Positions 1 to 64,000 of a DNA stretch of 64,000 nucleotides are shown piece by piece. The stretch covers positions 896,001 through 960,000 of the forward strand of contig JBJMOW010000005.1 of NCBI GenBank assembly GCA_045803545.1. Direction: 5' to 3'. The notes under the pieces are model-generated. The model searched no databases, had not been told where the DNA came from, and was given only the letters and a program-made list of their open reading frames with translations. Both the position numbers and the translations under genes were made by a program. Positions within the stretch are counted from its first letter, which is position 1. Every line of letters begins with the position of its first letter. This stretch comes from Gemmatimonadaceae bacterium. Lineage in GTDB: Bacteria; Gemmatimonadota; Gemmatimonadetes; Gemmatimonadales; Gemmatimonadaceae.

Positions 1-2
1 AG

Positions 3-428
3 GATGTCGGTGAGGAGTTCGTCGATGTCAGCGCTCGCGTCGCCAATGCGCGGCGATTGGAGGAGCGGCTGATCGATCTGCTGGCGCGGCGCACCGGCAA
101 GCTCGACGAAGTCCTGCGCGTCGAGCGCGAGCTGGCGCGCGTGCGCGAGGAGATCGAGCGTTACGAGGGTCGACTGCGGTATCTCAGTGCCCGAGTGGCA
201 ATGAGCACATTGACGATCAATGTCCATGAGCCGGCGCCAATCATCGAACCGGGCCGCAGTCCAATCGCCGATGCTTTCCGCCGCGCCTGGCAGAATTTCG
301 TCGGACTGGTCGCCGCGTTGATCGCCTCACTCGGAGTTTTGATTCCGATTGGCTTGATCGGCCTCGGCGGGTGGATTGGATATCGGCGCTGGCTGAAAGG
401 ACAGCGGCCCATCAGGCTCGGCGTGTAG
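3..428 (+). CDS. DUF4349-family protein, C-terminal part (5' truncated by window)
   Basis: Frame open from position 3: DVGEEFVDVSARVANARRLEERLIDLL...VERELARVREEIERYEGRLRYL, then a C-terminal TM helix; typical DUF4349 layout. Confidence 0.8.
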   Translation, partial: DVGEEFVDVSARVANARRLEERLIDLLARRTGKLDEVLRVERELARVREEIERYEGRLRYLSARVAMSTLTINVHEPAPIIEPGRSPIADAFRRAWQNFVGLVAALIASLGVLIPIGLIGLGGWIGYRRWLKGQRPIRLGV

Positions 429-438
429 CGCCGTGATG

Positions 439-975
439 TTACCGGCTTACGTCCCGATTGTACCACCACAACGCCCGAGACAACGCAGCGTAGGAGGCAT
501 TGATGTGGGTCAGACCCCATCCAATGCCTCCTGCGCCGGCGATGATGAGAACCGGCGTCGAGGCGTTGTTGGAATTATTGCCGGCGATGATCAGTCCCGC
601 AGCCACCAGACTGGCTCCGATGCTGGTCACCAGCGAGCCTCGATAGTTGCTGACGCGGAAATCCCTGGCCGCAGCAGCCGCCTGTGGCGATGACTGCACC
701 AGCTTCTCGACGTCGAAGCCGCGGAACCAGCCAACACTGCCGACGAATTCGCCTTTGGCTCCGCGCATGATGTTGGCGCTGCCCCAGCTCGATTCGAACC
801 GCAGCGCCTGCGAGTCGTAAGCAGTCGCCGAATCGGTGCGAGCGGCCGGCGCCGAAAGTGAGGGCGCGCCTGCCTGGTTGCGATTGGTCGCAGGCGAGTG
901 GTCGGTGGTCTGCGCGGTCAGCGATCCTGCGGCAAGCGCCGGCACTGCGAGCGCGAGCACGATTCTTAACTTCAT
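439..975 (-). CDS. Hypothetical exported/membrane protein
   Basis: Signal peptide MKLRIVLALAVPALAAGSLTAQ, two C-terminal Gly-rich hydrophobic helices; GAGG SD upstream. Confidence 0.7.
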   Translation of the reverse strand: MKLRIVLALAVPALAAGSLTAQTTDHSPATNRNQAGAPSLSAPAARTDSATAYDSQALRFESSWGSANIMRGAKGEFVGSVGWFRGFDVEKLVQSSPQAAAAARDFRVSNYRGSLVTSIGASLVAAGLIIAGNNSNNASTPVLIIAGAGGIGWGLTHINASYAALSRALWWYNRDVSR

Positions 976-985
976 TGGACCTCAG

Positions 986-1034
986 AAGAGAAATTCGCCC
1001 AAATCGTTCTTTGGGTAAGGACGATTTGGGCGAA
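986..1034 (-). terminator. 18-bp hairpin followed by TTTCTCTT on the minus strand; probable terminator
   Basis: TTCGCCCAAATCGTTCTT (994-1011) and AAGGACGATTTGGGCGAA (1017-1034) are inverted repeats with one mismatch. Confidence 0.55.
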
Positions 1035-1097
1035 CCGGAAATTACAGTTTCAGAGTTAGCTCTTCAGATCGCGATCGCAGCACCAGCTCCTACCCAA

Positions 1098-2405
1098 CTA
1101 ATGGTGGTAGATGATGGTAGCGCGGCCGTTGAAGGTCTGCCCATCCATGATCACGTGGGTGTTCTCCGGATAGTAGTAACGGGTGCCGGACTGATCGACG
1201 GCGGCACCGAGAAAATCGTCGTTGGTGGTGAGCCATGACCCTGCGTTGGTGAACAGCGTCCCGAGGAACGCAGCCGACACGATCACCCAGTTCGCCTTCG
1301 GCAGTACCTTGATCGCGACCGTTCCTAGCGCTGCTGCAGTCGACTGAAGCGCTTGCGTCAGGGTGTTGGTGTCGAGTTTGAGCGTGCACGGCTGGTTGTC
1401 GTCTTCCCAGAACATCACGTGAAATCCGTCGGAGAACTTCTGGGTGAACGCAGTCACTTCGGCTTCGCTGAACAGCAATACCTGGCCCGACCAGAAGCTC
1501 CCGTTCTGATCGAAGTACTTTCGCGGATCGTACACGTGCTCGCCGGAGCACGATAGATCGTCGGCATAGGTCGGCGCGGTGCCCATATACGGCCCCTGGA
1601 TGTGTACCTCGATCTCAGGATCGCCCCTGAACCACGGCTCCTTCATGTCCATCAGCCGCGAGAATTCCAGGTAGATGCCGGGCGCCAACGACGTACCGCC
1701 TCCACCGCCACCTCCGCCGCATGTCTCACCGCAAGCGATCAGACTGGACTGAGTCAACTGGAATGGCTCCAGCGTGCCGATTGCCTCGCCGTTCTGGTCT
1801 CGCGCGTTCTTTGATCTCTTGAGATCCATCGGCTGATCGAACCGAGTCTCCACCGGCACGATCGACAGCGCCGGCTGATCCGGCGCGACTTTCCTGTCGA
1901 GCGCCACTTCCCCGCCGGCTTCATTGAACGCCACGATCGGCGACGATTCCTCGAGCTGCGAAACGACCAGTACATCTGCCTTGCCGGTCCACGTCTCGCG
2001 TTGTGCTGCGACGGGCATGTAAAGCTCGAGCGACCGGATGGCCGACAGCGTCGTGAAAACTGCGTTCTCATCGCTGCCATCTATTGCAGCCATTCGCGTC
2101 AGCAACGCCTTGCCATCCCGGGATCTGAGGTAGGGCCCAAGCTCCACTTTGTGTTCACGAAACGGCGCCGCCCTCAGGTCCCGCTTGAGATGTTGACGCG
2201 CCGGCTCGTTGTCCATCGCAATCGCGACGAGCCTGGCGATCTTCGTCAGCGCGACGCGTTCCTCACTCTGAGCACCGCTGCCGGTACTCGTCGCCACGTC
2301 GGGCGAAGCGGTTGGTGCCACGCTGCGGCCAATCGGGTCGGAACAAGCGCCGAGGGCAGCGAACAACGCCAGAAAAAGAACTCCTTCGCCATGTGTGTGT
2401 TTCAT
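1098..2405 (-). CDS. Lipoprotein of unknown function (DUF3103-like)
   Basis: ATG 2405 follows GGAGG; lipobox LGAC; poly-Gly linker; C-terminal RLMDMKEPWFRGDPEIEV recalls DUF3103 (weak). Confidence 0.65.
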   Translation of the reverse strand: MKHTHGEGVLFLALFAALGACSDPIGRSVAPTASPDVATSTGSGAQSEERVALTKIARLVAIAMDNEPARQHLKRDLRAAPFREHKVELGPYLRSRDGKALLTRMAAIDGSDENAVFTTLSAIRSLELYMPVAAQRETWTGKADVLVVSQLEESSPIVAFNEAGGEVALDRKVAPDQPALSIVPVETRFDQPMDLKRSKNARDQNGEAIGTLEPFQLTQSSLIACGETCGGGGGGGGTSLAPGIYLEFSRLMDMKEPWFRGDPEIEVHIQGPYMGTAPTYADDLSCSGEHVYDPRKYFDQNGSFWSGQVLLFSEAEVTAFTQKFSDGFHVMFWEDDNQPCTLKLDTNTLTQALQSTAAALGTVAIKVLPKANWVIVSAAFLGTLFTNAGSWLTTNDDFLGAAVDQSGTRYYYPENTHVIMDGQTFNGRATIIYHH

Positions 2406-2494
2406 AGAACCTCCTCGGCGAGCGGTGCGATTGGTGAGCGCGCACACTACCGCGAGGAGGCCGACAGGTCGTAACCCGCGAACCGCTTATGAGA

Positions 2495-3739
2495 TCAGTT
2501 CGCCGCTACCGGCCGCGATGGAGCGACGACCGCCATCATCACGGCAGCGAACAGAGCGAGTGAAGCGCCAAACAGAAACGCACTCGGCGATCCGTGATTA
2601 TCCCAGATCCAGCCGAAGATCAGCGACGCCGGCAGCGCGCCAAGGCCAATGGCGAGGTTGTACCAGCCAAATGCGGCGCCTCTTCTCGCGCGCGGGACGA
2701 TGTCAGCGACCAGCGCCTTCTCCGTTCCTTCTGTCATGCCGTAAAAGATTCCATAGACGGCAAACAGAGCCCACGCCTGCCATGGCGCGCCGGCCCATGC
2801 AAACGCGAAATACACCGCCGCGTACAGCAGCCAGCCGCCGATGATCAACGGCTTGCGACCGATCCGATCGGAGAGTTGTCCGCCGTACGTGCCCGTCGCC
2901 GATTTGACGAAGTTCAGAACTGCCCACAGCACGGGCGCCAGCGCTACCGGCACACCGAGCTGACTCGCACGCAGCAGCAGGAACGCGTCGGTGGAGTTTC
3001 CAAGGGTAAACAGCAGGACCACGGTGAGATACGCCCAGAACTTTCCGTTCAGTCGCTCCGTCTGCAGCGACGTGCCCTTCTCATCGCCTCGATCCCGCTT
3101 TGGCACATCGCGCACAACGAAGATCAGAATCAACATCGCGATCGCCGCCGGAATCGCAGACAGCCAGAACACGTTTCGCATCGCAAGCTCGTCGTGCGAT
3201 GACAGCCGCTTGCTGGTATCGAGCATGCCGACGCCATGCAGCTTGAGAATCATGAACGCGAGCAGCGGCCCAAGGACGGCGCCCGCGTTGTCGGCGGCGG
3301 CGTGAAATCCGTACGCGAGTCCGCGCGATTCGGGGGGCGCCGAGTCCGCGAGCAGCGCATCACGTGGCGATGTCCGCAAACCTTTGCCGATTCGATCCGT
3401 CACCCGAATCGCAAGCACCTGCGATGCGGTCCTCGCCGCAGCGGTGAATGGGCGCACGATCGATGCAATCAGGTAGCCGATCACGACGAACGGCTTCCTC
3501 GACGTCATTCTGTCCGACCACCAGCCGCTCACCAGTTTGAGCAGTGAGGCAGTCGTTTCGGCGACGCCCTCGATGGCGCCAATGAACGTCGAGCTGGTGC
3601 CGAGCACTCCCGCCAGGAAAATCGGCAGGAGTGGGTAGATCATCTCTGTCGAGACATCGGTGAAGAGACTAACCGCGCCGAGCCCGATGACATTGCGGCC
3701 GAGCTTCGCAATGCGGCTCGGCGACGCCGGCTTATCTAT
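2495..3739 (-). CDS. MFS transporter (probable ATA start at 3739; first ATG at 3643)
   Basis: Multi-TM protein with GWWSDR and GQLSDRIGRKP MFS motifs; TM1 RNVIGLGAVSLFTDVSTEM lies upstream of the first ATG. Confidence 0.85.
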   Translation of the reverse strand: MDKPASPSRIAKLGRNVIGLGAVSLFTDVSTEMIYPLLPIFLAGVLGTSSTFIGAIEGVAETTASLLKLVSGWWSDRMTSRKPFVVIGYLIASIVRPFTAAARTASQVLAIRVTDRIGKGLRTSPRDALLADSAPPESRGLAYGFHAAADNAGAVLGPLLAFMILKLHGVGMLDTSKRLSSHDELAMRNVFWLSAIPAAIAMLILIFVVRDVPKRDRGDEKGTSLQTERLNGKFWAYLTVVLLFTLGNSTDAFLLLRASQLGVPVALAPVLWAVLNFVKSATGTYGGQLSDRIGRKPLIIGGWLLYAAVYFAFAWAGAPWQAWALFAVYGIFYGMTEGTEKALVADIVPRARRGAAFGWYNLAIGLGALPASLIFGWIWDNHGSPSAFLFGASLALFAAVMMAVVAPSRPVAAN

Positions 3740-4719
3740 GATGAGCGCACCTCGGAGTGGTCGCCGACCGTGATCTCGCCGCGCACTCCCTCCAGAACGG
3801 TATCGTCACCAACGAGCGAATTCTTGAGCACCGATTTCCTGATTTTCGCGTTAGAGCCGACGATCGAGTGGCTGATCTCGGAACCATCGAGAACCGTCCC
3901 CGCGCCAATCGACACATTCGGACCGACCCTGGACTTCTTCAGCGTGACGTTGTCCTCGATGTAAACCGGATCGATGATCGTCGAATCGCCGGCATCGCGC
4001 GGTCGACGCGCGTGACCACGCTTTAGCATCGCCTCATTCGTCTCGAGTAGCGTCTCGATCTTGCCCGCATCGTACCAGCCCTCGACGTCGATCACTTTGA
4101 TCTTGGCTCCCTTGTCGATCATGTACTGGAATGCGTCGGTCAGAAAATACTCGCCCTGGTTCTTCGGTTGCTTGAGCGTCCAGTCGATCCCCTCGAACAG
4201 GAGCTTCCAGTTGCGGATGTAGTACAGTCCGATGTTGGCGCGCTTGGAGATCGGGGTCTTCGGCTTCTCGACGATTTTCGTCATGTTGCCGTCCTTGTCC
4301 GTGACGACGACGCCAAAGCGCTGGTAGTCTTCGACCTCTTTGACCCAGATGATTCCGTCAGCGTCGACGGTCTTCACCTTCGACAGGTCGGCGTCGAAGA
4401 TCGTGTCGACGAAGACGATCAGCACAGGCTGATCGGCGTACTCCTGCGCAAGGGCGATCGCGCCGGCTGTTCCATCCTGCACCTTCTGCTCGATGAATAC
4501 CGACGGAATGTCGGTCTCCGTTCTCGCGTACTCTTCGACTTTTTCCTTGAGGTGACCGGTGATGTAAATGATTTGCTCGACGTTGCCGAGTCGCTTGAGC
4601 TCGTCGAGGACGTATGACATCACCGGCTTGCCAGCGACCTTTAGCATCGGCTTCGGAGTGATGTGCGTATGCGGCCGCAGGCGCGTTCCCTTGCCGGCCA
4701 GCGGAATGATGACTTTCAT
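3736..4719 (-). CDS. Sugar-1-phosphate nucleotidyltransferase (glucose-1-phosphate thymidylyltransferase, long form)
   Basis: IIPLAGKGTRLRPHTHITPKPML, VEKP, WYDAG motifs; C-terminal left-handed beta-helix repeats. Confidence 0.9.
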   Translation of the reverse strand: MKVIIPLAGKGTRLRPHTHITPKPMLKVAGKPVMSYVLDELKRLGNVEQIIYITGHLKEKVEEYARTETDIPSVFIEQKVQDGTAGAIALAQEYADQPVLIVFVDTIFDADLSKVKTVDADGIIWVKEVEDYQRFGVVVTDKDGNMTKIVEKPKTPISKRANIGLYYIRNWKLLFEGIDWTLKQPKNQGEYFLTDAFQYMIDKGAKIKVIDVEGWYDAGKIETLLETNEAMLKRGHARRPRDAGDSTIIDPVYIEDNVTLKKSRVGPNVSIGAGTVLDGSEISHSIVGSNAKIRKSVLKNSLVGDDTVLEGVRGEITVGDHSEVRSS

Positions 4720-5147
4720 GGTGCGCTGGTTCCCTCTCGCCCGTACTTATCTGTTAATCGCACTACGTCATCAAGCTCGGGAGTCGAGACTTCGAGTACG
4801 TCGCAATCTGTAACGGCTACCATCTGATGAACGGTGCCCGGTGTGATTCTGAATGATTCACCGATACTGAGCTGCATGTCGTCCAGGTTGTCGCTACCCT
4901 CTCGCTGGACGCGATAGCTGATCTCGCCCGACAGCAAATAGACAGTCTCATCTTTCTTGTTGTGATACTGTACCGACAACTCTTGCCCGGCATTGATATG
5001 TAAGATCTTGCCCACATAGCGATCAGTGTACGCCCAGATCGTTTCGTGTCCCCACGGTTTGGGAACACGCTTGATCGCAACGCGTCCGGCGATAGCGCCG
5101 GTTGCGCGGGATTTGCCGCCGCGACGTGGAGTCTCTGATTTGGCCAT
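4716..5147 (-). CDS. Cupin-domain protein (mannose-6-phosphate isomerase-like)
   Basis: KPWGHE, LSVQYHNKKDET, PGTVH and EVSTPELDDVVR motifs; ATGA overlap with the next gene. Confidence 0.85.
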   Translation of the reverse strand: MAKSETPRRGGKSRATGAIAGRVAIKRVPKPWGHETIWAYTDRYVGKILHINAGQELSVQYHNKKDETVYLLSGEISYRVQREGSDNLDDMQLSIGESFRITPGTVHQMVAVTDCDVLEVSTPELDDVVRLTDKYGREGTSAP

Positions 5148-5218
5148 GCCTAAATATCTATGCGCACCGGGTTACGAGCCACTTGCACCGGGCATGGATT
5201 CTGCCCCCTGTCCAACGC

Positions 5219-7021
5219 ATGATTCTTTCGCCAAAGCATCTTCCGCGCCTTGTCAGCACGATCAGGCTCTTTACCAACTATGGCCTGCGTGATTTTGCCA
5301 AGCGTCAGGGCCTGCTGAATCTCGAGGGCGCTTCTCTAAACGAAGACGTCGGAATTGACAGCGATACCAGGGAAAAGGCGAAAGCGTTCCGGGAAAGGCT
5401 GGTCGAGCTGGGCGCAGCATACATAAAGCTCGGTCAGATTCTTTCGACACGCCCAGACCTGCTGCCAAAGCCATACATCGAAGAGCTGACACACCTGCAG
5501 GACGACGTCCCACCGATGCAGCTCTCAGAGGTCGAGCAATGCATCGAGGACGAGCTGCACGCGCGAATCAGCAAACTCTTCGCGTCGTTCGAAGAAAAGC
5601 CACTCGGCAGCGCCAGCCTCGGTCAGGTGCACGCGGCCGAGTTACGCGACGGTCGCAGTGTGGTAATCAAAGTCCAGCGCCCGAATCTGCGCGAGCTGCT
5701 TTCGGAGGACATCGAGTTCTTCCGAGAGCTGGCGAGCTTTCTCACGGAGCACACCTCTGCCGGATCGCGGATCGATTTGATCGGCGTGGTACAACAGGTC
5801 GAGCGCGCGCTGGTGGACGAGCTCGATTACCGCACCGAAGCGCGCAATGCCGCTTCGTTCAGGAAGGATCTCGCCGGCTTCCCGCACGTGCTGATTCCGC
5901 GCGTCATCGATGCCTACACGACGCACAAAGTGCTGACCACCGAGCGAATCAAGGGCGTCAAGATCGACGAGATTCCGCCGATCACGCGAATCGATTACGA
6001 CTTCAGCGATCTCGCCGATGAATTTGCGAAGGCGTATTTGAAGCAGATCACCGACAGCGGTCATTTCCACGCCGACCCCCACCCCGGCAACGTGTTCGTG
6101 GTGCTCCCCGGCCGTGATAACCCGCAGACGCCCGCCGAAGCTGCCGCGGCCGATCGCCGCCAGGTAGTGCGTCCCGGCGCAACGGCTCTTGTCGAATCGG
6201 AGAACGCAGCGCGTGCCGCTGCGATTGCCTCAAATGCCGCGTTCGATGAGCCCAAGCTGGCGCTGATCGATTTCGGCATGACCGCGCACCTCACGTCGCA
6301 GATGCGTGATCACGTCATCAGGCTGCTGATGGCGATGGCGGAGAACAACGGTGACGCCGCCGCCGAGAGTCTCGTCGAGATGGGGCAGGCACCGGAAGAC
6401 TTCAACCGTCAGGCCTACACCCGAGATGTTGCGGACCTGATCGCCAAACACAACAACCAAACGGTAGAGGAAACGCCCGCCGGCGTCATTCTGTACGAGA
6501 TGATTACGATCGCCTTCCGCGAAGGCCTCAAGCTGCCGGCGGAGCTGACCCTGCTAGCCAAAGCGCTGTTCAATCTCGACGCCGTCTCGCGCGCGCTGGA
6601 TCCGAACTTCAACCCCAGCAAGTCGATCCGCGATTACACCAACGAGATCGCCAACAAGCGTGCTCAGCGCGATTTCTCTCCGCGCCGTCTGTTCCAGATG
6701 GCCGCCGAGACATCGGACTTGATGCGCGCACTGCCCCACCGTCTCGACGTGATCACTCAGAAACTCGTCTCCAATGATTTCGCCGTTCGCGTCGAAGCGC
6801 CGCAGCTTGGGTCCCTACTGCTCGGCCTCGAGAAGGTCGCCAACCGCATTTTCACTGGTTTGGTGCTCGGCGGTTTGCTCGTTGCCAGCGGATTGCTGAT
6901 GCAGTTTCAGCCGCGACTGGCGATGTTCGGCTTCATCATCGCCGCTGCTCTTGGATTGTGGATGGTGTTCGCGATCCTGGTTCAGGATCGCAGGAGCAGG
7001 CGCCGCAAGGGCAAGCCCTGA
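5219..7021 (+). CDS. AarF/ABC1/UbiB-family atypical kinase
   Basis: IKLGQILSTRPDL, SASLGQVH, VIKVQRP, HADPHPGN and DFG motifs; two C-terminal TM helices; start placed at ATG 5219. Confidence 0.9.
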   Translation: MILSPKHLPRLVSTIRLFTNYGLRDFAKRQGLLNLEGASLNEDVGIDSDTREKAKAFRERLVELGAAYIKLGQILSTRPDLLPKPYIEELTHLQDDVPPMQLSEVEQCIEDELHARISKLFASFEEKPLGSASLGQVHAAELRDGRSVVIKVQRPNLRELLSEDIEFFRELASFLTEHTSAGSRIDLIGVVQQVERALVDELDYRTEARNAASFRKDLAGFPHVLIPRVIDAYTTHKVLTTERIKGVKIDEIPPITRIDYDFSDLADEFAKAYLKQITDSGHFHADPHPGNVFVVLPGRDNPQTPAEAAAADRRQVVRPGATALVESENAARAAAIASNAAFDEPKLALIDFGMTAHLTSQMRDHVIRLLMAMAENNGDAAAESLVEMGQAPEDFNRQAYTRDVADLIAKHNNQTVEETPAGVILYEMITIAFREGLKLPAELTLLAKALFNLDAVSRALDPNFNPSKSIRDYTNEIANKRAQRDFSPRRLFQMAAETSDLMRALPHRLDVITQKLVSNDFAVRVEAPQLGSLLLGLEKVANRIFTGLVLGGLLVASGLLMQFQPRLAMFGFIIAAALGLWMVFAILVQDRRSRRRKGKP

Positions 7022-7023
7022 CG

Positions 7024-8007
7024 CTAACGCCAGACCAGGACGATTTTTCCGAACGTCGTGTTGGACTCCATCACCCCGTGCGCTTCAGCCATTTGATCGA
7101 ACGACAGCACTCGGTCGACTATTGGCTTTAGTCGTTCACTTCCAAACAGCGGCATCATCCGCGCGGAGAAGTCTCTCGCCAGCGCGATCTTTTCTTCGAT
7201 CGGGCGAGCGCGAAGTGTCGTGCCTACCACCGTTCCGCGCTTGCGCAGCAGGACTCCCATGTTGAACTGCGCCATGTGCCCAGCGGTGAGACCGACTACA
7301 ACAATCCGCCCTTTGAGCGCGAGCACGCGAAGGTTTCCCTCCAGATAATTGCCGCCGACGAGGTCTAGAATCGCATCCACGCCGTTGGCGCCGGCCTCCT
7401 TCTCGATTTGCGTTGCCCAGTCGACTTTCGATGCGTCGACGCCGATGTCGACACCGAGCTCCTTGACGCGAGCGAGTTTTTGCGGCGATCGAGCCGTCCC
7501 AATGACGCGCGCGCCAATCAGCGTCGCGAGCTGCACGGCTGCCGTGCCGACGCCGCTTCCCACTGCGTGAATCAACAGCGTTTCACCAGACCGCAGGCTC
7601 AGTCGCGTGAACAAAGCGTCGTACGCCGTCAGAAAAACTTCGGGGATAGCCGCCGCGTTTTCCCACGACATTCCGGCCGGCACCGGCATCGCTTCGCGCT
7701 CGTGCACCGTTACAAACTCGGCATGACCGCCACCACCGATGATTCCCATCACCCGGTCGCCCTTCTTCCAGAGCTGACAGCCTTCGCCGAGTGCGTCGAC
7801 TTCGCCCGCGTACTCCATTCCAGCGATGTCCTCGGGCGAACCCGGCGGCACCGGATAATTACCGGCGCGCTGAAGGAGATCTGCCCGGTTCAAGGCCGAC
7901 GCGCGGACTCTCACTCGAATCTGGCCGGCACCCGGCTCCGGCGTCGGCCGATCCTGAACTTCGAGTACTTCCGGGCCTCCCGGGCGCGTGATAATGACAG
8001 CTCTCAT
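7024..8007 (-). CDS. NAD(P)H-quinone oxidoreductase (zeta-crystallin/PIG3 family)
   Basis: MRAVIITRPGGPEVL, LNRADLLQRAGNYP, AVGSGVGTAA, GKIVL. Confidence 0.9.
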   Translation of the reverse strand: MRAVIITRPGGPEVLEVQDRPTPEPGAGQIRVRVRASALNRADLLQRAGNYPVPPGSPEDIAGMEYAGEVDALGEGCQLWKKGDRVMGIIGGGGHAEFVTVHEREAMPVPAGMSWENAAAIPEVFLTAYDALFTRLSLRSGETLLIHAVGSGVGTAAVQLATLIGARVIGTARSPQKLARVKELGVDIGVDASKVDWATQIEKEAGANGVDAILDLVGGNYLEGNLRVLALKGRIVVVGLTAGHMAQFNMGVLLRKRGTVVGTTLRARPIEEKIALARDFSARMMPLFGSERLKPIVDRVLSFDQMAEAHGVMESNTTFGKIVLVWR

Positions 8008-8015
8008 TTCAGATT

Positions 8016-8933
8016 CTATAACAGACTCGCGACGACGCTCGCGACGTATCGATCTGCCCGCTCGGCTAAGACGTCGGTACTGATGAATGGGAACCCCTCT
8101 GCAACCCAGCCGCCGTACATGGTAATTGGGCCCGGCAGCAGCTCCACCACCGTCATCAAATCCCAATACGGATCGTAGGTGAAGTCAGCACCCGCTGCTT
8201 TCTTGTAGGCTTCCAGAAACTCGTCGGCCACCTCGACGCTATAGAGATTGGCGAGGTTGTGGCGGCACCAGGCAACGTCGATTCCTACGGGTCCCTTGCA
8301 CGCGTTCACCCAATCGACAACGCCGCTGACTTTGCCATCGAGCCATAGCAGGTTGCTGGGATGATAATCACGGTGAATGAAGCACTCGCGTGACTGTGGG
8401 GGCGAACTGCCGACTATTTCGATCGCCGTATGCCATGCCTGTGGTTCTCGTGACCAGCCTGGTACTTCGAGGCGCTCCTCGACGTTGAAGCGTCGATAAG
8501 TCCAGGGAAATCCGTCGGCGTCGAGGCGATGAATTTCAACTGCCGCGGCCGCCATCTCGGTCAGCCACGTCGAGAGATCTTCCGGTCGCAGCTGCGTCGC
8601 GCCGGGCAGCATGGTCGTTAGAGTCGCGGGAGTGCCGGACTCGTCGCCGTCCGAATCGAAAGCGACGAGCGTGGGCACTCGGAGGTTTGCATTGGACGCC
8701 CAGGCGAGCGCAGCCGCCTCGTGCGCGACGAGATCCGGCTCAGCCTTCAGCCATTGCTTGTCGGTGAAGCGTCGCAGCACCAGCTGAACGCGTTTGCCAT
8801 CGAGGGCAACCTCGATTGCATCGAGTCGCGCCGAAGTCCCCGCCGGGATGTGATGCGCCCATCTCAACCTCGCTTTTCCGGGGAGAGCTCCGACAATCCA
8901 TTTCTTGACGCGTTGATCCAGCTCAGTGGGCAT
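8016..8933 (-). CDS. Aminoglycoside phosphotransferase/choline kinase-family protein
   Basis: HRDYHPSNLL Brenner motif and VVDW. Confidence 0.85.
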   Translation of the reverse strand: MPTELDQRVKKWIVGALPGKARLRWAHHIPAGTSARLDAIEVALDGKRVQLVLRRFTDKQWLKAEPDLVAHEAAALAWASNANLRVPTLVAFDSDGDESGTPATLTTMLPGATQLRPEDLSTWLTEMAAAAVEIHRLDADGFPWTYRRFNVEERLEVPGWSREPQAWHTAIEIVGSSPPQSRECFIHRDYHPSNLLWLDGKVSGVVDWVNACKGPVGIDVAWCRHNLANLYSVEVADEFLEAYKKAAGADFTYDPYWDLMTVVELLPGPITMYGGWVAEGFPFISTDVLAERADRYVASVVASLL

Positions 8934-8977
8934 TACGAATCATGCATGGATGACCGCGCCGGGAAAAGTTTCCCGCG

Positions 8978-9012
8978 AAAAAAAAGAAAGGCCGGCGGAG
9001 AGCCGGCCTTCC
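8978..9012 (-). terminator. Rho-independent terminator after the M16 peptidase pair
   Basis: Minus strand AAGGCCGGC-TCTCC-GCCGGCCTT followed by TCTTTTTTT. Confidence 0.85.
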
Positions 9013-9034
9013 CAGAATTGACAGCTGATCCGAG

Positions 9035-10471
9035 CTATCTGAGCTTGTTGCCGTTCGCATCCCAGACTTCAACCGAGCCGAAGTTTCGCGCCCTGATCGG
9101 AGCTTCGATCTTGGAGAGATCGCCGGCGACGACAACGACAAGCTTGTTCGGCGTCAGTTTGCTGCTCGCGACCCGACGCACATCCTCTGGCGTGACGGCC
9201 GCCAGTCGCTCGCGATACGTGGTATAGAAATCCAGCGGCAGGCCCCAGACGATCAGATTCTGGAGACGCGTTGTCAGGCCCTGCACCGACTGTACCGCAT
9301 TTGGAAAGCCCGAGACCAGGTTGTTCACCAGCGCCTGGAGTTCCGGTGCCGGCACCGTCTCGGTCCCCAACCGGTTGTACTCGCCGATAGCCTCGACGAG
9401 CGCCGAGTCAGTGGCATTGGTTCTTACCTCAGAGCTCATTTGGAACACGCCTGCGCCGGGGCGGAGGTCGAGGCCACTGAATGCGCCGTAGGTGTAGCCA
9501 TGCTTTTCGCGAAGGTTGCTATTGAGACGGGAGCTAACTGCACCCCCGAAAACGTGATTCAACGCCAACATGGGGATGTACTCCGGATCCGTAGCCTGGA
9601 AGCCGGGCTGGCCGACGATGATCGTCGACTGCACGGAGCCCGGACGATCCACCAGAATCACGCGAGTGCCGGTGCCGGTGTGCACCGGATTCGCTACCGC
9701 AGCAGTGGCGGCTCGAGTAGCGCTCCACGAGCCGAATGCCTGCTGCGCAACCGACCTCGCCTCGGCAGGAGTGATATCTCCGACCATGAGCAGCGTCGAA
9801 GCCGACGGCGCGTACATCGTGCGCTGCCAATTCACGACATCGTCACGAGTGAGCGCGTTGATCGACGCCATCGTTCCGTTGGGCGGTCTGGAGAATGGCG
9901 CGGTCGAGTCGAATGCGGCCCGAACAAAGGCATCGCTGGCGAGTCCGCTCGTTCGCGCATGAGACTGCTGGTAAGCGGCGATCGCCTGGTTCTTCACTCG
10001 AGCGAATTCGCTGGTCGGGAAGCTCGGTGACATCACCGTCTTCGCGGCCAGCTGCAGCGCCTGCGGAAAGACATTCTTCAATGCGACGACGTCGGCGAAC
10101 GACGTGCTGTAGCCCCCGCCGGTCTGATACTGCGCGCCGAGTGCATCCATCTGGCGGGCGATTTCTGCGCCCGACAGGTCGGCAGTTCCTTCCGACAACA
10201 GGCGGCCGGTGAGTGATGCGAGACCATTTTTCGCCGCGGGCTCGCGCTGCGCGCCGGCGTCGATGATCAGTCTGCCCTCGACTTCGGGAAGATTGTGCTT
10301 CTCGACGACGATGACCTTGAGTCCGTTGGCGAGCTGGAACTGATTTACCTGCGGAAATACGTACGGGCGCAGCGGTCCAGGCGCCGGAGGCGTCTGAGTC
10401 TGCGCATTTGCGGTAACAGCGCCAATCGCAAGCGATAGCGCGACGATTTTGATTCTGTTTGCGCTATGCAT
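9035..10471 (-). CDS. M16 peptidase, non-catalytic partner subunit
   Basis: LANGLKVIVVE, SRLNSNLREKHGYTYG; no HxxEH; signal peptide. Confidence 0.88.
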   Translation of the reverse strand: MHSANRIKIVALSLAIGAVTANAQTQTPPAPGPLRPYVFPQVNQFQLANGLKVIVVEKHNLPEVEGRLIIDAGAQREPAAKNGLASLTGRLLSEGTADLSGAEIARQMDALGAQYQTGGGYSTSFADVVALKNVFPQALQLAAKTVMSPSFPTSEFARVKNQAIAAYQQSHARTSGLASDAFVRAAFDSTAPFSRPPNGTMASINALTRDDVVNWQRTMYAPSASTLLMVGDITPAEARSVAQQAFGSWSATRAATAAVANPVHTGTGTRVILVDRPGSVQSTIIVGQPGFQATDPEYIPMLALNHVFGGAVSSRLNSNLREKHGYTYGAFSGLDLRPGAGVFQMSSEVRTNATDSALVEAIGEYNRLGTETVPAPELQALVNNLVSGFPNAVQSVQGLTTRLQNLIVWGLPLDFYTTYRERLAAVTPEDVRRVASSKLTPNKLVVVVAGDLSKIEAPIRARNFGSVEVWDANGNKLR

Positions 10472-11880
10472 TATTGAGTCCTCGTATCGGCTGATGCCGT
10501 CTTCTTGGCTGGCACGTAGATCAGAACCGCGCGGTTCGTCGGAACGAGCCGCTCATGCGCCAGCGCGTTGAGATCGTCGAGCGACACGCGGTCGTAGTCA
10601 GCCAACACCTTGTTGACGTGATTTGGATCGTGGAAGAAAGTCCAGCCTTCGGCGAGACGATCAGCGCGTCCGCCAAAGCCGCCGGTAGTCTGTAAACCAT
10701 TCACGAAGCCGAAACGCTCCGTCGCGCGTGCACGCTCCAACTCCGCCTGAGTGAAGCTGCTGGCGCCTGCGAGCTCCGCCATCATGGCGACTTCGAGCGA
10801 GTCGGCGTTGGCGCCCGGCTTACCCGTGGCGATGAAGACCAGCTCGTCTCCGCCGCCGGACAGACCGAGGTTGAAAGCAGTCACGTTCGTCGCAATCTGC
10901 TGGCGGCGCACGAGGGCGTCGTACAGGCGGGACGAGCGACCGGAACCGATGATGTCGCCCAGTAGCGACACCGTTGGAGAACGTCGATCTGTGGCCGGCG
11001 GAACTCTGTAGCCGACGTAGATCGCAGGCGCGGGCGCCTGTTGATCGGTGATGACGTAACGCTGCTGATGACCGATCACCGCCGGTACCGACATGTTCGC
11101 GAGGGCCGGAACTTTCGGTCCGCGCGGAATCGACCCGAAATACTTGCGCACCATCTGCTTCACTTGGGGCACGTCGATGTCGCCGGCGACGACGAGCACG
11201 GCGTTGTTGGGCGCGTAGTATGTCTTGAAGAAGTTCTCAACGTCGGTCAGACTCGCCGCGGATAGATCGGTCATCGAGCCGATCACGGAGTGGTGATAGG
11301 GGTGGCCCTCGGGAAACAGCGCCTCGCCCATCTTCTCGAGCCACGTTCCGTAAGGCTGATTGTCGACCGACTGACGCCTCTCGTTCTTAACGACTTCGCG
11401 CTGGTTATCGAGCTTGGCCTGATCCATCGCGTTGAGCAGCGTGCCCATACGATCCGACTCCAGCCACAGCGCGAGCTCGACCTGGTTCGACGGTACCTGC
11501 TCGAAGTAGTTCGTGCGGTCCCAGCTGGTGGTGCCGTTGATGTCGGCGCCGCCGCGTCCGCCCGCTGCTTCGAGCAGAGCGAAGTGCTGGCCCTTGGCGA
11601 CGTTCTTCGAGCCCTGGAACATCATGTGCTCGAACAAATGAGCGAAGCCGGTGTGCCCCGGCTGTTCCATCTTCGATCCGACGTTATACCAGAGGAGGAC
11701 CGCCGCTACGGGAGTGGAGTGATCGACGTGGTAGATCACATTCAGCCCGTTGGGCAGTGTTTCCTGGGTATAGTCGATACGCACCTCGGGACTCTTGCCC
11801 GCTTGCGTTCTGGATGCCTGCGCGCCGGCGTTCATGGCGACAAGACATGTTAGAGAGACCGCAAATACGCGGAGTCTCAT
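10471..11880 (-). CDS. M16 zinc peptidase (pitrilysin family), catalytic subunit
   Basis: GFAHLFEHMMFQGS (HxxEH), NGTTSWDRTNY, YYAPNNA; signal peptide; GGAGG SD. Confidence 0.92.
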   Translation of the reverse strand: MRLRVFAVSLTCLVAMNAGAQASRTQAGKSPEVRIDYTQETLPNGLNVIYHVDHSTPVAAVLLWYNVGSKMEQPGHTGFAHLFEHMMFQGSKNVAKGQHFALLEAAGGRGGADINGTTSWDRTNYFEQVPSNQVELALWLESDRMGTLLNAMDQAKLDNQREVVKNERRQSVDNQPYGTWLEKMGEALFPEGHPYHHSVIGSMTDLSAASLTDVENFFKTYYAPNNAVLVVAGDIDVPQVKQMVRKYFGSIPRGPKVPALANMSVPAVIGHQQRYVITDQQAPAPAIYVGYRVPPATDRRSPTVSLLGDIIGSGRSSRLYDALVRRQQIATNVTAFNLGLSGGGDELVFIATGKPGANADSLEVAMMAELAGASSFTQAELERARATERFGFVNGLQTTGGFGGRADRLAEGWTFFHDPNHVNKVLADYDRVSLDDLNALAHERLVPTNRAVLIYVPAKKTASADTRTQ

Positions 11881-12001
11881 TCGACCTCCATTGATTTGTT
11901 GAGTGCGTGCGCGTTGGACGGGAACGGCACGCGGGGGAGGACCAAAATAGGAAACGGGTTCGCGGGGGGAAAGAGTCTTGTTCGTACCGAGGACTTTAGA
12001 A

Positions 12002-12184
12002 GCGCACTACTTCGCTGAGCGCTGACCGCTTCACGCTCACCGCTTGGCGCTGCCGGCAACATGACAGAACTCATGGCATAAAAGCGAACAGATCGCGTTT
12101 CCTTGGTTGGGTCGCGACCTGTCCCGTCGCTTGTCGCGGACAGCGATCAGCGTGAAGCGCTCAGCGCTCAGCGAAGTACTGCGC
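12002..12184. repeat. 43-bp imperfect inverted repeat built from heptamer-like units, enclosing 97 nt
   Basis: 12002-12044 matches the reverse complement of 12142-12184 with 4 mismatches. Confidence 0.85.
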
Positions 12185-12207
12185 GGTTAAGTCCTCATTC
12201 CGCCGCC

Positions 12208-13437
12208 CTACTCGTAACGCAGCGACTGAATCGGATCCAGGCTCGCCGCTCTCCGTGCTGGCCAAACACCGAACAGTATCCCGACAAACCCCGAGAAGAA
12301 GAACGCCAGCAGGATCGACGACGGCGCCACCGAGGTGTTGAAGTTGCCGAACTTGGCCAGCGCGATTGCGCCGAGCCACCCAAAGACGATTCCGCCGACA
12401 CCGCCGAGCAGGCACAACACAACTGCTTCGATCAGGAACTGAAGGAGAATGTTCTTTGGAGTCGCGCCGAGTGCTTTGCGGACGCCGATCTCGCGGGTGC
12501 GCTCCGTTACGGACACCAGCATGATGTTCATGATGCCGATGCCGCCGACGAGCAAACTCACCGCGGCGATGCCCGAGAGGAGGAAGGTGAAGATCTGCGT
12601 CGTCTCACCGAGCGTGTTCAGGAAGTCGGCCTGACTGCGAATCTGGAAATCGTCGGGGACGCCGACGCGCAGCCGGTGCTCTCGGCGCAGAATGCGTTGA
12701 ATGTCCGCCATCGCATTTGGTATTTGCGCTTCCGATGCCGCGAGCACACCGATCTGACGCAACCTGTCGCTACCGAAAAGACGGAACTGCGCTGTTGTAA
12801 TCGGGACCAGCACCTGATCATCGGGGTTGCCGAATCCACCGCTATTGCCTTTGCTCGCCAACACACCGATGACCTGAAACAGGAATCCGCCGATTCTCAC
12901 GTTCTGATCCACGAGAGATTGCGCGGGGACTCCAAGATTATCGGGAATCGCCGCGCCAAGAACTGCGACGCGTTTGCTTGCACGGTCATCGCCCTGGGTG
13001 AACATCTTCCCGTAAGCGATCGCATACTTGCGGACGTCCAGATAGTTCGCCGTCGTGCCGAGCACCGTGGTATTGGTGTTCGTATTCAGATACTGCACCT
13101 GCAGTTGCTTCTGCATCTCGGGCTCGACGGCGGAGATGGCGCCGCCCGCCGTGGCAGCCGAATCCAGAAGCGTCGCATCGGACACGGTCATCGGCGCGCG
13201 ATCATTCCCGGAGGACACGCCGCCAGGTGCGAAGATCTGGCCGGGCGAAACTGACAAAAGCGTAGTTCCCAGTGCGCTGATTCGCGCTTGCACCGATTCC
13301 GACGCGCCGCGTCCGAGCGCGACGACCGCAATCACTGCTCCGACGCCGATGACGACGCCGAGCATCGTCAGGAAAGAGCGCAGCTTATTGGCGCGTAGTG
13401 CGCCAAGCGCAACACCGATTGTCTCGCCAAGTAGCAT
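12208..13437 (-). CDS. MacB/FtsX-type ABC transporter permease (no fused ATPase)
   Basis: RSFLTMLGVVIGV, GGIGIMNIMLVSVTERTREIGVRKALGA, PARRAASLDPIQSLRYE. Confidence 0.92.
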   Translation of the reverse strand: MLLGETIGVALGALRANKLRSFLTMLGVVIGVGAVIAVVALGRGASESVQARISALGTTLLSVSPGQIFAPGGVSSGNDRAPMTVSDATLLDSAATAGGAISAVEPEMQKQLQVQYLNTNTNTTVLGTTANYLDVRKYAIAYGKMFTQGDDRASKRVAVLGAAIPDNLGVPAQSLVDQNVRIGGFLFQVIGVLASKGNSGGFGNPDDQVLVPITTAQFRLFGSDRLRQIGVLAASEAQIPNAMADIQRILRREHRLRVGVPDDFQIRSQADFLNTLGETTQIFTFLLSGIAAVSLLVGGIGIMNIMLVSVTERTREIGVRKALGATPKNILLQFLIEAVVLCLLGGVGGIVFGWLGAIALAKFGNFNTSVAPSSILLAFFFSGFVGILFGVWPARRAASLDPIQSLRYE

Positions 13438-14976
13438 TTACTGCCCTCCTCTCCCGCCGCCTCCGCCAGTGCGACCGCCACCGGCGCCGCCGCCAGCCCC
13501 TCCTCCAGCCGCTGGTGTCTGCTGCTGTTGCAGACCTCCGCCCGCGCCGGCGCGGACGCGATTCTGCAATTGCTCGCGCTGCGCTTGCAGCACCGCCGGG
13601 CCGAGCAGCGCCACCATCTCACCCTGCTGGAGTCCGCTCAGGATCTCGGTGTAGTCGAAGTCGCTGATGCCGACGCGCACAACCCTCGGCGAATACGTGT
13701 CACCCTTCTTTACGAACACGAACATCGGTCCGCCTGTTCCGCCCCCGCCGGCACTGCCTGTACCCCCACCGCCTGCCGCACCGGCGCCCCCCTGACGCGA
13801 GAACCCGCCTGTCCCGCCACCACGCTGGCCAGTCGATGAGGGCGTTCCGGAAGCTGCGCCACCGGATCGACCACGGAATGAAGTAGTGTCACCGGGCGCT
13901 CGATTGAATCTGCGCGTGGTGTCTCCGCCCGCTGTAGATGACGCAGTCGACGACGCCGTTCCACCACGACCGCCGCGCGCTGCACGGGCGGCGGTAACTG
14001 CGGCTTTGATGGAATCAGCCGATACACCAAGTACCGGCGCAACAACTGCCGCGTCGCGCGAATTCCTGATCGCGTCACTCGGCACGGCCAGAACGTTGTC
14101 GTGATGCGCGATGTCCATCGTCACCTGGCCGTTCATGCCGGGCTTGAGCGCGCCGTCGAAATTGTTGAGCGAAACCAGTACGGGAAACATCGTCACGCTC
14201 GACTGCACCACTGCTTCTGGCTCAACCTGCTCGACCAGCCCGACGAATCGCCGGTTCGGAAAAGCATCGACGGTCACGGTGGCACTTTGCGCCGGCTGCA
14301 CGCTGCCGATGTCCGTCTCATTTACGAATGCGCGCATCCGCACCTTGGTGAGGTCAGCCATTTTCAGAATTGTGGTACCGCCACTCGCCGACGACGTCGC
14401 CGAGCTGATCACCATTCCTTCCGAAACCGGCTTCTCGATGATGGTGCCGTTGCTGGGCGCGCGAACCGTCGCATCCTCGAGCCGTACTTTCGCGATCGAC
14501 AGGTTGGTGCGCGCCTTGATCAGATTGGCGTCGGCGTTGGCGAAATCGAGTGTCGCCTGATCCATCTCCTGCGCCGTGATGATTTTTTCTTTGTACAACT
14601 CCGCCGAGCGATTGCGCTGCGCCAGGGCGGTGGAGCGCTGCGCCGTTGCCGACGAGACATCTGCTGCTGCCTGGGTGTACTGATTCTGCACGTCTCGCGG
14701 ATCGATCTGTACCAGGAGATCACCGGTTTTCACGTTCGATCCGATGTCGACCGGCATCCGCACAATCGTGCCTGACGCTTTGGATTTTACTTCGACGATG
14801 TCGACAGGCTCGACGGTTCCGTTTGCCTGCACGCTGAGCGCTATGGTGCGTCGCTCAACGGCGACCGTCTCGATGACGAGCGCCGGATCTGTGCTCTTCT
14901 TGCATGCGCCGAGCGTGAGAATGGCGGTAATCAACAGCGCCTTACTGCGTACCGAAATCAGTTTCGTCCCGTTCAT
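13438..14976 (-). CDS. MacA/HlyD-family periplasmic adaptor (lipoprotein)
   Basis: Lipobox LGAC, VEVKSKASG, APSNGTI, LKPGM; long Gly/Arg low-complexity insertions. Confidence 0.9.
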   Translation of the reverse strand: MNGTKLISVRSKALLITAILTLGACKKSTDPALVIETVAVERRTIALSVQANGTVEPVDIVEVKSKASGTIVRMPVDIGSNVKTGDLLVQIDPRDVQNQYTQAAADVSSATAQRSTALAQRNRSAELYKEKIITAQEMDQATLDFANADANLIKARTNLSIAKVRLEDATVRAPSNGTIIEKPVSEGMVISSATSSASGGTTILKMADLTKVRMRAFVNETDIGSVQPAQSATVTVDAFPNRRFVGLVEQVEPEAVVQSSVTMFPVLVSLNNFDGALKPGMNGQVTMDIAHHDNVLAVPSDAIRNSRDAAVVAPVLGVSADSIKAAVTAARAARGGRGGTASSTASSTAGGDTTRRFNRAPGDTTSFRGRSGGAASGTPSSTGQRGGGTGGFSRQGGAGAAGGGGTGSAGGGGTGGPMFVFVKKGDTYSPRVVRVGISDFDYTEILSGLQQGEMVALLGPAVLQAQREQLQNRVRAGAGGGLQQQQTPAAGGGAGGGAGGGRTGGGGGRGGQ

Positions 14977-15003
14977 TAGTTCGTTGCGTTCAGTTTTCGT
15001 TCG

Positions 15004-16377
15004 TCACTGCAGATCGCGTCCGATCAGCGCTTCCAGCTGCGCCCGCGCGATCCTGTAGTCGTACCGCGCCTGGATCAGAGCCTGTTCCGCCGTCGCGAGT
15101 GCGGCCTGGGATGTAATGAGGTCCAGCAAGGTGGAGGCGCCAATGTTGTACCGCTGCTGCTGCACGCGCACGTCTTCCTGTGCCGCCGCGACTGAGGCGA
15201 TCTGCACGGCGACTCGCTGCGACGCGCCGCGAAGGGCGCCGATGAACTGGGTCAGCTCTTCTACCGCCGCCAGCTGTGAGTCGCGCAGCTCAGCCTGCGA
15301 GTTCACTTCCGCGACACGCGCCCGCACGACGTCCTCTTCGCGCTGGAAGTTGTTGAACAGCGGATAGGAAAGCGAGAACGAAAGGCGGCCGCTGTACGTG
15401 AACGGGTCGTTGCCGAGACCGAAGCGGGGATCCGTTCCGGTTCCGCTGCGTGAATAGGCAACGCTTAGAGATGGCAGATACTGGCCGCGCGCGGCTTTTC
15501 GATTTTCAGTCGCAGCATCGAGGTTCGCCTGCGCTTGTTGCACCGCCGGTCCGATCTTCGCCAGCTCCGCTAGCTGCGCGCTGTCCGGCAATGCGGCCAT
15601 GTTTTCCTGCACGGAAGTTGGGTCCGCCGTCACCGGGACTGGAGAGCCGACCAGCCGCGTCAGCGCAGCATCGCCTGCTTCCTTGGCGCTCTGCGCCGTG
15701 ATCAGCGCCAGCTGGGCGTTTCCGACCTGAATCACACCGCGCAGCGAGTCGGATCTGGTGGCAACACCAGCTCTCACCCGTAAGGCCGAGCTCTTGAACT
15801 GCTCCTGGGCCTGAGCCATCTGCAGCCGCGCTGCGTCTTCGCTCTCGATAGCGGCAAGCACCGCGTAGTACTGCTGCTTCACCTGCAGCGCGACGTTGTA
15901 CTTGACTGCAACTCTGTTCGCCTCGGCCGCGATAATACCGGCTTTTGCAGTGCGGAGAGCGTAGAGTCGCTGCCCGCCATCGAACAGCGTCATGTTGAGA
16001 TTGAGACCGACATTGTTGGTCGGCTGCGACGCGACGGTAACCTCCTCGCCGTTCGAATTGAGTCGGGTTTGACCACCGCCCAGCTGGACGATGTGGCCGG
16101 CGCTAATCGACGCGCTCGGGAGAATTGCACCAACGGCTGACGTGCGCGCTGCTTTGCTCGTTCGCTCGGTTCCCTCGGCAGCGATCGCCTGGGGCGAGTT
16201 CTGCTGGGCCATCGCCACCGCTTCCTGGAGCGTGATTTTGCGGGCGCTGTCGGGCGCTTTTGTCAGACCCGGTTGAAGGCCGGGTTGGATGACCTGGGCC
16301 GCGACGGAGCTCGCGGCGCTCACGAGAATGAACGCTGAGACTGAAAACAGTCTCATCGAGGACGGAAAATTGGGCAT
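15004..16377 (-). CDS. TolC-family outer membrane efflux protein
   Basis: ITLQEAVAMAQQNSP, RYNIGASTLLDLITSQ, ARAQLEALIG; start 16377 or 16356, since the longer ORF start lies across a terminator. Confidence 0.88.
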   Translation of the reverse strand: MPNFPSSMRLFSVSAFILVSAASSVAAQVIQPGLQPGLTKAPDSARKITLQEAVAMAQQNSPQAIAAEGTERTSKAARTSAVGAILPSASISAGHIVQLGGGQTRLNSNGEEVTVASQPTNNVGLNLNMTLFDGGQRLYALRTAKAGIIAAEANRVAVKYNVALQVKQQYYAVLAAIESEDAARLQMAQAQEQFKSSALRVRAGVATRSDSLRGVIQVGNAQLALITAQSAKEAGDAALTRLVGSPVPVTADPTSVQENMAALPDSAQLAELAKIGPAVQQAQANLDAATENRKAARGQYLPSLSVAYSRSGTGTDPRFGLGNDPFTYSGRLSFSLSYPLFNNFQREEDVVRARVAEVNSQAELRDSQLAAVEELTQFIGALRGASQRVAVQIASVAAAQEDVRVQQQRYNIGASTLLDLITSQAALATAEQALIQARYDYRIARAQLEALIGRDLQ

Positions 16378-16399
16378 GTACCGAACACCTAATCGGTTG

Positions 16400-16430
16400 A
16401 AAACAAAAGGCCGCACCTGACTGCGGCCCT
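16400..16430 (-). terminator. Rho-independent terminator after atpH
   Basis: Minus strand GGCCGCA-GTCAGG-TGCGGCC followed by TTTTGTTTT. Confidence 0.8.
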
Positions 16431-16491
16431 TCAATAACTACGCCCAACTGATGTGGTGTGCTGAGATCGGAGCCTCCCGATCAGAACTCGC

Positions 16492-17040
16492 CTATCGAGA
16501 GACCGTCGTCAACATCCTCTGTTTGAGGACCGACAAGCGCTTGCGCACCGACCCGTCGATTACCGTGTCGCCCACCTTCACGATCAAACCGCCCAGGATC
16601 GCCGGGTTCGTATTGATGTGTGGGACAACCCGCTTACCAAACAAACGAGACAGCTGGCGGGCCAGTGCATCCCGCTCCGGCTCGCCTGGCTCGCGCGCAA
16701 CGGTAACGTTCGCGTGGAGGCGGTTCTCGGCTTCGTCGAGCAGCGTCTGGTATTCGGAGGCGATCGCCGGAATGAGCATCTGGCGTCGCTTCTTGATCAC
16801 CGTCCCGAGGTAGCGGAGAAAGAGCCGCGGCACCTTTTTGCCAAGAGCCTTTTCCAGAATGTCAATTTTATGAGATGCAGCGAGCTTCGGGGACTCTAGA
16901 AACGCGCGCAGAGTCTGATCCTCACGCATCGCAGTAGCGATTGCGGTGAGCAGCGCACCGAACTCTTCGATTTCGTCGCTCTTCCGCGCCAGCGCGAGGA
17001 GCGCTTCCGCGTAATTGCGACCGATCGTCGATTCGTTCAT
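16492..17040 (-). CDS. atpH: ATP synthase F1 subunit delta
   Basis: RNYAEALL, ILGGLIVKVGDTVIDGSVRKRL; follows atpF. Confidence 0.95.
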   Translation of the reverse strand: MNESTIGRNYAEALLALARKSDEIEEFGALLTAIATAMREDQTLRAFLESPKLAASHKIDILEKALGKKVPRLFLRYLGTVIKKRRQMLIPAIASEYQTLLDEAENRLHANVTVAREPGEPERDALARQLSRLFGKRVVPHINTNPAILGGLIVKVGDTVIDGSVRKRLSVLKQRMLTTVSR

Positions 17041-17603
17041 CCGCGAGTCGTCTCGCCGGCGGGAATCGAGGAGAGGAAGCTCTCGACGATTTTGCGGTTC
17101 GATTGGTCGTCAAGATTCTTTTCGATGACTTTGCTGGCGCCGGCAATTGCCAGCTCAATCGCCTCACGACGCATTTCGGCGATGGCGCGCTCCTTCTCCT
17201 GCGCGATCTCGCGCCGCGCCGACTCCAATATGTGCTGTTGCTGCTGGCGAGTCTCCTCGATCATCTGGGCACGAACCTGCTCGCCGGTCTGACGACCTTC
17301 GACGATGATCTTCTGAGCCTCGTTCCGCGCGGACTCGATCTGACGCTTCTGCTCGGCGAGGACTTGCGCCGCTTCTTCACGATCTCTCTTTGCGCCTTCA
17401 ATCGCGTCCTCGAGCGCTTTCTCACGCGCTTCAACGGCAGCAGTGATCTTCGGGAAGACCAATCGCGCGAGGATTATGAAAAGGACGATGAAGGTGACCA
17501 GAGTCCAGAACATCAGGCCGCCGTTTGGTGTCAGCAGGTCGCCGCCGCTGGATTCTTCCGGTGCCACCTGTGCTGCCTGTAGAAGTGCGAAGAAAGCGTT
17601 CAT
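17037..17603 (-). CDS. atpF: ATP synthase Fo subunit b
   Basis: TM GLMFWTLVTFIVLFIILARLVFP then a charged coiled coil; start ATG 17603. Confidence 0.95.
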   Translation of the reverse strand: MNAFFALLQAAQVAPEESSGGDLLTPNGGLMFWTLVTFIVLFIILARLVFPKITAAVEAREKALEDAIEGAKRDREEAAQVLAEQKRQIESARNEAQKIIVEGRQTGEQVRAQMIEETRQQQQHILESARREIAQEKERAIAEMRREAIELAIAGASKVIEKNLDDQSNRKIVESFLSSIPAGETTRG

Positions 17604-17685
17604 GTTTGTTTTGGCTCGAAGGACGGAGCTGTCAGTGTTTGAGAAGTACCGACGGTGGGTCCGGGACCCACCGTCGGCGAGCGTG

Positions 17686-17970
17686 CTAGAACTTGAACTT
17701 GTTCTGAACCAGGAACGCAATAACGATCGAGAACAGCGCAATTCCCTCGATCAGTGCTGCGAAGATGATTGCACCAGTTTGAATGCGAGCGGCCATCTCC
17801 GGTTGACGTGCCATGCCGTCCATTGCCTGGCCGGCGAGTCGTCCGATACCGATGCCTGCACCAATCGTAGCGAGACCGCCCCCGAGACCTGCACCGAGCA
17901 GCGCCCATGCACCGGCGTACTCGCGGGTGAAGCCGGCTGCCGCCTGAAGCAGAGGATACATCATAACCAT
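17686..17970 (-). CDS. atpE: ATP synthase Fo subunit c
   Basis: GAGIGIG, ARQPE loop, proton-binding Glu in ALIEG. Confidence 0.97.
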   Translation of the reverse strand: MVMMYPLLQAAAGFTREYAGAWALLGAGLGGGLATIGAGIGIGRLAGQAMDGMARQPEMAARIQTGAIIFAALIEGIALFSIVIAFLVQNKFKF

Positions 17971-18113
17971 TTTCTTACCCTCTTCCTTTGTAGCAATCGT
18001 GATTGGTCATGCTCGCGATCACGACATCGCTATCCGTAAACGGAGCAAAGGCTCCAACGGAATTCTCCGACCGGCTCGGTCGGATACCTACACGGAGTTG
18101 AGCAAGCTCCGCG

Positions 18114-18962
18114 TCAGTGTGCACTCTCGCGGATCAATCCGATAAACACACTGGTGAGCAGCATAAAGATGAACGCCTGCAGAAATCCGACGAATATTTC
18201 CAGACCTGATATGGCGAGTGCCATCGCGATCGGCAGCGGAACAAGAATCCAGCTGGCGAACGTGAAGATGAGGCTGATCAGCGCCAGCAGCACGACGTGT
18301 CCGGAAATCATGTTGGCGAACAGACGGATCGCCAGCGCAAAAGGCTTGGTGAGCTTCCCGATGATCTCGATCGGCGTGAGAATCGGCGAAATGAAGAGCT
18401 TCATGCCGAGCGACATATCCTGCGGCCAGAATACTATGGTATTGATGTAGCCTTTTCCGAGTGCTCGCATGCCCGCGACTTCAATCACGATGAAACTCAC
18501 GATAGCCAGCGCCGCTGTGACGGAAATGTTTCCGGTCGCAGTGGCGCCATACGGGACGAGTCCAAGCAGATTGGCGAAGAGCACGAAGAAGAAAACCGTT
18601 AGCAAATAGGGAACGAACGCGTTGCCATGTGCGCCGACGTTAGGCAAAATGATTTCGTTGCGGAGGTAGAGAATGATCGCCTCGAAACCATTGCCCACTC
18701 CACTCGGCGCTTTGCCTTCGCGTGTGCGCCGATTGTGGCCACGGAGAGCGAGCAGCGTAAAGAGCAGACAGAGCAGCGCGGCAACCCAAAGCATCACGAC
18801 GTGTCGCGTCGGCGAGACGTCGAGCGCGAAGTTCCCGATGTGGATCGGTTTCCAGCGCGGCAGCTCGTACTCGCACACGAATCCGGTGTGGAGGCACGGA
18901 TAGTCAAGCGTGTGCGAGTCGGTGATGTGCGGCGTTATGAAGTCTTTGGCGTCAGCGATCAT
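18114..18962 (-). CDS. atpB: ATP synthase Fo subunit a
   Basis: NLLGLVP, KPFALAIRLFANMISGH, LQAFIF. Confidence 0.97.
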   Translation of the reverse strand: MIADAKDFITPHITDSHTLDYPCLHTGFVCEYELPRWKPIHIGNFALDVSPTRHVVMLWVAALLCLLFTLLALRGHNRRTREGKAPSGVGNGFEAIILYLRNEIILPNVGAHGNAFVPYLLTVFFFVLFANLLGLVPYGATATGNISVTAALAIVSFIVIEVAGMRALGKGYINTIVFWPQDMSLGMKLFISPILTPIEIIGKLTKPFALAIRLFANMISGHVVLLALISLIFTFASWILVPLPIAMALAISGLEIFVGFLQAFIFMLLTSVFIGLIRESAH

Positions 18963-19326
18963 ATTCGAGCAACAGCGGTTCGGCCATCATTGTCAAAAAG
19001 AAGAACGTCACCAGGCTCACCAGCGCCGCTTCGAGCGAGACGTTGAAGATCCTCGCCACCGGCGCGTACAGCACCAGCACCATCAGCCTTAATCCTGCGC
19101 CCAATCCCCAACGGATAAACAACTCACCAGTCGCTTCGCCGCTTGTCCTCGACGGGCGGAGCAGGGCAAAAGCGCCGAGCTGTACTGCGAAAGCCAGTCC
19201 AGCTGAAACCAGCATCGCTTCGTGTTCCTCGACAGTCCTGAAGTAGGCCCTCAGGATGATTGTCGCGACGACGATTAGAGTGGCGGAGATTCCAGCGAAA
19301 TAGGCAATCGCCCGTTTCTGTCTCAC
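18952..19326 (-). CDS. ATP synthase protein I-like 4-TM membrane protein
   Basis: Four hydrophobic helices; overlaps both neighbours directly upstream of atpB. Confidence 0.7.
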   Translation of the reverse strand: MRQKRAIAYFAGISATLIVVATIILRAYFRTVEEHEAMLVSAGLAFAVQLGAFALLRPSRTSGEATGELFIRWGLGAGLRLMVLVLYAPVARIFNVSLEAALVSLVTFFFLTMMAEPLLLEYDR

Positions 19327-19616
19327 TTATTCGACGTCCGGCTTCCATCGTCGCCGCGCCGTCTCGCCGCCCTCTCTGCGTCGTCCTGCTTCTGCGCCGC
19401 GCTGATCTTGCGGTACATATTGTAGAACGCCGCCGCTGCGCCGACAAAAACGCTGGCGATGGTGAACAACCCGTTGGTAGCAAGTCGTTTATCGAGCCAC
19501 TGGCCAGCGAACAGGAAGACGATGATCGCGATGGCGAATTGCATTCCGACGCCGGCGAAATCGGCGCCGGACAGACCCTTTTTCGGGCTCTGTTGCGACC
19601 GCTTTCCGTCTTCCAT
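19323..19616 (-). CDS. AtpZ/AtpI (ATPase gene 1) family protein
   Basis: GMQFAIAIIVFLFAGQWLDKRL matches the GxWLD motif; first gene of the atp operon. Confidence 0.85.
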   Translation of the reverse strand: MEDGKRSQQSPKKGLSGADFAGVGMQFAIAIIVFLFAGQWLDKRLATNGLFTIASVFVGAAAAFYNMYRKISAAQKQDDAERAARRRGDDGSRTSNK

Positions 19617-19634
19617 TTCGCGGAGGAAAATAAC

Positions 19635-19658
19635 CGCTTGTGAAGATTTTCACAAGCG
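19635..19658. promoter_or_regulatory. Rex (NADH/NAD+ redox-sensing repressor) operator
   Basis: CGC-TTGTGAA-GATT-TTCACAA-GCG equals the Rex consensus TTGTGAA-N4-TTCACAA, about 20 nt upstream of the atp operon start. Confidence 0.8.
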
Positions 19659-19834
19659 ATTGTGGAGGCGGTTTCCGAACGTAGACCGAAGATCTGTAAA
19701 CGGTGCAAGTCGAAGACTGATGCGAGGTTAGTCTGTGACTTGATTGTTGACCGTTCGTCTATGTGTCGATAAGTTGGCCTTCTTGGAAAATGTGAGAAAG
19801 GCCCGCCCGCCCTTTATGAATCGCCGCTACTACA

Positions 19835-20311
19835 TTGGATAACCGTCTCATTCTCCCGTTGCTGTGCGCCGCATCAGTTGCGTTCGCCGCCGCCCCCTCC
19901 TTCTCGCACGACGACAAGCCGATTGCCAGCCCGAAGCTGGGTAGAGACGCAACCAGCACCGCGCCAATCGTCACCAAGTTCGACATAACGAGACCGAACA
20001 ACGACGCGAGTAAGCTTCGTTTCACGCTCAACATCAGAAACAACACCAGCAAGATGCTCGAGCTGCGGTTCCCCAGCGGACAGACTCACGACTTCGTGGT
20101 CAGGGATTTCGCCGGCACCGAAGTGTGGCGCTGGAGCTCAGGGCACATGTTCACTTCGGTGATGCGCGCGACGATGATCAAGGGAAAGAGCCAGGCGAGC
20201 TACGCCGAAAGCTGGAGCACCAAGGGACAGCACGGTACGTTCACAGCGGTCGCGATACTCAAGAGCGATAACTTCCCGGTCGAGTCCACCGTTCAATTCG
20301 TCCTGCCGTAA
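19835..20311 (+). CDS. Secreted BsuPI (intracellular proteinase inhibitor)-domain protein
   Basis: LELRFPSGQTHDFVV..G.EVWRWSSGHMFT matches the BsuPI pattern; signal peptide. Confidence 0.75.
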   Translation: MDNRLILPLLCAASVAFAAAPSFSHDDKPIASPKLGRDATSTAPIVTKFDITRPNNDASKLRFTLNIRNNTSKMLELRFPSGQTHDFVVRDFAGTEVWRWSSGHMFTSVMRATMIKGKSQASYAESWSTKGQHGTFTAVAILKSDNFPVESTVQFVLP

Positions 20312-20344
20312 TTACTGCGGACTGCGGACAAACTGCAAACGACT

Positions 20345-20372
20345 AAACGCGCTCTGACGAGCGCGTTTTTTG
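20345..20372 (+). terminator. Rho-independent terminator
   Basis: AAACGCGCTC-TGAC-GAGCGCGTTT followed by TTTG. Confidence 0.8.
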
Positions 20373-20612
20373 TTGGTGGGACCAAAGGTGGGAGTTGCCA
20401 GAGATTGCACAGATCTCAGTTTGCGGTTGTTTTACACGTATTCTGAGCGTCGCCGCATCCTCTTTCCATATCGCCATCCCCATCCCTCATCCCAACAACA
20501 CCGCGCTACATCTACGAAGCCAAGGGTTTCACCTGCTCAGAAAAGACGATCGCCAAACCACGGCAAAAAATTTGGTTGGCCATTACCAGCACCCATCGCT
20601 AAAGTTCTGAAC

Positions 20613-21377
20613 ATGAGACTCCACCCGTCGCTGTTCGCTGTGCTGCTCGTGTGTGTTCCCGCCGTGAGCGGTGCCCAAGCCAAGAATTCCGTCGTTATCG
20701 CGTCGGTCACCGACGCGAAGTCGGGCCAACCGATCTCCGATGCACAGGTGACGCTCGACGACTTGAACATCACCGCCAGAACTGACTGGAGCGGCGAGGC
20801 ACGCATCGCCGGCGTCGCCGGGGGCGAACACAACTTCATCATCGTCAAGCCTGGCTATGACTCGATGGTCGTTGCGCTGCAGGTTCAGGGCGACTCCGTC
20901 GGGCCGGTTTTTCGACTGCTCAAATCCGGTACGACGACCACCACGACGCCAACGCTCGCTCCCGTGACGGTGCCCGCCGACCCCTCGACGTCCTATCTCG
21001 CCGAGTTCGAGACGCGGCGCGCGCAAGGTCAAGGCAAGTATCTAACGGCGCCCGATCTCGAGAAGAAGGCAAACCGCTCTCTGGTGACGGTGCTGGCGCA
21101 GGCGTTCGGAGGACTGATGTCCACGTCTGATCTTACGCGTCCGGGACACAACATCCTGACGACTCGTCGGACGCGGCCACGCCTGAACGGGGCCTCAGCC
21201 GATGTCCACTGCGGCGTCGACATTTACATGGACGGGTCGCCGTACCTCGACGATCTCGAAGCGATTCGTCCGAGTGAGCTCGCCGGAGTAGAGTACTACC
21301 CGATCGAGAGCGCCCCTGGCGAATACCGCAGGCTCACCGACAACTGCGGCGTGTTGATTCTCTGGACCAAGAAGTAA
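20613..21377 (+). CDS. Carboxypeptidase-regulatory-like domain plus TonB-plug-like domain secreted protein
   Basis: Signal peptide, VTDAKSGQPISDAQV...TDWSG, C-terminal IYMDG...ELAGVEYY...CGVLILWTKK; no barrel. Confidence 0.75.
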   Translation: MRLHPSLFAVLLVCVPAVSGAQAKNSVVIASVTDAKSGQPISDAQVTLDDLNITARTDWSGEARIAGVAGGEHNFIIVKPGYDSMVVALQVQGDSVGPVFRLLKSGTTTTTTPTLAPVTVPADPSTSYLAEFETRRAQGQGKYLTAPDLEKKANRSLVTVLAQAFGGLMSTSDLTRPGHNILTTRRTRPRLNGASADVHCGVDIYMDGSPYLDDLEAIRPSELAGVEYYPIESAPGEYRRLTDNCGVLILWTKK

Positions 21378-21433
21378 TCGTTGGGCTCGAGGGAGCACTC
21401 CCGAGATCCGCGACCACCCTCGGAGAATGAGTC

Positions 21434-21879
21434 CTACTGACCCGGCTGCGGCGTCGGCGGTTTGCTGTAGCTCACACCGCCGCCCCCGAGCGACTTCCCA
21501 ATCCAGATCGCGCCGCCGGTAATCAGCGCGGCAAGCAACACCGAGCGGCCAACCTGCACATGCTTTTGCGAGACGGCGACAACGTAGCGCGATGGAATCA
21601 ACACCGTCTCGCCGCGGAAGGCCTGATCATCGGCATCGACGCGGCCGACTTCGTTCGCGGATATCGCGACGCCCGAATCGGACACCGAGCGCACCCGACC
21701 TTCAATCGATTGGATCTGCGATCCCAGCTGCCCGAAATTCTGATTGCGGGCGTCATCACTGAGCGCGAGTCGCACCGTTCCCACCCCGGTGCAGTCTGCA
21801 GCGTAATTGGCGCATACGTCGAGCACGCGCCGGCCGCAAAACATCCCAGCGTCAACGACGCAACAAGTCTATGTCTCAT
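21434..21879 (-). pseudogene. Lipoprotein gene split by a frameshift at a G4 run (21784-21787); pseudogene or sequencing error
   Basis: One frame gives MRHRLVASLTLGCFAAGACSTYAPITLQTAPG (signal plus lipobox); another continues VGTVRLALSDDAR...PPTPQPGQ; one added G joins them. Confidence 0.7.
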
Positions 21880-21892
21880 AAACTTCCCGTCT

Positions 21893-21932
21893 AAAGAAAA
21901 TCCGGGTATGCGTCCTTCGACGCATACCCGGA
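21893..21932 (-). terminator. Terminator after susD
   Basis: Perfect 14-bp stem TCCGGGTATGCGTC/GACGCATACCCGGA followed by TTTTCTTT on the minus strand. Confidence 0.8.
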
Positions 21933-21955
21933 CCACCTCGTTCAAAATCAATGCA

Positions 21956-23302
21956 CTACCCAGCCAGACAGGCCTGGCCGGTTCCGTCGGAGACGGTATT
22001 CGCCGGATCGTTCGGATTGCGCGACCCGTTGAATCCCTGTCCTGCGGGCGGAATGTTGGTGTTCGTGAAGCGCTCGTTCGGATCGTAGTACATGCGACCG
22101 GGCATCTTCTGTCCCGCCTGAGTCGGCGCGAAGTTCGGAGTGCACGTGCGCTTGTAATCGTTCCACGCTTCGTGACCGAGCTGGAAATCGGCGATGTACT
22201 TCTCGGTCAGGATCTCATTGAGCAGCGCCTGTCCAGCGACTGCTTCGGGAGCCAGTCCGTGGTTGTCGCGCTCTTCGTTCAGCTTCGCCAATGCCGTCAC
22301 CTGATCGCCGGTCCGATAAGCCGCCTCGGCCCAGATCAGAGTGTTTTCATCGTACGAGACGAAGGTCTGCGGATAATTCGGAGCCAGCCTCGTTCCACTC
22401 AGGTTCGTCGCCGCGCCGTTGAAATAATCCTGGCGCCGCGGGTCACTACGCGTACTGAGCAGACTCACGAACTGCGGGTCCGGGATCAGATAACCACCGC
22501 GCCCGATCGTCAATTGGAACTGGTAGTAGAAGTTCGTCTCATTGGTGTTGCTGGTGAACGCGCCGAAGTAGTTCCCCGCGTCGGAGCTGATTCCCTGCTC
22601 CGCCTCGGCGAGCGCCGCCGCGTACGCCGCCTGTCCACGAACCTCCGCCGTGTGCATGTAGAATCTCGCCTTGAGCGTGTGCGCGAGCGCAGTCCACGCG
22701 TCGGTATCGCCGCCATAGACCAGGTCTGAAGCCACCGGCGGCGAATTCGTCTCCGCGGTGCTGGCCATATTGGCGATCGCTGCCGACAACACTTTCTGCA
22801 CCGAATCGTAAACCGTCAGCTGATTATCAAGCGGCGGGTTTAGTTCGTTGGTCAGCGCGTGCGAGTAGACGATGTCACCGAACAGGTCAGCGCCGGTTCC
22901 CATCGTGAGCCCTTCCTGTACCTGCAGGATGCCGAGCATCGCAAAGTTGTTCGCCTCCTTCGCGAGATTCTGCGCGCGCACGATGTCAACGAGACCACCG
23001 GCAGCGTAGAGACCGATGTTGAACCCGCTCTGAATGCCTTCGTCGTAGAGGTAGTTGTAGATGCTTTGGTACTGGTTCTGACCGCCGGCGAACTGACGCG
23101 CCCACATGCCCGTTACGCGCGCCGGATCGCTGCCGAGCAGCGCCCAAATGGCCCCCTCTGCGCCGGCGAACAACTGATTAGCCGTCGCAACTTGCGGCCG
23201 ATTCGGATCGTTGCTCAGATCCCCGCCCGTCAGATAATCACCTTTGCAGCTCGTCGCCGTCAGCCCGACGACAACGAGCGCGAGATATCGAAGTTTTATC
23301 AC
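21956..23302 (-). CDS. SusD/RagB-family outer membrane lipoprotein
   Basis: Lipobox ATSC, DPNRP, DLFGDIVYS, AHTLKARFYMH, EAWNDYKRT; downstream of SusC. Confidence 0.9.
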   Translation of the reverse strand: MIKLRYLALVVVGLTATSCKGDYLTGGDLSNDPNRPQVATANQLFAGAEGAIWALLGSDPARVTGMWARQFAGGQNQYQSIYNYLYDEGIQSGFNIGLYAAGGLVDIVRAQNLAKEANNFAMLGILQVQEGLTMGTGADLFGDIVYSHALTNELNPPLDNQLTVYDSVQKVLSAAIANMASTAETNSPPVASDLVYGGDTDAWTALAHTLKARFYMHTAEVRGQAAYAAALAEAEQGISSDAGNYFGAFTSNTNETNFYYQFQLTIGRGGYLIPDPQFVSLLSTRSDPRRQDYFNGAATNLSGTRLAPNYPQTFVSYDENTLIWAEAAYRTGDQVTALAKLNEERDNHGLAPEAVAGQALLNEILTEKYIADFQLGHEAWNDYKRTCTPNFAPTQAGQKMPGRMYYDPNERFTNTNIPPAGQGFNGSRNPNDPANTVSDGTGQACLAG

Positions 23303-23318
23303 TGCAATTCTCCTTTCG

Positions 23319-26300
23319 TTATCGGTTTAGGCTGAACGACAACACGAACGACCGCGACTGCGGATTGGCGAACCAATCGAGTCCCTGAGTGAGGTACTCT
23401 GCACCCGCGTTGTTCACTTCCGGATCGAGCCCGCGATACTGCGTCCAGGTCTTCAGGTTGCGACCCGAGATGCGGATGTCCGCCGAGCTGAATCCAGTCA
23501 GGTTCTTCAGGAACGGCCGATCGAGCGTGAAGCTCAGACTCAGCTCACGCAGCTTGACCCAGCCGGCGTCTTCCATGAATTGCTCGCCAGGACCCGTGAA
23601 TCCGCCGCCAGTGCCGACGATGCTGAGCCAGTTCTCCCAGTCCTCTGGCGTATTGAGGCCGACGACTCCAGTGCCGGGACCCGCGACGTCCGGATACGCC
23701 TTCGTATCCCAACTGACGCCGTACTGGCCGGTGCCGCCGCGCGCATCGGTGTCCTTGTGAGTACCAAAGACGTAGAGAGCGCCGCGAGTACCGTTGTATT
23801 GAGTGCCGCCCTTTTTGACATCGAGCAAGCCGGACAACGTGAACTTGTTCAGAATCTTGAGCGATGACGAGTAGGACATGGTGTACTTCGGATGCGGATC
23901 ACCGATGACCCTGATCGCTGGATCAGCGACCGGTAGGCCGTCCGGACCGAGGAACAGCGCGTTTCTCTTATATCCGCCGGGTGTTGCGCCGCAGAGAGCA
24001 TCGATGTCCTGATCCGCTGCGCCCATGCCCGGCACCGCGATGTGGGTTCCCGACCCGCAGTGCACGAAACCGGTGCCGATGATGACGCCCGGTGCGTAAC
24101 CAATCACGTCAGCGCCTTCAGCTTCGTTCGCGCCGAATCCTTCCAGCAGATCGAAGATCTCAGCGCCGCCAAGATCAGTGACCTTGCCGCGGTTGCGGCC
24201 GAACTGCACGCCGAATTCCCACGCGAGATTCTGCGAGGTGTAGGGGCGGGCGTTGAACGAAACCTCGATTCCCTTGTTCGACAGCGCGGCGGTATTCTCG
24301 AACGCGCTGAGGAACCCGGTCGCGGCCGCGTTCACCGTGATCGGAAGAATCACGTCGGACGATTTCTTGTTATAGCCGACGACCGACAGATCGACCTTCT
24401 GATCGAAGAAGCCGAGATCCGCGCCGACCTCGAACTCTTTCTGCAGCTCGGGACGCAGCGCTGGATTGCCGATCCTGGTGCTGCTGGTGACGCCCGGCAC
24501 GCCGCCGACCGTGGTGCGCAAAACGTCGCCGTAACTCGACCCAAACTGCACGACCGTGCTCAATGCATTGAGCGCTGCGTACACGTCCGGCTCGCGCCCC
24601 GTTTCGCCATACGCTGCGCGCAACTTGCCGAAACTGAACAAGCCGGTCGGCTCAGATCCGTGGAACAGATTGCTGAACGTCCAGGCCGCCGACGCTTTCT
24701 TGAAAGTGTGACGACGCTGTGAAGCTCCGAACGTCGAGAATCCGTCGTTCCGCAAGCCGGCGGTCAGGTAAATCTGGTTGTAAAGATTGAACTCACCTTG
24801 CCCGAAGTAGCTCTCGATGTGACGGAGCGACTTGTTCTCGATGGCCGCCTGCGAGATGGTGTTCTCGAGCGCAAGCGGAGTAGGCGCGATCAAGCCTTCA
24901 CCAACCGTCGTGTGTTGCCGATAGCGACGTGAGTTCAGGTTTTGACCGACCGTGAAGGTCGTGTTGAAGTTCTCGCCGCGATCGAAGGTCGCCGAGGCAA
25001 GCAGGTTGTGATCGATGATCAGGTTGTTCTGATCGTTGCGAATGACGTTACCAGCGCCGTCGTTCGCCGAGGTTTGCGGCAGCGCCTGGAGCCGTGAGTC
25101 GGTGTAGTAGTCGCCACCGATCGTCTCCTTTACGTTCAGCCACGTCAGTGGATGCCAGTCGACGTTGAAGTTGGAGATGGCGCGCCCGACTTCATCGCGA
25201 TTGCCGTTGCTCGAAGCCACGAAGAACGGATTGTCGTAATACGCGCAGCACCCGAATGACTCGACTGTCGTCGCATTCGGGAATCGATAGCTGCGCTGCT
25301 GGCCGTACTGATTGAGGTACGGCTCGTTGTTGAACGCGGGCGGCGTTCTGAGCGCGCCAAGCAGCAATCCGGAAACGTCGTTGCCGCGCTGCACGAAATT
25401 GCCACGCGCATCGACGTAATTGAAGTTGCCACCAAGCGTAAGCTTGCTGCTGACTTCCTGAGTGCCCTTGAGGCGGAAGCTGGCGCGATTGTACTTGTTG
25501 TTCGGCCCCTGGATGATGCCGTCCTGATTGGTGAGACCGACGGACGAGTAGAACGTCGTGCGATCGTTGCCGCCAGAAAGCTGAATGTTGTTATCCGCAG
25601 TGAGACCTGTTTTGAACAGCTCACTCAAGTGATCGTAGGTCTGCGTGCCCGCGGGCAGTTTCGCGCCCCACGATGTACGACCGGCCGTAGGTGCGCAGTC
25701 AGGCGTGTCACCGCAGGTCGCCATCGCATCGGGAATCGGTCGCGGATCCCCGTTTGCGTTTGTGCGCGCCAGCGAGCCCTGTGCGTAATCGTGCTGCAGG
25801 AAGTCGACGAGACGAGGTTTGTCCCACGACAGCGTCGAGCCAACGCTGATACGGGTTGGTCCGCTGCGACCACGCTTGGTCGTAATCAGTATGACACCGT
25901 TCGCGGCGCGCGCACCGTAGATCGCTGCTGCCGCCGAACCCTTGAGGATCTCGATGCTCTCGATGTCGGACGGATTGACGTCAGCCGCGCGATTGGTTGT
26001 TACCGTGCCACCCTGCCTGTCGGTGACTGAGCCGCTGCCGACACCAATCGCCATCGTTGCCGGCGACACGGTCTGGTTGTCGATCGGCTGGCCATCAACG
26101 ACGAACAACGGCTGGTTGGTACCGGTCAGTGACGCTTCGCCGCGGATGACGACCGATGCAGCTGCACCGGGCTCACCCGACTGAGTGCGCACGTTCACGT
26201 TCGGCGCTTTGGCGGCGAGCGCAGCAATCACGTTTTGCGGCTCGTTGGACCGACGCAGCGCGGAGCTGTCGACGCGATTGATCGTCACGCCCAGTCGCTC

Positions 26301-26687
26301 GCGTGTTGTCGTGGTTCCGGCGCCGGTCACCACGACTTCGCCGAGGTGGAACGGATTCACCGGCAGGGTGAAGTTCTGGTTGTTCGTTGCTCCGGGCGTG
26401 AGCGCAATCTGAACCGAGCGCGCGGTGTAGCCGATGACGCGCGCGGTCAATGTCGCGGTGCCGCCTGTCGCTCTGCTCGACGGAACGATGAAGGTGTAAC
26501 TGCCATCATCGCTGGTCGTGGCGCCGATGTTGGTACCGGCGAGGAATACGCTCGCGGCACCGAGTGGCGCACCCACATCGCTCGTGACACGGCCGGTCAC
26601 GGTCGTTCCGCTTTGCGCGAACGCCGCCGATGCCGTGAATGCGAGTGTGGTGACGAATGACAAGAATTGTCTTCGCATACAACTCAC
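23319..26687 (-). CDS. SusC/RagA-family TonB-dependent receptor
   Basis: QPLFVVDG, DIESIEILKGSAAAAIYGARAANGVILITTKRG, VKLRELSLSF, GLDPE. Confidence 0.95.
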   Translation of the reverse strand: MSCMRRQFLSFVTTLAFTASAAFAQSGTTVTGRVTSDVGAPLGAASVFLAGTNIGATTSDDGSYTFIVPSSRATGGTATLTARVIGYTARSVQIALTPGATNNQNFTLPVNPFHLGEVVVTGAGTTTTRERLGVTINRVDSSALRRSNEPQNVIAALAAKAPNVNVRTQSGEPGAAASVVIRGEASLTGTNQPLFVVDGQPIDNQTVSPATMAIGVGSGSVTDRQGGTVTTNRAADVNPSDIESIEILKGSAAAAIYGARAANGVILITTKRGRSGPTRISVGSTLSWDKPRLVDFLQHDYAQGSLARTNANGDPRPIPDAMATCGDTPDCAPTAGRTSWGAKLPAGTQTYDHLSELFKTGLTADNNIQLSGGNDRTTFYSSVGLTNQDGIIQGPNNKYNRASFRLKGTQEVSSKLTLGGNFNYVDARGNFVQRGNDVSGLLLGALRTPPAFNNEPYLNQYGQQRSYRFPNATTVESFGCCAYYDNPFFVASSNGNRDEVGRAISNFNVDWHPLTWLNVKETIGGDYYTDSRLQALPQTSANDGAGNVIRNDQNNLIIDHNLLASATFDRGENFNTTFTVGQNLNSRRYRQHTTVGEGLIAPTPLALENTISQAAIENKSLRHIESYFGQGEFNLYNQIYLTAGLRNDGFSTFGASQRRHTFKKASAAWTFSNLFHGSEPTGLFSFGKLRAAYGETGREPDVYAALNALSTVVQFGSSYGDVLRTTVGGVPGVTSSTRIGNPALRPELQKEFEVGADLGFFDQKVDLSVVGYNKKSSDVILPITVNAAATGFLSAFENTAALSNKGIEVSFNARPYTSQNLAWEFGVQFGRNRGKVTDLGGAEIFDLLEGFGANEAEGADVIGYAPGVIIGTGFVHCGSGTHIAVPGMGAADQDIDALCGATPGGYKRNALFLGPDGLPVADPAIRVIGDPHPKYTMSYSSSLKILNKFTLSGLLDVKKGGTQYNGTRGALYVFGTHKDTDARGGTGQYGVSWDTKAYPDVAGPGTGVVGLNTPEDWENWLSIVGTGGGFTGPGEQFMEDAGWVKLRELSLSFTLDRPFLKNLTGFSSADIRISGRNLKTWTQYRGLDPEVNNAGAEYLTQGLDWFANPQSRSFVLSFSLNR

Positions 26688-26867
26688 TCCTTGAGTGTGA
26701 TGTTCGGAATGTGAGAGTGAGCGCAGGCGTGTAAAAGACTTTTTGCAGTTCCGAACTGGTTAAGGAGCTGTGCGCGATTTTTTACAAATCGCATACATGG
26801 CGGGCGCGTAGTAACGCAGGCGACCCCGCGTAACGCATCATATCTTCTCACGTACACCCGTCATTAC

Positions 26868-28613
26868 ATGTCACTGATCCGTCGTATGCGAGCATACGGA
26901 GCCCGCCCGCTGCTGCTCGGCGGGGCGCTTCTGGGAATCGTCGTGGTTGCGGGACTCGCGGCACTGGAGTCACACCGCACCTTCGTCGCGCGCAAAGCGT
27001 CCGCCGAACAGACGGTGCGCGATTACGCGAAGTTCGCGGCGTACCTCTATTCGACCCGGATCTATCTGTTCGCGCGCGAACGAACCTTCATGCCGTACGC
27101 GAAGTTCAACGCCGACGACCCGTACACGCGTGCCTCCCTGCCGCCGCTTTCTGCGATCCCCGCGAATACAGATTCGACGGAGAAGTGCGGACCAAACTGG
27201 ACCACTTATCGATTCCGCCTTGATCTACCGTCGGGCACGGTTCAATACCTGGGCGTTCGACCTCTGCCCGCAGTGGACCGGGCCATTCGCGACACGATCC
27301 CAAAGCTCGCCAACTCGCCCTGGGTCAAGCTCTCCGGATTCGGATACCTCTTCGTCGACCCACCGGGTGCGCCGAGAGAAGCGATTTCATACCTGCGAAC
27401 ACTCGACTCCGCTAAGAACGTCATAGCGGTTTACGGCTACCGGTCCTGCTACGGTGTGCGCGACACCATTGACTACGCGACCGTGCACAGGATCGTAAAG
27501 GTTTTGCCGCCAATGATCCCGGGGTATGGGGACTCTGCGTCGGATGCCCCCTCGGCGTGGTGCAAATGCGGCCCGAAAAAATCGGGAACCAGGAACGCCT
27601 CGGCCATGGAGCGGATGGCTGGCCCCTGGCCAAACGGCATGCCGGCGGATTCGCTACTGTATTTGAAGATCACTGACTTTCACGACCGCACCTTGTACCA
27701 GGTGCCTGCGCGCGGGAAATCTTCAGACTTGTACGGTGTCTCGCCCATCGGATACATCGGGGGCGTCTGGGTATGGGTCTCGTTGCGACCGGACGTCGCA
27801 AGGTTCCTCGTCGCCGGCGGCATCCCCGAGTCCCACGTCCCTGCGTCACTGGTGCTGTTCGGGGGCGCCATTGTGCTCGCAATCGCCGGGTTCGCTTCGC
27901 TGCGCAGTGAGGTCCGCCTCGTGCGGTCGCGAGAGCGGTTCCTGGCCAACGTCTCTCACGAGCTGAGGACCCCGCTCCAGCAGATCCTGCTCTTCGTCCA
28001 GCTGGTGCGGCTTGGCCGAACAAGGAGCGAAAGCGAGAAGGAGAAATCCCTCGAAATCATCGAGCGGGAGACGAATCGGCTGATTGCGTTGTCTAATTCC
28101 GTATTGACGGCCACCTCGACACCGGAGATGCAGCAACTGGAGTCGAGCGCGGTCGACGTCGCGGGCGTAGCACAAACGGCGGCGGATTTCTTCACACCTC
28201 TCGCGGAAGCTCGCAAGATGCGGATTGAACTGGACGTGGAGCAGCCGGCGGTTGCGCGCGGCGATCCGGGCGCGATCCGGCAGATCCTGATCAACGTGCT
28301 CGACAACGCCGCGAAGTACGGTCCGACGGGCCAGACGATCAAAATCGGTGTTCGCAAGAACGGGCCGATTGTCCGCTTATGGGTCGACGATCACGGCCCC
28401 GGGATCCCGCTCGCCGAGCGTAACAATGTCTGGCAACCCTTCGTAAGGCTGGGAGGGACAGTGGACGACAGCACCGGGGGGGCCGGACTCGGCCTCGCGA
28501 TTGTGCGCGACCTGGCTGCGGCGATGGATGCCCGTGCTGAGCTATCCGACGTCCCCGGGGGAGGCACCCGCTTCTCGCTGGATCTACACGCGAACCAGAA
28601 TGGGGCTCACTGA
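26868..28613 (+). CDS. Membrane sensor histidine kinase
   Basis: Two TMs, H-box VSHELRTPL, N-box NVLDNAAKY, DHGPGI, GAGLGLAIV. Confidence 0.92.
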   Translation: MSLIRRMRAYGARPLLLGGALLGIVVVAGLAALESHRTFVARKASAEQTVRDYAKFAAYLYSTRIYLFARERTFMPYAKFNADDPYTRASLPPLSAIPANTDSTEKCGPNWTTYRFRLDLPSGTVQYLGVRPLPAVDRAIRDTIPKLANSPWVKLSGFGYLFVDPPGAPREAISYLRTLDSAKNVIAVYGYRSCYGVRDTIDYATVHRIVKVLPPMIPGYGDSASDAPSAWCKCGPKKSGTRNASAMERMAGPWPNGMPADSLLYLKITDFHDRTLYQVPARGKSSDLYGVSPIGYIGGVWVWVSLRPDVARFLVAGGIPESHVPASLVLFGGAIVLAIAGFASLRSEVRLVRSRERFLANVSHELRTPLQQILLFVQLVRLGRTRSESEKEKSLEIIERETNRLIALSNSVLTATSTPEMQQLESSAVDVAGVAQTAADFFTPLAEARKMRIELDVEQPAVARGDPGAIRQILINVLDNAAKYGPTGQTIKIGVRKNGPIVRLWVDDHGPGIPLAERNNVWQPFVRLGGTVDDSTGGAGLGLAIVRDLAAAMDARAELSDVPGGGTRFSLDLHANQNGAH

Positions 28614-29362
28614 TGACACAACCGACTTCCTCCTGGCAGCCGTCACACAACGGAGACGCGGCGCCCAGCCGCAACATTCTGATCGTCGAAGACAACGAGA
28701 CGCTGGCGTTTGGTCTGCGCACCAGCCTCGAGGTTGAAGGCTACGAGGTTGAATGCGTGAGCGATGGCAACGTCGGCCTGGAGTGGCTGACCGATCACAC
28801 GCCGGATCTGATCGTCCTCGACCTGATGCTGCCCGGTCTCAACGGCTTCGAGGTGCTCCGTCGCTATCGCTCCAACGGCGGCAATGCCGCCGTGCTCATT
28901 CTCTCTGCGCGTGATCAGGAAGTCGACAAGGTGCAGGGATTCCGGATTGGCGCCGACGACTACGTGGTCAAGCCGGTCGGCGTGCTCGAGTTCCTGGCGC
29001 GCGTGGAAGCGTTGATGCGCCGGGTGAGCACGCCCGCGCGTGGGGGAGATGCGGGCCGAGGTGCGCTGCATCGCTTCTCCGACGTCGTCGTCGATTTACG
29101 CACGCGCACGGTCACGCGTAGCGGAAAGCAGGTCGATCTGAGCCCGATGGAGTTCGATTTTCTGGCGTACCTGATCGAGTCTGGTGGCGACATCGTTTCG
29201 CGCGACACGCTGATGCAGCGCGTCTGGCGCTACACCACCGGCGTCACTTCACGCACGGTCGATCAACACGTTGCTCGGCTGCGCAACAAGCTCGAGCCGG
29301 ATCCTGCGCAGCCTCGCCATCTCATTACTGTGCGCAAGGCTGGCTATCGCTTTCAGCTGTAA
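28613..29362 (+). CDS. OmpR/PhoB-family response regulator
   Basis: LIVEDN, LDLMLPG, GADDYVVKP, SRTVDQHVARLRNKLE, TVRKAGYRF. Confidence 0.95.
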   Translation: MTQPTSSWQPSHNGDAAPSRNILIVEDNETLAFGLRTSLEVEGYEVECVSDGNVGLEWLTDHTPDLIVLDLMLPGLNGFEVLRRYRSNGGNAAVLILSARDQEVDKVQGFRIGADDYVVKPVGVLEFLARVEALMRRVSTPARGGDAGRGALHRFSDVVVDLRTRTVTRSGKQVDLSPMEFDFLAYLIESGGDIVSRDTLMQRVWRYTTGVTSRTVDQHVARLRNKLEPDPAQPRHLITVRKAGYRFQL

Positions 29363-29386
29363 AGCGTCGCCGTTCTGCGCCGCTGG

Positions 29387-29938
29387 TCACGCCCGCCGGT
29401 GATAATAGAAGTCGTACTCGGTCCTCCACGTTTTTCCGCCGTCACTAGATAACTCCGAGTGCTGGCGAACGGTGTCCTTGTCGACCGGCGTGAAGGTCAG
29501 TCTGATTGTCGTCTGCGTTGAACCGGCCGGCTTCCAGAAAAAGACCAGGCTCTCACCGTCGCTCTGACTCTCACGGTACTCGTGGACATCTCCGTCGGAG
29601 CCAATCCAGAATTGCTGCCATTGCTTAAGACGGGGACTGTAGGAATTGAGACTCTTTCCAGTTCCACCCTTGGCGCCGGTCCAATTCTCCAGCACCGCGC
29701 ACCCGTTACTGGTGCTTTCGATGACACTGTCGCCGACATGGGTGCCGTCTTCGGTTTTGACATCCCACGCGCCGATCCAGAAGTCAAAGCGATGACGTTC
29801 AGGATCGTCCGCGCACGAATAGGGTGCGGCGGTCGAGTTAACCGCCTGACTGGCCGAGCTGGAGCTCGCCTGCGCAAAGGTTCCTTGGCCACCGAGCAGC
29901 GCAAACGCCGCGAATGTGAGTCTGATCGTTAATCTCAT
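29387..29938 (-). CDS. Secreted hypothetical protein (DUF1579-like beta fold)
   Basis: Signal peptide; FDFWIGAWDV ... SSDGGKTW; AGGAG upstream of ATG 29938. Confidence 0.75.
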   Translation of the reverse strand: MRLTIRLTFAAFALLGGQGTFAQASSSSASQAVNSTAAPYSCADDPERHRFDFWIGAWDVKTEDGTHVGDSVIESTSNGCAVLENWTGAKGGTGKSLNSYSPRLKQWQQFWIGSDGDVHEYRESQSDGESLVFFWKPAGSTQTTIRLTFTPVDKDTVRQHSELSSDGGKTWRTEYDFYYHRRA

Positions 29939-29970
29939 GAGTCGGTTTCTCTCTCCTGTGTCACCTGAAG

Positions 29971-30047
29971 TCCGCCGAGCAAAGCGAAGAAACGCTCGGG
30001 TTGATTGGGGTACTCTTAGACATCGGCACATCGCTTTGCTCGGCGGA
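29971..30047 (-). ncRNA. Candidate guide RNA: perfect 17-bp stem enclosing a 36-nt TIGR-like unit
   Basis: TCCGCCGAGCAAAGCGA (29971-29987) pairs with TCGCTTTGCTCGGCGGA (30031-30047); the 43-nt loop on the minus strand holds TGCCG-atgtctaag-AGTACCCCA-atcaacccg-AGCG; starts 22 nt after the stop of the Nop/IS110-like gene. Confidence 0.5.
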
Positions 30048-30069
30048 TATCCGAATTAGTGCAGGGTGG

Positions 30070-30945
30070 TTAGGCGGTAATCCTCGGGTGATACGGGCGC
30101 ACGATCGGCAGGTTCAAAGACTTTCGCCACGCAATCCATAGGTTGCGGAGGAAAGCCTTCTCCATTTTTCGGAGCGCGGCGAGATGACTGCGCTTGGCGG
30201 TCCAGCCCTCCCTTTCGGTCGCCAGCCTCTCACGCTCGGCGTCGTAGTAGGTTCGGTAATCGCTTCCGCAGCGCAGCATCGAGACGCCAATCAGATAGCA
30301 TGACTTCCGAGCATGCGCATCGTAGCTGTTGCGACCACCGACTACGCTGCGGCGGGGCGCCACGCGCGTCGTATCGTCGTTAATCAGCTGCAGATGGCCG
30401 CTGCACAGACGCGAGCCGGCGCGGGTGAAGTGCGTGTCACCCAGCTTGTAGCCCGCCGGCATTCCGACCTCGAGCTTGCAGCGCGGGCACTGATAAGCGT
30501 TGCCGGGGATGGTCGCGAGGCCACAGTACGCCCAGAACGCGGACGGCGTTTTTGCGCGAGTGACATCGAGCCGGGATAGAAGTCGCGCGGCAAGCAGCTC
30601 GCCGACTCCACGTTGCTCCGACATCCATTGCCACGCCGGATGAGAGTCGATCGATGAGCGCAGCGCCACTGCGGCATCGTTCTCGTCTTCGCTCGCGCGC
30701 CAATACGCTTTCTCCAGAACTCGTGGTGCGCCGGCAGTTTCTCCGCGCGCGATGACCTTCAGCAGCGAGTCAGCATCACCCGCGATGCTGCCAACTCCAT
30801 CGAACGAGCGACCCTGAAAGAGCGCCCGCAGACGCTCGCCATGGGCGATGCGCGAGCGCTGCGCATCCTCGTAGAGCTGATATAGCAATCGGAGGTCGTG
30901 CGCGGCCTCGTTCGAGTCGGACAAGCGCTGAAGTGATGTCGCCAT
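30070..30945 (-). CDS. Nop/IS110-Tnp-domain protein lacking the DEDD/RuvC domain (TasA-like), with a zinc-ribbon-like insert
   Basis: Coiled coil LRLLYQLYEDAQRSRIAHGERLRA, HhH-like HPAWQWMSEQRGVGELLAARLL, SAFWAYCGL, YRTYYDAERERL, ALRKMEKAFLRNLW; no N-terminal GxD-type nuclease domain; CPRC-x15-H-x8-C-x2-H insert. Confidence 0.75.
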   Translation of the reverse strand: MATSLQRLSDSNEAAHDLRLLYQLYEDAQRSRIAHGERLRALFQGRSFDGVGSIAGDADSLLKVIARGETAGAPRVLEKAYWRASEDENDAAVALRSSIDSHPAWQWMSEQRGVGELLAARLLSRLDVTRAKTPSAFWAYCGLATIPGNAYQCPRCKLEVGMPAGYKLGDTHFTRAGSRLCSGHLQLINDDTTRVAPRRSVVGGRNSYDAHARKSCYLIGVSMLRCGSDYRTYYDAERERLATEREGWTAKRSHLAALRKMEKAFLRNLWIAWRKSLNLPIVRPYHPRITA

Positions 30946-31031
30946 GCTGATGATTTGGTGTTGGTCCAGGCAACGCTACAGCGCGGCACGCACTCACAGT
31001 GTTTACGTCCAGTAAAGTTTTGGCAGCGGTG

Positions 31032-32024
31032 TTATTGCTGAGGGCAAGCGTCGAATCGCTCCACCAGAGTGCTGCCACTCGCTGAGTGACTCATTCCGAC
31101 AACCGGGTTTCCGCCAACCAGCCAGACCGCGCCGCGAAAGACAACTGCGCGCGCGTAATTCCGTGGCGTGCGCAGCGGTGCAGCGTGCTCCCATTGGTTC
31201 GTTGCTGGATTGAGCCGCAGCACTTCGTCGAGCGTGGATTTGTGCGCCTGTGATTCTCCACCGAAGACGTAGATGGCCCCGCAGTAGAGCGCAGCGCCAG
31301 CAGTGCCGCGGGGCTCGATTGGTGGACCAGCCGTCCAGAAGTCGCTTTGGGGGTGGTAGATCTCGACATCGCCGAAATCTCCCGGACCACTTCGACCACC
31401 GATCGAGTAGAGCTTGCCGTTGTAGGCGAGGGCCGACGGACTCCCTTTCGATCGTGACAATGGCGCCCGCTCCGTCCAGCGATTCGTGGCGGGATCGTAC
31501 TCCGAATGGTTGGCGAGAGTCGATCGTGAATTCCCCCCACCGATGACGTGAATCCTTCCATCGAGTACTGCCGCGGCGTGACCGCCACGTGGCTCTGCCA
31601 ATGGAGCGGCGGTACTCCAGCTGTGGGTGTCGACGTCGTAGACGAGGACGTCGGAGCTGGGAACGTTGGTCGTGGTCTTGAATCCGCCGATGATGTAGAT
31701 GCGTCGACCAATCACCGTCGCCGTCGGGGCGTTGAGTCCTTCGCCTGGCAGCCTGGTTTCATCTCGCCATTGAGTGCCGTCAAAGCGCTCGACTTCCAGC
31801 ACCGGCTGGCCGCCGGCGCCGGTGCCGCCAATCGCGTAGATCGCGTCGCCGGTGCTGACAACCGCGTGCGCCGAGCGGGCGTGAATCAACGAAGGGGCGT
31901 CGTACCACTCGCCGGTGGAGCGATTCGCCGAGAGACTCGCGCATCCGCAAAGCGTTGCCGCAACCGAAAACCTCGCGCACGCGCTCAGAGTTACCGCGAG
32001 CGAGGTCAGAAATCGTGTCGTCAT
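31032..32024 (-). CDS. Kelch-repeat beta-propeller protein, secreted
   Basis: Six repeats such as IYAIGG...W, IYIIGG, IHVIGG, LYSIGG, IYVFGG, VWLVGG. Confidence 0.92.
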   Translation of the reverse strand: MTTRFLTSLAVTLSACARFSVAATLCGCASLSANRSTGEWYDAPSLIHARSAHAVVSTGDAIYAIGGTGAGGQPVLEVERFDGTQWRDETRLPGEGLNAPTATVIGRRIYIIGGFKTTTNVPSSDVLVYDVDTHSWSTAAPLAEPRGGHAAAVLDGRIHVIGGGNSRSTLANHSEYDPATNRWTERAPLSRSKGSPSALAYNGKLYSIGGRSGPGDFGDVEIYHPQSDFWTAGPPIEPRGTAGAALYCGAIYVFGGESQAHKSTLDEVLRLNPATNQWEHAAPLRTPRNYARAVVFRGAVWLVGGNPVVGMSHSASGSTLVERFDACPQQ

Positions 32025-32075
32025 TCCGTCATGCTAAACGGCAGAGCATCTGCCGGTTGTCAACGTCCGGTAAAA

Positions 32076-32495
32076 TCAGACGATGCGCATGTAGCGACAC
32101 GAGTTGAATAACACCAGCGTCGTGATCGCGAGCGCGACGAGCGCCGAACCGAGCAGAACGAGCAGGTAACCAATCTGGGACGGAATGCGCTGGCGTGGTG
32201 ACGCATCGATTCCGAAGAATGCGGCCGCCTGTCCGCGCGCCACGGCGAGCCCGGTGTTGATTGCGCTCCATCCGGTGGCGGCAACGATCGCGACCAGAAC
32301 CCCCGCCTCGAACCAGAGGTAAAGCCGCAGGCCCCGCATGCGCCAGTGCGAAACGATGAATCGGTCGGCGGCTGAGAATCCGCTCAGATCCATCGCCAGC
32401 GAGCCGCCAATCACCGCGATGGCGATGAAGGCCGCCATCCAGACGAGCAGCGTGCCCAAGCGGTTCTTGCCGAGTGGTGTAGCGAAAGTGCTCAT
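32076..32495 (-). CDS. Hypothetical membrane protein (3 TM)
   Basis: Three hydrophobic helices; fills the gap co-directionally. Confidence 0.65.
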   Translation of the reverse strand: MSTFATPLGKNRLGTLLVWMAAFIAIAVIGGSLAMDLSGFSAADRFIVSHWRMRGLRLYLWFEAGVLVAIVAATGWSAINTGLAVARGQAAAFFGIDASPRQRIPSQIGYLLVLLGSALVALAITTLVLFNSCRYMRIV

Positions 32496-32559
32496 GTCTC
32501 AAGGGTGACGAGCCCGCCACCCGCGTGCAACGTAAACTTTCCTCTGCTACATGCGTCCG

Positions 32560-33693
32560 CTAAGGCTCTACTCGCAGGTCCCTGGAATCAGGGAAGCGTC
32601 CCGCGATCGCCCAGCCACCGAAGCGGTCAGTGACGACTATGGAGATTTCGTTTTGCCCCGCTCGCAGCGGCAGGAATACCGAGGCCTGGTCGAGCGATAT
32701 CAGCCCGTCCCGTCTCCGCTCAAAGTCGTACGAATCATCGCGGTAAAAGATCGGGCTGCCGTTAAGAAACACTGTGACGCGGTCGCTGAAGCCGAGATCG
32801 AGTCTGCGCATGCCGGCGCTTGCGGCGCTGACCCGAATGCGGGCGACCGCTCCGACATAACGCGCCACCTTCGGCATCGGCAGTTGCCGATGTAGCTCCA
32901 CGAAGCCGTCTGGCTCGATCGGCAGAACCTGGACAGGCTTTACCCATTCCGGAGCGATTGATGTGATGGCGCTCTCCGGCGCCGCGAACGCGGGTCCGAC
33001 TTCCCATTTGCTGATTATGCCAGCCGGGACGGTCGGCGCTGCGGGTGCATTTGCGAAATCGTAAGCGATGACACCAGGCTGCACCCGCAAATTCGCGTAT
33101 CTGACGGCCGGTCCGTTGCCGGGTGTCCCTTGCGGGATAAATGAGCTAAGCGTGATGTAGCCGGCTTGCGGATCGCGTGCGAGGTGGGCAATCACCATCA
33201 TCGGCTTTAGAGTATCGCCGAGGAAAAACGCAGCGCGCCGGCCGGCGAGAACGATGCGCAGATGCTGCCAGGCATCTGGCACGATGTCGGGAGCGGCCGT
33301 ACCGCGCGGCCCCCAGTAGAGTTGCCACGCACTCTGGCCCTGATACGTCGGCGCGTACTGCACCGCGTCGGGCAGTCCGGCTTTATGCGGGCGCAGATAG
33401 AATTCTTCCTGTTCCCCTTCGTTCTGTACGCGAAAATTCAGATACACGAACGAGCGCCGACGTGAAGTCATGACGTCGACGTCGATGGTACCGTCTTCGA
33501 GCTTCATGTCGCGTCGCTCGGCGGCTCCGTTCTCGATCGTCAGAACCTGTCGGCCATCGAAAGACTCGACGCGCGCGTCACCGCTCAACTTCCATTGCGG
33601 ATCCGAGAAGGATATCTGCTGCGCGGCGACGCTAAACGCGGACAACGACAACGTCATCGCGGTTAGCGCGAGGCGCATATTCAATACGTACAT
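32560..33693 (-). CDS. Secreted hypothetical protein (N-terminal DUF1080/lectin-like beta-sandwich, C-terminal sugar-binding-like domain)
   Basis: Signal peptide MRLALTAMTLSLSAFSVAAQ; EEFYLRPH, WQHLRIV, LGFSDRVTVFLNG, LRAGQNEI; start uncertain. Confidence 0.7.
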   Translation of the reverse strand: MYVLNMRLALTAMTLSLSAFSVAAQQISFSDPQWKLSGDARVESFDGRQVLTIENGAAERRDMKLEDGTIDVDVMTSRRRSFVYLNFRVQNEGEQEEFYLRPHKAGLPDAVQYAPTYQGQSAWQLYWGPRGTAAPDIVPDAWQHLRIVLAGRRAAFFLGDTLKPMMVIAHLARDPQAGYITLSSFIPQGTPGNGPAVRYANLRVQPGVIAYDFANAPAAPTVPAGIISKWEVGPAFAAPESAITSIAPEWVKPVQVLPIEPDGFVELHRQLPMPKVARYVGAVARIRVSAASAGMRRLDLGFSDRVTVFLNGSPIFYRDDSYDFERRRDGLISLDQASVFLPLRAGQNEISIVVTDRFGGWAIAGRFPDSRDLRVEP

Positions 33694-33786
33694 GGAAAAG
33701 TCCTGGTGACGGATCGCAGACAATACCCGCCGAATTGGACAGCGGCCACAACTTGACTGGTTGCTTACAAGCTTGCTACCGGTTGT

Positions 33787-36700
33787 CTACGGCTGGGCGG
33801 GACGAGGCTTATCTGCGAAAGTGATCGGATGGCCGAACGACCACTGACTGTGCTCACGGTCCTTCTTTGTCGTTGCGATCATACTCTTGACCATCGGCAT
33901 CAGCTCGAGCTGCGCCGGAGTGAGTATCAGCGCAACCGTGTCTGGCTGCACCCAGAACACTTTCCAATACAGCTTGTCGGTGGCTTTCGCGGTGTCCAGC
34001 TCCGCCTTCCCCGCCGCGCCGGCACCCCGCGCCAGATAATCGCCAAGCGGGCGAAATAGCGCGCGCACCTGCACGGAGAAAGCTGAATCCGCTCGACTCA
34101 GCGCAGTCACCTGCGTTCGCGTCAGGAACAGCGAGTCGGTCTGCTCGAGAATGAGTTTGTAGACGTCCGATGTGTTCGACAGGTAGAACGCCGACAGTGA
34201 ATCAGCGGAGCGACGTTGCCAACCAAGCGAGCTCTTCACGGGCTCAACGGCGCGCCGCAATTGCTGGAGATCGAAATCGGTCGACAGCGACAGACGGAAG
34301 TCGATAACGATGCGGAACGGGGTCCGTAACAGGCTGTGCCCGGGCCGGGTATCAGCAAAGCGCGGATTGACATCGTAATTGAAGCGGCCGTTTGCCACGT
34401 CGAAGCTTCGCGGCGTGAGCAGAACCGGATTTGGCGATGCGGGTGAGCCCCACCCGCGCAAGTTGTCACCGTGGAAGGCCTGATCCAGACCGGCGAGCAC
34501 GTTCTGGAAATAGACCGAAGGCGTCACGCGGTTTCGCCACTTTCCGGGAATGGGCGGAGTCCACTGGATGTTGAGCGATTGGGTCCACGGGCCGCGACAG
34601 CTATTCCGCGGCACCACTCTCCCGAGATTCTCCCGAACACAATCGCGCGCCGACGACGAACCGCTGTTTAGCAGTGCGCGCAACTGATTGCCCAGCTCAG
34701 TATCGGATGTGGAGGCCGGATCCGGAATGAATGCGCGATCTCCGCTGCGGCCGTCTCCATTCACATCGCCCTGGACAATCGGCGTAAACGGCAATCCTGA
34801 CTGAGCACGGCCGAAGAGTGTGACGGTGCCAGTCTTGTCGGTCGAAAACGCCGTCGTCAAAACGAAGATGTGACGCGCATCGCTCGAGCTCGGCGCCCAT
34901 TCGCGCAATCGCGGATCGCCGAAGGCCGCGCCATCAAATCCGCGATACTGACGCTTGCTCGACTGCAGCGTATAAGCGAGTGAGCCGAAGAATGAGGCGC
35001 CGCCACGGAATTTGAATACGTCGGGAGCTATCGCGAGGTTCAGCTGCCCACCGTAACCACGCAGATCGCTTACGCGCACGCCAACGCTTCCGTATTGGTT
35101 TGATCGGCGTGATTCAACCGGCGAGACTGCTCCGCTGTTGGCGTCGATCGACGATGCTGATACGAACACCGGGCGGCCGGCCTCATCCGCCAGGCTCATG
35201 CGCGGAACGCCGTTGAAGTTCGCGTCGAACAAACCGGGCTGCGACAGGTCATATGACGCGAGCGTACCGACTCGATACAGAACTCCGTGCATGCTTGTGT
35301 TCCAGTCGAGCGACGCGCGCCAGCTGCGGGGCACGTCGTACGACGGATCGATCAGCGTTGCGGCGGGAGTCAGATCCGAGAGGGTGCCGTTGCCGCTTAC
35401 ACACTGCGACGGAATCGCTGACATATCCGCCGCGAACTGCGCCCAGTCAGGCTGCGGCACCGCGGCGCCGACGCAGTTCAGGAATGTGCTCCCATTGTTC
35501 AACCCGGTTGCCGCTGACGCATCGGCGAGAATGCCGGGCCGCAACAGATCGCGGAATTCGCCGATACCGCCGCGCAATGTGCCGGACATGTATCTGTAGT
35601 AACGGCCAGTCTGGTTCTGCATGGTGCCCTGGCCGTTATCCTTGTCGCGATTGTAGGTGAACGTGAACCCAACGCGCGGACTCACGTGAACGCGTGACGG
35701 CGCGGCGCCGGTGCGCACGCCGAGCGCTTGCTCGAGTGCGGTGTTTCGCGGTGGTGCAGTCCCGAAGCCATCGGCTTCGACGCGGGCACCGTATTGAACG
35801 TTGAAATAGCGAGTCGCGCCGAAGGTGTGTGCGAGCGCAGTCGCAGCGTTCCACACCGTACCTTCACGAGGCGGCGCCGTAAGCGTACGCGAAAACGTGC
35901 TCGCGTTTCCGGCGATAAAGTCGTCGATCGAGTTGAAGGTGTAATTGCCCAACGCGTTTCCAAAACCCTCCTCGCGCAGGCCATCAACGCGGCCCCATAG
36001 CAATCCGCGGAAACGATGGGTTCGACCGTGCGCATTCCACGCAGTGAGATTTCCAGCCTCGAGCGTCCAGCGGTTTTCTGTGGTTGGCAACGAGCCGCCG
36101 CCAAGAGTGAGGGATGTGACGTCGGTTCCATCGCCAAGGTTGTCGGATCGCACGAGCACGGTTGCGCCGGGCAACGTCTGATATGGCGAGGTCGTCGTTC
36201 TCACGCCGCTCAGCGCGAGACGAGTCTCGTTGAGAGTCCGATGTCCCGCGCCCATATACGCCCCAAAGGTCAGTTGTGCACCGAGGTTCCGCTCCCGTAT
36301 CTCGCTGGCAGTCGATGGCGCCGCGAGAGGGCCGAATCCCACCGCGCCGTCGCGAGTAAATCCGGCGTAGGTTGTGAGCGCGCGGGTCTGCAGAGAGTCA
36401 CGCGTGTCGTCGAAACGTCCGAGCCATGTGATCGCATCATGCACCCGACTACGCGGTACGTTGCTCCCGCCCACAGGAAGGCCGAGCGGTGTCGCGAATG
36501 CCAGCAGTCTCGACACGGAATCCGGCTCCACGCCGGCATTGAGCAATGCCTGGTCATCCGCGTTCAATAGCGTCGACGGATCGCTCAGCGATTTTGCGAC
36601 GTCGACAGCCACGTTGTATGTCATCGCCTGCCGTATCAGCTCACCGTTGGCGCCAAAGCTGCCTCTCGCTCCCCCACTCGGCGCGCCAAGCGCACGGCCA

Positions 36701-37488
36701 GTAGCGTCAGTGAACTGAAGTATTCTTGGGTCGAAGGTGAGGTAACCGTCGCGTCGTTGATAGAGCCGATCGCCGGGACCCAGTTGCACATCCACGTTAG
36801 TTCCCGAGAATCCGCCTCGAGTTACATCGTAAGTCGCACCGGTTACACGTGTCTCCGTGTGGGCGGCGCGCGGAATCACGCTCGCCGACATGCCGGTCCC
36901 GTTCAGCGTGTTCAGATTTGATTCAGATCCCGAGCCCAGGATGCTAGGACCTGTGCCGGTGACGGTGACGTTCGACATCGTGCCGGCAACGGCGTTGAGA
37001 TCTCCAGCGGTCGTCGGCGGGACCTGGCCGCTCACGCCGTTCTGCCATGACTCGGAGGAGCCAGGCTCCGGCTGTTGCGGGTGAATATCGATGTCGGCTC
37101 GCACCGGTTTGCGCCCTTCGATACGAACCGCGTCGAGACTGACAACGGGCGCGGGGTGCAGTACAAAATTCGCGACCAGCTCACGCTCGTCGGCTTGTCT
37201 TTGAACTCTCCGGCGAGCGGAGATGGATCCCGTCGCCGCTACGTAAACGAGATAGTCGCCGGTACCCTTGTCAAAGCGAACGCGATAATTGCCCGAGCTG
37301 TCGGTGCTAGTCTGCTGGATTGCGCGGTCGGGGCCGCGCGTGATCACGACAGTTGCGACGATTGCGCGCGAGGAATCGTCTGTGACGCGGCCGCGAAGTA
37401 CGTCGGCCGAATCCTGGCTCCGTGCTGCGCTTGAGAACGCGGAAAGAAAAAGGACGCCCGGTATCAGCGTTCTAACGAATCGCGGCAT
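33787..37488 (-). CDS. Carboxypeptidase-regulatory-domain TonB-dependent-receptor-like (Oar-type) outer membrane protein
   Basis: Signal peptide, LRGRVTDDSS..STDSSGNY, YDVTRGGFSG, VSPRVGF, SGLPFTP..GDVNGDG; start placed at ATG 37488. Confidence 0.8.
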   Translation of the reverse strand: MPRFVRTLIPGVLFLSAFSSAARSQDSADVLRGRVTDDSSRAIVATVVITRGPDRAIQQTSTDSSGNYRVRFDKGTGDYLVYVAATGSISARRRVQRQADERELVANFVLHPAPVVSLDAVRIEGRKPVRADIDIHPQQPEPGSSESWQNGVSGQVPPTTAGDLNAVAGTMSNVTVTGTGPSILGSGSESNLNTLNGTGMSASVIPRAAHTETRVTGATYDVTRGGFSGTNVDVQLGPGDRLYQRRDGYLTFDPRILQFTDATGRALGAPSGGARGSFGANGELIRQAMTYNVAVDVAKSLSDPSTLLNADDQALLNAGVEPDSVSRLLAFATPLGLPVGGSNVPRSRVHDAITWLGRFDDTRDSLQTRALTTYAGFTRDGAVGFGPLAAPSTASEIRERNLGAQLTFGAYMGAGHRTLNETRLALSGVRTTTSPYQTLPGATVLVRSDNLGDGTDVTSLTLGGGSLPTTENRWTLEAGNLTAWNAHGRTHRFRGLLWGRVDGLREEGFGNALGNYTFNSIDDFIAGNASTFSRTLTAPPREGTVWNAATALAHTFGATRYFNVQYGARVEADGFGTAPPRNTALEQALGVRTGAAPSRVHVSPRVGFTFTYNRDKDNGQGTMQNQTGRYYRYMSGTLRGGIGEFRDLLRPGILADASAATGLNNGSTFLNCVGAAVPQPDWAQFAADMSAIPSQCVSGNGTLSDLTPAATLIDPSYDVPRSWRASLDWNTSMHGVLYRVGTLASYDLSQPGLFDANFNGVPRMSLADEAGRPVFVSASSIDANSGAVSPVESRRSNQYGSVGVRVSDLRGYGGQLNLAIAPDVFKFRGGASFFGSLAYTLQSSKRQYRGFDGAAFGDPRLREWAPSSSDARHIFVLTTAFSTDKTGTVTLFGRAQSGLPFTPIVQGDVNGDGRSGDRAFIPDPASTSDTELGNQLRALLNSGSSSARDCVRENLGRVVPRNSCRGPWTQSLNIQWTPPIPGKWRNRVTPSVYFQNVLAGLDQAFHGDNLRGWGSPASPNPVLLTPRSFDVANGRFNYDVNPRFADTRPGHSLLRTPFRIVIDFRLSLSTDFDLQQLRRAVEPVKSSLGWQRRSADSLSAFYLSNTSDVYKLILEQTDSLFLTRTQVTALSRADSAFSVQVRALFRPLGDYLARGAGAAGKAELDTAKATDKLYWKVFWVQPDTVALILTPAQLELMPMVKSMIATTKKDREHSQWSFGHPITFADKPRPAQP

Positions 37489-37631
37489 CACCCAGTCCCG
37501 TACGGGTCGGAAATCGAATTGTTTCGCGCGAACGTAGTCGCGCGCACTCACAATTTGACGGGATTTCCGGGAAAAGGGTTGACTACTGATCCCGGTGAAG
37601 GGTCAGGCCATCCCCTGGGTATCGCCGAGGG

Positions 37632-38108
37632 TCAGGCGAAACGCGGATGCAATGCCGATTGGTTGCGCGCCGGGAAATGCACGATCTCGAGCTCGAACCT
37701 TACTGGATGCCTCAGCCATTCCTCGGCGTCACCACGACTCTGAAACGCGCGCACCGTGACGCTCCCCTGATCGGTCATGGCTTCGATCATCCGCGCTTTG
37801 CCGAAGTCGGACGCGTTGTGTGTCACGATCGCCCACGCATGATTGCCAACCTGATCCGCGAGAACCTGCAGAAAGTAGACTGCGTCGCGCAGGTACTCGA
37901 CGTCGGCAGTGTTGGGAGTGCCGGGTTTGCGATCCCAAATGAAGTTCATTCCTGCTTCAAATGCGGAATCAGCGACCGCGCGCTCGACGACTTCACGCAG
38001 CTGCGTGAGAGTCGGAAAATCGTCCCAGTACAGCGAGACGAGTCGGCGGCCAGCGTCGATGGTATAGACGGGATCCATGACGATCCTTGGATGTTTGTAA
38101 CCGTACAT
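37632..38108 (-). CDS. Hypothetical protein (SpoIIAA-like)
   Basis: FIWDR...WAIV....FGKARM...VRAFQSRGDAEEWL pattern. Confidence 0.65.
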   Translation of the reverse strand: MYGYKHPRIVMDPVYTIDAGRRLVSLYWDDFPTLTQLREVVERAVADSAFEAGMNFIWDRKPGTPNTADVEYLRDAVYFLQVLADQVGNHAWAIVTHNASDFGKARMIEAMTDQGSVTVRAFQSRGDAEEWLRHPVRFELEIVHFPARNQSALHPRFA

Positions 38109-38207
38109 GGCAAGATGTCCGCCAGATCAGATGTTGCATTTGCGACATTTCGGGCGTTTTCCTGCTCGTTGGTCGAAGCAAGATGTGACTTTTTCTATCG
38201 ATGCCAG

Positions 38208-39554
38208 TTACGTCAGCGCCCGCTTCACCGCTTTGGCAGCTGCTCTCCCGCTACCGATAGCTCCGTTCACCGTGCCATTCCGGCCTTTGGCGTCTGCCGC
38301 TTCGCCAGCGAACCAGAGAGTGCCTTGGATCCCACGCGCAAGTTGCGCGGCCGCGTTCATGCCGCCGACCATCGAATAGCTGTAAGCGCCGCGGGCAAAC
38401 GGGTCCATGTTCCAGTCATGGGTCCACATCTCCACGACCTGCGATTCCACTCGACGCGTGCTGACACGAAGGTTTCTTGCGAGCGCTGCGATGGCCCGAT
38501 CTCTCTTCTCTTCGTACGGCTTCCCCGCGAGTCGCAACGCCGCTGGACCACCTGCCCAACCGACCATCGCCGGCAGATGCGCGGGATAGAGCGTCCACCA
38601 AACCGGATAGTCCTCTGAATCTCCGTAGAGAAAACTGAGATTCTCCAGCGATCCACCCTTGGGCATCGATGGCAATTTCTCAGTCCACCACCGCTCACGG
38701 AAAAGAAACACTGCGCGCTGCACTGACCCGGTCGTGAGCCTGCCGTGCATTTTCTCCAGAATGGGGGGCATCGGGTCGAACGCGATCGGGCCAGACTCAC
38801 CAGGCGGGCAGAAAACCACCGCCAGTGGCGCAGTAACGATCGCTGCACGCGCATTCACAACTACGGAGCGTCGGGCGCGGTCACGCGCCGAGATCGAGAC
38901 GCGGTGCTGCTCCCATTCGATGGACTCGACGATAGTCTCGGTCAGGATTTGTGACTCCTGACCACTCGCGAGCCAGCGCGTTACTCCGTCGTAGCCTCCA
39001 GGAATGCGCATGATGCGCTGTTCCTCCGGATCCTCACTCGGCGCGCCTCCGTCAGCGAGCGCCTTGGCGCTGATCTTCCGCGGCTGCGCCGCGTGGAATC
39101 CCTCGACGAACTGTTTCGCGAGGGTCCTTGCTTCACCCGCGCTTTTCCCACCCGGCTCGCGCTCGAGAAATTCCTCGAACGATTCGTCGGATCCGGATTC
39201 GGGGAGATAGCGCATTACCTTGTGCAGCTCTCTCCAATAATCGGCTGCCTTTGCGAGCCTTTTGCCGCGCGGACGCCACCGGTCGCCTTCGATAATGAAC
39301 GGAGTGAGACCGGCTTCATCGGCTAGATCGACCAGCTCCGGAGCGCTGCCATGAATGAACTCCGCTCCGAGCTCGATACCGTGCGGCAGGCGCTCGTCGT
39401 GCAGTGTGTACATGCGGCCGCCGATGCGATCGCGTCCCTCGAGCACGCACGCACTAAGGCCGGCATCCGTGAGCGCCCGCAATGCTGCGAGACCGGCCAC
39501 ACCGGCACCGACGATTGCCACATCGACGTTGACGGGCCGATCGCTGTCAATCAC
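38208..39554 (-). CDS. Flavin-containing amine oxidase
   Basis: VAIVGAGVAGLAA, EGRDRIGGR, ELGAEFIHG, FARGAYS, FAGEA, GTVNGAIGSG. Confidence 0.92.
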   Translation of the reverse strand: MIDSDRPVNVDVAIVGAGVAGLAALRALTDAGLSACVLEGRDRIGGRMYTLHDERLPHGIELGAEFIHGSAPELVDLADEAGLTPFIIEGDRWRPRGKRLAKAADYWRELHKVMRYLPESGSDESFEEFLEREPGGKSAGEARTLAKQFVEGFHAAQPRKISAKALADGGAPSEDPEEQRIMRIPGGYDGVTRWLASGQESQILTETIVESIEWEQHRVSISARDRARRSVVVNARAAIVTAPLAVVFCPPGESGPIAFDPMPPILEKMHGRLTTGSVQRAVFLFRERWWTEKLPSMPKGGSLENLSFLYGDSEDYPVWWTLYPAHLPAMVGWAGGPAALRLAGKPYEEKRDRAIAALARNLRVSTRRVESQVVEMWTHDWNMDPFARGAYSYSMVGGMNAAAQLARGIQGTLWFAGEAADAKGRNGTVNGAIGSGRAAAKAVKRALT

Positions 39555-41089
39555 TTCTGGCCATCCGGCAGATACGCCCGCACCGTATCGATGGTATCAG
39601 CTTCCGATGGGTTCTTGTCCGGACGATAGCCTTTGACGCGCGCGAAGCGCAGCGCGACGCCGCCCGGGTAGTGCGGACTCTTCTGCACTTCGTTGAACGC
39701 GATCTCGACCACCAGCTCCGGCCTGACGTGCACGATGTGCCCCTCCCGCCTCACTTCACGCGCCTGGAATTCCTTTGTCTGCCACTCGAGAATCTCGTCG
39801 GTCATACCTTTGAACGTCTTGCCGAGCATGACGAAGCCGCCCGTAACGGGATCGCGTGCGCCGAGGTGAATGTTGCTTAGCCAGCCTTGACGCCTGCCGG
39901 ATCCCCATTCGACCGCCAGCACGACGAGATCGAGCGTGCGCGCAGTTTTGACTTTGATCCACGCCGATCCACGCCGGCCCGCCGCGTACGGCGCTGACAC
40001 GGACTTCACCATCACGCCCTCGTGCCCGCGGGCGAGTGCTTCGGACTGGAAGCTCTGACCTTCCTCTACCGACGCTGTCACGATGCGTGGCACCCTGAAT
40101 TCGTTTCCGGAGATCTGGTCGAGCCGCTCGATACGCTGCGACAAGGGATGATCGATCAGACTTTCGCCGTCGTGCAGCAGCAGGTCGAAGAAGAACGGAG
40201 TAAGCGGGAGCTCGTCGCGCAACTTCTCGACATTGATTCGTCGTCCAAAGCGGCGCATGGTGTCCTGGAACGAGGCCGGTCTGCCATCCGCCCCAAGCGA
40301 GATCACTTCGCCATCCAGAATCAGCTCGCGCCCACCCAACCGCTTGACCGCTGCGACGACCTCAGGAACTGCGTTGGTGACTTCGTTCAGGTTGCGGGTG
40401 TAGACCGCGACCTGGTCATCCCGTCGGTGCACCTGGATACGCGCGCCGTCGAGCTTCCATTCGACGGCGAATGGTCCGCCCTCACTGAACGCTTCTTCAA
40501 TGTTCGACGCGGAATCAGCGAGCATCGGCTGTACGGGCCGGAACACTTCGAGCTGATACTGCGCGAGCAGGGCTTCGCGATCTTCGCCGAGCGCGGCCTG
40601 CGCGACTGTCGCCAGATCGCCGGCCATCATCGCCGCGCGCCGGATCTTGTGTGACTGCATCCCACTCGCCTTGGCGACAGCCTCGAGCATCACACCCTCG
40701 AGTGCTCCCTGTCTGACTTCGCCGACCAGCAGGCCGCCCAGAAAAACCTGCTCTTCCTCAGTCGCGCGCGCGAAAAGCTCGCCGAGTATTCGCGCTCGCT
40801 CCGCTCCCGAATTCTTGCCGCGAACTTTGGTTAGCGCGGACAAGACGCTGTCGACATCCGTCAGCTCCAGACCCGGCGAAGTTGCGGGAGTTCCTCGCGC
40901 CGAGGAAATCGTCGACCACCCAACGCCAACCTTGCCCTGCCTCGGCCAGCCAATCAGGAATCCGACGGCGATCGGAACTTCGTCAGTCGAAAGGCGCGAC
41001 AGCAGCCCGGCGAGCTTCGAAATTTTTTCGAGGCGGCCGGACGTCGCAGCGACCGAGGCTGACACCTCCACCAGCTCCGCGAGCTTCAT
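39551..41089 (-). CDS. ATP-dependent DNA ligase (LigB-like)
   Basis: PMLA, EWKLDGAR (KxDG), ILDGE, EGVMVK, WIKVK, ALRFAR. Confidence 0.95.
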   Translation of the reverse strand: MKLAELVEVSASVAATSGRLEKISKLAGLLSRLSTDEVPIAVGFLIGWPRQGKVGVGWSTISSARGTPATSPGLELTDVDSVLSALTKVRGKNSGAERARILGELFARATEEEQVFLGGLLVGEVRQGALEGVMLEAVAKASGMQSHKIRRAAMMAGDLATVAQAALGEDREALLAQYQLEVFRPVQPMLADSASNIEEAFSEGGPFAVEWKLDGARIQVHRRDDQVAVYTRNLNEVTNAVPEVVAAVKRLGGRELILDGEVISLGADGRPASFQDTMRRFGRRINVEKLRDELPLTPFFFDLLLHDGESLIDHPLSQRIERLDQISGNEFRVPRIVTASVEEGQSFQSEALARGHEGVMVKSVSAPYAAGRRGSAWIKVKTARTLDLVVLAVEWGSGRRQGWLSNIHLGARDPVTGGFVMLGKTFKGMTDEILEWQTKEFQAREVRREGHIVHVRPELVVEIAFNEVQKSPHYPGGVALRFARVKGYRPDKNPSEADTIDTVRAYLPDGQK

Positions 41090-41428
41090 CTATTTCGGCC
41101 GCCACTGATAAGTCGCCAGCGGAATACGGCCGCGCGCATCGAAGCGAATGCCTTCCCGCTCGAGCAGTCTTCGCTGCCACGTGCCGTTCTCGCCCGGAAT
41201 GCTAATTTCGCCCTTGGCGTTGACGACGCGTTGCCACGGCACTGAAGAGCCGGTCGGCAGCGCGTGCATCGCGTAACCAATCAGCCGTGCCTGACCGGGC
41301 AGGCCGGCAAGTCGCGCGATCTGGCCGTAGGTGGCGACGCGTCCCTTCGGGATGCGCTCGACAACCTGGTGGATGCGTTGATGCAGCCCCGGTTCAGACT
41401 CGTCGGTGTTGTGAATGAGTGTGCTCAT
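41090..41428 (-). CDS. Alkyltransferase-like (ATL) O6-alkylguanine DNA-binding protein
   Basis: IPKGRVATYGQIA, ARLIG, PWQRVVNAKG (Trp in place of catalytic Cys), QRRLLEREG. Confidence 0.88.
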   Translation of the reverse strand: MSTLIHNTDESEPGLHQRIHQVVERIPKGRVATYGQIARLAGLPGQARLIGYAMHALPTGSSVPWQRVVNAKGEISIPGENGTWQRRLLEREGIRFDARGRIPLATYQWRPK

Positions 41429-42141
41429 TTCTGGTCGGTGAATGCGCCACTCGATTTCCCGCGCGGAAGTTCCGACACCGCCCAGGCGCAGAGTGATTTG
41501 TCGGCGTACGATCCGCCTTCCTCGTCGCACTCTTCCACGATCGTGAGCAGCGGCTTGGGAAATAGGAACGGGGCCGCCTCAAAGTCGAGCGGCCGCCAAT
41601 CGCCATCATCGACATCCTTGTTCTCACCGCGACCTGGAAACGCGGTCATCAGGATGTAGCGGATATTTGCCCGGCACACGTTCTCCACCACCCGCGCGAT
41701 GTTCGCATAAGAAAGATGGACGAGACAATCGCGACAAAGCAGCACGTCGGCGTCTGGCAACACGTCGCTGGTGAGATCGAGCTCAATGAACTCGCGCCCC
41801 CCGCGCGCATAATCCTGTCGATTGGACTCGACGATCGAGCGAACGATGTCAGCGCCGATATACTCGATCCCCGACAGATCGACGTGGTCCATCCAGGCAA
41901 AATCCCCACACGGGGCGTCCAGCAAAACTCGGGTGTCGAGCTCGCGCAGCGCGTCGGGCAGTTTCTCGCGCAGCACACGAGTCGAGTCGAGGCTCGAGCC
42001 GGTCCCCGAACGAGTCTCCGGGTCGGACCAGAGATTGGTGTGATAGATCCGCTCGAACCGCGCTTGCAGTCCGAGCTTCGACAGTTCCTGTCGCTGCTCC
42101 GCAAATCGCCGCTCGGCGATGGTGATCGCTCGCTTCCGCAT
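41425..42141 (-). CDS. Class I SAM-dependent methyltransferase
   Basis: SGTGS, LLDAPCGDFAW, YIGADIV, LLCRDCLVHLS. Confidence 0.85.
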   Translation of the reverse strand: MRKRAITIAERRFAEQRQELSKLGLQARFERIYHTNLWSDPETRSGTGSSLDSTRVLREKLPDALRELDTRVLLDAPCGDFAWMDHVDLSGIEYIGADIVRSIVESNRQDYARGGREFIELDLTSDVLPDADVLLCRDCLVHLSYANIARVVENVCRANIRYILMTAFPGRGENKDVDDGDWRPLDFEAAPFLFPKPLLTIVEECDEEGGSYADKSLCAWAVSELPRGKSSGAFTDQK

Positions 42142-42202
42142 ACTATATAAAGGTAGCAAAGGCGGTTGACGGCCCGCCCGTCGGGAATCAAACTCGTGCT
42201 CC

Positions 42203-43111
42203 ATGAAAGTTTGCGTACTCGGCGCCGGGGCAATCGGGGCGTACTACGGTGGCCAGCTCGCCCGCGCTGGACACGACGTCATTCTTTACGCGCGCGGGGA
42301 TAATCTCGTGGCAATCGCGACGCGCGGACTCCAGATCAAAAATCCCGACGGATCGTCGACCGTACAGATCAGCGCAACCGACGACGTGCGCGAGCTCGGC
42401 GAACCAGATTTTGCGATACTTGGAGTCAAAAGCTATTCGCTCGTCCCAATCGCACCCGTCGTGAAGCAGATCGCCGAGACGGGCGCGACGATTGTCCCAT
42501 TCCTCAACGGTGTCGAGACCACCGACCGGCTCGTCCAGCTCGGCGTGCCGAGCGAAGCGGTGATTGGTGGTGTTACACGCATCAGCGTTGCCCGCGTCGC
42601 CCCGGGAGTCGTCGAGCGACGCGGTGCCTTTCAAAGCGTTATTGTCGGCGAGCGCGACGGCAGCACGAGCGACCGTGTCTCACGCATCGCCGCCGCATTC
42701 CGTGACGCAGGAGTCGACGCGCGCGCGTCCGATCAGATCACCACCGAGCTCTGGAAGAAATTCGTTTTCATCGCCTCGATGGCGGCGGCGTGCGGACTTG
42801 CGCGCAGTCCGATTGGCCCGGTGCGCGAAATTCCGTTTGGCCGCCGTTTGCTGGAGCGAGCGGTGCGGGAGGTGCTCGACGTCGCCAGTGCACGGGGTAT
42901 TGTCCTCGCCAAGGACGAATTCGCGCAGGTCGTAGGAGCAATCGACGCACTGCCGCCTGGTACCAAGCCAAGTTTCTTGCTCGACGTCGAGGCGGGCGGT
43001 CAAACTGAGCTCGACGTTTTGAGCGGTGCCGTCTCTCGCTACGCCGAACCCGCGCACGTGAGCACTCCGGTGCACGACACGGCCACTGCCGTCTTCAGTG
43101 TGAAGCGATGA
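42203..43111 (+). CDS. panE: 2-dehydropantoate 2-reductase
   Basis: VLGAGAIG, GVKSY, FLNGV, LWKKF, PSFLLD, TELD. Confidence 0.88.
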   Translation: MKVCVLGAGAIGAYYGGQLARAGHDVILYARGDNLVAIATRGLQIKNPDGSSTVQISATDDVRELGEPDFAILGVKSYSLVPIAPVVKQIAETGATIVPFLNGVETTDRLVQLGVPSEAVIGGVTRISVARVAPGVVERRGAFQSVIVGERDGSTSDRVSRIAAAFRDAGVDARASDQITTELWKKFVFIASMAAACGLARSPIGPVREIPFGRRLLERAVREVLDVASARGIVLAKDEFAQVVGAIDALPPGTKPSFLLDVEAGGQTELDVLSGAVSRYAEPAHVSTPVHDTATAVFSVKR

Positions 43112-45464
43112 TCGTGATGGGTATCATCGCGGTCGGCTGACGTCGCACCGCAAAAGTCCCCTGCTTCGTCCGATGGTCGGTGCAGGCATCGACGTATTCG
43201 AGCTCACCGATCAGATCGCGACCGTCATTCGCAGGTGTGCCATGCATCTGCATCGTCCCCGAGCAATTCTGCGCGGGATAAGTCCAGCTTACATCGACAA
43301 CTACGCTGTCAGCGTCCACGCGTCCAGTTCCCTGCCCAATGACCCGGGGGTTCGACGTTTCGAACCTCACGTTTGCAGCCGTTCCCGATACGATCAGGTC
43401 CAACGAGAACGGCAGGCGACTGCGATCGAGGGTGATGTGTCCGCTATAGTGTCCCGACGCTACAGCGTGCTCATTCAGAACCGGTTTGACCCGATCGCGC
43501 AGCGCGAACGCGACGATGTAATCCCCGGCCTTATCTCGAAATTCGCGGTGGCCACCCGCTGCGACGACCACGTACTGGTCGCCGGCCGCAGTGACATACG
43601 TCATCGGCGAGCCATGAACACCTGCCGGCAATCGCGCCGACCAAAGCTCAGCGCCGGTCTGAATGTCGTAGGCGTGCAGGCTCTGATCGAAGGTGCCGCC
43701 GCCAAAGATCAAACCTCCGGCAGTGATCATCGCGCCACCGAGGTTGGGCGATCCCCACTGTTCACTCCCCGGAACCGCGGCAAGATGCGCCATCCGGCCG
43801 TACGGTTTTTCCCAGAGTGTCGTACCGGACTGCAGATCGATTGCCGTTAGCACTCCCCACGGCGGCGGATTGCACGGCGCGCCGTCGGGACTGATCAAGT
43901 GAGTGCGATGCATCGCGTACGGTGTTCCCTGCTGCGTCGCGAACTCGTCGAATCGCGTTCCACTGTTACCTTGTTGCACGGCTGCGCGCGGAACCAGACC
44001 GGCAACGGTGATTAGTCTGTTCGATGGGATGATCGCCACGCGACGAATGGGATCGACGGCGACGCCGCTCCAGTTCGAGCCGCCGATATTGCCGGGGAAA
44101 ATCACCGTGCCTCTGACCGAAGGCGGTGTGAAGATTCCTTCCGAACGAGTGCCACTGAGCTGCTCCTTGCACCACGCGCGGCCCTTGTCAGTCAGCGCAA
44201 AAATCGTTGTATCGGACCGCGTCGGGCCGAGCGGTTTTGGCAGACTTGGCAGCGGCTGGGTCGGCCACGCCTCCTCGCCCGCCACATCGCTGCGAGGTAC
44301 CGGTTGCTCGTCGACGCGAAACAGCGGCTCACCGGTGAGCCGATTGAGCACGAACACGTATCCCATCTTCGTTGTCTGCACGAGCGCCGGAATCCTCGCG
44401 CCGTTGCGCTGCAAATCGATCAGCGCGGGCTGAGCCGGGATGTCGTAATCCCACAGATCATGGTGCACGACCTGGTAATGCCAGAGCACTTTTCCAGTCG
44501 ACGCGCGCAGTGCGACGATGGAATTGGCGAAGTCGTTGCGGCCGAGTCGCTCACCGCCGTAGAAATCGGGACTCGCGCTGCCGGTCGGCACGAAGATCAT
44601 GTCGCGCACCGGATCAGCGCTGATCGTCGCCCACGCGTTGGCCGCACCGGTTTGATGCGCGGCTAATCCACGCCACGTCGCGTATTCGGGCGTCGACGGA
44701 TCATTCGGAACCGGGTCCCACGACCAGCGTCTGGCGCCGGTGCGCGCGTCGAACGCCTGCACCACTCCCGCCGGCGCGTTAGCGCGCCGGTTGTCCGCGA
44801 CTGTCGCCCCTACGATTACGAGATCAGCGATGATCGCCGGGGCTGACGTGACACCAAACTCACCCCTGTATTCCGGCGTGTTGCGAATGCCCGCGGTGAG
44901 ATCGACCTGCCCGTTCGCGCCAAAGTCGGAGCACCGCCTGCCGTCGCGCGCGTCGAGCGCGATGAGGCGAGCATCGAGGGTGGCCACAAAAATCCGGCGA
45001 CGACACGGAACGTTGACCGCCCGCGTGTGATCGAGCCACGTCGAAACACCGCGATTCGTCGGATCACCATAGCCGCGCGACAGATCGAGCTCTGCGTCAA
45101 ACGACCAAAGCTCGGCGCCGGTGGCAGGGTTCAGCGCGCGCACTCCGCCGAACGGCGTCGACGCGTATAACACACCCTCGACGAACAGCGGTGTCGTTTC
45201 ATCGCGCACCATACCGTCTCCGCGCGCAAAATCCCCGGTGCGATAGGTCCATATCGGCACGAGATCGCGCACGTTGGCGGTAGTGACCTGGGCCGCGGGC
45301 GAATACTTGGTGCCACCAGCATCCCGCCCGTACGCGGTCCATTCGACTGCCGCTCCAACGCTGGTTACTCCGGCCGAGGCAAAAGCAGCCGTCGACACCT
45401 GCGAGCAGCCGATGCTCGTTGCGCATCCGACTGCCAACACCAGGTGGCGATATGAAGGGATCAT
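43095..45464 (-). CDS. PQQ-dependent dehydrogenase (glucose/quinate/shikimate family) with lipoprotein-like signal and C-terminal extra domain
   Basis: WTAYGRD, ETTPL, PDFYGGER, HHDLWDYDIPAQP, PPWG, PMTY, VVAAGGH. Confidence 0.9.
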   Translation of the reverse strand: MIPSYRHLVLAVGCATSIGCSQVSTAAFASAGVTSVGAAVEWTAYGRDAGGTKYSPAAQVTTANVRDLVPIWTYRTGDFARGDGMVRDETTPLFVEGVLYASTPFGGVRALNPATGAELWSFDAELDLSRGYGDPTNRGVSTWLDHTRAVNVPCRRRIFVATLDARLIALDARDGRRCSDFGANGQVDLTAGIRNTPEYRGEFGVTSAPAIIADLVIVGATVADNRRANAPAGVVQAFDARTGARRWSWDPVPNDPSTPEYATWRGLAAHQTGAANAWATISADPVRDMIFVPTGSASPDFYGGERLGRNDFANSIVALRASTGKVLWHYQVVHHDLWDYDIPAQPALIDLQRNGARIPALVQTTKMGYVFVLNRLTGEPLFRVDEQPVPRSDVAGEEAWPTQPLPSLPKPLGPTRSDTTIFALTDKGRAWCKEQLSGTRSEGIFTPPSVRGTVIFPGNIGGSNWSGVAVDPIRRVAIIPSNRLITVAGLVPRAAVQQGNSGTRFDEFATQQGTPYAMHRTHLISPDGAPCNPPPWGVLTAIDLQSGTTLWEKPYGRMAHLAAVPGSEQWGSPNLGGAMITAGGLIFGGGTFDQSLHAYDIQTGAELWSARLPAGVHGSPMTYVTAAGDQYVVVAAGGHREFRDKAGDYIVAFALRDRVKPVLNEHAVASGHYSGHITLDRSRLPFSLDLIVSGTAANVRFETSNPRVIGQGTGRVDADSVVVDVSWTYPAQNCSGTMQMHGTPANDGRDLIGELEYVDACTDHRTKQGTFAVRRQPTAMIPITIIASH

Positions 45465-46447
45465 ACACTCGCTCCCGAGCCGAACCGGCTGCGGTAATTG
45501 CTGGGCGACACACCAAATCTGCGCTCAAACGCGCGCCGAAACACGTCCGAGCTGGCATAGCCGACCGAGCGCGCCACCGCGTCGATGCTCACCCGCCGTC
45601 GCGATTCACCGAGTCGCCGTTGCGCTTCGCCAAGCCGAGCGTGCTCGACGAACGCGGCCGGAGTCGTGCCCAGCTCTTCCCTGAACGCCCGCGCGAACTG
45701 ACGCACGCTGAGGAAGGTCCGTTCGGCGAGCGCTTCGACAGAGAGGTCGTCCCGCAAATGCGAATGAATCCACGCCGCCAGATCCTTGAACCTGTCAATG
45801 GTCGCCGACTGGAACTCGAGCGGCTCGGAGAACTGGTTCTGGCCGCCGTCTCGCTTCACGTAGACCACCATCTCGCGCGCCACGGCCAGCGACGCGCTGG
45901 GGCCGAAGTCTTCCTCGATCAGCGCCAGTGCGAGATCGATTCCGGCGCTGACGCCGGCTGACGTGTAGAACTTTCCGGATTTCAGAAACAGCGCATCTGC
46001 CTGCATATCGAGTCGTGGGAATTTCTCGACGACATCCTTGGCCGCACTCCAGTGCGTAGTGACCGGCAGCCCATCCAGCAGTCCGCTCGGCGCGACTCCA
46101 TAGATCCCGGTGCACACGCTGGCGATGCGACGGATCGACGGCGCGCGCTCGGCGAGCCAGCTGGCGCACCGCTCACCGAGTCCATTCCGCCTCAATCCCG
46201 CGCCACCCGGCACGATCACGGTGTCAAACGCAAAAGAAGTGTCCAGGCCCACGTGTGCCGACATCCGTACGCCGCAGCTAGTGGTGAACGCGCGGCGATG
46301 CAGACCGATGATGGTGACGTCATACGGTCGTGCACCGAAGCCGGGCATGGTATCGAATGCGTCCGATCCAAAGGCGTCCGCGGGTCCAATGAGGTCAAGT
46401 GCCTGGACCTCGTCGAAGCCAAAGAAGCCGATGCGCATTCTCTCCAT
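45461..46447 (-). CDS. GlxA-family AraC regulator (DJ-1/PfpI plus HTH)
   Basis: ASVCTG, TTHW, TSAGVSAGIDLAL, RDGGQNQFS, C-terminal AraC HTH. Confidence 0.92.
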   Translation of the reverse strand: MERMRIGFFGFDEVQALDLIGPADAFGSDAFDTMPGFGARPYDVTIIGLHRRAFTTSCGVRMSAHVGLDTSFAFDTVIVPGGAGLRRNGLGERCASWLAERAPSIRRIASVCTGIYGVAPSGLLDGLPVTTHWSAAKDVVEKFPRLDMQADALFLKSGKFYTSAGVSAGIDLALALIEEDFGPSASLAVAREMVVYVKRDGGQNQFSEPLEFQSATIDRFKDLAAWIHSHLRDDLSVEALAERTFLSVRQFARAFREELGTTPAAFVEHARLGEAQRRLGESRRRVSIDAVARSVGYASSDVFRRAFERRFGVSPSNYRSRFGSGASV

Positions 46448-46509
46448 GAGAGTAAGGTCCGACAAACGGACGATGTCCGCAACGACATACTTCCGATGTT
46501 TTCGGCCGT

Positions 46510-46576
46510 AGCGGGAAGCGGGAAGCGGGAAGCGGGAGGCGGGAGGCGGGAAGCGGGAAGCGGGGAGCGGGCAGCG
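46510..46576. repeat. Heptamer tandem repeat (RGCGGGA) x9 plus partial copy
   Basis: AGCGGGA x4, GGCGGGA x2, AGCGGGA, AGCGGGG, AGCGGGC, AGCG. Confidence 0.95.
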
Positions 46577-46627
46577 CTTCTCACGGCTCGTAGTCCAACG
46601 CCTACCACCTCCCTCATCCCCATCCCC

Positions 46628-46662
46628 TTGCCAAAACTACCGTACCACTGTACTATTCTACT
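46628..46662 (+). promoter_or_regulatory. Sigma70-type promoter, probably leaderless transcript
   Basis: TTGCCA-17 nt-TACTAT-6 nt-ATG(46663); no SD. Confidence 0.7.
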
Positions 46663-47076
46663 ATGACTCTGTTTCTCAAGCCCAACCCGGCCTCCGGCGT
46701 TCCGATTTACCTCCAGCTCAAGGAGCAAATCCGGCACGCCTGCGAGACAGGAGCGCTCCGGCCCGGCGATTCGCTTCCGGGTATCCGCGCGCTGGCAGAA
46801 TCGATGGTGATCAACCCCAACACCGCAGCTCGTGTCTATCACGAGCTGGAGCAGGAAGGGTTGCTCGAGCTGCGGCATGGGGTCGGAGCATTCGTCGCGT
46901 CACGCGGCACGACGAGATGGACCGCTGCCCGCACCGGACAAATAAAGGCCGCTCAGAAAGCGGCCAAGTCATTCGTCAGCGAGCTGCGCCGTCGCGGCAT
47001 CGAGCCCGACGAAATCCGCAGACTGATCGAAGCAGAACTCGTGAGCGGCGATGGCAGAGTGCCGCTGGTCGGCTAA
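46663..47076 (+). CDS. GntR-family regulator (YtrA subfamily)
   Basis: PIYLQLKEQI, LPGIRALA...INPNTAARVYHELEQEG; short C-terminus; heads an ABC operon. Confidence 0.92.
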   Translation: MTLFLKPNPASGVPIYLQLKEQIRHACETGALRPGDSLPGIRALAESMVINPNTAARVYHELEQEGLLELRHGVGAFVASRGTTRWTAARTGQIKAAQKAAKSFVSELRRRGIEPDEIRRLIEAELVSGDGRVPLVG

Positions 47077-47079
47077 CCG

Positions 47080-47988
47080 ATGGAGCTAAATGTGAAGCAG
47101 TCCTACGCAATGGAGACCGACGCCCTCACCAAGTACTATGGCGATTTCGAGGCGGTGCGCGGCCTCACCATGCGCGTCCCCAAGGGAAGCATCACCGGCT
47201 TCCTCGGTCAGAACGGCGCCGGCAAGAGCTCCACTATTCGGATGCTCCTCGGAATGAGCCGGCCAACACGCGGCAACGGTCGCGTGCTCGACTTCGACAT
47301 CACCGACGAGCGGCAAAGCATCGAGATGCGGAAACGCGTCGCGTACGTCGGCGAGGACAAACGCCTCTACGATTACATGACCGTACGCCAGATGATCGAC
47401 TTCACCAAAGCCTTCTATCGCGGCTGGCGAAACGAGATCGAGCAGAAGCTGCTCGACGAGTTTCGGCTGCCCTTCGATCGATCGACCAAGAAATTATCCA
47501 AGGGCATGCGCACTCAGCTCGCCTTGCTGCTCGCCTTCGCCCGCGGCGCCGAGCTGATGGTGCTCGATGAGCCGACGGAAGGTCTCGATCCGGTGATGGC
47601 GGAGAAAGTTCTCGAGCTGGTAGTGGGCGCCGCAGCCGACGGCGCGACGATATTCTTCTCGTCGCACCAGATCGCCGAAGTCGAGCAGGTCGCCGACCGC
47701 ATTCTGTTGATCGACCGTGGGCAGCTGTTGCTGGAGACGACACTGGAGTCGATCTCCACAGACTTCCGTCGCATTCGAGGAGTCTACGAGTCAGCGCCCA
47801 AGCCAGCCTCACTCGCAATCGACGGTGTGACGCGCGTTGCCGTGGACGGCCGCGTTGTTTCGGTGATGGCTTCCCGCAACTCGGCGGGTATAGCGGAGCG
47901 AATGAGAGCGTCCGCCACTGCCGTGGAAGTGCTGCCGATGACACTCAAGGAGATCGTTCTCGAAAGCCTCAAGCGAGACCAGGCGTGA
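47080..47988 (+). CDS. ABC transporter ATP-binding protein
   Basis: GQNGAGKS, LSKGM, VLDEPTEGLDP, SSH. Confidence 0.95.
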   Translation: MELNVKQSYAMETDALTKYYGDFEAVRGLTMRVPKGSITGFLGQNGAGKSSTIRMLLGMSRPTRGNGRVLDFDITDERQSIEMRKRVAYVGEDKRLYDYMTVRQMIDFTKAFYRGWRNEIEQKLLDEFRLPFDRSTKKLSKGMRTQLALLLAFARGAELMVLDEPTEGLDPVMAEKVLELVVGAAADGATIFFSSHQIAEVEQVADRILLIDRGQLLLETTLESISTDFRRIRGVYESAPKPASLAIDGVTRVAVDGRVVSVMASRNSAGIAERMRASATAVEVLPMTLKEIVLESLKRDQA

Positions 47989-48776
47989 ACAAGGCGCTGG
48001 TCTACAAAACGTGGCTGGAGACACGTACGCGCTTCATCACCGCGATCATCGTCACCATTGCCGTCTGTGGATTCTTTACTCTCGCGCACAGCTGGATCGA
48101 GGGCACATGGCAACGAGACCTGATCGAGCATCCGGAATACGACAACCCGCCGTGGTTCCTGCGAGTGATGCGCGACTATCCGTTTTATCTCTACCACTAC
48201 GTCTACGCCGATTTCTTTCAGAAGATCTGGGTCTTCCTCGCCGTTCTGCTTGGGGTGGGCGGACTCACACGCGAGGCAGCGCATGGCAGCGCCGGATTCA
48301 CGCTTTCCCTTCCGGTTAGTCGCACAAGACTGTTCGGCGCGAGAGCGCTTGTCGCCGTTGCCGAACTTTTCGCGCTGACTATTCTGGCACTCGCCACGAT
48401 CATGGTGGGATCGTGGATCATGCGCCTTCCCTATCCGATCGATCACGGAGTCATACACCTCGCGACACTGTTTCTTGGCGGGCTCGTTTTCCTCGGCGCT
48501 TCGCTATGTCTCAGTGAATTCGTAGAAGGTGAAAACACGCCAGTCATCATCGCACTCGGTGGCATCGGGCTGCTGTATTTCCTGATGCAGCCCTACGTCG
48601 ACGGCGCCCCGCTCGATTGGTTCGCGGTTCCGTTTGCGATTCCGAAGCTCATGGCGGGCCCGGCAGATATCACCAACGTCAGTGACATCGCATGGATCGG
48701 CATGCTGGCCAGCCTCGCTGCAGCCGCGCTCTTCGCGACGGCGGCGATCCGGCGTACCCGGCGGAGCGATTACTGA
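47985..48776 (+). CDS. ABC-2 type permease
   Basis: About 6 TM; GSAGFTLSLPVSR motif. Confidence 0.85.
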   Translation: MNKALVYKTWLETRTRFITAIIVTIAVCGFFTLAHSWIEGTWQRDLIEHPEYDNPPWFLRVMRDYPFYLYHYVYADFFQKIWVFLAVLLGVGGLTREAAHGSAGFTLSLPVSRTRLFGARALVAVAELFALTILALATIMVGSWIMRLPYPIDHGVIHLATLFLGGLVFLGASLCLSEFVEGENTPVIIALGGIGLLYFLMQPYVDGAPLDWFAVPFAIPKLMAGPADITNVSDIAWIGMLASLAAAALFATAAIRRTRRSDY

Positions 48777-49531
48777 TGTCGGCAGGTACGAGGATGCTGT
48801 TCAGGAAGGCGTGGCTGGAGAGCAAAGCACGATTCACTGCCGCGGCGGTGGTGCTGGCGATTCTCGGTTTGTCGACCGTCCTTCGCGCGCCTGCCACAAT
48901 CGCCGGCTGGGAGAGCGTTCATCGCGGAGAGCAGATGTCGTATCCACTCTATGTGTGGCTCTCACTGCCTCACGGATTCCTGCAGTTCATCTGGATCATT
49001 GCCGCCGTACTACTCGGACTGGGCGGGCTCTTACGTGAGGACGCCGTCGGATCCAGCGGCTTTTCTCTATCGCTGCCGGTCAGTCGCCATCAACACGTTC
49101 TCACCCGCGCAGCTGTCGGCGCCGCTGAAGCGATCCTGCTCGGCTTCATTCCGCTGTTGATTGTCGCGATCCTGTCGCCGCTAATTCAACGGTCGTTTCC
49201 GTTGTCGCAAGCGCTGATGTTCGCGACGATGTTCGTGCTCGCCGGCCTCGTCTTCTTCGCGCTCGGATTTTTCCTGTCGCACCTGTTGCGCGGGGAGTAC
49301 AGTGCGCCGGCGGTGGCGCTCGCCGGGATCGCAGCGTTTTACATCCTCACCAGGCTGCCCCGCCTCGGATCGCTGAGCGTCTTCGACGCGATGGATGGCA
49401 AGAAGGTTCTCGTCGATCACACCTTCCTCCTCGGCAGCGAGTTCCCGCTCGTCACCATCGTGGTCAGTCTGGCGATTGCGACCTTTCTCATCGTGCTTTC
49501 AATCGCCAGAGCGAACGCGCGCGATTTCTAG
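48776..49531 (+). CDS. ABC-2 type permease (paralogue)
   Basis: About 6 TM; GSSGFSLSLPVSR; TGATG coupling with the upstream gene. Confidence 0.85.
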   Translation: MSAGTRMLFRKAWLESKARFTAAAVVLAILGLSTVLRAPATIAGWESVHRGEQMSYPLYVWLSLPHGFLQFIWIIAAVLLGLGGLLREDAVGSSGFSLSLPVSRHQHVLTRAAVGAAEAILLGFIPLLIVAILSPLIQRSFPLSQALMFATMFVLAGLVFFALGFFLSHLLRGEYSAPAVALAGIAAFYILTRLPRLGSLSVFDAMDGKKVLVDHTFLLGSEFPLVTIVVSLAIATFLIVLSIARANARDF

Positions 49532-49542
49532 CGTGCCGCGAC

Positions 49543-50004
49543 TTACTGGTGCGGCGTCTCCTGTACCTTGAACGTCGGCGTCACGAAGTCGGGCTCTTTG
49601 GCCGCGGAATCATCGGGCACAGGCATCGGCATCGCGATGCGGAAGATTCCACCGCCTAGATCCTGCGGCACCTGGAAGGAGTGCACCACTGTTTGGCCGG
49701 GATCGAGGAAGCCGAGTGCGATCGGACAGCCGTCCCTGGGCTCGCTGACTGTAGTCCAGGAGGCACCGCTCTGTTTCTGCAGTTTTGCTTTGCAGAAATT
49801 ATTGGGATAGAACAGCGCGACCTCACTCAGGTTGGCGATGGTGACGTTCACCGGCTCGCCCAGCTTGTAGGTCTCCTTCGGGAAGAACGCCGCGACGCGT
49901 TTGCCAGGGCCTGGATCGTAAGGTCGGAGACTCACGCACGCCGACACACCGATCGTGACTAACATCAAGAAGCCCAGGTTCGCCCGCAGCATTCCGCGCA
50001 TCAT
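49543..50004 (-). CDS. Lipoprotein with Ig-like domain
   Basis: Lipobox VSAC; YKLGEPVNVTIAN...LDPGQT...GIFRI. Confidence 0.7.
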   Translation of the reverse strand: MMRGMLRANLGFLMLVTIGVSACVSLRPYDPGPGKRVAAFFPKETYKLGEPVNVTIANLSEVALFYPNNFCKAKLQKQSGASWTTVSEPRDGCPIALGFLDPGQTVVHSFQVPQDLGGGIFRIAMPMPVPDDSAAKEPDFVTPTFKVQETPHQ

Positions 50005-50159
50005 TCCCTCTCGAAGTTTCCGAGAAGGTAGCTGAGCAATAAGGTTGCCGCGAGATTGCAGCGCTAATTCGCTGCGGCTTCGCTAGCTATTCGGGGAATT
50101 TTGAAGCAGTCGCGCCACACTCGTGGCGAATTGCGGCGATTCTAAGGCGGAACTACCAG

Positions 50160-52859
50160 CTACTTGTTGCCGTTCTGGTGGCCGTTCTTGCGATCGAGGA
50201 CCTCTCTCACTTTCCGCAGCAGCGCGTCCCCAGAGAATGGTTTCTGGAGGTAATCGACACCCGCCGACATCACGCCGTGCCGGACGATTGCATCGTCCGT
50301 GTAGCCCGACATGAACAGCACCTTGGAGTCTTTGCGGAGCGATGCGAACTCCTCACTCAGTTTGCGACCGCTCATCTCCGGCATCACAACGTCGGTGAGC
50401 AGCAGATGAATCCGCGCCGATCGCTTGCGCGCGATCTCCAGCGCCGTTCTCCCATTGGGTGCCTCGAGCACGGTGTAGCCCGCTTTCTCGAGTATGTGTC
50501 GGGCAGTCGTGCGCACGGCCGGTGAGTCTTCCGCCAACACGATTACTTCGGTACCATGGCGCACTTCGGGCAACAGTTGCAGCTCTCTCGTTGCCACATT
50601 CTCCTCAGCTAGGGGGAGGTAGATCTTGAAAGTTGTGCCCTTCCCGACCTCGCTGTAAACCCAGATGAAGCCGCCGCTCGATTTAACTGCACCGTAGACC
50701 ATTGCCAGTCCGAGCCCGGTACCCTTGCCGACTGCTTTGGTGGTATAGAACGGTTCGAATATTCGCGCCTGGGTCGCCTCGTCCATCCCGCTGCCGTTGT
50801 CGGTGACAGAAAGCACCGCGTAATGACCAGGTGTCACCGACCAGTGCGTCGTCGCATACGCTTCGTCGACGTCGGCTGTCTGGGACTCGATGGTGAGCTT
50901 GCCGCCCGACGGCATCGCGTCGCGCGCGTTCACCACCAGGTTGACGATCACCTGCTCGAGCTGAGACCGATCGATCTTCACGACCGGATTCGCCTTCGTC
51001 AGCACCGTCGTCAGCTCCATGTCCTCGCCGATCAAACGCTTTAGAATTTTCTCCGCGCTCGCCACAACGTCGTTCAATTCCAGCAGTCGGGGCTGGATCA
51101 TCTCCTGTCGGCTGAACGACAGCAGCTGCTGCGTCAGCGAGGCGGCGGCCACCGATGCCTGTTTGATCTGCTGCAGATCTTCGCGTTGCGAAGTGTTTTC
51201 CTTGACCTCGTCGAGCAGCAGGTCGGTGCAGCTCATGATAACGGTGAGGAGATTATTGAAGTCGTGCGCGATGCCGCCGGCGAGTCGGCCGACCGCGTCC
51301 ATCTTCTGCGCCTGGCGGAACTGCTCCTCGAGCGACCGCTTCTCCGTGACATCGCGGAAGGCGCTGATGCGACCTGGTCGTCCGTCGATGTTATGGATCT
51401 TGGTCATTCCCTCGAGAATCAGCTTGCGTCCGCTCTTGTGCTTGCCGACGAACTCGTACATCCCCTCGTCCTTCGTCTTCGCTCGCTGGTTCATCGCCGG
51501 CAGCGATTCGTCCGCGACGAAGTTGCTGACCGGGCGACCGATCACCTCATCGAGGTTGTAGCCAAAGATCTGAGCGAACCCGCGATTGGCTTCGCGCACG
51601 ACGTCATCGACCACGACATCGATGCCATCGAAGGAAGCCTCGGTGATTTTGCGATAGCGTGCTTCGCTTTCCTCGACGGCCGCCAGCTGATCCTGGAGCG
51701 CGTGCTGCGCGATGGCAACCCGATTGGCCATCATCTCAAAGGCACGACTGAGCTGCCCGAGCTCGTCGGTGCGAGGCATCTCGACTGGTCTGGAGTAGTC
51801 ACCTTCGGTGATTGCGATTGCCGCTTCACGCAGATCGCTCAGCGGTCTGGTGATGTTGCGACTCAGCCTCCAGAGACCAAACGCGCCGATCGCGAGCAGC
51901 ACAGCGGTGAAAATCGTTGCGTCACGCAGAAAAGCATCAGCGGGTGCCAGTACCTCGTGGCGCGGCAGCTCGACGAGCAACACCCACGGCGTGCCCTTGA
52001 TGGCTTGTTCCCGCCCGTATTTCTCGCCGCCGCCATTGCCCTTGCGGATGTATTCGGTGATTGCACCCGCCTTTGATGGAGCGTGCGGCGGGCCTGCGGT
52101 ATGCGTCCAGAAGTCCGACCACACATCGCGAATGTTGTTGGTCATGAAGACGCCGGATCCCTGGCCAATCAATTCCGCGATTGCGCGCGCGCCCCTTGGC
52201 GAGTCAGATAGCTTGCCGCGCTCGACTATGTAGCCCAGCAACCTTGTCGATTGTGTCACCGGCGCGATGACGACGAATACAGGAGTGTCGGCGACCAGGT
52301 GAACGCGTCCGACAATTCCGGAGTCTTGCGCTGGATTTATGCGCAGCAGCTCGCTCTTGATGTCGGGCGGAACGACGGATCGCGAAGGTGGCGACGAGAT
52401 TACCGTCTGGCCCCGGGCATCCCAGAGCTGGAGGTCGACAATCTGCTTGGATCTCGCTGTGATCGAATCGAGAGTGGCGGCCGCACGGGCATGGTTGGCC
52501 GAAGTACGCGCGAGCAGAAACGCGCCGAGCTCGGGTCGCTGGCCTTCGCGACGCAGCGCACCGCCCATGCGCGTGGCACTGGTCGCAAGCATATCGGCGA
52601 TCTGGTCAGTCGCGCGCTTCAGGCGTTCGTTGGCAGCGTTGACGGCAGAGCGTCGCACCTGGGCGTAGGCGAATCCCATCGCCGCAATGACAGCTGCAGC
52701 GAGCAGTGCGGTCATCGAGAGGGGCAGTCGCAATTGGATCGATTGGAACGTTGCGACGTGCGCGACTGCCGGCTCGATTTCTCGTTTCTGCGGCGCTCTG
52801 GCGAGGGCCGTTCTCGGAAGGATCGTGTTGCTCAAACGCGGTCCCGAAATAATCCCCAC
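50160..52859 (-). CDS. Hybrid sensor histidine kinase (periplasmic sensor-HAMP-PAS-HisKA-HATPase-REC)
   Basis: DELGQLSRAF, GGIAHDFNNLL, NLVVNARDAM, FEPFYTTK..GKGTGLGL, LLTDVVMP; start uncertain. Confidence 0.92.
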   Translation of the reverse strand: MGIISGPRLSNTILPRTALARAPQKREIEPAVAHVATFQSIQLRLPLSMTALLAAAVIAAMGFAYAQVRRSAVNAANERLKRATDQIADMLATSATRMGGALRREGQRPELGAFLLARTSANHARAAATLDSITARSKQIVDLQLWDARGQTVISSPPSRSVVPPDIKSELLRINPAQDSGIVGRVHLVADTPVFVVIAPVTQSTRLLGYIVERGKLSDSPRGARAIAELIGQGSGVFMTNNIRDVWSDFWTHTAGPPHAPSKAGAITEYIRKGNGGGEKYGREQAIKGTPWVLLVELPRHEVLAPADAFLRDATIFTAVLLAIGAFGLWRLSRNITRPLSDLREAAIAITEGDYSRPVEMPRTDELGQLSRAFEMMANRVAIAQHALQDQLAAVEESEARYRKITEASFDGIDVVVDDVVREANRGFAQIFGYNLDEVIGRPVSNFVADESLPAMNQRAKTKDEGMYEFVGKHKSGRKLILEGMTKIHNIDGRPGRISAFRDVTEKRSLEEQFRQAQKMDAVGRLAGGIAHDFNNLLTVIMSCTDLLLDEVKENTSQREDLQQIKQASVAAASLTQQLLSFSRQEMIQPRLLELNDVVASAEKILKRLIGEDMELTTVLTKANPVVKIDRSQLEQVIVNLVVNARDAMPSGGKLTIESQTADVDEAYATTHWSVTPGHYAVLSVTDNGSGMDEATQARIFEPFYTTKAVGKGTGLGLAMVYGAVKSSGGFIWVYSEVGKGTTFKIYLPLAEENVATRELQLLPEVRHGTEVIVLAEDSPAVRTTARHILEKAGYTVLEAPNGRTALEIARKRSARIHLLLTDVVMPEMSGRKLSEEFASLRKDSKVLFMSGYTDDAIVRHGVMSAGVDYLQKPFSGDALLRKVREVLDRKNGHQNGNK

Positions 52860-53068
52860 CCGTTTGGGGGTAAATGCGTATGCTGCTTTGGGTTACTGCA
52901 CGTGATAAGGTTCTTCGAAATGCAGACGCAAGGGTGGCCGGAGTCGCAACGAAAAGTGACACTGGATGTCGTTTTCTTATCACAGTAGTGTCGATTTCAT
53001 TTCACCTAATCAGGGTTTGTTTGTAGGCGAGGTTATGGTTCATTTACAGGAACAAATGAGCCCGGCTC

Positions 53069-53500
53069 ATGAAGCCCGAAAAACGCATGATTTATTTTGC
53101 CGGCTCGATTCGCGGAGGTCGCGACGACGCGGCGATCTACGCCGAATTGATCGAACGACTCAAGAAATTCGGTCGCGTATTGACCGAGCACATCGGCACA
53201 CCCAATCTCACCGCCGACGGTGAAGCAGCCCTGCCGCGCGCGATCCACGATCGCGATCTGGAATGGGTCCACGCGTCAGACGTCGTCGTCGCGGAAGTCA
53301 CGACCCCCAGCCTCGGCGTCGGTTACGAGATCGGCCGCGCGACTCAATGGCGGAAGCCGGTGCTCTGTCTATTCCGAACCGGTACTCAGCGGAGTCTGTC
53401 CGCTATGATCTCGGGCTGTCCGCAAGTGACAGTGCGCGAGTATGCGAAGGTCGACGACGTCGACCGAATATTGGAGGAATTTTTCGCCGGGCTGCGCTGA
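53069..53500 (+). CDS. Nucleoside 2-deoxyribosyltransferase family, RCL/DNPH1-like deoxynucleotide N-hydrolase
   Basis: IYFAGSIRGGR, VLTEH, IHDRDLEW, AEVTTPSLGVGYEIG, SLSAMI. Confidence 0.88.
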   Translation: MKPEKRMIYFAGSIRGGRDDAAIYAELIERLKKFGRVLTEHIGTPNLTADGEAALPRAIHDRDLEWVHASDVVVAEVTTPSLGVGYEIGRATQWRKPVLCLFRTGTQRSLSAMISGCPQVTVREYAKVDDVDRILEEFFAGLR

Positions 53501-54340
53501 TCAGGGATTGATCGTGAAAGAGTTGTCAGGCGTCCAGTAGCCGGCGAACGCACCGCGCGCGACGTAATCGCCGGGAAGCAGCTGGTTTCCGAACGGATAA
53601 TCGCCGATGACGAGATCGAAGACGTGTCGCTTCGTCTCCCCGGGTCCAAAAATCGTCTGCGACGGATCGATACCGAGCTCATCGAATGCGTTGGCGCCGT
53701 TCACCCCGTGCACGTCCACGGAAAAAGTCTGGTTGGCGGCACTCGCAGTCGAAGCGGGCGTGACAGTCATCCAGCGCGCTGTCTTGTTGCGAGTCAGCAC
53801 CGTGATCGAGAACCGTCCTTCGTCGATGTTGCGCGTTGGCGTGTGCGGCTCGATGTCGATCGTGACTTCGATCGAATCAACGGTCCCGTGAATCGGCGTT
53901 TGCGATGGCGTTGGGTAAGGACCGGCATCTGCGACGCAGGCGTCCTCGCAGGCAACGACGCCGGCGCACTTGCCGAGGAATTGATCGCGCGGATGACCGC
54001 CCTTCTGCCGCAGGGCGTGGAGCATCTCGTGCCGGACTGTTCCACCATCAAGCATGACCAGACTGTTGAGAACAATCTGATTGCTCCCCGGCACCCAGTA
54101 ACCCGCGATCACGTCACCGGTGTGGGTGTCGGTGACTTCTTCGCTCGTCTGGTACCAAGTGACCGCGGCCATCGAGCCGGTCAATCCGGAGCAGGCCTGG
54201 GTCATCTGCCACCACGTCGAATAGACCGGTGGCGGCGAGAATTGCTCTGCATCGTTCGGTAACCCCGGGCCCGCCGCATCGCTGCAAGCAAGAACGATCA
54301 ACTGCGCGGTTACAATCATCCCGATCGCGAACTGCTTCAA
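53501..54340 (-). CDS. Lipoprotein with HExxH zincin-like motif and C-terminal Ig-like domain
   Basis: Lipobox VLAC; VRHEMLHAL. Confidence 0.7.
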   Translation of the reverse strand: MKQFAIGMIVTAQLIVLACSDAAGPGLPNDAEQFSPPPVYSTWWQMTQACSGLTGSMAAVTWYQTSEEVTDTHTGDVIAGYWVPGSNQIVLNSLVMLDGGTVRHEMLHALRQKGGHPRDQFLGKCAGVVACEDACVADAGPYPTPSQTPIHGTVDSIEVTIDIEPHTPTRNIDEGRFSITVLTRNKTARWMTVTPASTASAANQTFSVDVHGVNGANAFDELGIDPSQTIFGPGETKRHVFDLVIGDYPFGNQLLPGDYVARGAFAGYWTPDNSFTINP

Positions 54341-54873
54341 ATCGCTCTCTCCATTCGCACCAGCGGTACATCGACATCGACCGGCAGCCGCACGCTCGTT
54401 CTTTCGACCGGCTCAAATCCGAGCGCGGAGTACAGGGGCACGCCCGGTAACGTCGCCATTAGCTCCATGCGATGGAAACCCGCCACTCGCGCCGCGCTCT
54501 CACACTCGGCGTACAGCTGCCTGCCGAGTCCACGGCGCGCAAAGTGTGGATGTACGAAGAACGCGCGGATGCGCGCCGCATCGCTCGCCGGATTCAATCG
54601 CGTATCCTCGCCCGACTTCGACTGATCACCACCGTAAAGTGTGCGGCGGAAACTCCATCCACCAGCCGCAACGGGCTCGTGGGGGCCCTCCTCGTCGGTG
54701 ATCAGATAGTAAGTACCGTCGTCGATTAGCTGGGTGTCCACGCCGAAGACGTGCACGATCAGCGCTTCGATCTGCTCGCGCGAGTAGAAGCCGGCACTAA
54801 GCTCACGCGCCGACGCAGCGATCAGCGCATTGAGTGGCTGCACGTCGGACACAATCGCGACGCGCAGCTTCAA
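54337..54873 (-). CDS. GNAT N-acetyltransferase
   Basis: AARIRAFFVHPHFARRGLG, MATLPGVPLY; TTG start at 54873. Confidence 0.88.
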   Translation of the reverse strand: MKLRVAIVSDVQPLNALIAASARELSAGFYSREQIEALIVHVFGVDTQLIDDGTYYLITDEEGPHEPVAAGGWSFRRTLYGGDQSKSGEDTRLNPASDAARIRAFFVHPHFARRGLGRQLYAECESAARVAGFHRMELMATLPGVPLYSALGFEPVERTSVRLPVDVDVPLVRMERAI

Positions 54874-54877
54874 CGCC

Positions 54878-55669
54878 TTACTTCCCGCTGAACCAGTGCG
54901 GCGTGTTGCTCCACTTCTCGGCGATGAAGAAATCGGGAGCCAGCGGTACGTTGCCCTTCCAGTCGCTGTAGTCCTCGGCCTGGCGTACAATACCGCCTTC
55001 CATGATCGCGACGTGGGTCGCCAGCCAGCCACCGCCGACCGGCACGTACTTCTCGAGCCTGATGTCGTTCGGCTTGGCGTCGGGCGCCGGATTGAGCTTG
55101 ACCAGGAAACGAACCGGCTGCAGACGCTCGCGCTCGATCCAGAATTGCGGCGAGTCGAGGTCGGCGGGCGAATTCGCGCCGACTACGTACACCGGTGCAC
55201 CTTGCCATGAGTCTTCGCGAATCTTCGACAGGTCGAACTTCCACGACGCAAGCTGCCGCAGCGTGCTGTCGACCGGTTGATCGTAGACACCGGCGACAAA
55301 TGGCAGGAACGGATTCCCCGACCCGACTGTTCGCGCGACTTTGCCGGCGCGGACCACATAGAGCGAATCGGTCGTGTACAGCGCGCCGTTGCCCTTCGAT
55401 GGGTCGCCGAAATCGATGCGCAACCGGTCTGGCGATCTGAGCGCTTCGTACCAGGTCGTCGTATCGACAACTCCATTGGGCCGCGCTACAATCGTGCGCT
55501 GCACGAATGTCACCGTGCTCGGCCATTTGCCTGCGTAAGCGTCGTGCATACGCGTGAGCAGCTCGACTCCGTTCGCCGGTGGAGTGCGATTGATATTCGA
55601 CTGTGACGCGGTGCAGGCGCGCAGCATCACCGCCGCCGTCGGAATCCAGAGTCGGACATTTACTTTCAT
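54878..55669 (-). CDS. Secreted hypothetical protein (LolA-like open beta fold, tentative)
   Basis: Signal-like N-terminus; TWYEA...RLRIDFG, QFWIERERL. Confidence 0.7.
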   Translation of the reverse strand: MKVNVRLWIPTAAVMLRACTASQSNINRTPPANGVELLTRMHDAYAGKWPSTVTFVQRTIVARPNGVVDTTTWYEALRSPDRLRIDFGDPSKGNGALYTTDSLYVVRAGKVARTVGSGNPFLPFVAGVYDQPVDSTLRQLASWKFDLSKIREDSWQGAPVYVVGANSPADLDSPQFWIERERLQPVRFLVKLNPAPDAKPNDIRLEKYVPVGGGWLATHVAIMEGGIVRQAEDYSDWKGNVPLAPDFFIAEKWSNTPHWFSGK

Positions 55670-55727
55670 TGATTCGCGAGCCTCGGTGACTAAAATCATA
55701 GGCTGATTTGATGCGAGGTTAATAGCT

Positions 55728-56279
55728 ACGGAACTGGTCTGGCCGCAACAGGAATACCTGGCAAGCTACGCCGACGCGCTGCGTCGCGGCTGGTCACCCG
55801 ACAATCTCCGTCTGGAAGTGAAGGACGACGAGTTGGCGGCGATCGAGCGCGACGCTGCGCTTTTTCTCGCGCGCAAAGTCGACCGGGAAGCTGCGGGTCC
55901 GCCGATCATTTTACCCGACGGGACCGTTATTCCGCGTCTGCCGGGCTACAACAGGTGGATGTGGGACGGCGAGTTCTGCGGCTCGATCGGTTTTCGCTGG
56001 AAGCCCGGAACCGACGACCTCCCGCCGTACGTGCTCGGTCACATTGGATTCTCGGTGGTGCCGTGGAAGCGCCGTCGAGGCTACGCGACCCGCGCTCTCG
56101 CCACGCTGCTGCCGGAATGCAGGAACGAAGGTCTCCACTACGTCGAGCTCACAACTGACGAGACCAACATTGCATCCCAGCACGTTATAATCGCCAATGG
56201 CGGGAAGCTGCACGAGCGATTCGTAAAGCCGCCGCAGTACGGCGGCGCACCCAGCCTGCGTTTTCGCATTTATCTCTGA
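55728..56279 (+). CDS. GNAT N-acetyltransferase (probable ACG start)
   Basis: GHIGFSVVPWKRRRGYAT, NIASQHVIIANGG; N-terminal ELVWP...RGWSPDNLR lies upstream of the first GTG (55818). Confidence 0.85.
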   Translation, partial: TELVWPQQEYLASYADALRRGWSPDNLRLEVKDDELAAIERDAALFLARKVDREAAGPPIILPDGTVIPRLPGYNRWMWDGEFCGSIGFRWKPGTDDLPPYVLGHIGFSVVPWKRRRGYATRALATLLPECRNEGLHYVELTTDETNIASQHVIIANGGKLHERFVKPPQYGGAPSLRFRIYL

Positions 56280-59269
56280 CCGAGCGACAGCGCACGGACG
56301 ATATGCGCTCTCAGCAGGCGCGTGCGCAGATCTCCAACCGCGTCTCGTCCCACCAGAGGCAGCATTGCCTCGAATGCCGCTTTCGCTCCCACTGCATCAT
56401 CGTTTTTCAAATGCGCCACAACGGTAGCGTCGCGCAGATAACCCGGCGGCACCCACCAGTCCGCCTTCCGCATCTTTTTGATCAATTGATCTCCCGCCGC
56501 CTGCACCATCGGGAAATCCCAGCCGTCGACAGCTCTCACGAAATCCACCGATTGGCGCACTCCGGCCGGCGCGTTCACGCGATTGATGAATGCGTCGACG
56601 CGGCGAAAGAAACTGCTATCGATCGATCCGGGCGAGCCGGCGTGGACGTCGCGATTGACTTCATAGAGCAGCGAAACCCAACGATGCCAGTGCGGCGGTG
56701 GCACGCTCGCCGAGATCTGGGAATCGAAGAGATTGCGTACCTGCTCGATCGCTGCGTAGTCGGCATCGTCGGTACTGGTATCGCGCGGAGACAGCCGAAG
56801 CCGAGCACTCCGCGCCCGCATCTGCAGCCGCGGGACATTTGCCAACAACTCGTCATCGCTTGCGAGTGACATGCCTCGACCAGCAAGCGCGGCGGAAATG
56901 TCGAACGGCGATGCGTTGAGATTTTCGAATCCGCTGGCGTCCGTCAGCAGATAACGCGCTCTCTCGCCGTTCAGGTCCAGGACCGGCGCGAAATCCGAGT
57001 TCGCTCGCACCCGGGAGACCAGTGGGGCGAGTGTGCTCGAGCCGGCGAGGTGCAGCGCGTCTAGCGACGCCGGCTTGAGCGATGCGACGAGCTTCAGGTC
57101 GTCGGCAAGCATTGGCCAGCCGACGACAGCCCAGTCGGGAGCAGGCACTGTAGTAGCGGTCGTCGCGATCACTACGATGTCACTGTCATCGGTCAGATAG
57201 ACATCGTAAGCGCCGAAGTTCTGCTGCAGCGCCGAGAGCATGCTCAGCACCAGAGAGTCGTTCATCTCGTAGAGGTGCATCCATTGGGCGAACACTCCGC
57301 CGTTCGCGAGATAGCCTTTGATCCGAGCGTAGAACTCAGTCGTGAACAATCCTGCCACACCGCTCACCCACGGATTGCTCGGCTCCGACACGATGAGGTC
57401 GAAGCGCCGACCCGCGCCGGCGAAGTACGATCTAGCGTCATCAATGACGAAGTGTGCGCGCTGGTCGGTGAACACGCGTTGATTCACCGGACGAAATGCG
57501 TTAGACGCCCGGATCATCTCGGGCTCGATCTCGATGGTCGACAGCTCGCGCAGGTTGGGACTGCCAAGCAGAAAGTGCGATGTCATTCCCGATCCCTGTC
57601 CGATCACCGCTGCGCTCCTCGCGTGCGGCGCGTGCGCCATCGCGATCAGCGGCAGCAGAATCTGCGTCGACACATCGTCGTGCAGAGATCGCTTCGTGGA
57701 TTGCTTCGCTGGGGAAAACCATTCAACGCCAACCGACGCGTCGGGCTTACCGTTCGTCGACAGTACGAGCGTTCCCTCAGAGGTGCGCTTCACTGTAACT
57801 GTGGCGGTGCGCCCATCCTTATAGAAGCTCGTGACGAACTCGCCCGGCGTCGGCAGTCCGCCGAATCGGTAGACGCCGCTGCCGAGCAATGTTTTGTCGA
57901 AGCGGATGGCAGACGCCCCGATCAGTACCAGCAGAGATGCAACTGCGGCGGTAGCGAGCACCGCTCTACGCGACGACGTCTCGCGCGGTATCGCGATGAA
58001 CAACAGCACCAGTCCTACTGCCACGTCGATTGCCGCACCGGCAATCAGCAAGAACTTTACGCCGAGCAGTGGGAGCAGCACGAGACCCGCCAGCACCACA
58101 CCGACAATCGAGCCGGCGGTGTTCGCCGAGTACACTTCGCCGATTGCTGCTTCGTTGGCGCCGTTGCGGTAGAGAATGCGTGTGATGAGGGGGAGCGTCA
58201 TGCCCGCGCAGAACGTCGCCGGCAGCATGATCACCAGACAGATGCCGTAACGCGCGATGGTGAATCCGGTGTAGCCGGGTGAAGTCTTTGCAAACACGTC
58301 GATGAGATCGGAGATCCAACCGAACGACGCGATGTAGAGCGGCATCGTTGCGACGGCGAGCACGCCCATCGCGCACTGCACGAATCCGAGGGCGCGTACG
58401 GGATCTTGCCAGCGGTCAGCGCGTTTGCTCACCCACAGCGCGCCGAGTGCGAGGCCGAGTATGAATGCGGAGAGCATCAGCTCGAACGAGTGCGTCGCGC
58501 TGCCCAGCACCAGCGAGAGCATCCGGATCCACGCGATCTCGTAGGCGAATGACGCGACAGCGGTTCCGAATGCTGCGCCGAGCAATAGCCATTTGCGGTT
58601 AGCGGTAGAGGAGCGCTTAGCGGTGGAGCGGTCAGTGCGTGGCAGCAACTCCTTCCATTGAACGACGAGCGCCAGCGTGATCGCAGCGGCGAAGAAGTTC
58701 AACATCGCCGCGAAGATCAACGTCCCCGGGAAATCGAATCGGCTGACGAGATAAAAGCCGGCGACCAGGACGCCGACAGCGGCACCGAAGGAGTTGGACG
58801 CGTAGAGCCACGACAGCACCGCGCCGGGCCGCGTATTCCACAGCCTGAGTATTCCAGCGCTGATCAGCGGAAAGGTTGCACCCAGCAGAATCGACTGCGG
58901 CAGAATCAGAATCGCGGCCAGCAGCCACTTGACGGTCACCTGCGCGCCTTGCGACGCGACGAGTGCAGGAAAGATCGAGTCATAGGCTGCGGCGGATACC
59001 GCGCGAAACACTGGATGGAACAGGATGCCGAGCAGGCCAATCGCGGCCTCGACGACCGCATACCATATGAGAGGATTACGGAATCGCTCGCTGTAGCGCC
59101 CAATTGCGAAGGAGCCGACGGCCATGCCGCCGAGAAAGATGGTGAGGACCAGGATCTGGGCGTACGCGCTGTGCCCGACGAGGAGCGCGAGGTATCGCGT
59201 CCAGATCGATTCGTACATGAGACCGGCCGCGCCTGAGAGGAAGAACAGCGCGTAGAGGGCGATCAGCAT
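56270..59269 (-). CDS. Fused MFS-like membrane domain/spermidine synthase-like protein
   Basis: SGAAGLMYESIW, LGATFP, ANTAGSIVG, NGKPDAS, IGQGSGMT, DDAR, SEPSNPWVSG. Confidence 0.9.
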   Translation of the reverse strand: MLIALYALFFLSGAAGLMYESIWTRYLALLVGHSAYAQILVLTIFLGGMAVGSFAIGRYSERFRNPLIWYAVVEAAIGLLGILFHPVFRAVSAAAYDSIFPALVASQGAQVTVKWLLAAILILPQSILLGATFPLISAGILRLWNTRPGAVLSWLYASNSFGAAVGVLVAGFYLVSRFDFPGTLIFAAMLNFFAAAITLALVVQWKELLPRTDRSTAKRSSTANRKWLLLGAAFGTAVASFAYEIAWIRMLSLVLGSATHSFELMLSAFILGLALGALWVSKRADRWQDPVRALGFVQCAMGVLAVATMPLYIASFGWISDLIDVFAKTSPGYTGFTIARYGICLVIMLPATFCAGMTLPLITRILYRNGANEAAIGEVYSANTAGSIVGVVLAGLVLLPLLGVKFLLIAGAAIDVAVGLVLLFIAIPRETSSRRAVLATAAVASLLVLIGASAIRFDKTLLGSGVYRFGGLPTPGEFVTSFYKDGRTATVTVKRTSEGTLVLSTNGKPDASVGVEWFSPAKQSTKRSLHDDVSTQILLPLIAMAHAPHARSAAVIGQGSGMTSHFLLGSPNLRELSTIEIEPEMIRASNAFRPVNQRVFTDQRAHFVIDDARSYFAGAGRRFDLIVSEPSNPWVSGVAGLFTTEFYARIKGYLANGGVFAQWMHLYEMNDSLVLSMLSALQQNFGAYDVYLTDDSDIVVIATTATTVPAPDWAVVGWPMLADDLKLVASLKPASLDALHLAGSSTLAPLVSRVRANSDFAPVLDLNGERARYLLTDASGFENLNASPFDISAALAGRGMSLASDDELLANVPRLQMRARSARLRLSPRDTSTDDADYAAIEQVRNLFDSQISASVPPPHWHRWVSLLYEVNRDVHAGSPGSIDSSFFRRVDAFINRVNAPAGVRQSVDFVRAVDGWDFPMVQAAGDQLIKKMRKADWWVPPGYLRDATVVAHLKNDDAVGAKAAFEAMLPLVGRDAVGDLRTRLLRAHIVRALSLGQR

Positions 59270-59320
59270 CGCCGAGAGAGAGTGCGATCGATCGCCTCTC
59301 TCTGCAACCCCTCTGGTTGG

Positions 59321-59695
59321 TTAGTCGGGCTTCGGGAAGAACAGCTCGTTGCCGTCAGGATCTTCGACGACGAGCGTGTCATATCCCCACCAGGTCTCTT
59401 TGGTCGGGACCGAACGCTCGGCGAGCTCCCGTCGCAGATCGGCGAGGCCGTCAGCGGTCAGCTCGACGAAGAGCCGGGCTTTGTCGGTATGCCGGCCGTC
59501 TTCGCAGAGGATGATCTCGCACTCTCCGCGATCTACCTGGCAGACCTTTCCCGCGCCGTCGCCCGCGTGCCAGCGCTTCTCGAAGCCGAGCATGTCGATG
59601 TAGAAGCGCAGCGCGCGGTCCACATCGCCGACGAAGAGGACGGGACGAACGTACCAACGATGAATCGTCTGGCTACTTGCGGCTTGCTCCGACAT
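59321..59695 (-). CDS. VOC/glyoxalase-family protein
   Basis: VLFVGDVDRALRFYIDMLGF ... WWG...VEDPDGNELFF. Confidence 0.88.
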   Translation of the reverse strand: MSEQAASSQTIHRWYVRPVLFVGDVDRALRFYIDMLGFEKRWHAGDGAGKVCQVDRGECEIILCEDGRHTDKARLFVELTADGLADLRRELAERSVPTKETWWGYDTLVVEDPDGNELFFPKPD

Positions 59696-60089
59696 TCTGG
59701 CTCCTGATCCGCCCGCCGTCTAAGTATGGTATGCGCGGAGCGCCCGGCAAGGCCGCTCGCTGCAAAGCCTTCCGTTCGGGAAACGTGATCAAGACCTGTT
59801 GCCTTTGGCCCGGGCGCTCGCCGTATTCGATGAAAAACCCGATGATTACGCCAACGGCTGCTCCGACGACGAGACCGGTAAACTCTGCGCGTGTTCCATC
59901 GCAGCCGCCCTCGATTTCACAGTTCATTGACACATACAGGACCCCAAGTCCCGTCCCAACAGCGGCGCCAATTACTCCTGCGATGGCAATTGGCTTCACG
60001 TGATCACCGTCACTGCGCTCAGATGTCTGTGCGCCCGCACTACTGGCGAGGCCAACAGCGAGCAACACCTTGAGAGTCGAAGTCATCAT
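59673..60089 (-). CDS. Hypothetical protein with glycine-zipper TM hairpin
   Basis: Signal-like N-terminus; GVIGAAVGTGLG and GLVVGAAVGVIIG. Confidence 0.55.
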   Translation of the reverse strand: MMTSTLKVLLAVGLASSAGAQTSERSDGDHVKPIAIAGVIGAAVGTGLGVLYVSMNCEIEGGCDGTRAEFTGLVVGAAVGVIIGFFIEYGERPGQRQQVLITFPERKALQRAALPGAPRIPYLDGGRIRSQNVGASRK

Positions 60090-60090
60090 T

Positions 60091-60597
60091 CTACCGAATA
60101 CGAACTTGCAAAGGCGCACTGACGATCCCTTCGGTTGACTGGGTGTTGCCAAGCTCATGTACCGTTCCAATCACGGTGTATTTGCCCGGGCCGACGGGCA
60201 GCCGGTGGTCCGTGCGCTGAGGCCACATGTCCATAAAGATTAGCGAGTCACCTGGAGCGAGAGGGCCCTGCAGCTCCGCGCTCGCGCCACTACGGTGCCA
60301 GAGTTTATGCCTGACCCGATACGACCACCGGTACACTTTATAGTCGGTTTGCAACCGCCCTACCGAGGGCAAAGCAAACATCACCGTGTCTTTGCTGATG
60401 TTCGTTAGCACGAGACGCAAAGGGACCGGCTGACCGCCAGCGATCACAGCGGGCGCCTCAAGTCGTAGAGAAAACGGTCCCGACGTCGTAACTGAGCTCG
60501 TCATTCCACTCGTGTACGCAACTGTAGATGCGCACCCACCGCCCGCCGCCGCTGCGACGGCGGCCAAAACCCTGCCACAGCTCGCGCTCTGCATCAC
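60091..60597 (-). CDS. Hypothetical lipoprotein with Ig/BsuPI-like domain
   Basis: GGGCAS; VPLRLVLTN...LAPGDS...W.Q.....VGPGKYTV. Confidence 0.6.
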   Translation of the reverse strand: MMQSASCGRVLAAVAAAAGGGCASTVAYTSGMTSSVTTSGPFSLRLEAPAVIAGGQPVPLRLVLTNISKDTVMFALPSVGRLQTDYKVYRWSYRVRHKLWHRSGASAELQGPLAPGDSLIFMDMWPQRTDHRLPVGPGKYTVIGTVHELGNTQSTEGIVSAPLQVRIR

Positions 60598-62708
60598 CGG
60601 TTTTCAAGCCCCACAATTAACGCCCTGCCGGCCGCGGGATAGCGGTAGATCGCGCCTGATCCACCTGGATCGGGAAACGCGGTCACGTCGTAACGACGAT
60701 TCAGCACGTTCTGCAAATCGATCGTGAGCTTCGCTGGCCCAAATGGAATTCCGACGCGCGAGTCGAGCCGCGTGAGTCCGCGCAGCTCGATAAGATTCTC
60801 ATCGTCGACAAACGCGCCACTCAACGAAGACGCGACGACACCGGCCGTAAGGCCGCGCCAGACCGCAACGTTCGCCCCTGCCGATGCAACGTTGCGCGGA
60901 ATCGCCTTCAGCTGCTTGCTCTCGAATTGTCCATTCAGGGCGATGACCTGCTGCCGGGTGTAGTTCGCGAACGCGAACCATTTCTCTGCCCCGGCCGACA
61001 CGCCGAGCTCGGCGCCACGATGACGGCTGCGTCCGATATTGATGTAGCGGAATGTGTTGATGTCGAAGTCCAGCTCCTCACGCATTTTCTGTTCATAGAG
61101 TGCAGCCGACCAGTCGATGTGTGCGCCGTCCAGTTTCCACGATTGATACAGTCCGCCCTCGATCGAAGTACCGCGCTGCGGAACGAGATCCGGGTTCGAC
61201 ACCGTCGCCGAGAATGGCGGAAATGGAATTGGGATGCGACGATCGTCGAACAGCTGATCGAGAGTCGGCGTCTTGAACGCCTTCCCCGCCGAGACGAAGA
61301 CGTTCGTCGCTGTCCGCGCCGATGCCGGCAAAGCGAAGTTCAGCCCGACGTGCGGACTCAAGGCATTGTGCGTCTTCCTTTCAGTATTCCCGCCCGACCC
61401 GCTGCCCGGCTCGAATTTGTCGGCGATCCGATCGCCGCGTACACCGAGAGAAAAGCGCAATGGCGCGACGGGACGGAGCTGCCAATTGATGAATCCAGCC
61501 AACGACTGGCGACTGGCATTGGTCGGCGGACTCGACGGACCGGCGTCTCCGTTGGAATTGGCGTAGGCGTTGATATCACCAGCAACGATGTCCGCGTATC
61601 TCGAGGTGAGCTTCCCTGCCGACGCATCCACACCAGCGACCACTCGACCAAAGATGCCCGGATCGTCATCGCCAACTTCGACCTGCCCGGAAGTAAAAAC
61701 TCGCGGCGCTCTCGTCCGTCGCAGCTTGGTGTCAGCGAAATTAGTCGACAGCGGCAGCGTCTTCACCGCGCGCGCTGTCGCCAACTCAGCGACCAGGTAG
61801 CCCGAGAACTTTGCCGGTCCAATCAGTCGAGCGCCATCCACTCCCGCGCGATCGACCCGCTCGGAGGCATGATCGAGACGGAAAAAAGGATTTTGCGCCC
61901 GGCGGTCGTCAGTCGTGGTCAGCAGCGGCCCGGGATCGTCGGTCTTTCGCGCGTGCAACAGAATGAATCCGCCAATCGACGATTCGGTTCCGTACCGCTC
62001 GAACTTTGCGTGGATGTTCGACGACGCGAGATAATCCTCAACGCGATACCCGTTCGACGAGCGGTAGTCAGCCGCGATCTCTGCGACACCGCCGCCAACG
62101 CTACGACTCGCACGCACCGCTGCATCTCCGACCGCGTAGGATCCGTACGCGGCTCGCCAGAACAGCTCACCCGGCTGAACTGGAATCAGCTCGTTGAGTG
62201 TCCCGCCGACGGCGGCGTCCCCGTGCATGTACGATGTCGCGCCGCGCACCAGCTCGAGTCGACTAAGAGCCCACGGCGACAGCATCGTCCAGTCGACTGC
62301 GCCCGAGCCAAGCGCCGCGATCGGAACGCCATCGATCTGAGCGGCGACGTAGTCAGTCTCGCCGCCACCATAGAATCCGCGCGCGATCACCCGTGGATTT
62401 CCGCCCACCGAGCTGACATCGACGACCGCGATTCCCGGAACGATCGCGAGAGCGGCGCCGAGCGAGCGGAAAGGAAGCGCGCGGATCAAGGAGCCTGGCA
62501 CCGCTGTCACCGCGACAGTCGACGATCGAAGCGTCGACGCCGACCGATCCGGCGTTACGACAACCGTGTCTAGATGCTGAACCGCCGTCGTATCTCGTAT
62601 TTGACCGAACGCAACGGCCGAGCATAACGTCACTCCCAACGCAGCGGCTGATGAAAGACGTGAGACAGCAGTGACACCTGGGCGATCGAATAGACGACTG
62701 AATGGCAA
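60594..62708 (-). CDS. TonB-dependent receptor
   Basis: TonB box DTVVVT, plug ARGF...[44 protein letters not shown]. Confidence 0.9.
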
Positions 62709-62822
62709 GGCTGGCTCGTTCGACTGGCGTGGTGTTCCAGGGACCGCGACTTGCCGATGAATTTACTCCCGGTACATCCCGGCAATAGTTTCAACACGAT
62801 GCTGCCCCGCGCTGGAGTAGTG

Positions 62823-63221
62823 ATGCAGATCAAACGCAGTGGAACGCAGCCGTCTGGCAAAGGGCCGACCGATTGGTTCACCGGCACTGTTCGCATCGAT
62901 CCACTCTTTCAACCCGTAGCGCCACAACGCGCGGCAAGCGCCGCAGTAACCTTCGAGCCCGCCGCCCGCACAGCGTGGCACACCCACCCACTTGGTCAAA
63001 CCCTGATCGTGATATTCGGCAACGGTCGAGTGCAGCGCGAGGGCGGTCCTATTGAGGAGATCCGTCCGGGAGACGTGGTCTCGTTCGAGCCTGGTGAGAA
63101 GCATTGGCACGGCGCGTCACCGACGACAGCAATGACTCACATTGCAATTCAGGAAGCGCTCGACGGCAAAGCGGTTGAATGGCTCGAGAAAGTCACCGAC
63201 CAGCAGTACAACGGGAAATAA
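62823..63221 (+). CDS. Cupin-domain protein
   Basis: [47 protein letters not shown] before ATG 62823. Confidence 0.9.
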
Positions 63222-63224
63222 CAC

Positions 63225-64000
<776 letters not shown>

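Follow-up and report, generated by a model that had tools for sequence, protein, structure and literature searches.

The window, a stretch of 64,000 nucleotides from a Gemmatimonadaceae genome assembly (GCA_045803545.1), contains a tasA-type gene on its reverse strand (30070..30945; all coordinates are window positions). The gene, referred to here as tas, is an open reading frame of 291 amino acids with an ATG start. A small protein gene (29387..29938) lies directly downstream on the same strand; its product has no Pfam family and an N-terminus that looks, by eye, like a signal peptide. The interval between the two genes holds a sense-strand hairpin RNA (29971..30047, reverse strand), a candidate single tigRNA-like unit recognized by its fold, conservation and covariation. 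Convergent to tas on the forward strand are an OmpR-type response regulator with Response_reg and Trans_reg_C domains (28613..29362) and a sensor histidine kinase with HisKA/HATPase_c domains (26868..28613), which together form a two-component system (TCS). Further neighbours include kelch-repeat, SusC/SusD-like and ATP synthase subunit genes.

A promoter-like block, TTTAC-N6-TA[AG]ACA ... TGTAGCGTT, is conserved upstream of tas (30972..31016, reverse strand). In most relatives the last part of the block belongs to a hairpin in the 5' UTR (AGCGTT...AACGCT), of which it makes up the 5' arm. A related motif, TTTAC-N6-CATACA, is situated 87 nt upstream of the kinase gene (26781..26797, forward strand) and is also kept in relatives. 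The TTTAC pattern has four matches genome-wide, two of which are the tas and kinase sites from which it was derived. Neither an intrinsic terminator nor a sigma-70 consensus promoter was found on the tas strand; the hairpin lacks a U-tract and thus is not an intrinsic terminator. The small secreted-protein gene occurs together with tas in genomes G014, G021, G027 and G010 and is probably co-transcribed with it. Genome G024 has neither tas nor the RNA, and there the same promoter-like block immediately precedes the small secreted-protein gene.

Both tas and the hairpin are present in one copy in the 3.7-Mb genome. The locus is chromosomal and occupies the same syntenic place among relatives. 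Within the genus it occurs in 7 of 41 genomes, a patchy pattern. Orthologues of the kinase were found in eight of the 41 genomes, seven of which also carry tas. Of the loci scanned, 13 of 14 in clade 1 and 9 of 15 distant ones have TCS genes adjoining tas. The TCS genes found in relatives are of different types, and the association could partly stem from shared ancestry of the loci. No phage or IS genes were found between positions 18 and 45 kb in the window, and viral contigs and plasmids yielded no close relative, in agreement with the chromosomal, non-phage setting described in the first-pass annotation.

The protein matches the NCBIfam model TIGR_Tas_endo (NF052498) over the full profile (positions 1-215) with 239.7 bits at a cut-off of 100, and the IS110 model NF033542 with only 20.7 bits at a cut-off of 140. 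The sole Pfam match is Transposase_20, the IS110 C-terminal family, with 24.4 bits at residues 112-145. There is no Pfam match to a DEDD/RuvC domain, including PF01548, or to any nuclease family, confirming the earlier reading that the N-terminal DEDD/RuvC domain is missing. A profile search of the PDB found TasR (9mty, E = 1.4e-17) and TasH (E = 5e-6) and gave no match to IS621. With the AlphaFold2 model as query, the ten best Foldseek matches are all TasR or TasH (E from 8e-7 to 2e-4); lower matches include IS621 (E = 8e-3) and, weakly, Nop5 (E about 0.1-0.6). All three methods thus favour a Tas/Nop-only protein over a decayed IS110 transposase, as had been proposed from the first reading.

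About 390 homologues of roughly 290 residues have the N-terminus MA[TI]SL... in common, showing that the start codon is intact, as had also been supposed. Relatives are mostly 200-350 residues long, and many databases name them 'transposase'. The clade is not new: it corresponds to node15165 in the Tas catalogue of Faure et al. 2025 (PMC12045711), where Table S1 has at least 94 motif-bearing rows for it. Judged by its sequence, the 291-residue protein is a solo-Nop Tas protein of the TasA class, free of a nuclease. Two other identities were rejected. An IS110 family transposase is at odds with the absence of PF01548, with the sub-threshold NF033542 score and with a single-copy, syntenic gene that has no terminal repeats. 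A Nop5-type box C/D sRNP is at odds with the weak fold matches, the absence of adjacent partner genes (neither fibrillarin nor L7Ae occurs among the Pfam-scanned neighbours of tas) and an RNA that belongs to no Rfam family.

The Tas protein can be divided into a coiled coil (residues about 15-101), a helix-hairpin-helix/CTD1 segment (about 105-147), a CCHC zinc-ribbon insertion (148-205) and CTD helices (206-276). The AlphaFold2 model, with a pLDDT of 75, has the coiled coil starting at about residue 15. Residues C153, C156, H172, C181, Y217 and R225 are invariant. In the PDB profile alignment, Y217 is aligned to Y238 of TasR, the aromatic residue at the DNA-unwinding junction. The C-terminal Y/H processing loop is absent, since only six residues remain after Y285 and there is no later conserved histidine. 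A short CTD5 without the Y/H processing dyad marks the stem-loop-binding class of Tas proteins according to Xu et al. (bioRxiv 10.64898/2026.09.09.750476), and the present protein has both of these features.

The protein is predicted to form a homodimer through the coiled coil, with an interface at residues 20-38 and 74-94. The prediction scored 0.53, compared with 0.00 for the best of three controls; because solved Tas dimers exist, this result may reflect likeness to them. The score passes the mark for a dimer, which was attained by 20 of 30 proteins solved as same-chain pairs and by 1 of 23 whose structures are single chains. Agreement between runs was at least 59% of contacts, with a partner pLDDT of at least 78.

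The hairpin consists of a 5' arm (30047-30031), a 43-nt loop (30030-29988) and a 3' arm (29987-29971), all on the reverse strand. The arms are 17 nt long and 100% complementary, and begin 22 nt past the tas stop codon, exactly where the first-pass annotation had placed them. No other perfect arm pair longer than 11 nt exists within 28500-33000. The folding z-score is -3.54, and one of 200 shuffled sequences was equally stable. Over 84 variants, 97.1% of the positions in a stem of 14 pairs are paired, compared with at most 39% in slid controls, and ten of the 14 pairs have compensatory double changes, a number reached by none of 500 shuffles. The stem alignment has 63 G.U cells and four A.C cells, an excess showing that the structure forms on the tas strand. 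The covariance model likewise scores 74-101 bits in the sense direction and 26 bits in the antisense direction; in this genome it finds the hairpin alone, with 76.7 bits. The conservation and covariation in 84 relatives place the hairpin far beyond chance.

In the same 84 variants (alignment A3), the loop has 22 invariant positions out of 43, and a further seven are conserved to 90% or more. Variation at synonymous sites of tas is free, with a mean of 1.4 bits and window values of 1.1-1.8 (63 coding sequences). No local dip in this variation was seen, and a guide inside the tas coding sequence was rejected. The loop has indels of 1-2 nt, which excludes a coding function. One soil metatranscriptome contig of 258 nt spans 29972-30157 and joins the 3' end of tas to the whole hairpin, although the contig carries neither strand nor transcript ends and could be DNA carry-over. 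The metatranscriptome runs are kept as contigs, with small shares of 0.05-0.09, in which uncovered parts are uninformative.

The hairpin core is found behind tas in all 27 genome loci of relatives having at least 56% identity. A scan with the RNA motif alone found 95 metagenome stretches; the 80 loci that were fetched have one motif each. In 76 of these the end of tas is situated 28-82 nt upstream of the motif on the same strand, and the other four have less than 110 nt of upstream DNA, so that tas is present in all 76 loci that could be judged. Within the genus, the covariance model finds one site in each of the seven genomes that have tas, and the remaining 34 are without a hit. The tas-less locus of G024 has no remnant of the RNA, and its alignment to the present locus is confined to the promoter block. 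These results, together with the covarying stem, bear out the expectation that homologues would have a conserved flanking RNA. The expected "one or a few" stand-alone guides are to be narrowed to strictly one unit per locus (80 of 80 metagenome and 27 of 27 genome loci). Hairpins near relatives of 36-46% identity outside clade 2 may be chance stems, which are frequent in GC-rich DNA.

The near-invariant core of the loop reads AUGUCU-(3 variable nt)-AGnnnCCCAAUCAACCCGAGCG (29993..30023, reverse strand), as defined by the invariant alignment columns. Compared by eye with the PlTIGR units (PMC12045711), its UG, AC-CCA and CG elements resemble boxes of published stem-loop tigRNAs, UG being similar to box D, AC-CCA to the loop repeat plus box C, and CG to box D. 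The few variable loop bases beside the stem form pairs among themselves, so that on the 5' side no more than about 5 nt stay free before the UG and the unit is asymmetric. The unit in the window has just one perfect CGA-N9-CG interval. It fails the TIGRFinder rule, by which two perfect boxC-N9-boxD intervals must lie within 15 nt of each other. A tentative parse made post hoc, CGA-N6/8-UG-12 nt-CCA-N11-CG, is shared with clade 2; the stem-end CGA is substituted in two loci (L094 and L114). A CUU processing motif is confined to the subclade of the window. An imperfect direct repeat, TCACCCAA/TCAACCCGA, can be discerned by eye in the loop. An internal mini-hairpin, UGUCU/AGWCA, is perfect only in the TTTTG variants and so was not counted as support.

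The window has no repeat of a period fitting a tandem guide array. Two variable spacers of 8-12 nt, each lying between a box C (CNA) and a box D (YG), were not found in the nearly invariant loop. The 36-nt unit with variable 9-mers that the first-pass annotation had anticipated is likewise absent. A loop that is conserved where guides should vary, and whose variable stem-adjacent bases pair with each other, shows that the RNA is hard-wired, and the notion of a programmable module has to be given up.

Searches for a target of the loop in the host's own genome gave no long contiguous match above chance level (24 12-mer matches and one 14-mer). The two best matches are inside genes for an ABC-ATPase and an outer-membrane protein. 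Dual-spacer targets in the same genome, with one part on each strand and a gap of at most 12 nt, numbered 13, compared with 4-27 for shuffled loops. A parse-based search with TGTGCCGA and ATCAACCCG, allowing gaps of 0-5 and at most one mismatch in each part, gave 0-2 matches per arrangement, none of them perfect. The 3-kb flanks of 18 loci had no loop 8-mer or longer word in common, and five tas-bearing genomes contained no second copy or complement of the loop. Targeting of the locus's own tas promoter was rejected, as the longest complementarity over 59 loci was 5.9 nt to the own promoter, 5.5 nt across loci and 5.3 nt after shuffling. An apparent match of GTGAC..GTAGACA between loop and promoter did not covary. 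The 5' UTR was rejected both as a partial copy of the loop (identity of 6.24 nt within loci and 6.15 nt across loci) and as its target (reverse complement of 5.58 nt and 5.49 nt, respectively).

The reading to which we assign the highest probability, roughly 0.55, is that in soil Gemmatimonadaceae a TasA-class protein and one cognate, hard-wired stem-loop RNA form a single-copy chromosomal module within a TCS locus. Transcription from the promoter-like block would yield a single RNA carrying tas, the hairpin and, in loci that have it, the small secreted-protein gene, as suggested by their strand and spacing and by the tas-less 'empty site' in G024. TasA is predicted to dimerize by way of its coiled coil. 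The dimer may then bind the hairpin, with the zinc-ribbon 'wedge' in the enlarged loop and the box-C/D-like CCA, UG and CG elements as anchors; this step is suggested by knowledge of the family, by the perfect co-occurrence of gene and RNA and by selection at the RNA level. The fixed ribonucleoprotein (RNP) could recognize one conserved nucleic-acid site by means of invariant loop segments, for example AUCAACCCGAG, and is probably a regulator. It might act sterically, as other TasA proteins have been shown to do, or alternatively in cis on its own transcript. A more specific version, that a domesticated single-guide TasA RNP is a vertically inherited, TCS-wired, RNA-guided transcription factor acting at one conserved chromosomal site, is put forward tentatively. 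Its wiring to the TCS would lie in a direct-repeat box common to the tas promoter and the adjacent kinase/regulator operon.

It is possible, although on the unlikely side, that the hairpin guides nothing and is purely a cis-acting element of the mRNA, such as a 3'-end or intercistronic stabilizer, an RNase site or a regulator of read-through. TasA may in that case bind the hairpin for autoregulation, its real function being independent of a guide or carried out with another RNA. The RNA is single and invariant, the target searches were null, and the hairpin sits between tas and a co-directional gene, which in G024 the promoter block drives without tas or the RNA; processing and stability elements typically have long stems. 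However, the 22 invariant, unpaired loop positions go far beyond the needs of a stabilizer, and the hairpin is retained in three loci (L012, L014 and L016) that have no co-directional gene downstream. Moreover, the hairpin was never found without tas, it has no U-tract, and the protein has kept its DNA-unwinding junction residues.

That the conserved loop is a site in the DNA, either a response-regulator operator or a cruciform, rather than part of an RNA appears very improbable. The linkage of the locus to a TCS and the direct repeat in the loop would suit such a site, but the G.U excess indicates pairing on one strand, the stem covaries, the covariance model prefers the sense strand, and the element is missing from the G024 locus, which lacks tas and has the TCS. 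It is hardly credible that the locus is what an IS110-like or TIGR-bearing mobile element has left behind, decaying and now without function: Pfam detects the IS110 C-terminal family only, relatives are often labelled 'transposase' and the occurrence in the genus is patchy, but the open reading frame is unbroken and does not change in length through about 390 homologues (26 of which have 104 invariant residues in common), strong purifying selection acts on the RNA, the single copy keeps a constant syntenic place, and searches turned up neither IS ends nor repeats nor a RuvC domain.

TIGR-Tas systems were described in 2025, and the accessible account places their arrays in phages and CPR bacteria, with natural spacer targets that mostly could not be determined. 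In the clade examined here, the system has come down to a single protein with a single invariant RNA; it is chromosomal, keeps its syntenic position in many soil genomes and is linked to signalling, and G024 provides a naturally occurring allele of the locus without tas. The protein/RNA pair and this allele offer a defined comparison for the cellular role of a nuclease-free Tas RNP. The hard-wired module would show that Tas systems can shed their array and become fixed host factors, paralleling box C/D sRNPs, which the discoverers of TIGR-Tas place in the same evolutionary series. If the transcription-factor version were true, it would be the first cellular, non-defence role of TIGR-Tas, and would supply a fixed guide-target pair for testing the natural function of the family.

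Among known systems, the stem-loop TIGR-TasA group, comprising PlTasA (from a Peromyscus gut contig), BlTasA and MbTasA (PMC12045711; bioRxiv 10.64898/2026.09.09.750476; 10.64898/2026.08.11.744272), resembles the present system in its protein, which combines a solo Nop domain with a coiled coil, carries no nuclease and ends in a short C-terminus that lacks the Y/H loop. According to the first of these preprints, TasA proteins associate with stem-loop RNAs encoded next to them and act as repressors of transcription. For MbTasA and CsTasR, repression has been tested with a guide re-coded towards a reporter. The present locus also shares the same-strand hairpin adjoining the gene, the large loop with AC-CCA ... 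CG and UG, and the aromatic and basic junction residues. However, it has one unit instead of 2 to 13 or more in tandem, a loop of 40-43 nt instead of the 32 nt of PlTIGR units (PMC12045711), and putative spacer segments that are invariant across the clade. The insertion takes the position of 'hairpin A' in PlTasA and of the wedge loop in other Tas proteins, but here the wedge is a 54-residue CCHC zinc ribbon. The locus belongs to a free-living soil bacterium and is syntenic, single-copy and TCS-adjacent, in contrast to a location on phage or CPR genomes.

The dual-repeat systems of TaTasR (9MTY) and SpTasH (9W04) have the proteins that come closest in sequence and fold to the coiled-coil/Nop core, and a dimer through the coiled coil is predicted for the present protein. 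The present system differs in lacking RuvC and HNH domains, 36-nt dual-repeat units, the Y/H loop and an array. IS621 (8WT6; IS110/IS1111) has a homologous RNA-binding domain and one structured RNA adjacent to its gene; the present locus differs from it in having no DEDD/RuvC domain, a single copy, no element ends and one hairpin instead of a two-loop bridge RNA. The arrayless compact TasR branch, as portrayed by Xu et al. 2026, is similar in having a Tas protein without a detected TIGR array. It is viral and RuvC-bearing, with no coiled coil and no intergenic space, whereas the present system has a conserved RNA, a coiled coil and a chromosomal context. The archaeal box C/D sRNP combines a Nop-domain dimer with one RNA whose guide segments are fixed for conserved targets. 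Its Nop5 is a weak fold match, and fibrillarin and L7Ae are missing among the scanned neighbours of tas, but by analogy such an sRNP with a fixed guide is the nearest functional counterpart of the putative invariant guide.

The tas gene (30070..30945, minus strand) is called as an open reading frame of 291 amino acids. Its only Pfam match is to Transposase_20, the C-terminal family of IS110 (24.4 bits, residues 112-145), and no DEDD/RuvC domain was found in the Pfam scan. The reading frame, the adjacent inverted repeat and the IS110 C-terminal segment lacking a nuclease domain are all present as described in the first-pass annotation. At 239.7 bits, the match to the NCBIfam TIGR-Tas model NF052498 exceeds the cut-off of 100 and covers the entire profile (1-215 of 215); the IS110 transposase model scores 20.7 bits where 140 are required. 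When solved structures were searched with a profile built from alignment A1 (26 homologues), TasR (9mty, E 1.4e-17) and TasH (E 5e-6) were matched and IS621 was not. The ten best Foldseek hits of the AlphaFold2 model (pLDDT 75) are chains of TasR and TasH (E 8e-7 to 2e-4), with IS621 and ISCro4 (E about 1e-2) and then Nop5 (E about 0.1-0.6) behind them, confirming a Tas rather than an IS110 protein. In the model the coiled coil begins near residue 15, leaving no space for a nuclease domain. The protein is of the TasA type. The NCBIfam product name of NF052498, "RNA-guided endonuclease", does not fit this nuclease-less member and most of its close relatives.

A beta-rich insertion of 54 residues (148-205), with invariant C153, C156, H172 and C181, is situated between the WAYCGL segment and the next helix, where TasR has only about 7 residues. 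Y217, invariant in A1 together with R225, is aligned to Y238 of TasR, whose aromatic ring packs on the first guide base to be paired, at the junction where DNA is unwound. The chain ends 6 residues past the invariant Y285 and therefore has no Tyr/His loop, the C-terminal element by which dual-repeat tigRNAs are processed. According to Xu et al. (bioRxiv 10.64898/2026.09.09.750476), this loop is missing from all stem-loop-binding Tas proteins. A homodimer with a coiled-coil interface is predicted, passing with a score of 0.53 (best of three controls, 0.00). Of proteins with solved same-chain pairs, 20 of 30 reached the pass mark; of those with solved single chains, 1 of 23 did. Contacts agree between runs to at least 59%, and the partner's pLDDT is at least 78. 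Because Tas dimers have already been solved, the score may reflect mere likeness to them.

The hairpin, on the same strand, begins 22 nt past the tas stop codon. Its two 17-nt arms (29971-29987 and 30031-30047) are perfectly complementary and enclose 43 nt. Its RNA fold on the tas strand has an energy of -42.9 kcal/mol, with a z-score of -3.54; among 200 shuffled sequences one is equally stable. The hairpin lacks a U-tract and does not look like a terminator, and an intrinsic terminator was rejected. Rfam has no family for it. Among 42 loci with true Tas relatives in species-representative genomes (L010-L051), the core CCCAATCAACCCGAGCG lies about 20-65 nt from the tas stop in all 27 loci of at least 56% identity, and near tas in none of the 15 of at most 46% identity. 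The expectation of a conserved flanking RNA is thus upheld within the closer group; the variable dual spacers expected with it were not found, the loop being nearly invariant. A scan of metagenome contigs by the RNA motif alone, ignoring the gene, gave 95 stretches. Each of the 80 fetched has one motif. In 76 of them the motif is preceded, at 28-82 nt and in the same orientation, by the end of a tas homologue; the remaining four have less than 110 nt of upstream DNA.

In an alignment of 84 distinct sequences (A3) the 14-pair stem is 97.1% paired, with double-sided changes at ten pairs; the observed values were attained by none of 500 shuffles, and pairing is at most 39% when the partner is slid by 1-3 columns. 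Two loci (L094 and L114) have an inner stem of TAATTGG/CCAATTA instead of CTAACCG/CGGTTAG. The 1-3 nt adjoining each arm are variable yet covary, lengthening the stem. Of the 43 loop positions of the window, 22 are invariant and 7 more at least 90% conserved. The loop varies in the 2-5 nt that follow AUGUCU and in the 2-4 nt that follow GAGCG, and indels of 1-2 nt in these parts exclude coding constraint. Synonymous sites in 63 tas coding sequences are free to vary (mean codon entropy 1.4 bits; 1.1-1.8 in every 12-codon window). A 258-nt soil metatranscriptome contig covers the 3' end of tas and the whole hairpin (29972-30157), with two differences, both in the variable triplet; it marks presence in an RNA library and is no proof of transcription.

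These features are most readily read as a fixed TasA-RNA particle acting as a sequence-specific regulator, with a probability of about 0.55. The main rival, a cis-acting transcript element that is at most an autoregulatory TasA site, is rather unlikely. Searches of the own genome with loop k-mers (the two best sites being within coding genes) and for a complementary site by the parse, of the tas promoter and 5' UTR for complementarity to the loop, of 3-kb flanks of 18 loci for conserved loop words, and of five carrier genomes for near-copies of the loop were all at chance level, an outcome that is compatible with a target when its segments are 9-11 nt long. For dual-strand arrangements there were 13 sites, within the 4-27 seen with shuffled loops.

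Stem cells with G.U or U.G number 63 and those with A.C or C.A 4, showing that the helix works on the tas strand only. A covariance model built from A3 has a single hit in every one of the 7 tas-bearing genomes of the genus (74-101 bits, sense; an antisense echo of 26 bits in two of them) and none in the other 34 of 41, G024 among them. That the hairpin region is a DNA-level site is very improbable.

The neighbours of tas are ordinary chromosomal genes (an ATP synthase subunit, a SusC/SusD-like pair, a Kelch protein, a ligase and PQQ dehydrogenases); neither phage nor IS genes lie around the locus. No close relative turned up in plasmids or in viral contigs, the latter giving two loci of 27-32% identity; the non-phage, chromosomal setting first proposed is supported. 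A decaying mobile remnant is extremely improbable.

In 13 of 14 clade-1 loci scanned (the clade of the window protein), an OmpR-type response regulator and/or its HisKA kinase lies downstream of tas and the hairpin, convergent with tas; in the fourteenth (L033) the contig has the kinase orthologue at a distance of 1.5 kb. Of the genus's 41 genomes, 8 contain a kinase orthologue (E <= 1e-229), and 7 of these 8 have tas and the RNA. Two-component genes adjoin nine of the 15 distant relatives as well, but their types differ (LytS-type kinase, LytTR regulators, an OmpR/HAMP pair). The 3.7-Mb own genome has 52 matches to receiver domains and 54 to HATPase_c, and roughly one place in ten is estimated to be equally near a two-component gene. 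Clade 2 (L043-L046, L048) has an apparent operon of LytS-type kinase, LytTR regulator, tas, 40-nt-loop hairpin, stand-alone LytTR-domain protein and TonB-dependent receptor. TonB-dependent receptors also lie downstream of tas at clade-2 loci and L041, and in the window a SusC-like one with a SusD-like lipoprotein (21956-26687, minus strand) is divergent from the kinase gene.

The direct-repeat-like sequence TTTAC-N6-[CT]A[ATG]ACA is found at 31000-31016 (minus strand), 71 nt upstream of tas, and at 26781-26797 (plus strand), 87 nt upstream of the kinase gene heading the kinase/regulator operon. These are two of four matches in the genome, a count that is not independent, the pattern having been derived from both sites. 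It may be the binding box of the OmpR-type regulator; that this regulator might control both genes is only a lead from sequence. In the tas-less genome G024 (L186, G024:C161, 290-520) the kinase orthologue and a small secreted-protein gene are present, the hairpin is missing along with tas, and the conserved block that elsewhere precedes tas (TTTAC-N6-TAGACA...) stands directly before the secreted-protein gene. Tas and the hairpin therefore behave as one unit that is inserted or deleted between a promoter of the locus and the gene it serves. In L016/L017 and the majority of clade-1 loci the 5' UTR of tas forms a hairpin (AGCGTT...AACGCT) whose 5' arm is the conserved TGTAGCGTT and whose loop contains UUCCAA; the window's subclade has only a short GTTG/CAAC version (30946-30980). 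A heptamer repeat, AGCGGGA, is present in 9.6 copies at 46510-46576, and similar GCGGGAA runs lie directly behind tas in a relative (L003/L010 past the stop; L022 3' flank).

A word-indexed search yielded 390 proteins. The 120 of them that were listed have 62-92% identity and 216-338 residues, are named hypothetical or "transposase", and come from Gemmatimonadaceae or Gemmatimonadota. Several public records carry the label "transposase" for such relatives. An exhaustive profile search yielded 3961 cluster representatives with E <= 1e-3, of which 88 have E <= 1e-30; the majority of the 150 listed have 200-350 residues. Many Longimicrobiales MAG contigs (L052-L087) carry multi-copy genes matching the HhH segment only (residues 87-146, 36% identity), which are probably true IS110-family elements.

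The protein is already known as a catalogued TasA-type Tas protein. Two clade peptide motifs occur at least 31 and at least 63 times in Table S1, "all TIGR systems", of Faure et al. 2025 (PMC12045711), and every motif-bearing row among those listed is labelled node15165, showing that the clade had been catalogued as Tas. "Gemmatimonad", "two-component" and "zinc" are absent from the main texts of Faure et al. and Xu et al., and no paper was found linking TIGR-Tas with Gemmatimonad, or TasA and tigRNA with two-component; supplements may annotate the clade's RNA. We found no description of one hard-wired, strongly selected sense-strand hairpin instead of an array, of a zinc-ribbon wedge in a Tas protein, of vertical, single-copy inheritance of tas and hairpin in free-living soil Gemmatimonadaceae, or of their recurrent tie to two-component systems.

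The PlTIGR units of the known stem-loop system, as we parse them from Table S1, consist of a 7-8-bp stem, CCA, N9, CG, (A/G)(T/A)AC, CCA, N9, CG and stem. The window RNA can be parsed as stem-CGA, N6-8, UG, 12 nt (UCUnnnAGUCAC), CCA, N11 (AUCAACCCGAG), CG, N3-5 and stem. Clade 2 (40-44% identity) has its own conserved hairpin behind tas, alike in parse (stem-CGA, CCCCAAAC, UG, GAAGAGUCGCCC, CGA, N11, CG, G, stem) and different in segment sequences; "AC-CCA", UG and CG recur across the parsed hairpins. The parse is post hoc, and several points speak against it for the window RNA: CGA is dispensable, no more than about 5 bases of the 5' segment are unpaired, and the CUU mark is limited to the window's subclade. 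The window RNA fails the TIGRFinder rule (two perfect boxC-N9-boxD intervals at most 15 nt apart) and has neither an array nor variable dual spacers; it is therefore only tigRNA-like, and the programmable guide first envisaged is not supported. By eye, "hairpin A" of PlTasA stands at the place of the insertion. The larger loop and the larger wedge insertion would fit the protein-RNA co-variation described by Xu et al.

Follow-up and report, generated by a model that had tools for sequence, protein, structure and literature searches.

A nuclease-free TIGR-TasA protein with a near-fixed predicted guide in Gemmatimonadaceae: a candidate RNA-guided repressor of susC genes

The window analysed here, a 64,000-nt stretch of DNA from a Gemmatimonadaceae bacterium, holds a minus-strand gene that is followed by a large hairpin. 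A preliminary description had taken the hairpin for a TIGR-Tas dual-spacer stem-loop unit and had seen no target for it within the window. The locus raises the question of whether the hairpin is a guide and, if so, what a protein that has no nuclease domain would be directed to by it. In the parts of the TIGR-Tas literature available to us, the natural targets and the role of nuclease-free TasA are open questions, and short, variable spacers give many false matches; for most stem-loop TasA spacers, natural targets are described there as undetermined (PMC12045711, 10.64898/2026.09.09.750476, 10.64898/2026.08.11.744272).

The TasA protein, its predicted guide and its neighbours

The single predicted stem-loop tigRNA occupies 29971..30047 of the minus strand and begins 23 nt past the stop codon of the 291-aa gene. 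Its stem, described as 17 bp long, is a perfect inverted repeat (arms 30047-30031 and 29987-29971), and the 43-nt loop encloses the 36-nt unit, which had been placed at 30028-29993 of the minus strand with every letter correct. The unit (29993..30028) reads as half edge, box C, spacer A, box D, 4-nt loop, box C, spacer B, box D and half edge, a register that corresponds to the 36-nt period of a phage array described below (contig L133). The boundaries proposed for spacer A (30023-30015) and spacer B (30005-29997) were borne out. The 18-nt periodicity that had been claimed holds as the register of the CC and AG boxes, but the two halves are identical at just 7 of 18 positions, which is weak evidence when taken alone. 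The predicted fold has an energy of -35 kcal/mol (z -6.44), and none of 200 shuffled sequences folded as well. As had been remarked, the loop is too large for a terminator; it has 43 nt where a Rho-independent terminator has a 3-8-nt loop with a U tail, and the hairpin was not called as one. It matched no Rfam family at E<=1. The possibility of a generic genome-wide repeat, which the preliminary description had set against a guide, found no support, given that the unit is present once in the 3.7-Mb genome (G000) and is confined to genomes with the gene. A low-depth contig from an RNA library (metatranscriptome) covers 29972-30157 with two differences in the loop and may be DNA; most of the 64-kb stretch is uncovered by such contigs.

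The gene, tasA (30070..30945, minus strand), encodes a 291-aa Nop-domain TIGR-associated protein. It scored 239.7 bits against the NCBIfam TIGR-Tas model NF052498 (cut-off 100), and the sole PDB sequence matches of a profile of 45 homologues were TaTasR (9MTY, E 1.4e-17) and SpTasH. A fold search with the predicted model (mean pLDDT 73.7) ranked TasR (9MTY) first, with Z 14.9 and an rmsd of 3.6 over 180 aligned residues, followed by TasH, the IS110 recombinases (Z 10.3-10.8) and, at Z about 7, Nop5 and Nop56/58. Because the coiled coil, or first helix, of the model starts at residue 13 of 291, there is no room for a nuclease domain at the N terminus, and no nuclease family, RuvC or HNH, matched the protein, which therefore falls into the TasA class. 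Judged from sequence and predicted fold, the protein is a nuclease-free TIGR-TasA. It carries an insertion whose residues C153, C156, H172 and C181 are invariant across 45 alignment rows and which is predicted to form a zinc ribbon. Close homologues are labelled Gemmatimonadaceae or Gemmatimonadota by the source databases. The protein also matched Pfam PF02371 weakly over a C-terminal stretch and carries the PHROG label 'transposase'. We rejected the identification as an IS110 transposase, since the DEDD/RuvC domain is absent, the PF02371 match is limited to the C-terminal stretch, and the gene is single-copy in fixed synteny.

In the carriers examined, and within the reach of their contigs, tasA is followed in constant order by the unit, an optional small gene, the response regulator, the kinase, susC and susD. 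The small gene, found downstream of the guide in part of the carriers (29387..29923, minus strand), encodes a protein of no known family with a signal-peptide-like start and without a significant Pfam, NCBIfam or PHROG match. The response regulator, of the OmpR/PhoB type (28613-29362), and the histidine kinase (26868-28613) are fixed neighbours on the plus strand, and the kinase has an orthologue in 31 of 109 genomes of the genus, including all 26 that carry tasA. Beyond them on the minus strand lie a gene for a TonB-linked outer-membrane importer, susC (23319..26687), assigned by TIGR04056 (510 bits), the TIGR04057 signature and synteny, and its partner susD (21956..23302; PF12771 and PF12741). 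When six neighbour proteins were scanned against the PHROGs, the Kelch-repeat protein was the only one to give a match, and we therefore read the locus as chromosomal. In some carriers, a minus-strand gene for a 1254-aa protein with a carboxypeptidase-regulatory-like N terminus and no NCBIfam match (33787-37551) lies upstream of tasA; it is probably another outer-membrane receptor.

Upstream of tasA, an element with a short inverted repeat and a -10-like hexamer (30973..31016, minus strand) is conserved across carriers. Its conservation suggests a probable promoter with a regulator site, which a sigma-70 consensus scan did not find, and it is kept before the next gene in genome G364 although tasA is missing there. 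A second half-site often lies about 35 nt further up, and the element is a candidate site for the adjacent response regulator. Conserved blocks that include short direct repeats also lie between the kinase and susC starts (26688-26867 and the matching regions of other carriers); such repeats are typical of OmpR-family sites. The element upstream of tasA resembles the complement of spacer A as well. Autoregulation of tasA was nevertheless rejected, because a seed-facing base of the element varies with no corresponding change on the spacer side and because no spacer-B match lies beside it.

A near-fixed predicted guide and its relatives

Loci were gathered through the TasA protein and then scanned for the unit with a pattern that was blind to the spacers. 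A unit was found behind tasA in 99 of 100 loci with at least 55% protein identity and a complete 3' flank, always one per locus in the scanned region; the 99 loci are partly redundant and comprise 62 distinct unit-plus-stem sequences. Within the genus, a spacer-based pattern for the unit matched exactly the 26 of 109 genomes that have tasA, with 27 unit copies for 27 tasA copies. The genomes G311-G315, marked unpublished, are non-carriers that enter the genus tallies only, with two of their loci among the 30 translated core loci described below. In a sample of 401 genomes of the phylum, an alignment search in which six candidates were scored per genome found TasA in at least five, all of the bacterium's own family.

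When the 46 distinct units whose spacer A is 9 nt long are compared, the boxes and positions A1-A6 and B1-B9 are conserved in 44-46 of them, and variation is seen at A7 and A8, in the loop and at the third base of the first box C. Both halves of all 46 have the CC and AG boxes; the AG observed in place of UG at box D in the preliminary description recurs in each of these units. Position 9 is a purine in both spacers of all 46 units, and position 6 of spacer A (30015..30023, minus strand) is U in 45. Spacer B (29997..30005, minus strand) is identical in 87 of the 99 loci; ten variants carry C-to-T changes and two are altered at position 1, and most of the variants are either wobble-compatible or track the Ile/Val/Leu alternatives of a SusC motif introduced below. 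Across homologues, 8 of 13 consensus stem pairs show compensatory changes (24 of the 99 loci, hand-picked). According to the available part of Faure et al. (PMC12045711), divergent boxes are allowed if both halves agree, which holds for the AG/CC units.

The homologous loci and the family match of the gene thus support the claim of a TIGR-Tas dual-spacer stem-loop unit, and the 36-nt unit is a predicted TIGR guide. The variable spacers expected for TIGR-Tas were not found, the spacers being near-fixed across related loci. It had been proposed that boxes no more conserved than the 9-mers would argue against a guide; taken literally, this is what the alignment gave, and we judge it to point to a fixed target and not to a sequence that is no guide. 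The earlier guide interpretation as a whole is partly supported.

Several loci depart from the common arrangement. In L083, a 68% identical tasA has no unit behind it, possibly through guide loss. Two tasA-unit copies with different spacer-A variants occur in one genome (G321:C298 and G321:C308), which has 3% contamination and may be a strain mix. In L039, L048, L094, L102 and L103 the distance from the aligned protein end to the start of the unit is only 18-24 nt, and the first two of these have a stem that overlaps the tasA reading frame at its end.

The closest array-bearing relative that we found is on a viral contig from IMG/VR (L133), where a Tas protein 38% identical to TasA and with the same Cys/His insertion is accompanied by a dual-repeat array downstream of position 3882 (L133/L222). 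This array shares with the chromosomal system the AG/CC boxes, the 36-nt frame and a purine as the ninth spacer base (42 of 44 parsed spacers), and differs from it in having at least 22 units, variable spacers, no enclosing stem and a viral setting. Because position 9 is a conserved purine in the phage array as in the chromosomal units, we read the spacers as 8 nt long, which falls within the 8-12 nt that characterise TIGR-TasA spacers. In a tree, the phage protein and nine chromosomal family-level homologues form one clade (support 99/95), within which the branching is unresolved and no root gives a direction. From these features, the chromosomal system likely descends from a phage dual-repeat array that was reduced to one unit and closed by a stem. 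The unit itself was found in none of the viral contigs searched, and the search of viral contigs for relatives of the L133 protein returned only that protein. The spacers of the L133 array gave scattered one-mismatch and GC-rich matches in G000. Tas proteins of 24-32% identity are followed by repeat arrays with a similar edge repeat in L017 (G273, from 2121), L049 (G309), L134 and L135; two of these arrays are in genomes of this family and possibly belong to prophages.

More distant chromosomal homologues are less uniform. No unit was seen near ten family-level loci of 34-46% identity. Homologues of this identity range in L006-L009 and L012-L016 have the Cys/His insertion and no visible guide nearby, so that a guide may come from elsewhere; two of them (G274 and G009) are directly followed by a susC gene. 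A 40% homologue in G261 (L011) has a single hairpin unit roughly 90 nt beyond the tblastn match, with a spacer B that resembles that of G000 and a different spacer A; a single exact-core pattern for this guide gave no match in its own genome.

Candidate targets in susC genes

The target geometry was derived from the 8-nt 3' overhang and the C-5 rule in the available part of PMC12045711, and has one strand read spacer B and then spacer A in reverse complement. The opposite-strand geometry suggested for the two spacers was judged right. The contiguous 9+9 target was absent in four orientations with gaps of 0-2, the best match in the TIGR geometry having 3 mismatches. With full 8-nt spacers and gaps of -1 to 3, just two sites in G000 had 2 mismatches or fewer, both with a gap of 1 (8+1+8). 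One (C6:16145), with 15 of 16 positions matched, covers a -35 box (17-nt spacing) 198 nt before the start of a susC gene. The other (C2:1194058), with 14 of 16 matched, precedes another susC by about 130 nt and ends 3 nt upstream of a -35 box. Both genes are called susC by plug motif and tree position, not by HMM, and the promoters are consensus matches. Susceptibility of such a result to chance was gauged with 5853 shuffled guides, which gave a mean of 1.44 sites; 23 of them had one site and none had two in the susC upstream windows, which make up 0.22% of G000, odds that are to be discounted by the few dozen settings tried because the geometry was chosen after inspection of the data.

The guide core was followed further as a 13-nt pattern. 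It occurs 4 times in G000 against 0.087 expected, the sole peak over 4 orientations and 13 gaps, and 3.3e-5 of comparable word pairs reach 4 occurrences. Three of the four sites are in susC coding sequence and one is in a susC promoter. The core is one of 20 words out of 4^13 that are present in at least 3 of 15 susC-like genes, and it spells the codons of the SusC plug motif. At the coding sites, 13 of 16 positions are paired and the four central bases are unpaired. In the genus, a gapped core search found the core in 31 of 109 genomes against 2 for the controls, mostly at one spacing, and 13 of 30 translated core loci read as the plug motif I-N-P-x-D-I, the rest being unrelated proteins or non-coding. 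The accessible text of PMC12045711 reports that TasR cleavage tolerates gaps of 1-2 bp only, and that TasR nicked a natural site with full spacer B and 6/9 pairing in spacer A. Position A6 is mismatched at both promoter sites of G000 and at most coding sites, despite its near-constant U. The candidate targets lie outside the 64-kb window, in other susC genes of the host chromosome, and not in phages, plasmids or rRNA. Neither the 16S rRNA of G000 nor the 23S rRNA of the carriers G383 and G011 (that of G000 being unassembled) holds an exact sense-strand complement of either spacer core, and a box C/D snoRNA-like role in guiding rRNA was rejected on this ground.

Of 15 carriers in which the promoter was seen, 9 have a C2-type site, located 3-5 nt upstream of the -35 box, and none of 4 genomes that never carried tasA has one; orthology to C2 was assigned by eye from the motif peptide, and the carriers are kin. 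Five of the nine sites match at 15/16, one at 14 and three at 13, with a gap of 1 or 2 and one scored at gap 0. A degenerate site is present in G342, which lacks tasA. All six carriers that lack a C2-type promoter site retain the coding core in the same gene, and the promoter site is present in all four carriers whose coding core is disrupted at spacer-B position 1 or further. A stricter pattern for the C2 site was found in 4 of 109 genus genomes, all carriers. G335 retains the C6-type site with a single change between flanks that have diverged, and the non-carrier G381 lacks it.

The coding core is present in 80 of 109 genus genomes, in carriers and non-carriers alike, and is therefore not kept by the guide. 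By hand counts, Ile-Asn-Pro sites outside the neighbour gene had the core in 31 of 38 cases in 13 carriers versus 9 of 16 in 16 non-carriers. We dropped selection-driven retention of the coding core in carriers as support, because these counts are confounded by kinship, and for the same reason dropped an excess of A-ending middle codons in carriers. Scans with variant guides (gap 1, up to 2 mismatches) gave no site in G011 (98% complete), one unannotated site in G303, 15 rows against 0 for the control in a further scan, 2 of them known susC motif sites, and 21 rows against 4 for the control in another, of which 9, and among these 4 of the 5 rows with one mismatch, were known susC motif sites.

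The susC gene next to tasA lacks the full match. Its plug-motif codons (25963..25979, minus strand) are mismatched to spacer-B positions 1 and 6, and codon comparison and synteny suggest a putative escape allele. The Ile-Asn codon pair that spacer B spells was found in 0 of 20 parsed neighbour susC genes (two further genes were unparsed, and the contigs of four carriers were without the gene) versus 11 of 12 paralogues of the same subfamily elsewhere. The 12 paralogues were picked blind to their codons; eight from match lists that required the core were left out of this count and of the clade test. The context background of the Ile-Asn pair, 32/104, weakens the escape signal. The neighbour genes have nine other codon pairs instead, and rare Ile codons occur in many of these. 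The genes fall into four clades interleaved with paralogues, in the long tree as in a local tree, and their monophyly is rejected (p-AU 5e-9; 25 versus 14 rows). The kinase is present without tasA in five genomes (G364, G370, G342, G379 and G346). In the sisters G364 and G370, which represent one event, tasA is missing at the locus and the neighbour susC has the full core; in G342 and G379 the neighbour susC is still without it, and the locus of G346 ends at a contig edge.

A second guide was found in another genus. In G094, tasA, whose product is 43% identical, lies beside a susC and is accompanied by an imperfect hairpin with different spacers. A strict 15-nt pattern for this guide gave three sites in its own genome, none in four other genomes and none in the wrong geometry. 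One site is inside a susC gene and matches at 16/16 with one G-T pair and no gap. Another precedes a susC start by about 40 nt, this start being separated from the HMM-tested part by an assembly gap, and the last matches perfectly as 8+1+8 where an ORF ends, 104 nt away from the contig end. No site with 3 mismatches or fewer was found in the neighbour susC of G094.

Interpretation and relation to known systems

We, therefore, put forward as the probable reading, at roughly 0.6, that TasA and its near-fixed guide form an RNA-guided repressor of rival host susC genes that would favour the adjacent susCD operon. A TasA dimer would load the processed hairpin, and the two spacers would pair with opposite strands over 17 bp (8+1+8), giving a two-strand R-loop. 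Binding over or just upstream of a sigma-70 -35 box would block initiation by occluding RNA polymerase, and the weaker 13/16 coding sites in several paralogues could add road-blocks. The two-component system may time expression, and import would shift towards the adjacent susCD operon, which is without a full match. TasA proteins repress transcription in E. coli according to the available part of a bioRxiv report (10.64898/2026.09.09.750476). A more far-reaching version, to which we give even odds, is that a phage TIGR-Tas was domesticated into a host transcription factor whose frozen guide silences the SusC family through promoters and a coding motif, that the adjacent susC repeatedly gained silent escape codons, and that a second lineage may have done likewise with another guide.

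If the guide is real, its target might still lie elsewhere. One scenario is that another conserved target, such as a phage, a mobile element or a gene missing from the assemblies, fixes the guide, and that the susC matches are secondary or a relic of the origin of the spacers. The conserved A6, mostly unpaired at the susC sites, would be explained in this way, the G011 and G261 guides gave no good host site, and the G000 assembly is 93% complete. We regard this scenario as unlikely, however, since both of the top genome-wide sites are susC promoters, a non-coding site is conserved in 9 of 15 carriers, the independent G094 guide also matches susC, no viral contig has the unit, and the 16S and 23S rRNA are unmatched. 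Alternatively, the same protein, guide and susC targets might serve activation or remodelling. In all 9 carriers that have it, the C2-type site ends 3-5 nt before the -35 hexamer, at the position of a class I/II activator; the invariant, zinc-ribbon-like insertion could contact RNA polymerase; and RNA-guided activation of susCD has been published for dCas12f-sigmaE (PMC13472631, in the part available). On the other hand, the C6-type site covers the -35 box itself, the coding sites and the neighbour's avoidance of the match are in keeping with silencing, the phage relative already has the insertion, and no sigma factor is linked to the locus, so that we consider activation quite improbable.

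Repression by a guide would also be mistaken if the RNA were a structural ligand or a vestige, its spacers kept for protein contacts, and if AT-rich, promoter- or codon-like words simply clustered at susC. A -35-like hexamer and common codons are indeed among the matches, the coding core is frequent in non-carriers, and several 40% homologues persist without a visible unit. Yet shuffled guides of the same composition do not reproduce the matches, spacer-B variants are mostly wobble-compatible or follow the motif's Ile/Val/Leu alternatives, the spacers of phage relatives are fully variable in the same frame, and the neighbour susC avoids the match in four clades, all of which make a merely structural RNA very improbable in our view. 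As for a generic terminator, a palindromic repeat or an IS110-type end, the weak PF02371 match, the 'transposase' label and a strong stem downstream of a gene are what such a reading would predict. It is, however, contradicted by a conserved 43-nt loop within a variable stem, by single-copy occurrence with strict linkage to tasA at a fixed locus in 26 species, and by the lack of a RuvC/DEDD domain and of a terminator call. With the unit in 99 of 100 loci and only in tasA carriers, and with the NF052498 score, we rejected it as next to impossible.

Repression thus being the preferred reading, the system can be compared with those described elsewhere, as far as the available parts of the cited texts go. 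The nearest in kind is stem-loop TIGR-TasA (PlTasA, BlTasA and MbTasA; PMC12045711, 10.64898/2026.09.09.750476, 10.64898/2026.08.11.744272), with which it shares a Nop-only Tas with a coiled coil and no nuclease, two spacers bordered by boxes C and D within a hairpin and its enclosing stem, the 4-nt loop core, the opposite-strand geometry and a predicted repression without cutting. In contrast to these systems, the locus has one unit and not an array, its spacers are fixed across species, it is a stable chromosomal locus of a bacterium outside the CPR, its box D is AG with a preceding purine where the published stem-loop seeds (TIGRFinder) are TG/CG, and it has the Cys/His insertion and candidate natural host targets. 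Because the multi-unit array with variable spacers and the UG/CG box D are missing, we file it as a variant derived from TIGR-TasA. We found no literature on TIGR-Tas with TonB-dependent importers or on tigRNA in Gemmatimonads, and the word 'Gemmatimonad' is absent from the main texts of two TIGR papers and from supplements of Faure et al. (PMC12045711) in the parts consulted; bioRxiv supplements and TIGRSafari may list these loci. IS110 recombinases and box C/D snoRNPs share the Nop-type RNA-binding fold, whereas the present system has no RuvC/DEDD domain, a single fixed copy and no rRNA complementarity.

Two further systems resemble it in function. The available text on dCas12f-sigmaE (PMC13472631) describes RNA-guided control upstream of susCD operons; unlike the system proposed here, it activates through a linked sigma factor, has a Cas12f fold and belongs to Bacteroidetes. 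The closest functional analogue is TldR (fliCP-TldR and oppF-TldR; PMC10705468, 10.64898/2026.09.22.753285, as far as available), a domesticated RNA-guided repressor with a conserved guide, the promoters of paralogous surface or import genes as targets and a linked copy that escapes. The likeness is functional only and the two are not homologous: TldR has a TnpB/Cas12 fold, a single guide, a TAM and an omega-RNA, whereas the present system would use a Nop/Tas dimer, a split two-strand guide, no adjacent motif and TonB-linked susC targets, and membership in TldR is ruled out by the HMM and fold assignment of the protein to Tas. A guide that is fixed across about 100 loci removes the false-match problem of short, variable spacers, and the two named promoter sites and the coding sites come with the neighbour allele as a built-in negative control. 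If the proposal is true, then TIGR-Tas would have natural host targets, and the suggested 8+1+8 geometry and mismatch tolerance would be useful for compact programmable repressors. The system would then be a Nop-family counterpart of transporter tuning by TldR, and the domestication of RNA-guided proteins into host regulators would reach beyond the TnpB/Cas12 line into that of Nop/Tas, with convergence on paralogous genes for nutrient import.
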